The notes under the pieces were generated by a model. It had not been told where the DNA came from. It saw nothing but the letters and a program-made list of their open reading frames with translations, and searched no databases. Below are positions 1 through 24,040 of a stretch of DNA of 24,040 nucleotides, one piece after another (the first letter of the stretch is position 1; every line of letters starts with the position of its first letter). This stretch comes from a virus (taxonomy: Duplodnaviria > Caudoviricetes). Both the position numbers and the translations under genes were made by a program. The stretch covers positions 1-24,040 of IMG/VR virus record IMGVR_UViG_3300027373_000020; one strand, 5' to 3'.

Positions 1-295
1 CAGCAATGGTGTGTTGGCTGTTTCCGCTGCGACCCTGGTGGAGCTCCCATGCACGACAGCGCCATCCGCTTGTGATGCGGAGGCCGATTTCTTTATACGA
101 ATTATCGCTTTTAAACTCGGTATTAACCAGGTCGCGAATGCTTTGTGCATGTTCGGCTGCCTGTTTCAGCTTCACAATTTCCATTTCGGCAATATGCTTC
201 CAGTTCATTGCAACGCCTTCGGGTGGCAATTGCCCTTCGATGAATTCGTAGAGGCTGAAATTTTCTGTTAGCTGGGTATTTTGCAGGGTTCTCAT
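1..295 (-). CDS. Endolysin, peptidase M15 family (3' end beyond the window)
   Basis: Translated by hand from ATG at 295 (ATGA overlap with the holin stop): MRTLQNTQLTENFSLYEFIEG...IGLRITSGWRCRAWELHQGRSGNSQHTIA. The LTENFSLxEF, ITSGxRC and SQH motifs are typical of peptidase M15A lysins. Absent from the ORF track because it has no stop in the window. Confidence 0.85.
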   Translation of the reverse strand, partial: MRTLQNTQLTENFSLYEFIEGQLPPEGVAMNWKHIAEMEIVKLKQAAEHAQSIRDLVNTEFKSDNSYKEIGLRITSGWRCRAWELHQGRSGNSQHTIA

Positions 296-501
296 TGTTT
301 GTCGTGATTAGATGTTTCGCTTTGTCCGAAATAGTAGGCCACGGCCATGGATCCCCAGCCAAGCACAACGCCAAGCGTCATTGAAAGCATCTCGCTGTTT
401 CCGGGAGGTATTTGAATAAAATACAGCGGAATCAGGCCAATGATACCGATAACAATGAGCACAATGCCCATCCAGAATAGCATGATAGGTTTAAGTTTCA
501 T
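292..501 (-). CDS. Putative holin (2 TM)
   Basis: 69 aa, two hydrophobic helices, C-terminal AVAYYFGQS motif like small phage holins; directly upstream of and overlapping the lysin start. Confidence 0.7.
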   Translation of the reverse strand: MKLKPIMLFWMGIVLIVIGIIGLIPLYFIQIPPGNSEMLSMTLGVVLGWGSMAVAYYFGQSETSNHDKQ

Positions 502-815
502 CGTTTTCTGAGTTCATTAATTTCGGTTTCGTGCTTTTCGATAAGCCTACCCTGATTCTCAATTTTGCTTGAGTGTTTATTTAAGCGTTCGTCGATGACA
601 TTATGTTTTTCTTCGTGTACTTCGCGACGTATTTTTTCGCCTTCAACAACGATTTGGAGAGTTGACACGCTCTGACCCATCGACTTTACCTGTGAAGCAA
701 AGTCACGAAGGAAGTAGGCGATAAGGCCCAAAAGCAAGGTTAGGATGATGCCACCAATGGCCAAGAATGCGATCAATGTTCCTTTGTCCAGTAATTCGAG
801 TGTTTGATGTTCCAT
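498..815 (-). CDS. Lysis-cassette membrane protein (1 TM plus coiled coil), holin/XhlA-like
   Basis: N-terminal TM followed by a charged heptad region; ATGA-coupled to the holin. Confidence 0.55.
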   Translation of the reverse strand: MEHQTLELLDKGTLIAFLAIGGIILTLLLGLIAYFLRDFASQVKSMGQSVSTLQIVVEGEKIRREVHEEKHNVIDERLNKHSSKIENQGRLIEKHETEINELRKR

Positions 816-828
816 AATTGTTAGATAT

Positions 829-1284
829 TTAAGATAAGAGAATAAGGGTTGTTGTGATCAGTAATCCAAGTATTTTGATTGTAAAAAACAGCCAGTCACT
901 TGTTTTAATGGTATCGGATCGGGCTACTGTTCCACGGTACCAGAACGTCAAACCCAAGAACCAATTCCAGCAGGCATCGAACCACAGCCAGCGTACAGAT
1001 GCAGCCCACAAACTCACCCATAAAAGGAACCAGCTTATCCCAAACATCCAAAAGGCCAGGTTGGCTATGACAAAGCCCTTGATGAAAGCATCAAGGGCAT
1101 GCCACAGGCGGCTGTAATATTTTTGCTTTGCGATCATTCCGGCCAGTGATTCGGGCGAAAGATCGGATCGTTTGCTATTTGCAAAGTAGCTCTTATCCTT
1201 GTGCTGCCAAACATCATGCAAGGCATCGGCAGCAAAGTAAACTATCAGGAAGAGCAACAGGTAAACAAAAATGGTGAGTGTCAT
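829..1284 (-). CDS. Phage multi-pass membrane protein, function unknown
   Basis: 151 aa, 3-4 hydrophobic Trp-rich segments; in operon between tail and lysis genes. Confidence 0.7.
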   Translation of the reverse strand: MTLTIFVYLLLFLIVYFAADALHDVWQHKDKSYFANSKRSDLSPESLAGMIAKQKYYSRLWHALDAFIKGFVIANLAFWMFGISWFLLWVSLWAASVRWLWFDACWNWFLGLTFWYRGTVARSDTIKTSDWLFFTIKILGLLITTTLILLS

Positions 1285-1286
1285 GG

Positions 1287-1808
1287 CTATTGTTTGTTAA
1301 ATTCGTCAACGGAAATTTCACGAACCATAAACTCGATGATCTGCATAACAGCATCGGATGTATTGACAGGGAGATCGTCGAAATTAAGCATGAAAACAGG
1401 GATATCGTCTTCATATTCCTCGTTAAGGAACTGCTCATACTCCTCCATTTTGGCCTTGTACTCAGTGATGGTTTCAGCAAACTTTTTGTCGAGTGTTTCT
1501 TTCTTCTTGGTGAACTCAGGCGATTGAGTGTCAACATCATACATTTCGGCAATTTGACCTCCAGGACCAGACACTTGTTTGGTTTTGCCTTTTGAGAGGG
1601 TTTCGTAGAGGGATTTGACCTCTTTCTGGTATTCCTCATGTTTCTTATGAACTTCGGGCATCACCTTATCGAACATAAGGCTTTCGGCAATGCGTTCGAA
1701 CTTACGCCTGTTCTTTTCCTTAGCATAGGAGACACGGACGTTGGCAATGTCCATCTGACGGCCTAGTTGGTTGGCCTTAATGATTACTTCTCTTCGTTTT
1801 AGTTTCAT
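1287..1808 (-). CDS. Helical phage protein, DUF1617-like (tail-associated)
   Basis: 173 aa; MKLK start and SYAxxKNxRK motif resemble proteins commonly found after tail fibre genes. Confidence 0.55.
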   Translation of the reverse strand: MKLKRREVIIKANQLGRQMDIANVRVSYAKEKNRRKFERIAESLMFDKVMPEVHKKHEEYQKEVKSLYETLSKGKTKQVSGPGGQIAEMYDVDTQSPEFTKKKETLDKKFAETITEYKAKMEEYEQFLNEEYEDDIPVFMLNFDDLPVNTSDAVMQIIEFMVREISVDEFNKQ

Positions 1809-1810
1809 AA

Positions 1811-2023
1811 CTATTGATTATTTGGGTTATTAATGGACTGGTTTGATTTCCCTGTTAATTTGGGTGGAATGAATTTAGATTCTGACTGAATCTCTGGGTC
1901 TAACGTTGATTTTACATGTAACAAACTACTAGGAGGTTTACCACCTAAAGTGATACACCCTGATACAGATATAAATTCAGGATTGTCATCATACACAACT
2001 TTTGAAGATTCTTCTTTTTTCAT
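1811..2023 (-). CDS. Small hypothetical protein carrying one fibre-repeat-like motif
   Basis: 70 aa, fills the gap between neighbours; GCITLGGKPPSSLLHV resembles the fibre repeat GNVGIGxxPxxKLDV. Confidence 0.45.
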   Translation of the reverse strand: MKKEESSKVVYDDNPEFISVSGCITLGGKPPSSLLHVKSTLDPEIQSESKFIPPKLTGKSNQSINNPNNQ

Positions 2024-2040
2024 TTGATGAAATATTTAGT

Positions 2041-2385
2041 TTAAAGATCGTCCTCCGCATCGGCGAAGAAATTTGTTTCGTGCTGCTGACGCAAGGTTTC
2101 ATAGGTGACGGGATCCTGAACGTATTCAAAGCGTGGACTTGGTTCCTTTACCCTGTTATACAATTCTTCACGTGAATGATCAATACCTTCGACCACAACG
2201 GACCGTGTTGTGAGCAGCAATGACCCCCATTGAAGGGTGTGTTTTTCGGCCTCATAGGTTGCTTTGTCCTTAAACAGGGCCAATTCAACATGAGTATTAT
2301 TCTGTAGCTTATCCTCCATCCTTCGGATAATTGTCCAATAATCGGCATCGAAGCCTTTCCAGTTTGTTTTCTTAATGAGTGCCAT
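2041..2385 (-). CDS. Putative tail fibre assembly/chaperone-like protein
   Basis: 114 aa right after the fibre gene; MALIK...ADYW start and FFADAEDD end resemble small fibre-associated phage proteins. Confidence 0.5.
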   Translation of the reverse strand: MALIKKTNWKGFDADYWTIIRRMEDKLQNNTHVELALFKDKATYEAEKHTLQWGSLLLTTRSVVVEGIDHSREELYNRVKEPSPRFEYVQDPVTYETLRQQHETNFFADAEDDL

Positions 2386-2422
2386 ATATTTATGGTTTTA
2401 AATTATTATATTTTATTATACA

Positions 2423-5074
2423 TTAGCGTTTTACGTTACCTGAAATAAAGTATCCATACTGGCTATTGCTGGTGGCATGAATGAACACCACATCGCCTGA
2501 TGAAAGTACGATAGTGGGATTGCCACCATTGGCCTTGTCGGTGCCTTGACGGAGTATAGTGATGGTGTAGGCAGCTGTACCATTGATGACCATATAATTA
2601 CGACCGGCAACAGATGTCCGATCGGGCAGAGTGAAGTTTGCATTGCCGGTAGCTGCATTGGTCAGCATATAGCAATAGGCATCGCCGAGGGTGGTGTTGC
2701 CTGTGACTTCGGCAGTAGGACCAAAGCCAACACTGTCGTGAATATCGAACCCCGATTTAGCTGTTGGCAGAGTTGCTGTGATGTCAATGCCTGAAGTTTT
2801 GACGATCAGATTGCCATACCGATCGAGCCCAAACCGGTACTGATCAACATTGCCCATTTGGCTGTCGAGGGCATTGGCAAAAAACAAGGCCGTTGGATGC
2901 GAAGTAGCACCATGGGCGGCACTTGCCACAGCTGTAATGCGGGCCGAAGCTGAATTATCCTCTGATTTAGGCACGAAGCCATAAGAGCCAATTAGGTTAT
3001 TAACACTCAGGTCAGCTGAATGTATGCGGTACACAGCCACACCTGCTGTATCGTAATTGCCACCAAGCACCCGGAGGACACCTATACCCGAGGCTGTGCC
3101 ATCCAGGGCAAGTTGACCCTGCGGACGTGTAACAAGCGAGGCGTAAACTGTAGAGTCGTAGTAAACTTTAAGAGCCCCAGTTACTTTTATGTTTCCGGCT
3201 ACATCAAGTTTTTCAGCAGGAATCGTAGTTCCTATTCCAACACCAGTTGAGTTAATATACATCTGAAAAGAGGTGGGCCGTGCTTCATATGATTTAAACC
3301 CAATTCCTGCATAAGAACCAATAGCTAATCCGCCAGCAGCGACGAAGTCTTGTCTTGTAATTGAGTATATTAAAGTAGGCGTTGGGGAGTATCCATATAT
3401 ACCTGTATTTGCTCCGCTTATTGCAGCCAATCTAATATTACCATTAACATCCAACTTATCTACGGGAGATTTCCCAATCCCCACATTGGTTCCATTATCA
3501 ATTATTTGAGAATTACCTATTGTAGTTCCGCCAGCATTATTAAATTTAGCTACATAGTTTTGTGTTCCTGAGATACTACCTGCAAGAGCAAATGCACTTG
3601 AGTGTAGACCATCAAGAAGATCAGCGTTTAAGTTATTTACTAAAGTAGTGCTTGCCACAACTAAAGGAGGAGTTCCGGTAGCAACCGAAGAAACAATAGG
3701 AACTAAAAATGAGTCTAGATTATTTGCGGAAATTTCAGATATCCATATGTCAGAAAATTTCTGAACTGATAGAGTTCCGTAACCGGTTAAAAACAAAGTT
3801 TTAACATAAGCCGTACCGTTGTACCAAGCATTAGAATCATACACATAATTAGCCGGTGCAGGTTTCAGAGTAGCCGCATACTTAGTCCACACATTAGGAA
3901 GCATAACAGCTGCAGCAAGTGTATATTTATAACTGCCTGTTGAGCCACTTGCTTGTCTTAAGTGTACTCCTGCCGCCAATGCAGGACCGGGCCAAGGAGC
4001 TGCGAGGGTTAAAACATTACCTGCAACACTTATGAATGTACCTGTATTATATTCAGCCCTGAGAACGCGAGTGTGATTTCTGGAATAGCCATAATCGGGA
4101 TAAGTATAACCTTTGCTATTTGTATATGGGAACCATACAAAGTGTGAGTATGAAGCATACCAACCAGTCCCATTTACTAATGTAATTGTAGTATCACCAA
4201 TATTCAATGGTAAAGCCAACTCAGTATCAGCGGCACCGGGTATTTTTGCAGCATAACCAGCCTGATTTAGAAGCCCATCAATATCATACTCGGCAAAACC
4301 TATGTACGCCCTGTTTCCTGTGCTATAATCACTACCGTCTGCATTACCTGCTTTAGCCCATGCCGAATACTGGTAATATCTTGTTGTATCTATAGGAATC
4401 AGTTCATTACTTATATGTGAGAATTGAGTTCTACCTGTAAAACTACCCAAACCACCATGCACATCAATCACATCAAAGACGAGGGTGTTGAAGTTGTAGT
4501 TACTATTCATCAACCCACTACCATTAGTAACAAGATTCATTCCCCTGGCCTGAACATAACCAGTGTAATAACTACCGTGCTGACCATCCAATAAATCAGC
4601 GTTAAGATTAGATACTAAAGTTGGAGAAGTAACCACCAACGGAGCAGTCCCAGAAGCAACAGTGGAAATAAGTTGATTGCTACTTCTTATAGCACCTGCA
4701 ACATCAAACTTAACCCCTGGAGCAACACCTACTCCGACGTTGCCAGAGTTGTAGTAAATATCATTGCCGGTCTTTGTCCAATACGACAATCCATTCACAA
4801 AAGCCGACCTACTTATCCACTCAGTTCCGGTGTAATAATAGTGCCCTGCATCGGCATCAGACCAAGTTTCCCATCCGGCCGCCGGAGCATCGAACCACCA
4901 GTTAGTACCGTCGGACCATGCAATTTTGTTGGCATGGCCTGTGAAAGCATCAGTGGGTGAACTGCCTACAATAACCCTCCGCCCAACAGCATGGGCAGGG
5001 GGTGTGTTGTAGAAGCCTATTACTGCAAGTTGCGCAGCATCGAAGTCCCGTGTGCTAACCCTGAATGACGGCAT
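2423..5074 (-). CDS. Tail fibre / receptor-binding protein with N-terminal DUF2793-like domain, mosaic
   Basis: 883 aa Gly/Thr/Ala-rich; N-terminal TPP...GxRxIVG...PT..F.G....IA....W...P..GW; two NLNADLLDG repeats; three GxGxxPxxKxDVxG repeats; C-terminal FTLP..GRNYMVIN module. Confidence 0.8.
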   Translation of the reverse strand: MPSFRVSTRDFDAAQLAVIGFYNTPPAHAVGRRVIVGSSPTDAFTGHANKIAWSDGTNWWFDAPAAGWETWSDADAGHYYYTGTEWISRSAFVNGLSYWTKTGNDIYYNSGNVGVGVAPGVKFDVAGAIRSSNQLISTVASGTAPLVVTSPTLVSNLNADLLDGQHGSYYTGYVQARGMNLVTNGSGLMNSNYNFNTLVFDVIDVHGGLGSFTGRTQFSHISNELIPIDTTRYYQYSAWAKAGNADGSDYSTGNRAYIGFAEYDIDGLLNQAGYAAKIPGAADTELALPLNIGDTTITLVNGTGWYASYSHFVWFPYTNSKGYTYPDYGYSRNHTRVLRAEYNTGTFISVAGNVLTLAAPWPGPALAAGVHLRQASGSTGSYKYTLAAAVMLPNVWTKYAATLKPAPANYVYDSNAWYNGTAYVKTLFLTGYGTLSVQKFSDIWISEISANNLDSFLVPIVSSVATGTPPLVVASTTLVNNLNADLLDGLHSSAFALAGSISGTQNYVAKFNNAGGTTIGNSQIIDNGTNVGIGKSPVDKLDVNGNIRLAAISGANTGIYGYSPTPTLIYSITRQDFVAAGGLAIGSYAGIGFKSYEARPTSFQMYINSTGVGIGTTIPAEKLDVAGNIKVTGALKVYYDSTVYASLVTRPQGQLALDGTASGIGVLRVLGGNYDTAGVAVYRIHSADLSVNNLIGSYGFVPKSEDNSASARITAVASAAHGATSHPTALFFANALDSQMGNVDQYRFGLDRYGNLIVKTSGIDITATLPTAKSGFDIHDSVGFGPTAEVTGNTTLGDAYCYMLTNAATGNANFTLPDRTSVAGRNYMVINGTAAYTITILRQGTDKANGGNPTIVLSSGDVVFIHATSNSQYGYFISGNVKR
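3602..4666 (-). repeat. Two diverged 90-bp direct repeats (3602-3691 and 4577-4666) within the fibre gene
   Basis: They encode STVASGTAPLVVTSPTLVSNLNADLLDGQH and SSVATGTPPLVVASTTLVNNLNADLLDGLH, offset by 975 nt in frame. Confidence 0.85.
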
Positions 5075-5077
5075 AAA

Positions 5078-6052
5078 CTATTCGGTGTAGATGATTGATT
5101 TAAGTGAGCTTGAATACGACATATCACGGTGAATTGTTGCTGTAGCAATGTGTGTGTCAATCTGAGCATGGGTATTTGTACCTCTGTTCAAGATCACTGT
5201 ATGATCAATGGCACTCTGGGCGTAGTGAATTGTTGTGTCGGCAATGTGTCCTGTGACTGTTGCGACAGCAAGGCCGGAGTCTTTGATAACCTTACCGGAA
5301 GTGCCATTGAAAGAGGCAATGCGATCAGCTACAGCACTAGCAGGACCTGTTACAGCTCCATCAATGTTTTGCTGAATGATGTTCCAGTTTGTTCCCACTG
5401 TTGCGTGAGTTCCGGCAGCAGAGCCATCGACAGTACAGATCAGCATATCACCGGCTTCGACGTTCGGTCCTGAAGCACCGCCGATTTTACCTGCAACAGA
5501 AACTTTGTAGGTGTGGCCGGAATCGGCAGCAGGGTAGTTGGGACTTGCTGAACAATCAATTACCCCCTTGTACACCATTGCATCATTTGCTCCCAGAACA
5601 GCGTTGATAGCATCACGAACGGCTTTTTCCGTTGCGATACTTACATCGTCGGCTGAGCCCGATGCCCGGACTGTAGTAACAGGGGTAAGACCGTCTTTGA
5701 TTTGGTCGCCTGTGGTGCCATCCCATTGCGGGATTTTGTTATTTGTACTGGAGGCGATTTTTTTAACAAACTCGCCAAGGTTTGCGGCTGTCCAGGCTGA
5801 ACCGATGTAGGCGTAGTCTTTGTTTTCGGCAGTAACAAACGCACGCCAACCAGCAACCGGAACATCATACCACCATTGGGAGGCATCACGCCATGCAATT
5901 TGTCCGGTTTTGCCAACCCACACACCTGTGGGAACAGTACCGACAATGTAACGATCTCCTGCAACCGGACTAGCGGGAGGAGTGTTCAGGATTGAGATCA
6001 CCGGCTGTTGCCAACTGTGGTCTTCTAAAACGGGAATTCTTTTTTGTGCCAT
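5078..6052 (-). CDS. DUF2793-domain tail protein
   Basis: SWQQPVISILNTPPASPVAGDRYIVGTVPTGVWVGKTGQIAW...PVAGW matches the DUF2793 pattern; followed by fibre-shaft motifs (VTGPASAVADRIASFNGTSGKVIKDSG, GTNTHAQIDTHI). Confidence 0.8.
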   Translation of the reverse strand: MAQKRIPVLEDHSWQQPVISILNTPPASPVAGDRYIVGTVPTGVWVGKTGQIAWRDASQWWYDVPVAGWRAFVTAENKDYAYIGSAWTAANLGEFVKKIASSTNNKIPQWDGTTGDQIKDGLTPVTTVRASGSADDVSIATEKAVRDAINAVLGANDAMVYKGVIDCSASPNYPAADSGHTYKVSVAGKIGGASGPNVEAGDMLICTVDGSAAGTHATVGTNWNIIQQNIDGAVTGPASAVADRIASFNGTSGKVIKDSGLAVATVTGHIADTTIHYAQSAIDHTVILNRGTNTHAQIDTHIATATIHRDMSYSSSLKSIIYTE

Positions 6053-6072
6053 TTTGTTTAAAGTATTAAGGG

Positions 6073-6534
6073 TTAGTCATTTATCAAGTATGCTTTTAAA
6101 TTTTCGTCATAATTCATCTCACGGTGGCGGTCGGCTTCATAGTTGAGAAGATTGTTGTGATTAATATGGGTTTCATCAAGTCCAATGATTATTTTTTTTT
6201 CAGGAAAATCATACTGCAGCGATATCTGATTACCAACCCCTTGAATTGTTTCTGCCTCAACCGTGAAGTAATCAATAGATGTTTCTGAATCAGTTACCAG
6301 TATCTGACCTTTAACAGCCTGAACAATATGATCGTCCGTACTTATTATTGCATGTTTTCTGGTATGTGAGTCGCCACCTATCTGTATTACTTCTTTTACA
6401 CCATTAACCTCCTTTATTGCAAATAATTTGGCATCGTGCTGGTTAAAAGCCAGTGTGTCTACATCAATTTGCTGAACAGTTGGAACAACGCCCGCTATTC
6501 TGCTTTTTTTAAGCTTCCAAAACTGATCAGCCAT
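6073..6534 (-). CDS. Tail protein with Mtd-N/fibre-anchor-like N-terminus
   Basis: KLKKSRIAGVVPT...LAFNQHDAKLF resembles the N-terminal trimerisation/anchor motif of tail fibres. Confidence 0.55.
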   Translation of the reverse strand: MADQFWKLKKSRIAGVVPTVQQIDVDTLAFNQHDAKLFAIKEVNGVKEVIQIGGDSHTRKHAIISTDDHIVQAVKGQILVTDSETSIDYFTVEAETIQGVGNQISLQYDFPEKKIIIGLDETHINHNNLLNYEADRHREMNYDENLKAYLIND

Positions 6535-7625
6535 TATTGTATTATGTATAATCGCTCATATTCCAGTTCAACCGATCCGGGCTCGTAATTGCGCTCTGTA
6601 CGATCCATGCTCGTGTTTTTTATCATAACCGGGCAGCTTGTATTTCCCTTTAACTCATAAACTTCGGTAGCAATAACAAGGTCGTTAAGCCAGTTTTTTT
6701 CGTCCGGAAGCAGCCAACCGGTATTAACCTTTACAATCTCTGTTTCTTCAGCCTTTTTAACTGATTTGTTTAGCCTGCCGGCATGTGCTGCATCAAACAC
6801 ATTTTCAGTTACTATTCGTTCAATTTCAGAATTTTCATCAGCTTCACCAGTGCAGGCGAGTGTATCATACCCTCCAAGGCTGTTTCGAAAAACAATGAAA
6901 CGCTTATCGCGATAAGCTGAATAATCAAGTTCGTAAATACGACTTCCGTATGCGTTTTCGATTTCAATAACATACCGCATTATCTTCTTCTCCGATAAGG
7001 CTGAAAGATTCAATTGCTCATACCCAACCGGAAAACTGCCCACCTGGTATTTCGAGAGTTCAAGGTAAAGAGGACGGTGAACCATTGATGTGTTGTCATC
7101 AAACGTAATAGTAATAACGAGTGTGAATTGAGCAGCTGCTGGAGCTATAAAATAAACTACTTCAGGCTGTTCTGGCAGTATTTTCTTAATTTCATGCGGA
7201 TAAAAACTCAAAATTGAACTAACCAACATTAAATCGTAAAAACTATTGAATTGGTTATAAAAAGCGAGTTGTTTCCATTTCGGAATTTTACCTGCGAGCA
7301 ACCATCGAGCTACACCTGTCATATCATGACTTTCTGGAGGGTTACCATAATACTGGTAAAACTTAACATAAAATTCCTTACAGGCATCCGGGTGAACAAC
7401 TGCTTCATTGAGCTGTAGCGAAACCTGCAGCTGTGTAAAAAAATACTCCGAAAGTTCAAATGTGGCTATTTTCGATACCTGGTCAACAGGCAATAGCTCA
7501 AAGAAATCATCCACGGGCTCAGCCATTATCTTAAGCAGGTTGTCAGCGTAATCACTGAACACCCTCCAAACAAACGGCGATCCTACCAGTGAAACAAGTG
7601 GTGGTGCTGATTCAATGTTAAACAT
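6534..7625 (-). CDS. Putative tail tip / minor tail protein
   Basis: 363 aa directly after the tape measure; FRNSLGGYDT...TG and NTGWL...DL....VY motifs recur in Bacteroidota phage tail proteins. Confidence 0.6.
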   Translation of the reverse strand: MFNIESAPPLVSLVGSPFVWRVFSDYADNLLKIMAEPVDDFFELLPVDQVSKIATFELSEYFFTQLQVSLQLNEAVVHPDACKEFYVKFYQYYGNPPESHDMTGVARWLLAGKIPKWKQLAFYNQFNSFYDLMLVSSILSFYPHEIKKILPEQPEVVYFIAPAAAQFTLVITITFDDNTSMVHRPLYLELSKYQVGSFPVGYEQLNLSALSEKKIMRYVIEIENAYGSRIYELDYSAYRDKRFIVFRNSLGGYDTLACTGEADENSEIERIVTENVFDAAHAGRLNKSVKKAEETEIVKVNTGWLLPDEKNWLNDLVIATEVYELKGNTSCPVMIKNTSMDRTERNYEPGSVELEYERLYIIQ

Positions 7626-7629
7626 AAGG

Positions 7630-7665
7630 CAATTATATAGCCTGCATGTTTTAAAAAAAAGGACA
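7630..7665 (-). promoter_or_regulatory. Putative phage late promoter, copy 1 (TGTCC-N23-TATAATTG)
   Basis: Same motif and spacing as 15161-15196 and 15679-15714; ATG follows 4 nt after the -7-like box. Confidence 0.7.
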
Positions 7666-7670
7666 TTAAA

Positions 7671-10600
7671 TCACCCTGTTTTTGCAATCGCCTTCGTTTC
7701 TTTATCGGCCATGATCTTAAAATCCTGGTAAACCCATTTACCTGATACACCCTCTCTCATCAACTTTTCAGCAGCATCCGAAAAGCGGTTCATAGCATCA
7801 ATCATTTCCGGATCCGCATCACGCCCGGTTTGATTAACCTTTGTGGGTTGTGGTTGTCCAGGTGCCAAACGTGGCGTTGTGCTTTCAATCACTGCAGGCA
7901 AATTAATATGCCGTGCCGTGCCGGCACGCTGGGCATAATCAATCAGGTTCAGAATCGGCCTGATGGTGGGGTTTCGGTTTGCTGCAGCATTAGCCACAAA
8001 TTCATTCGCATGAACCACACCTACAGCTTTGTAATCATCAGGATCTTCATCGGTAAAACCCCCAGCGTAAAACTGAGGCGGTTTTTGTGCAATAATAACA
8101 GCTGTTTCGGCGGCACCCATTATACCTGCCGCGATAGCCCTTGGAATTGCAGTTACAGGATCACCTCCGGATAGCTGCGTTAGAACCGCCATGGCTGTTT
8201 TCATTATTGCCGAAACAATATTGGCCGCTTTCTCTTTCTTCCATGCTTCGAGCTTCATTTGTGCTTCGCGCTTCCGGTATTTCTCATTAATTTTTGCTCT
8301 TTGTTCCTCGGTTAAATTGGTATTTGCCAATTCGGCCTCCCTTTGAGCATTAAGCGATGCAAGCTTTGCATCAAGCTCAGCCTGCTGCCTGTTTTTAATG
8401 ATATCAAAAATTGCATTTTGTGTCGAATTGGCAATATCTAAAGCAGCATTTTTCCAGGCTTCTTGCTTTGCCTGTTCAGCATCCCATTTAGCCTGAGGAT
8501 CTTCATTATTATTTTTGAGCTTTGATTCCTGGGGTCTGACATTGAACCAGGGTTTATCTTCAAGTTTTTTAGGCGTTGGGATTCCTGACATCCTGCCTAT
8601 TTCAACCGCAATGTTCTTAATGCTTTGCTCAACCCTTGCGAGTTCTGCCCGGTCCTTCACCAATTGCCTTATCATACTTTCGGGCACCGGCTGATTGGCC
8701 AGAATAAGCTTTCTGATCGCATCCTCAGTTTTCTTAATCCTGTCGGTCAAAGCTGCAAACTGATCTATTGGGCCACTCAGGTCATTAGCAAGCGCCTCGT
8801 TCAGATTATTGCTTACCGCCTTCAGTTTATCAGCAATGCGTTTATATTCCTCACTGCCTTTTTCATAATTTTTGAGAGCTGTGGTTAACAGGCGCTGTTT
8901 CTCTTCAAGCTGTGTTACTGCTTTTCCTGTAATCTGATCTGCAATACTCTCTGCATTTACTGTTTCATCAAGTCCGGAATATTGTCCCCAAAGTTGTTTT
9001 ATCTGGTCCTGCATCTGCTTAATCGAATCTGTCATTTCATCAGCTGCAGCTGCACCATTCTTCACAGCATCAAAAGCATTCCAAATATTAGCAAGGGCAG
9101 GGTTGTTCACTAATAAAACAGTGTTAACCATGCGTTGCCAAAGTGTCACGCGTGTATTATCCTGCTCAATTCTCTTTTGTGTTGCTTGCATCAAAACCAA
9201 TTCGGCTTCAGCCTGGTTCAAGGTAGCTTTTGTTTGCTCAAGCAAAGTTCTTTTTTGCTCAGCACTCATTTTGTTCAGCTGACTAATTGCGATTTCCTGA
9301 TTTTGATAGTTTATCTTTAGGTTCTGGTTGGCAATATTCAGTTTCTCAATTGCATCCAGTTTTTCTTTTTCGAGCCTCAGGCTTTCAGCACTGTATTTAT
9401 CATATAGTTTAATTGCGAAAACAAGGGCAGTAACCAAAGTAATCACAGCCCCGAGCGGATTGGCTGACAAAGCCAGGTTCCAGGCAAGCTGAGCCGATGC
9501 AGCGAGTTTTGTCGCTGTCGTTTCACCCATGGTCCAGATGATGAGCAGTTGTTTTCTGGCAGCCAATGTACTATCGGCAATGGCATTCTTAATCCTCAGG
9601 CCAATTCCTTCTTTTAACAGCAAATTATTGTAAACATGAGCAATCGACTCTGCAATGAGGGCGCTTTTTAAGGCAAGTGTTGCACCGGCTACCGCAATCA
9701 AAGCGATCTGGTATTTTACAAAAAACTCGGGGGCATACATGATAGCCCTCATAAAATAAGTAAATGCATTCGTGCTGAAAGTTATAGCAGGCGCCAACTT
9801 TTCACCAAAAGCAATCGTCACTAGCTCGGCCCTGTTTTTTGCCTGCTGAAGTTTCGTGGCATTGTTATCGGTGTTTATCGAAGCCTGTTCAAGTGCCACA
9901 CTGGTGCCGGTTACTGCTGTAGTATATTTTTTAAATTCAGCAGTGTTATTAAAAAGGATATTGGCAGCATTGATATTTTCAGTACCAAAAAGATCAGTGA
10001 GTTTGATAACATCCCATTGTGCTGCTTTCATATTTACAAAAGCCTGCTGCAACCCCACAATCGATGGTCTTAAATTTTCATCCGATTGTGTCTCAAGCTT
10101 CAGCATGATATTTCTAAGGCTTCTGCCGGCCATCTCTGGCTCTGTCATCCTCGGAGCGAGGGTTTCCAAGGCTCCGGTAAGCTCTTCAATACTTATACCA
10201 AAAGATGCTGCTACCGATCCTGCTTTTTCAAAACCGGCAGCCAGGTAATCAATCTCTCCGGCACCTTCTTTACTACCGGCAGCCAAAATATTGATAATCT
10301 TACGCGATTCTGATGCAGGGGCATTAAACTGGTTCAAAACCATTGTGAGGCCATCAACAGCAGGTTGCAGATCACCGTTTGCCGCTGCAGCTAAAATCAT
10401 CGCTTCCTGGGTAACACCATTCAGATCCTCTTTTACTTTTAGCAGTTCAGGACGCTTGCTACCCACTTTTGTATAAGCATCAACAATCTCGGTGGCTGAT
10501 GAGGCAATACGCACATTACCCTCAAGAGTGGCAGTGCTCATTTCTTTGGCTTTTTCGGTCAGCCAGTCCAAATCATCACCCACAAGGCCGGTAAGTGCCG

Positions 10601-11135
10601 AGAGGTTGTCAACCCTTTTCTCAAACACATTAAAAGTATCAACCGCCTTTCGTAAACCAAACACAACACCGGTAAATGTAGCCACGGCAGCCGTAGCTAT
10701 GCCAAAATACCTGTTGAAGCCATCAGCGAGTTTCTTAATACCACCCGTGTGCTCCCTGGAACGACCAACAGCCTTATCAAGCTCGGACGACAATAATGCT
10801 GCCTGGTTTTTCTTTTCGCCTAAACCCGGATCATTCCTTTTCATTGATCTGATTTCCGAATTGACCTTTTTTAATGCTTTTTCAAGCTCTATGACTGAGG
10901 CCCCGGATAGATTTTTAAGCACTTTATCAACCTCAAATATGCCCCTTTCTAACTTTTTTGATTCGCCGGTAAGCTTATTTATTTGCTTATCAAGCTTCGT
11001 ATAAGCTGTAACATCTTTATCCTGGAAGGCTTTGTCTCTAAGACGAATAAGTTCTTGTAACTGACCTTCAATTTCTTTAAGTCTGGCCTTGGCATCCTCG
11101 TTGTTTATTCCAACATAAAGATTAGCTTGTTTCAT
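7671..11135 (-). CDS. Tail tape measure protein (TP901-type core)
   Basis: ~1154 aa helical; core motifs (NILAAGSKEGA, SIEELTGALETL, AGRSLRNIMLKL, LFGTEN), hydrophobic ANPLG region, C-terminal FYAGGFT...GVVHANEFV. ATG at 11135 preferred over GTG at 11138. Confidence 0.92.
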   Translation of the reverse strand: MKQANLYVGINNEDAKARLKEIEGQLQELIRLRDKAFQDKDVTAYTKLDKQINKLTGESKKLERGIFEVDKVLKNLSGASVIELEKALKKVNSEIRSMKRNDPGLGEKKNQAALLSSELDKAVGRSREHTGGIKKLADGFNRYFGIATAAVATFTGVVFGLRKAVDTFNVFEKRVDNLSALTGLVGDDLDWLTEKAKEMSTATLEGNVRIASSATEIVDAYTKVGSKRPELLKVKEDLNGVTQEAMILAAAANGDLQPAVDGLTMVLNQFNAPASESRKIINILAAGSKEGAGEIDYLAAGFEKAGSVAASFGISIEELTGALETLAPRMTEPEMAGRSLRNIMLKLETQSDENLRPSIVGLQQAFVNMKAAQWDVIKLTDLFGTENINAANILFNNTAEFKKYTTAVTGTSVALEQASINTDNNATKLQQAKNRAELVTIAFGEKLAPAITFSTNAFTYFMRAIMYAPEFFVKYQIALIAVAGATLALKSALIAESIAHVYNNLLLKEGIGLRIKNAIADSTLAARKQLLIIWTMGETTATKLAASAQLAWNLALSANPLGAVITLVTALVFAIKLYDKYSAESLRLEKEKLDAIEKLNIANQNLKINYQNQEIAISQLNKMSAEQKRTLLEQTKATLNQAEAELVLMQATQKRIEQDNTRVTLWQRMVNTVLLVNNPALANIWNAFDAVKNGAAAADEMTDSIKQMQDQIKQLWGQYSGLDETVNAESIADQITGKAVTQLEEKQRLLTTALKNYEKGSEEYKRIADKLKAVSNNLNEALANDLSGPIDQFAALTDRIKKTEDAIRKLILANQPVPESMIRQLVKDRAELARVEQSIKNIAVEIGRMSGIPTPKKLEDKPWFNVRPQESKLKNNNEDPQAKWDAEQAKQEAWKNAALDIANSTQNAIFDIIKNRQQAELDAKLASLNAQREAELANTNLTEEQRAKINEKYRKREAQMKLEAWKKEKAANIVSAIMKTAMAVLTQLSGGDPVTAIPRAIAAGIMGAAETAVIIAQKPPQFYAGGFTDEDPDDYKAVGVVHANEFVANAAANRNPTIRPILNLIDYAQRAGTARHINLPAVIESTTPRLAPGQPQPTKVNQTGRDADPEMIDAMNRFSDAAEKLMREGVSGKWVYQDFKIMADKETKAIAKTG

Positions 11136-11138
11136 CAC

Positions 11139-11543
11139 TTATGAATTTAATTTTTCAATAACCAACTGCTCAATCTTCATTGCATGCTTTTCTTCAAGTA
11201 AATGACGGAGCACTTCAAGTTGCTTATAAAAAGTATCAGAATTAAATGGTTTAGGACGACGTTTTGTCAGACCGGCAGCAATCATTGATTCACGATTCGT
11301 TATCGTTACATTTTTACCAACACCCCAGTCCACCATGTTCAGATACCAGTTAAAGGCAAACAAAACTCTATCCGGATCGCCTTGTGCATTTGTGAATATT
11401 GTTTTAGTAAAGCTCTGCAGAGCCGCGCCTGTCGATTTTTCACTGTTTCCAACACCCAAGGCATCTGCCTTTTTCAGCCATTCTTTAATCACGATATCTG
11501 CCCAGGCTTCAACCGTTAAGGCAATATTTGTGTTTTCTGCCAT
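11139..11543 (-). CDS. Putative neck/tail completion protein (HK97 gp10-like)
   Basis: 134 aa; YLNMVDWGVG and RRPKPF motifs resemble the YxxxxExGT...xxPF pattern of neck proteins. Confidence 0.5.
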   Translation of the reverse strand: MAENTNIALTVEAWADIVIKEWLKKADALGVGNSEKSTGAALQSFTKTIFTNAQGDPDRVLFAFNWYLNMVDWGVGKNVTITNRESMIAAGLTKRRPKPFNSDTFYKQLEVLRHLLEEKHAMKIEQLVIEKLNS

Positions 11544-11546
11544 CGC

Positions 11547-11993
11547 TTAGTTGGTAAAAGCATCATGGATCATAAACCCAAACGAATAACCAAAATAGCC
11601 GTTGCCTATAGGGCCAATACCACCATAATCAATCCGGCTGTCATCCAGCCCATAGGCCGGATCGCCATAATCGCCGGCATCATTACGCAACAGGTTTATC
11701 ACCTGCAGGCCTTGTGCAAAAGCCGTTTTCTTGCAGCTCACCCGCTCGGCGCTGTTCACTATCGAAGAGGCTTTCACAAACACATAAAACACATGATACC
11801 CGCTGCGTAGCTTCCGGTCCTTCAGGTTCAGGGTGCCATCAGCATTTTCTTCAACCAGCAGACAAACCTTTGGGTTATCGCGTATATTACTCAGCATCTC
11901 TTCAAGCTGCATGATGCCCGAAACACGGTAAATCGCTTTCACATCTTCCATCAGGTCTTTTCGCTCGTCCAAATAATCGTACAGGTCAACCAT
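11547..11993 (-). CDS. Putative tail terminator / head-tail protein
   Basis: 148 aa alpha/beta protein in head-tail block; assignment from size and position. Confidence 0.45.
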   Translation of the reverse strand: MVDLYDYLDERKDLMEDVKAIYRVSGIMQLEEMLSNIRDNPKVCLLVEENADGTLNLKDRKLRSGYHVFYVFVKASSIVNSAERVSCKKTAFAQGLQVINLLRNDAGDYGDPAYGLDDSRIDYGGIGPIGNGYFGYSFGFMIHDAFTN

Positions 11994-12750
11994 TAGTCTT
12001 CAGGTTTTTAATGTATTCAATCTTGCGGTTCAGTTCATACAGGGCCTCATGCATCTCCGATGCTTTGATGATGCCGTTATCGGCCACTTTACCCTCATTC
12101 AGGTTGCTCAGTATGCCCATGATCATTTCATCAGCACTCACATCATCAGCACCCGATCCACCCTGAAACACATAGTAATATTTAGTGATCAGCCAGCTCT
12201 TAACACCAGTGTACCATAGATAAACCGAGTACTTCACCGGCATCGGAACTCGTTTAAAGCGTTTCGCCCATTGTTCAATATGCTTTCCTTCAGCCCAATC
12301 ATCGGTTTTCCGGCGATAAAAAACGGCCAGCATCTTATTCAGTGAAGCATCATCTTGTGTTTTACTAAAATCAGAGTACATCAAATCAGCAAACAGCCAC
12401 TCATCCAAACGAACACCAAACAAACGGCTGTCGCAGGCTCGATAGTTCTTTATTGCTTCCGGAGGGTTGAACAAGCCGGGTGGCTGAGTCAAAAAATCGA
12501 GCCTCGAAAGGATGTCGGTCACCATATCGCTGCTCATATAAAAGCTCTTACCCTGGTATTTGAATCGAAACCCATCCTCAGGATCATCTTCTTTTTTAGC
12601 CTTGAGCACTTTCAATCCAGTATAATTCATCAGGCAGAGCAGCTTAAGCTCAGCCGGATCAGGATGCTGAAGGATTACTTTACAGAAATACTGCAGCTGA
12701 TCAGGCCGAAGGCCAGCAAACGAAGTAGGTACTTTCAGATCTATTCTCAT
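11986..12750 (-). CDS. Conserved phage morphogenesis protein (possible tail assembly chaperone)
   Basis: 254 aa, overlaps both neighbours; function inferred from position only. Confidence 0.55.
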   Translation of the reverse strand: MRIDLKVPTSFAGLRPDQLQYFCKVILQHPDPAELKLLCLMNYTGLKVLKAKKEDDPEDGFRFKYQGKSFYMSSDMVTDILSRLDFLTQPPGLFNPPEAIKNYRACDSRLFGVRLDEWLFADLMYSDFSKTQDDASLNKMLAVFYRRKTDDWAEGKHIEQWAKRFKRVPMPVKYSVYLWYTGVKSWLITKYYYVFQGGSGADDVSADEMIMGILSNLNEGKVADNGIIKASEMHEALYELNRKIEYIKNLKTNG

Positions 12751-13574
12751 GCACCAAAAACAATAAATGGATCTTCCGAAATATCGCGTTCAGCCACCTG
12801 TGTTGCAGCATAAATCGCACTTGACTTAAACTCAGGGTATTTATCCGGATCGGCCATCAGCACCGATCGCACCCGGGCCACAAAGCTTTGCCCTGAAGCT
12901 TCGTCACCATTGGCAAAGTAGGCTAGGGCAAACCGCAGGTCAGACAGCAGTTTCTTATAATCATCAGAAAGGTCACCATCACGAAGGCCCTCAATGATTT
13001 TTTCAGAAAGTTCTTTACTGATCACCGGTTCAATCTTCAGTTTTCTCACCGAAGTCAACACGGGGATGAAAGCAATAAAATCAATCCGGTTACCGGCAAA
13101 CCTTCCGTATTTTCTGAATTCTCTGATACTGCTCACATAGTTATCATTGATCAGGGTGTAGGTTGTTGATCCTTTCCATGCGGCTTCGATATCACCATTC
13201 TCAGCTTCAAGGTATTCAAGCAGGTCCTCAATAGCCTCATCCAGTTTTGCAGCTGTGGCTGCTTTCAGTTCAGCCACACGCTGTGGCGAAGCAGGAGCCA
13301 GATTCGTATTCCTCACCACCGCAAAACCACTATCTGTTTCAAGCAGATCCAGAAACGGGATCGCCTCAAGGTAGCCTTTATATGCCACTACCGATTGAAC
13401 CATTGCCAACAAATCAGGCTCTGTTGGAGTAGCCAGGTCAAAAAGTTCGGTACCGGTGATTTCGCGTTTCACAAACCGCTCAGCAGTTGCCAGGTAAGGT
13501 TTGTACTTATCAAAGTTATCACCGGCAACCGTGGCAATCAATTGTTTCAGGGTTTCAATATTCTCAATGATCAT
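12747..13574 (-). CDS. DUF6712-like protein, probable head-tail adaptor
   Basis: 275 aa after portal; AIPFLDLLETDSGFAVVRNTNLAPASPQRV motif typical of this Bacteroidota prophage family. Confidence 0.65.
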   Translation of the reverse strand: MIIENIETLKQLIATVAGDNFDKYKPYLATAERFVKREITGTELFDLATPTEPDLLAMVQSVVAYKGYLEAIPFLDLLETDSGFAVVRNTNLAPASPQRVAELKAATAAKLDEAIEDLLEYLEAENGDIEAAWKGSTTYTLINDNYVSSIREFRKYGRFAGNRIDFIAFIPVLTSVRKLKIEPVISKELSEKIIEGLRDGDLSDDYKKLLSDLRFALAYFANGDEASGQSFVARVRSVLMADPDKYPEFKSSAIYAATQVAERDISEDPFIVFGA

Positions 13575-14926
13575 GGCGTAGGAGTTTCTGTTGCAGTGGT
13601 GGATTGTTTACCTGTTTTGTTGTTGTCGAGCGTGGTAAATTCAAAGCTTACCACCTTCCAAACAAGGTCTTTCGGAAAGTTATTAAACCGGCTAACAAGC
13701 GTTAGGGGCCTGATGAGCCTGTCGCGGTAAGGGGTCATCATGGCATCTTTGATCATGAAAAGCTCACGTTTATCGGTCCCACTCAAACTATTGCCTGCTT
13801 TACCTGGTTGGTTCCCGATCAGGCTGCCATGCACCTGCATCGAGAAGTTGATTGTGTTGGCCACTTCCGATATATCTTCAAGATATTCACCGCCTTTTAA
13901 GCCATTTTTCAACTCAACAAACTCGATGTATTTTTCTTCAATTGCTGTTGATCCTGATGGCACCATCTTTTTGAGGGCCACCAGCCCTTTACCGGCATTT
14001 TTTTCATCCGACAAAAAGGTCCGCCACTTTGCAAACTCTTCTTCCTTTCTTGCCTTTACCTTTTCGGGGTTGTTCCGGTCAATTTTTTCTTCATTGAAAA
14101 TCAAATCCCAATACTTATCCGAAACATAAATCACCCATCTCACTGCCAGGCCATTCTTCAGCAGGGCCTTTTTGAAGTTCCAGATCATGGCCGCAAAATC
14201 GTACGATCCTGAAGCAAAAATGCTCCAGAACGGTGGCTTCTGGTAGTATTCTCTTCCTGGTGTCGGGAAGCTGATCTGCAGCATGAATCTAGGTGTGCTG
14301 ATCTTCCGGTTTTTGATCCGGTTCTGTAGGTCACCCAAAGGATTATTTCGCATCAAAACATCGCTGATCACAGTATTATCAACGTTTGCTCCATCAACCC
14401 ATTTCGAGCTGTAAAAATGTCTGATGATCTCACCGGTTGCTCTGTCCTTTTCGCCCCATCGGCTGAAGGTCGCCTCTTTGTGCCTGAGGCTATACACAGC
14501 CGACATATCGCGGGTTAAAATGATTTCAGGGAAGGTGTTATAAAAGGTGGCCATATCAGCACACTGCTCAAGAAAATAGCCTGGAATATCATTGTTTTCG
14601 TAAAACTCTAAAACCCGTTCATCAATGCAAGGGGTAAACTTATCTTTACCATTTTCAGTCGATTTTATGAATGGATGCACGCCCTGGCCATACATCATTT
14701 TGATGTTGTGATCGAGGTTACTCGCAACAATTTCTGAGTCCTGTATCTTCTTTAATACTTCAGCTGGCAGGTTGTTACTCTCTCCCCATGGGACCACCTT
14801 GTATTTATCCAGTGTGATTGTGCTATCAGGATCTGTCAGCATATCAGCTGACGGAACCTGTGCAATGATTGCTTTTGCTTCAGGAAGATAGGTTAAATTA
14901 TCTATTTCAAAATTTTCGTAGCTCAT
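13571..14926 (-). CDS. Portal protein
   Basis: 451 aa; PWGESNNLP, YGQG, YYQKP.W, GSLIG, SGTDKRE motifs typical of Bacteroidota phage portals. Confidence 0.8.
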   Translation of the reverse strand: MSYENFEIDNLTYLPEAKAIIAQVPSADMLTDPDSTITLDKYKVVPWGESNNLPAEVLKKIQDSEIVASNLDHNIKMMYGQGVHPFIKSTENGKDKFTPCIDERVLEFYENNDIPGYFLEQCADMATFYNTFPEIILTRDMSAVYSLRHKEATFSRWGEKDRATGEIIRHFYSSKWVDGANVDNTVISDVLMRNNPLGDLQNRIKNRKISTPRFMLQISFPTPGREYYQKPPFWSIFASGSYDFAAMIWNFKKALLKNGLAVRWVIYVSDKYWDLIFNEEKIDRNNPEKVKARKEEEFAKWRTFLSDEKNAGKGLVALKKMVPSGSTAIEEKYIEFVELKNGLKGGEYLEDISEVANTINFSMQVHGSLIGNQPGKAGNSLSGTDKRELFMIKDAMMTPYRDRLIRPLTLVSRFNNFPKDLVWKVVSFEFTTLDNNKTGKQSTTATETPTP

Positions 14927-15144
14927 AAGGCAATCTCCTCATCATTAAATGCGATGATGGTGCAGCGCCTGATGGTGCGTATCTCATCACTTGGATTAAT
15001 TTTGATGTTCATCGTTCGGCCCCGGCTGTGCCAGCTGGTGCAAATCGCTTCTTTGGCCATAACGATATTGCCTTCCTCGGCAACAAAAGCAATCGAGAAA
15101 CTGCCCTTTTCAACAATCTTGTGAAGGTTCGAGAGTAAGATCAT
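14923..15144 (-). CDS. Small beta-rich conserved phage protein upstream of portal
   Basis: 73 aa, stop overlaps portal start; preceded by a TGTCC promoter. Confidence 0.7.
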   Translation of the reverse strand: MILLSNLHKIVEKGSFSIAFVAEEGNIVMAKEAICTSWHSRGRTMNIKINPSDEIRTIRRCTIIAFNDEEIAL

Positions 15145-15160
15145 GCCCTGTTTTTTTTAA

Positions 15161-15196
15161 CAATGATAATCAGCCCCGAAGCCTAACAAAAGGACA
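15161..15196 (-). promoter_or_regulatory. Putative phage late promoter, copy 2 (TGTCC-N23-TATCATTG)
   Basis: Immediately downstream of a terminator and upstream of the portal operon. Confidence 0.7.
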
Positions 15197-15198
15197 AT

Positions 15199-15230
15199 AA
15201 AAAAGCCCTGAATGTATCCAGGGCTTTTAT
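15199..15230 (-). terminator. Intrinsic terminator (possibly bidirectional)
   Basis: AAAAGCCCTG-aatgtatc-CAGGGCTTTT hairpin with A/T tracts on both sides. Confidence 0.8.
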
Positions 15231-15242
15231 GAGTTATTGCAG

Positions 15243-15644
15243 TCAATAATGAGGTGGGTCAAGCGTTCGGTAGGTATCGCCTTCGTTCCCATGCAGCATC
15301 TTGAGAACTGAAATTTTCTGGTGATTCATCCCAAAGTAGTTGTGTAAGCAGGTACCCGACTCATCCATCTCAATATTAGGAGGGTCATAATTACAGCTAT
15401 GAGCGCGAAGCGTCACTGCTCGGGTTATGATCGTCTCTGCAGGAGATTGAATAAGGCTTACCTGTTCAAACATCAGAGGTGAATCAACCGGCAAGGTTGC
15501 CAGTACAAAAACAGAAGCATGAGCGGTTTGCGTGTCAACCGACAGGCAAACATGCTGCACATCACCGGGCGGACCGGCATCAGCTTGCGGAGCTGCAATA
15601 AACAGCGCAAAGGCAAGGCTTAAAAGGAAAAGCAGTTTTTTCAT
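15243..15644 (-). CDS. Secreted hypothetical protein (Sec signal peptide)
   Basis: MKKLLFLLSLAFALFIAAPQADA signal peptide from ATG 15644; own promoter and terminator. Confidence 0.7.
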   Translation of the reverse strand: MKKLLFLLSLAFALFIAAPQADAGPPGDVQHVCLSVDTQTAHASVFVLATLPVDSPLMFEQVSLIQSPAETIITRAVTLRAHSCNYDPPNIEMDESGTCLHNYFGMNHQKISVLKMLHGNEGDTYRTLDPPHY

Positions 15645-15678
15645 TTCCAATGCTTTTTGGTTAATACTAATGATGCAG

Positions 15679-15714
15679 TAAACCTAAGGCAGCTGCTTCA
15701 GAATGAAAAGGACA
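15679..15714 (-). promoter_or_regulatory. Putative phage late promoter, copy 3 (TGTCC-N23-TAGGTTTA)
   Basis: Same motif and spacing as the other two copies. Confidence 0.6.
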
Positions 15715-15722
15715 TGAAAATC

Positions 15723-16364
15723 TTAAATGAATTTTCTGAAAAATCTTATAAGGCGGGGATATAGTTTAAAATTTTGCATGTCAATTATTGAAAAAGAAAT
15801 CGCTATAAACATGAGTAACATACAAAAAATCGTAATCGAAATGGCTATTATAAATACAATGCAACTATTCTCCTTAATAAGTTGAGTGTGTGTATTTGCT
15901 AAAACAATAATTGAGAATGAAATAACCAACACACCGAGACCAATAGATACAACACTAAACAATTTCAAAATATTTTTCATGGTTTGATGCTGTTCAATCG
16001 TAAGTTTCACACTATGAAAAAGATTAAACAGGTCCATAACCATAGGATTCTTAATATTTTTCTGAATTATCAAAATAAATTTATCAATCTCGAAAATCGA
16101 ATTATATGGGACCGATGTATCAGCAATAGTCTGAATACGATTTAAATTACTTCGTAAATTAAATATAATCACACGGTCATCAACGAAATTCGCTATTTCT
16201 TCTGACCGTGATATAAGATATTTCAATTTAATTATCTGTAAATCTGTATATTCTTTGATCTTATTAATTACAAAAACACCACTTAATGCTAAAAACGCAG
16301 CCAATACCTGGGCAATTGAAGAAAGTGTATAATACATCGATGTTGCAACGTCATCCATGGTCAT
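15723..16364 (-). CDS. AT-rich 3-TM membrane protein (moron)
   Basis: One N-terminal and two C-terminal TM helices; visibly lower GC than flanks; ATG 16364 or 16358 more likely than TTG 16382. Confidence 0.7.
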   Translation of the reverse strand: MTMDDVATSMYYTLSSIAQVLAAFLALSGVFVINKIKEYTDLQIIKLKYLISRSEEIANFVDDRVIIFNLRSNLNRIQTIADTSVPYNSIFEIDKFILIIQKNIKNPMVMDLFNLFHSVKLTIEQHQTMKNILKLFSVVSIGLGVLVISFSIIVLANTHTQLIKENSCIVFIIAISITIFCMLLMFIAISFSIIDMQNFKLYPRLIRFFRKFI

Positions 16365-16371
16365 CTTAGAT

Positions 16372-16590
16372 TTAAACTTCAATCCTGATCTTCATCCCAA
16401 TCACTTCACATAGCTTAATGAACACATCAAGATCAGGAGCGTATTTCCCTTTAAAAAGCCGGTCAATAGTGAATGGTCTATATCCAGTCTTTTCTGCAAT
16501 TTCTTCAATGGTTATACCTTTCGATTCTGCTGCTTTTCGCAGCTGATCCATCAATTGCTTTGAAGCTTCAATGTATTTTTCATCTTTCAT
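16372..16590 (-). CDS. XRE/Cro-type HTH regulator
   Basis: LRKAAESKGITIEEIAEKTGYRPFTIDRLFKGKYAPDLDVFIKLCEVIG fits the HTH_3 pattern. Confidence 0.88.
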   Translation of the reverse strand: MKDEKYIEASKQLMDQLRKAAESKGITIEEIAEKTGYRPFTIDRLFKGKYAPDLDVFIKLCEVIGMKIRIEV

Positions 16591-16594
16591 ATTC

Positions 16595-16602
16595 CAAAAT
16601 TA
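16595..16602 (-). promoter_or_regulatory. Bacteroidota sigma-A -7 box (TAATTTTG)
   Basis: Perfect TAnnTTTG 4 nt before the HTH ATG. Confidence 0.6.
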
Positions 16603-16637
16603 AGTAATAATATCATTCAACAGAAAATCCAAACGCC

Positions 16638-16730
16638 GCAGCTCTGCTGCATGGCACAATCTGTGAGCGCACAAATAAAACACAAGTCCCTTCGCGCTCA
16701 CTCCATGCCCGCCGTAGCGAAGCGAAGGCG
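16638..16730. other. GC-rich hairpin cluster, ssi/sso-like
   Basis: GCATGG..GTGAGCGC pairs with GCGCTCAC.CCATGC; GCAGC-tct-GCTGC; CGCC..TAGCGAAGCGAA..GGCG. Confidence 0.5.
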
Positions 16731-16735
16731 CGCCG

Positions 16736-16776
16736 CAAAAAATGAGGGGGTAAGCATGGTTTTCATGCTTCCCCTC
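16736..16776 (-). terminator. Intrinsic terminator after the ArdC-like gene
   Basis: Minus strand GAGGGGAAGCATG-aaaac-CATGCTTacCCCCTC followed by aTTTTTT. Confidence 0.7.
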
Positions 16777-16808
16777 TTGGTTAAAAAATCTAATTATGTA
16801 TTAGGTTT

Positions 16809-17201
16809 TCATCCCTCAACCTCCTGCAGCCTACGTTCAACCTGCGCATTACTGAAAATATGCGAAATCGGATAAAAACGTTCGTTCTCGTCGTCCGGTT
16901 CTTCTCCCTTCTCAATCCGCTGGCTGTTCAAAGGTCTGCCCCACACAACAAAACCGTGCGAATCTTTAATAATACTGAAGCCCTCTTGCTTCCACTCGTT
17001 AAAAGTCCGGAATTCCGTATTTGTAGCATCCTTGTAAAATTTCTCTACGATAATAGAGTTCAAGGTCCTCGAGGCCCAGTACATGGCTTGGGCTTCATTT
17101 TTTGCTTCAAGGCTTTTACTTACAATTTCATCGCGTAGCGTTCTGGCTTGCGCTGTAAGTTCACAAAGCACTCTGCGTTTGGCTTTCGTCCTGTCGTTCA
17201 T
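16809..17201 (-). CDS. ArdC-like ssDNA-binding domain protein (N-terminal domain only)
   Basis: FRTFNEWKQEGFSIIKDSHGFVVW...FYPISHIFSNAQV matches the ArdC-N/DUF1738 pattern TFxQWxxxGxxVxKGxxxxxI...VFxxxQ; no metallopeptidase domain. Confidence 0.75.
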   Translation of the reverse strand: MNDRTKAKRRVLCELTAQARTLRDEIVSKSLEAKNEAQAMYWASRTLNSIIVEKFYKDATNTEFRTFNEWKQEGFSIIKDSHGFVVWGRPLNSQRIEKGEEPDDENERFYPISHIFSNAQVERRLQEVEG

Positions 17202-17668
17202 TGCTCAATCTCCTTTTGAAGTTCATCAACGCGGTCGGCAATCTTCACCAGGATAAACTGCATACACTCGGCAAGGATTAGCGGATTTGTAAGGCTGAAA
17301 ACTTTCTGCCCTTCACGGTCATAGTCACGATACTGCGAAACGGAAAGCCTGTACACTTTAGCCTCAAAATCACGGGCTCTAACTTTTTCGTTTACAAGGT
17401 TCAGGGCTTCTTCAATCTCCTTTTTGTTGAGCTTGAAGGATTCCAGTTCGGCAATTTTGCGTTGCTTCTCACGATAAAAACTGATAGCTTCATCAATACT
17501 TTTGTGCTGTTTTTCGCTCAACTGCTTTTCCAGTTCCGAAATGCGATCAACCAAAAGATTGAAGTTAACAGGTGCTTCCTGTTCGGTGGTGGTTACTTCG
17601 GGAGCTTCTAAAGCTTCAACCGCTTTTTGTTCTTCGGCATGGTCTGCCTTTTTGATTTTGTTATTCAT
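17198..17668 (-). CDS. Coiled-coil hypothetical protein coupled to the ArdC-like gene
   Basis: Charged helical protein, ATGA overlap with next gene; ATG 17668 preferred because GTG 17719 overlaps the -7 box. Confidence 0.7.
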   Translation of the reverse strand: MNNKIKKADHAEEQKAVEALEAPEVTTTEQEAPVNFNLLVDRISELEKQLSEKQHKSIDEAISFYREKQRKIAELESFKLNKKEIEEALNLVNEKVRARDFEAKVYRLSVSQYRDYDREGQKVFSLTNPLILAECMQFILVKIADRVDELQKEIEQ

Positions 17669-17718
17669 TAAAAATACTGCCGCATTTATACTGTTGCCGC
17701 CAGTTCTAAATTGTTTCA

Positions 17719-17726
17719 CAAAGATA
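17719..17726 (-). promoter_or_regulatory. Bacteroidota sigma-A -7 box (TATCTTTG)
   Basis: Perfect TAnnTTTG ~50 nt upstream of ATG 17668; no clear -33 box, but ATTAATCG is repeated twice at 17742-17760. Confidence 0.6.
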
Positions 17727-18041
17727 CGGTCTAACTGCTTGATTAATCGTATATTAATCGCTTGTATCCGTTTATCAACGAATAAAAAAAGTCATTTTTT
17801 TGCCCCTCTCAGGATGTTCCCTAAAATTCAGACCAGTTTTCAAGCCTGTCTAAGGATCTGTTTAGGTTCAAAGGGAAAAAATTCCCTTTGTCAGTCAGAA
17901 GACCCCGCACCGCTCTGAGAGTCTTTGTAATGACAAAATCAGGCTTTTTTGTGATATATGTAAGTTAATTAGAACGATTCTAAACAGGCCGCGCCGTGTG
18001 TGGGCTTGGTGTGAGTGCAAATTGTACCCGTGTAATTACAT

Positions 18042-18072
18042 AAAAAAAGCCCCTACCGATAGATAAGGGCTT
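18042..18072 (-). terminator. Intrinsic terminator of the antirepressor operon
   Basis: Minus strand AAGCCCTTATC-tatc-GGTAGGGGCTT then a T run; G-U pairs work only on the minus strand. Confidence 0.75.
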
Positions 18073-18100
18073 ATGTGCGTGGGGACGCTGGCGCAAAGGC

Positions 18101-18394
18101 CTAATTGTGCTTGTCGTGACCTCCTTTTTGATTGATTTCATACATAGCATCTATGAAAATGAAGATGAAATAGAATGATTCGCCTAGCTCACGTAATTGG
18201 GACAAGTCAAGGCCTAAATCATTCTCAGTGCGGCCAATGATTGAGTTCTGAATCATAAACAAACTACGTTTGATGTTGTCAAATTCCTGGGTTTGTTCAT
18301 ACAACTCTTTCATGCGCTTTACCAGTTGCACAAGATTATAGTCGATGGCAATGCCATCGACTATAATCGTGCTCTGTTGTTTGTTGTTACACAT
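18101..18394 (-). CDS. Hypothetical protein
   Basis: 97 aa, starts 2 nt after the antirepressor stop. Confidence 0.6.
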   Translation of the reverse strand: MCNNKQQSTIIVDGIAIDYNLVQLVKRMKELYEQTQEFDNIKRSLFMIQNSIIGRTENDLGLDLSQLRELGESFYFIFIFIDAMYEINQKGGHDKHN

Positions 18395-18396
18395 GG

Positions 18397-18906
18397 CTAT
18401 TCGAATTGAAGTTGTAGCTGTGCGTGTTGCTCAAGATAGTTATCGAAGGTAACAGCGAGCCTGCCTTTAAGTTCGTGTTCAGCTTCGGTAAGCTTGTCTT
18501 TGGCATGGCTGAATTCGATGCGGGCAGCATCGCGGATGGCAATTTGCTCTTCGATGCTTTTGTTGCGGTACTCAACATAGTTTTGATAACTCACCAATGA
18601 GTCCCACAAAAGGTCGTAAGCCTTTGTTTGGGCAATAAGCAGGCTGTCGCGGGCATCCTCGTGCACATTACGCACATCAATTTTGGCAAGCCACATAAAG
18701 GCATATTTGAAAGGCAAACATACCATTTCACGGTCTTTACCATCGGCACCAACTGTGGTGCTAAGCACCATAGTTGAACTCAGGATTTTGTCTGATTTCA
18801 GCTTTTCGTACTGGCTTTTAAAATCGATGCCAAGCATCTGACAAAGGGGTTTGATGGGGATCAGTTTCTGATCGCCTTGCTGGATGATCTGAAGTTGGTT
18901 TTTCAT
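18397..18906 (-). CDS. Phage antirepressor, P22_AR N-terminal domain
   Basis: IPIKPLCQMLGIDFKSQYEKLK...GADGKDREMVCLPFKYAFMWL is the P22 Ant N-terminal pattern; C-terminal coiled coil ending QLQLQFE. Confidence 0.85.
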   Translation of the reverse strand: MKNQLQIIQQGDQKLIPIKPLCQMLGIDFKSQYEKLKSDKILSSTMVLSTTVGADGKDREMVCLPFKYAFMWLAKIDVRNVHEDARDSLLIAQTKAYDLLWDSLVSYQNYVEYRNKSIEEQIAIRDAARIEFSHAKDKLTEAEHELKGRLAVTFDNYLEQHAQLQLQFE

Positions 18907-19061
18907 TGTAAGCCTCCTTCCTGCAATTTGATCCGGATGGCCCTGATTTGGCGCTTGGGCACGTGGGTAATGAACTCAAGAACCTGGTTAAGGTTCATTT
19001 TGTGAAAATGGGCAGGCTGCTCTTTTTTGCTAAGCCTGCGCCTTGCATGGGTTGTAAACAT
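18903..19061 (-). CDS. Small basic leader protein (Icd/Kil-position analogue)
   Basis: 52 aa from ATG 19061, ATGA-coupled to the antirepressor with AGGAGG upstream; the track's TTG start lies inside an RNA hairpin. Confidence 0.5.
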   Translation of the reverse strand: MFTTHARRRLSKKEQPAHFHKMNLNQVLEFITHVPKRQIRAIRIKLQEGGLQ

Positions 19062-19077
19062 GTGGAATTCCTCCAAT

Positions 19078-19203
19078 GGAAAAAACCCGACAGGTTTGCA
19101 ACGGCTCAAGTGAGCCGGCCGAACCCTCGCGAGATCGGCAACCTATCGGGTTTTCCCCTATTTGGTGAAATAATTTACAGAGCATTGATACTTGATTTTT
19201 GCA
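19078..19203 (-). ncRNA. C4/CI-like cloverleaf regulatory RNA or attenuator
   Basis: 15-bp closing stem 19082-19096/19140-19154 (one G-U pair, valid only on minus), two internal hairpins, upstream of an antirepressor operon. Confidence 0.6.
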
Positions 19204-19206
19204 CTG

Positions 19207-19236
19207 CAAATGTAATCACACTTTTAAAGAAATCAA
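19207..19236 (-). promoter_or_regulatory. Bacteroidota sigma-A promoter TTG-N19-TACATTTG
   Basis: Canonical -33/-7 elements with 19-nt spacer. Confidence 0.75.
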
Positions 19237-19248
19237 GTGGTCTATGTA

Positions 19249-19857
19249 TTATTTTTTAGGAAGACTATTTATCAGACTATTACGTGCCTTATTGGCACTA
19301 CTCATTGCGTTTTCATCTTCAAATGAAAATAAAGTAGAATGATTAAATCTACCATCATACCAGTCTATTGATAGATATGCATGGTTCTTTTTTTTATTCT
19401 TTTTCCAGGCTAAAGCAAATACCCCTACAAGTAATACTCTACCTAAAGTAATTTTTTTCTCAATTGTCGAAGAATCCTCAATTGATATATCTTTTATTTT
19501 ATCAAAAGGTATTTCTGCTTTAAAAGTAGGCATATCTGAAATAAAAGGCCGGTGATAAAGTTTTAATGAGCAGTCTTTTGGCAAAACATGGCATGAATTA
19601 AATCCGTCATTTAAAGACGGGTGACCAGCAATGTAAGTACCACAATCTATAAAATTGTTAAAATTGATACCTTTATTACTAAGCGATTTATTCGTTTTTT
19701 CTGTATTCCTAATGCTATTAACAAGAGATACTATAAATAAAACAAAAATAGCGACTAGTAACAGCCAAAACCAGTCAGCAATATGTGGTTCACCTTTATC
19801 ATCGAATGTGCATGATTGTAAGAGTAATAAAATAGTAGGAAAAATAATCTTTTTCAT
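19249..19857 (-). CDS. AT-rich membrane/lipoprotein moron
   Basis: MKKIIFPTILLLLQSC lipobox-like start, a TM helix, and ITLGRVLLVGVFALAWKK segment; low GC. Confidence 0.7.
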   Translation of the reverse strand: MKKIIFPTILLLLQSCTFDDKGEPHIADWFWLLLVAIFVLFIVSLVNSIRNTEKTNKSLSNKGINFNNFIDCGTYIAGHPSLNDGFNSCHVLPKDCSLKLYHRPFISDMPTFKAEIPFDKIKDISIEDSSTIEKKITLGRVLLVGVFALAWKKNKKKNHAYLSIDWYDGRFNHSTLFSFEDENAMSSANKARNSLINSLPKK

Positions 19858-19917
19858 AGGATGATTATTTTATTGGTTAATCCAGTAAAATTAAACTGAA
19901 TCCACGAAAGAACAATT

Positions 19918-21540
19918 CTAAATTGTGGTTGATGCCGAGCTGCCTGCAGGAGCTGCACCTGCGCTATCATTATCATGCAAAAACATGCCAATCATCAGGG
20001 TATCAAAAGCATCAGTGCCATCGGTACGGGTTTCGAGGCGGTCTTCTTCGGTTTCGGCAAGTTTTTCGCCCGACTTATCCTTTTGGAAACCAAGAGGACC
20101 AATTTTAACACCGGTGTTTTCAAGGCCAATCTTCAAAGCTTCATTATTAGGTTCGTTTATCATTGGCAATAGGTATCTCTGCCCTTTAAAGCCCTGGTCA
20201 ATGATGTTGTATTTTTCATGATGCTTTGGAGGTTGGCCAATGAATATTTTTGTCACCCGCCACCCACGTTTCTCAAACTGTGAGCAGATCACCGAGGCAA
20301 AGTCTTCGTCTGACACAGCATAATTCGACCCCAGGGCAGTGGTATCATAGAAATAGACCACTTCACGGGTGAGATGGATTCGGTAGTATTCACAAAAATC
20401 ATCAACCAATTCGCGCAGTTTGCGCTGGTATTTCACATAAAAGCTCTTGAGTACAAGCGCTTTTACGCCTGATCGTTGGCTACAAACAAGCCAGTTGATA
20501 TTGGCATTGTAGTCAAAGGCAACCCTGATCGGACGCGACAGGTCCACATCAGCATCCTGGGCGCAGCTTTCGGCCTGTGCTTTTTCAAAATCATAATCAA
20601 GGCCCTGCAGGTAGCTGTTGTCAAAAGCCTTGTAAAAATGATGATCGCGCAATGATGGGTAAAAGCCATCTTTGAGCTTGCCCGGGCGCAGGCAGAGGAT
20701 GGAAGTAGCAAATACCAAAGGCGGCAAATCGCGCTTCATCTGGGCGATGTATTTCTTACCGATGATCTGCACGTTTTCGATCGAACTTGCTTCGCGGTAA
20801 TAAACGGCCACACTGCGGAACTGAGCCAGTTTAAGACTGAGCTCACGGATCAGGCGTTGGTTCCATTCGGTTGGTGGGTTTTGCTTCAGCTCATAAATAC
20901 GCCAAACAAGCAGCTTAATCATATTGATCAGTTCAGGATCCATTTTCTCACGATAGTTTAAAAACCATGATCCTTTTTTACTTGTTGGCATATCAGAGGT
21001 GAACAACATACTGTTCAACCATGGTGAGTTTTTCCATGGGCCTTTGTAACCACCATTTGCCGGAAAAGTTTCGTCTTTGAGTTTTTCGAAATCTAAAAAT
21101 TTGGCCTCATCACCCAACAGGTACTGAAGGGTAAGTGAGTTGGATGATCCGGGAATATCCTGACTGATCAGGTACTGGATCGAGCCATTGTACCAGCTCA
21201 CCACATGGTCATAGCTTACAGGTTCAATCACCGGTTCCTTGAAACCTGCAGTTTTGGGCGGTTTACGGCCAATGAAATAGTGCAGGTTTCGTTTGAAGCC
21301 TTGATCAGCAAGCGCTTTTAAGGTTCCGGGAAGCGTGCGGGTAAGCAGTTGCTGAAAGGTTGAGCCCACAATACCACCACCGGAACCGGGCATGTGTTGC
21401 AGGTTGCGTAAAAGCCAGGGAGCATTAAGTCCATGACTTTTACCAATACGCCTGCCACCAACAAAAACGGTCGTATGAGCAGCAATATACCTGACCTCAA
21501 GTTGTGGCCGGTTGAAATATATCTTCTTCTTTTCGGTCAT
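19918..21540 (-). CDS. terL: Terminase large subunit
   Basis: Walker A GGRRIGKS, Walker B LLGDEAKF, RNase H-like nuclease VAFDYN...TDGTDAFDTL; ATG 21540 preferred over TTG 21570. Confidence 0.9.
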   Translation of the reverse strand: MTEKKKIYFNRPQLEVRYIAAHTTVFVGGRRIGKSHGLNAPWLLRNLQHMPGSGGGIVGSTFQQLLTRTLPGTLKALADQGFKRNLHYFIGRKPPKTAGFKEPVIEPVSYDHVVSWYNGSIQYLISQDIPGSSNSLTLQYLLGDEAKFLDFEKLKDETFPANGGYKGPWKNSPWLNSMLFTSDMPTSKKGSWFLNYREKMDPELINMIKLLVWRIYELKQNPPTEWNQRLIRELSLKLAQFRSVAVYYREASSIENVQIIGKKYIAQMKRDLPPLVFATSILCLRPGKLKDGFYPSLRDHHFYKAFDNSYLQGLDYDFEKAQAESCAQDADVDLSRPIRVAFDYNANINWLVCSQRSGVKALVLKSFYVKYQRKLRELVDDFCEYYRIHLTREVVYFYDTTALGSNYAVSDEDFASVICSQFEKRGWRVTKIFIGQPPKHHEKYNIIDQGFKGQRYLLPMINEPNNEALKIGLENTGVKIGPLGFQKDKSGEKLAETEEDRLETRTDGTDAFDTLMIGMFLHDNDSAGAAPAGSSASTTI

Positions 21541-22105
21541 CAGTTTCGGTTTGGTAGGATAATGAGTCAAGCTCTATTTCGCCAGCGTATTTTTCGAACA
21601 GACGTTTGATCTCTGCTTTTTCGTCTTGCAGAGGGGTAATGTCAAGCACCGAAGGGTCTGAAGTAGGTTCGATACCAGTGGGAATTATTTCATCCCATGG
21701 CATTTCTTCAGTATCTTCCTGATCAAGGCGGTTGAATTTTGCCAGTGCCGAGATAGCCATGATACGTTCTTTCAGTTTTCCTGCGTCTTTTGCCGCTTTG
21801 ATGGCATTTTTCAATTCCTCGTTAACGACGTATCGTATCCATTCTTTGCCGGCATTGCGAATGTTTGGTAGGATAATTTTGAGGTTCGAGATATCGCGAT
21901 AGGCTTGCGACTGGCTGATGCCAAACTGAAGCATCAGGTTGTCGCGAAGTGTCACATCAGAATAACTCGGATTTTCGAGCAGTATTGTAAAAGCAAACCT
22001 GTAGCGAAGCAACTGGTTTCTTTCAGTTTCGGTCATATCCGTTATTGAACCGATATCCGAAAACATCAGCTCATTAAACTTATCTAATTTTGATGGCCTA
22101 CTCAT
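21497..22105 (-). CDS. Putative terminase small subunit (HTH)
   Basis: FGISQSQAYRDI HTH plus AISALAKFNRLD oligomerisation-like helix; overlaps terL start. Confidence 0.55.
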   Translation of the reverse strand: MSRPSKLDKFNELMFSDIGSITDMTETERNQLLRYRFAFTILLENPSYSDVTLRDNLMLQFGISQSQAYRDISNLKIILPNIRNAGKEWIRYVVNEELKNAIKAAKDAGKLKERIMAISALAKFNRLDQEDTEEMPWDEIIPTGIEPTSDPSVLDITPLQDEKAEIKRLFEKYAGEIELDSLSYQTETDDRKEEDIFQPATT

Positions 22106-22361
22106 TTTGTGCTTGTTTTGAGATATAATTGTTTACCAGGCTTTCGGCAGCCGGCGAACCTTTTTTAGCAAACATGACGGTTTGCTTTCTCACTTCCAGG
22201 ATTGAATTAAGCTTACCTTTTAAATAAGCCTTTGCCCGGTCGCTCTTTCCAAACCGGACCTCTCGCCGAAACTCAGCTGCATCTATATTCGTCAGGATCG
22301 ATATTTCATCGATGGTAAGAAAAAGGCTTGCTAACTCTTCAATTTCTTTTAGCTGATCCAT
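22098..22361 (-). CDS. Small TerS-like HTH protein
   Basis: IEELASLFLTIDEISIL...AYLKG...AKKGSPAA resembles short TerS N-terminal domains. Confidence 0.5.
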   Translation of the reverse strand: MDQLKEIEELASLFLTIDEISILTNIDAAEFRREVRFGKSDRAKAYLKGKLNSILEVRKQTVMFAKKGSPAAESLVNNYISKQAQNE

Positions 22362-22822
22362 GGTGCAGCTTGTTCAATAGTTTGAGTGATTAAAGGACGG
22401 TAAAGCCCGATAACAGGGTGATTTTTAAGGATAATTCCAGATTCGAAGCGTTGATTGTTTGTAGCGTTGTTGCTCATCACTGCAAGCATCTCAAGGCGGC
22501 TGTCGCGCAGGTAAATAGTCTTGCTGTGATTATTTGTGAGCAACAGCCTGTCGGCATGTTCTGCCGCAAAGCAGATCATGGCCGGATTGCGGCTGGCAAT
22601 TGTAAAATCGAGTATTAGTGTGATTTGTTTAATCCTGTTGCGCGCATATACCAATCGACGGATAAAGGTTTCTGTAATGGCAAAAGAGCTGACGATCAGT
22701 TCATCAGCTCTTTCGATGGTATTCAGCATCAAATCAAACACATGATGCGATTGAACCACCTGGCTCAGATAGAAAGCCGTTTGGTCATTTGACCAGTAAA
22801 TTTGATTCTGGGGTAATAACAT
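22349..22822 (-). CDS. Phospholipase D-like (HKD) single-domain protein, putative nuclease
   Basis: NHSKTIYLRD...SNNATNNQRFE resembles HxK...(G)SxNxT...NxE; upstream LIVSSF and ITLILD strands fit the PLD fold. Confidence 0.65.
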   Translation of the reverse strand: MLLPQNQIYWSNDQTAFYLSQVVQSHHVFDLMLNTIERADELIVSSFAITETFIRRLVYARNRIKQITLILDFTIASRNPAMICFAAEHADRLLLTNNHSKTIYLRDSRLEMLAVMSNNATNNQRFESGIILKNHPVIGLYRPLITQTIEQAAPWIS

Positions 22823-23501
22823 TCAGTTCAATCAGTTTTTCACGGGTTTTTTCACTTACCGAAGCCTTTTGTTCAATAAGCAGATTGATGCGCTCGAGCA
22901 ACTTATCAAGTTTTTCAGGGTTGAAATTCTTGATTTCGCGACTGATATATGTTCTGGCGCTGTTCACCTGTTTCACCACATCCTGAGGAGGTTCCGTATC
23001 AGTAGTTTTGCCGGCAAGAAAAGCATCAATCTGGTCCCATCCATCAGCAATCAGATCATCAAGACCGATAAGCTCTGAACGAATATCCGCGCGTGCTTCA
23101 TCCGTTTCGGCGAGCTTCATTTTTTCGTGTACCACACGCTGGGTTTTGTAAGCATCAGCGATGCTGTCATAAACCTGTTGCAGATCTACCGGAAGGTCTT
23201 CACGGTTTACCTTACTGATTTTTTTCGAAAGGTCCTCCTTAGCATCATGATCATCAGAAGACAATGAGGTCTTTTTATTGATCACGCGATCAACAAAAGA
23301 TCTTGTGTTTTTCACCTGAATAACTGGCTTTAAGCTTGAAGAACAACTCAATTTCTCAAGCTCATACACAAGTTTATCCATATTTTGCTTACGGACAAGG
23401 TAAAGGATCAAGGCGCGGTTGCGCGAATATTTCTGAAAAAGTTGCAGCCCGGTAACGAAGTCTTTTTCTTCACCAGCGAGCCATTCTTTTATTTCCTGCA
23501 T
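22785..23501 (-). CDS. Conserved helical phage protein
   Basis: 238 aa, overlaps next gene; IKEWL...DF..GL.LF...N...KL.YEL.K pattern. Confidence 0.7.
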   Translation of the reverse strand: MQEIKEWLAGEEKDFVTGLQLFQKYSRNRALILYLVRKQNMDKLVYELEKLSCSSSLKPVIQVKNTRSFVDRVINKKTSLSSDDHDAKEDLSKKISKVNREDLPVDLQQVYDSIADAYKTQRVVHEKMKLAETDEARADIRSELIGLDDLIADGWDQIDAFLAGKTTDTEPPQDVVKQVNSARTYISREIKNFNPEKLDKLLERINLLIEQKASVSEKTREKLIELNVITPESNLLVK

Positions 23502-23514
23502 GGGTTAAAGTATT

Positions 23515-23547
23515 AAAAACCTGCCCGGGACGGACCGGACAGGTTTT
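23515..23547 (-). terminator. Intrinsic terminator after the tail gene
   Basis: Minus strand AAAACCTGTCCGG-tccgtc-CCGGGCAGGTTTTT. Confidence 0.75.
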
Positions 23548-23565
23548 GGTTTGAATAGTTGAAAA

Positions 23566-24040
23566 CTACGGAGTAGGCGTAAACACTCCCGTTTCGCAAT
23601 CATAGGTACCATCTTCAAGTACGATTGCGCCTGCATACGAAGGAAGCGGGTTGTATGAAGAACATTCAATATCAAACGTCAGTCCCTTTTCAGATCCTGC
23701 AGCATCGCCTGAGGTGCCTTTAAATTTGACTGTTACGTCAAAATCATCTTCACCAATCACAACAGCTCTGAATTCGGTTTCGTGAGGAAGCAAAGCAACC
23801 ACAACCGCATTCGAGTTCAGGTATGATTTTGCGAGGGCTTTTGCAGCATTACTGATGTCAGGGAATTTAAACGTCCCTTTGTTGGTAAACATTTGATGAT
23901 CTTTTTCACCAACAGTTTCAAACTCAACTTTCCCCTTTCCCTGGGTTGTGTAAAGTTCGAGGAAGGTTTTGCCAGTGTTCATTTCATAATCTCCTGCCAG
24001 GGTCACAAACTCAGCTTCGGTAACCGGAGCCGAAATAACC
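23566..24040 (-). CDS. Probable major tail (tube) protein, 5' end beyond the window
   Basis: Frame is open to the right edge (VISAPVTEAEFVTLAGDY...); acidic beta-rich sequence followed by a strong terminator; function inferred. Confidence 0.55.
   Translation of the reverse strand, partial: VISAPVTEAEFVTLAGDYEMNTGKTFLELYTTQGKGKVEFETVGEKDHQMFTNKGTFKFPDISNAAKALAKSYLNSNAVVVALLPHETEFRAVVIGEDDFDVTVKFKGTSGDAAGSEKGLTFDIECSSYNPLPSYAGAIVLEDGTYDCETGVFTPTP

Follow-up and report, generated by a model that had tools for sequence, protein, structure and literature searches.

Organization of the cassette

The window, by which we mean the whole stretch of 24,040 nucleotides analysed, is part of a tailed Bacteroidota phage in which the genes for the terminase large subunit (terL), the portal and the tape measure all lie on the minus strand. 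It carries a unit made up of a -7 promoter, a coiled-coil (CC) gene, a gene coding for an ArdC-N domain only, a terminator-like hairpin and a GC-rich hairpin cluster. This unit, hereafter the cassette, had been recognized in an initial annotation of the sequence and was found again in full, at the positions listed here together with its surroundings.

19918-21570, minus strand: terL
17900-17961, minus strand: three-block motif, predicted cos region (PWM; record and contig ends of relatives)
17961-17953, minus strand: block A, ACATATATC
17934-17927, minus strand: block B, GTCATTAC
17918-17900, minus strand: block C, TCAGAGCGGTGCGGGGTCT, with this strand predicted to be cut between 17904 and 17903
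17719-17726, minus strand: Bacteroidota -7 promoter element, TATCTTTG (sequence)
17198-17668, minus strand: CC gene, 156 aa, the usual first gene of the cassette
16809-17201, minus strand: stand-alone ArdC-N gene (PF08401-like), 130 aa (homologues, fold)
16737-16776, minus strand: terminator-like hairpin and T run ending the operon (folds)
16712-16728, plus strand: 17-mer CCGTAGCGAAGCGAAGG, containing a GC-GAA-GC mini-hairpin (motif overrepresented in genomes of ssDNA viruses)
16649-16708, no strand assigned: long interrupted stem (DNA fold, -10.2/-10.7 kcal/mol), locus-specific
13571-14926, minus strand: portal
7671-11138, minus strand: tape measure

The -7 consensus of Bacteroidota promoters is TAnnTTTG. 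A relaxed form, TAnnTTT[GA], is present at most 130 nt from the CC ATG in 43 of 51 loci against 32 of 124 control regions, and the strict form in only 14 of 51 against 19 of 124. The CC gene most likely starts at the ATG at 17668 (156 aa) rather than at an upstream GTG (173 aa), because the longer frame begins inside the promoter. Its stop codon overlaps the ATG of the ArdC-N gene at 17198-17201. The stem of the terminator-like hairpin (16744-16776) is bulged and followed by T6 on the minus strand; it folds at -12.1 kcal/mol and was not flagged by a consensus terminator scan. The gap between promoter and CC gene (17669-17710) contains the leader ACTGGCGGCAACAGTATAAATGCGGCA, which recurs before an unrelated gene at about 1890-1900 of locus L067 (loci are designated by L and a number) and is possibly a small regulatory leader.

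The window terL is 24-28% identical to those of Duneviridae and Helgolandviridae isolates, and the phage appears to work like these, as a Duneviridae-like temperate phage. Its relatives carry an integrase, for which reason a Mu-like transposable phage was dropped as a candidate. In three loci the terL stop codon is directly followed by a Flavo-1-like repeat (L006:3945-4005, L007:1470-1530 and L015:3172-3255), which has no match in Rfam.

The ArdC-N and CC proteins

The window ArdC-N protein scores 16.6 bits against Pfam PF08401, under the cut-off of 22.6, while 27 of 29 aligned homologues match this family at E≤0.05, the best at 6e-10; the assignment to the ArdC family thus relies on the matches of the homologues and on weak fold matches. 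The ArdC-N family has a BHD-like fold, in which nested β-hairpins come after helices. The model of the protein (pLDDT 86.5) finds its best, weak, fold matches in R388 ArdC (PDB entries 6i89 and 6sna; Foldseek E 0.03; VIA Z 5.3, rmsd 3.5 over 70 aligned residues, a weak match) and in the BHD region of Rad4/XPC (rmsd 1.6 over 44 residues), and a sequence search of the PDB returned no ArdC match. The C-terminal zincin metalloprotease domain is missing: the protein has 130 aa and stops directly after the ArdC-N domain, and its homologues mostly have 111-156 aa. In L011 (4986-5800), ArdC-N is tandemly duplicated inside a single cassette.

The CC protein is composed of a disordered N-terminus, long helices and a β-hairpin (model pLDDT 76). 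It has no significant match in Pfam, NCBIfam, the PDB or BFVD; a fold search gave only prefoldin-like coiled-coil matches, none of them significant, and its matches in Atlas are unnamed clusters, mainly viral or from Bacteroidota. It is a member of a conserved, unnamed protein family. Prediction of a complex of the two proteins, proposed as a check in the initial annotation, gave a score of 0.52 against 0.00 for the best control, a contact agreement of 96% and a partner pLDDT of at least 82. Of 157 solved complexes 116 reached the mark of the method, as did 2 of 215 mismatches; scores of at most 0.60 comprise only 18 of the 157 solved complexes and both mismatches, so that 0.52 is graded as weak.

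A three-block motif marks the predicted cos end

Judging from a position weight matrix (PWM) and from the ends of related records and contigs, the three-block motif is most likely the cos site of the phage. The initial annotation, whose coordinates end just before it, overlooked that the cassette adjoins a predicted cos. The window scores 45.9 at 17961-17900, with a maximum of 19.5 among 60 shuffled loci, on a PWM that was trained on the cassette loci themselves, in whose flanks the motif was first read. Of the 50 loci with sufficient room, 41 have the motif upstream of the cassette and on its strand, and none has it on the opposite strand; the median distance from the first gene is 250 nt. 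In the window, about 235 nt separate the predicted cos end from the cassette. For isolates outside the training set the scores are 27.3 (6H), 40.0 (BT-TP2), 22.4 (Ingeline), 14.2 (phage019b) and 3.5 (Leef). Since the motif follows terL also in phages devoid of the cassette, it belongs to the phage.

Several sequence ends bear on this assignment. The ends of Leef_1 are given, in the accessible part of its description, as Cos 3' on the basis of a PhageTerm prediction only (PMC8776804); the record ends 83 nt past terL, in a GC-rich block with the A-16-B-9-C spacing. The Ingeline record is cut within block C, and that of FPSV-D35 ends 6 nt past block B and does not run on into a cassette. Three of the 12 contigs that begin upstream of CC (L005, L054 and L067) have their first base at position 16 of block C, where the cut is predicted, 252, 252 and 276 nt ahead of the CC ATG, and the first nine bases of L067 are those of Leef; the other nine start away from the cut, which counts against the assignment. 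The motif was not found at the far ends of three incomplete viral records, and contigs from low-depth sequencing runs gave no end signal and run across the predicted cos site.

The motif and cassette have the same orientation as terL in 22 loci and the opposite one in 18. On a quick terL tree with 40 rows, the cos-cassette block must have flipped relative to terL at least four times, and the nearest terL relatives of the window have the opposite orientation; the polarity of cos and cassette is fixed despite these flips.

Other features were seen around this site. A palindrome, TTTAGAAT-N-TTCTAAA, lies at 17968-17984 on the minus strand and is also present in L003, L011, L018, L023, L063, L084 and L095; in 9 of 43 loci its position relative to the predicted cut is constant, at about -80 or +128 nt. 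It resembles the Fur box of Bacteroidota and might be bound by a host factor involved in packaging or late transcription. Beyond the predicted cos, as seen from the cassette, 18101-19109 holds a P22 Ant N-terminal gene (PF10547) together with two small ORFs and a terminator; genes like these also flank cos in L010 and L038. A near-perfect 20-bp inverted repeat occurs at 18331-18371, within a 97-aa ORF.

Distribution and cargo of related cassettes

In all, 89 loci were collected by scanning viral, genome and metagenome contigs; dereplication to <80% ArdC identity left 65. A cassette gene was found in 3 of 401 Bacteroidota genomes. The CC gene is present in 56 of the 65 loci, upstream of ArdC-N in 55 and directly adjacent to it in only 26. 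Among 72,556 plasmids no relative was found. The interpretation of the unit as a leading-region-like anti-defence cassette finds support in the conserved gene order and cargo described here. The cassette is not a conjugative leading region; its neighbours are terL or the portal in 58 of the 65 loci (within 5 kb of fetched flank) instead of oriT or a relaxase. Intact frames, the CC-first order, the promoter spacing and the distance of about 250 nt to cos are retained in loci from several host classes at protein identities of 30-45%.

The cargo of the cassettes was surveyed with 91 neighbouring ORFs compared to Pfam (90 hand-chosen from 172 candidates and one added), among which are 26 N6 methylases (one of them outside the cassette), 19 SymE-like proteins, 8 RadC, one DUF932 protein and one N6/N4 methylase. 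The cultured Flavobacterium phage laban6-1 carries, as gp23-gp27, the CC gene, a small ORF, a SymE-like gene, ArdC-N and a methylase, and the cultured Flavobacterium phage 6H (Duneviridae) has the same cassette type at gp14-gp18. The latter contains CC, SymE-like and DUF932 genes and lacks ArdC-N, which is therefore dispensable in the cassette. The whole cassette is absent from the close relatives Leef, Ingeline, BT-TP2 and phage019b and from 6 of the 7 loci of one set, and the interval between terL and the portal also houses other accessory genes, in the window as in BT-TP2.

Two further arrangements were noted. An ORF of about 73 aa is conserved between CC and ArdC-N in many Flavobacteriaceae loci (for instance L008:4522-4782 and L019:4741-4959); it has no match in Pfam or NCBIfam and is a candidate anti-defence gene. 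The short contigs L032 and L033, with no phage gene in view, carry ArdC-N, CC, RadC and the F2 element described below, with repeated, structured, promoter-like units before each gene (L032:888-1020, 1442-1487 and 1836-1881; L033:1290-1430). This layout is like that of a conjugative leading region and is a possible source of the cassette.

Structured DNA at the distal end

The elements that the initial annotation had described behind the operon, TAGCGA (16715-16720), GCGAAGC (16717-16723) and a nested stem (16649-16708), lie where it had placed them, and the surrounding 211 nt (16600-16810) fold better than dinucleotide shuffles, with z from -2.9 to -4.7 (-3.9 to -4.7 with DNA parameters). The short motifs are not rare, GCGAAGC occurring six and TAGCG[AT] nine times in the window; the chance of finding them in a shuffled 211-mer is 0.05 and 0.17, respectively, and 0.002 for their overlapping form TAGCGAAGC.

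TAGCG(A/T), carried in a loop, is the CS-6 box of ssoA/ssoU-type single-strand origins. As a conserved element it does not hold: it was found on the template strand behind 2 of 60 homologous cassettes against 3.7 in shuffles, and on the sense strand behind 4 of 60; GCGAAGC was found behind 1 of 60 against 1.0 in shuffles. Neither blastn nor nhmmer found a homologue of the long stem, or of the 143-nt region, in other loci. The hairpins named in the initial annotation are thus not conserved beside homologues, and its proposal that the unit protects and primes ssDNA through ssi/sso signals is unsupported as stated.

The 17-mer that contains the mini-hairpin has an estimated 280 or so matches in IMG/VR against 39 for the reversed pattern. 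Of the 77 contigs listed, 26 are <5 kb, compared with 1 of 39 when the pattern is reversed. A CRESS Rep or a microvirus capsid is encoded by 19 of the 28 small contigs tested, many of these small contigs coming from one study series. The motif lies between genes in 48 of 76 contexts, and in microvirus loci the strand that carries it is the mainly coding one. Two of 57 other cassettes (L013 and L088) have it at the same place and strand. The window 17-mer is thus a real motif of ssDNA type and not a conserved part of the cassette system. In the form CCGKAGCGMAGCGRAGG, it sits at the tip of variable stems in genomes of CRESS-like viruses, microviruses and tailed phages (L236-L314, IMG/VR), a candidate for a widespread structured ssDNA motif.

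Cassette ends are usually structured. With seven ends set by hand and the window locus, L022, L044 and L067 left out, 14 of 57 cassettes are followed by GNA-triloop hairpins on the template strand and 3 of 57 by such hairpins on the sense strand, against 4 of 124 control gene ends, the controls being unmatched for terminators and about half of the matches forming one related group. The median DNA fold z is -4.2 for cassette ends and -1.6 for controls. The distal elements belong to unrelated families and also close the 6H cassette, which is without ArdC-N.

One of these families, F2, consists of CT(A/T)CTTT, a variable hairpin and AAAG(T/A)AG, followed by CAAAAGAAA; it shows compensatory changes and a repeated purine tail, which its sequence would possibly allow to form a triplex. 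It was observed in L005 (1525-1600), L006 (5735-5800), L007, L009, L015, L033, L050, L051, L074, L080, L091, L092, L096, L099 and L104. A dispersed host repeat was rejected for F2, which is single-copy in 5/5 host genomes. RNAalifold returned no structure for its poor alignment, and Rfam gave nothing meaningful in window positions 15000-19500, in seven related loci or in L015, where F2 is unmatched. No RNA run was among the sequencing runs listed, no hairpin variation was seen in contigs from low-depth runs, and the text of PMC7000223 contains no "conserved hairpin".

Predicted function and direction of entry

In our reading, to which we give slightly better than even chances, the two-gene operon next to the predicted cos end of this temperate Bacteroidota phage is likely an anti-restriction island that is expressed early. 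Gene order, position, linkage to the cos motif and cargo are observed, and from them we infer function throughout. The terminase would bind blocks A and B, on the side away from the cassette, and cut in block C, leaving a 3' overhang. The cassette end would then be packaged last and enter first, and host RNA polymerase could read the operon at once from the -7 promoter. ArdC-N, perhaps together with CC, may bind DNA ends or single-stranded gaps and so blunt host restriction; relatives would add an orphan methylase, RadC or a SymE-like gene, and the distal structured DNA would close the operon. That the window cassette itself lacks methylase, RadC and SymE counts against this explanation. According to the accessible part of PMC7213743, ArdC of R388 protects against type I restriction if the recipient expresses it, does not need its protease activity for this and prefers overhang-bearing duplexes over blunt ones. 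Its DNA-binding groove adjoins the C-terminal domain (PMC7213743, same part), a domain missing in the window protein, and this also counts against the explanation.

Ejection follows the rule of last in, first out, and lambda cosQ is a termination signal. With blocks A and B as the terminase site, packaging would begin there and the cassette would be the first to enter; with these blocks as a cosQ-like termination signal, it would be the last. The small terminase of HK97 binds 15-29 bp from its own cos cut, as stated in the accessible part of PMC11331095, and the spacing between blocks B and A and the predicted cut is comparable. On balance, the cassette would probably enter first.

Three other explanations were weighed. 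The distal hairpins might be a single-strand initiation signal, with ArdC-N and CC protecting an ssDNA intermediate, formed on the window plus strand during replication or entry, and helping to prime it. The enrichment of the mostly intergenic 17-mer in CRESS and microvirus genomes, the template-strand bias of the GNA hairpins with the low fold z, the compensatory changes in the single-copy F2 element and the primase annotated in laban6-1 speak for it, but CS-6 and GCGAAGC are unenriched, the long stem is not conserved, the 17-mer recurs in two other cassettes only, unrelated families of distal elements close even the 6H cassette, the controls were unmatched for terminators and the loci related, and the laban6-1 annotation includes no rolling-circle initiator; we consider this explanation unlikely. 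The window itself does not cover the replication module. A more elaborate variant appears equally doubtful to us: a CC/ArdC-N complex would coat the 3'-ended, cos-proximal template strand exposed as ssDNA on entry or replication, and an interchangeable structured signal shared with ssDNA viruses would mark the stop of coating and the start of the second strand.

ArdC-N, through its resemblance to Rad4 BHD, and CC could instead serve end metabolism, binding cohesive overhangs or resected ends and aiding circularisation, recombination or packaging, as would suit the fixed polarity to cos, the overhang preference of ArdC (PMC7213743, accessible part), the Rad4 match and the weak predicted complex. 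That the cassette is wholly absent from the close relatives named above, that a diffusible protein can be encoded away from the end it binds and that the cargo is defence-related make this improbable. It is likewise with low probability that we see in the cassette a moron, a piece of a conjugative leading region that was captured at a tolerant site beside cos, is inherited together with cos and is either expressed in the prophage state or mostly inactive, and whose hairpins would be remnants or plain terminators: other accessory genes share the terL-portal interval, inversion of the block could yield the polarity to cos, and the L032 and L033 contigs carry the same genes with no phage gene visible, but the conservation of frames, order and spacing at 30-45% protein identity and the lack of plasmid relatives argue against it.

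The findings point to a constant location of anti-defence genes across a widespread group of temperate phages of Bacteroidota, for which the motif supplies a candidate cos consensus, and CC and the other small cargo are candidates for new anti-defence proteins. The system is testable, as the cultured laban6-1 carries the cassette, and would show whether and why ArdC-N by itself, a domain with a known place in ssDNA transfer, shields a phage with dsDNA.

Comparison with known systems

The cassette is a real, conserved arrangement of partly known parts and is apparently undescribed: the open literature searched, with subscription papers and bioRxiv supplements outside its scope, contained no paper on the cassette or its link to cos. 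Laban6-1 and 6H (Duneviridae) share it with the window; RefSeq annotates their genes one by one, and the literature searched describes them neither as a unit nor as linked to cos. Full ArdC is reported in huge phages (10.1101/2025.02.27.640493, accessible part), and the accessible part of PMC5512222, which treats ArdC-N in polyvalent proteins, names this domain as typical of conjugative elements. With these the cassette shares ArdC-family domains and RadC or methylase network partners, but the forms described in the accessible parts of both sources are full-length or fused, and a stand-alone ArdC-N operon at cos was not found there.

ArdC of the IncW plasmids R388 and pSa (PF08401 and metalloprotease; PDB entries 6i89 and 6sna) has the same N-terminal domain family and, by the weak fold matches, probably a similar fold; binding of ssDNA or overhangs, likely shared, and expression in the invaded cell are predicted here. 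Unlike it, the cassette protein has no protease, is about 14% identical in structural alignment, is phage-borne and is paired with CC. Plasmid leading regions carry orphan methylases, SSBs and toxin-antitoxin genes, according to the accessible text of PMC11541004, whose main text, in that part, does not name ArdC, RadC, SymE or DUF932. Like these islands, the cassettes cluster orphan methylases with genes of ssDNA-binding and toxin-antitoxin type near the presumed entry end; unlike them, they are anchored to a predicted cos rather than to oriT, have an ordinary -7 promoter and no relaxase in view.

First-injected phage regions often carry anti-defence genes, as set out in the part of PMC12455610 available. 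The cassette would be like these regions, of the T7 ocr type, in its variable anti-defence genes at a genome end and in its presumed early expression; unlike them, it occurs in temperate cos siphoviruses, as an island between terminase and portal that flips with cos and whose order of entry is predicted. By this comparison, the cassette appears to work like the known anti-defence islands but is neither a leading region nor a full ArdC.
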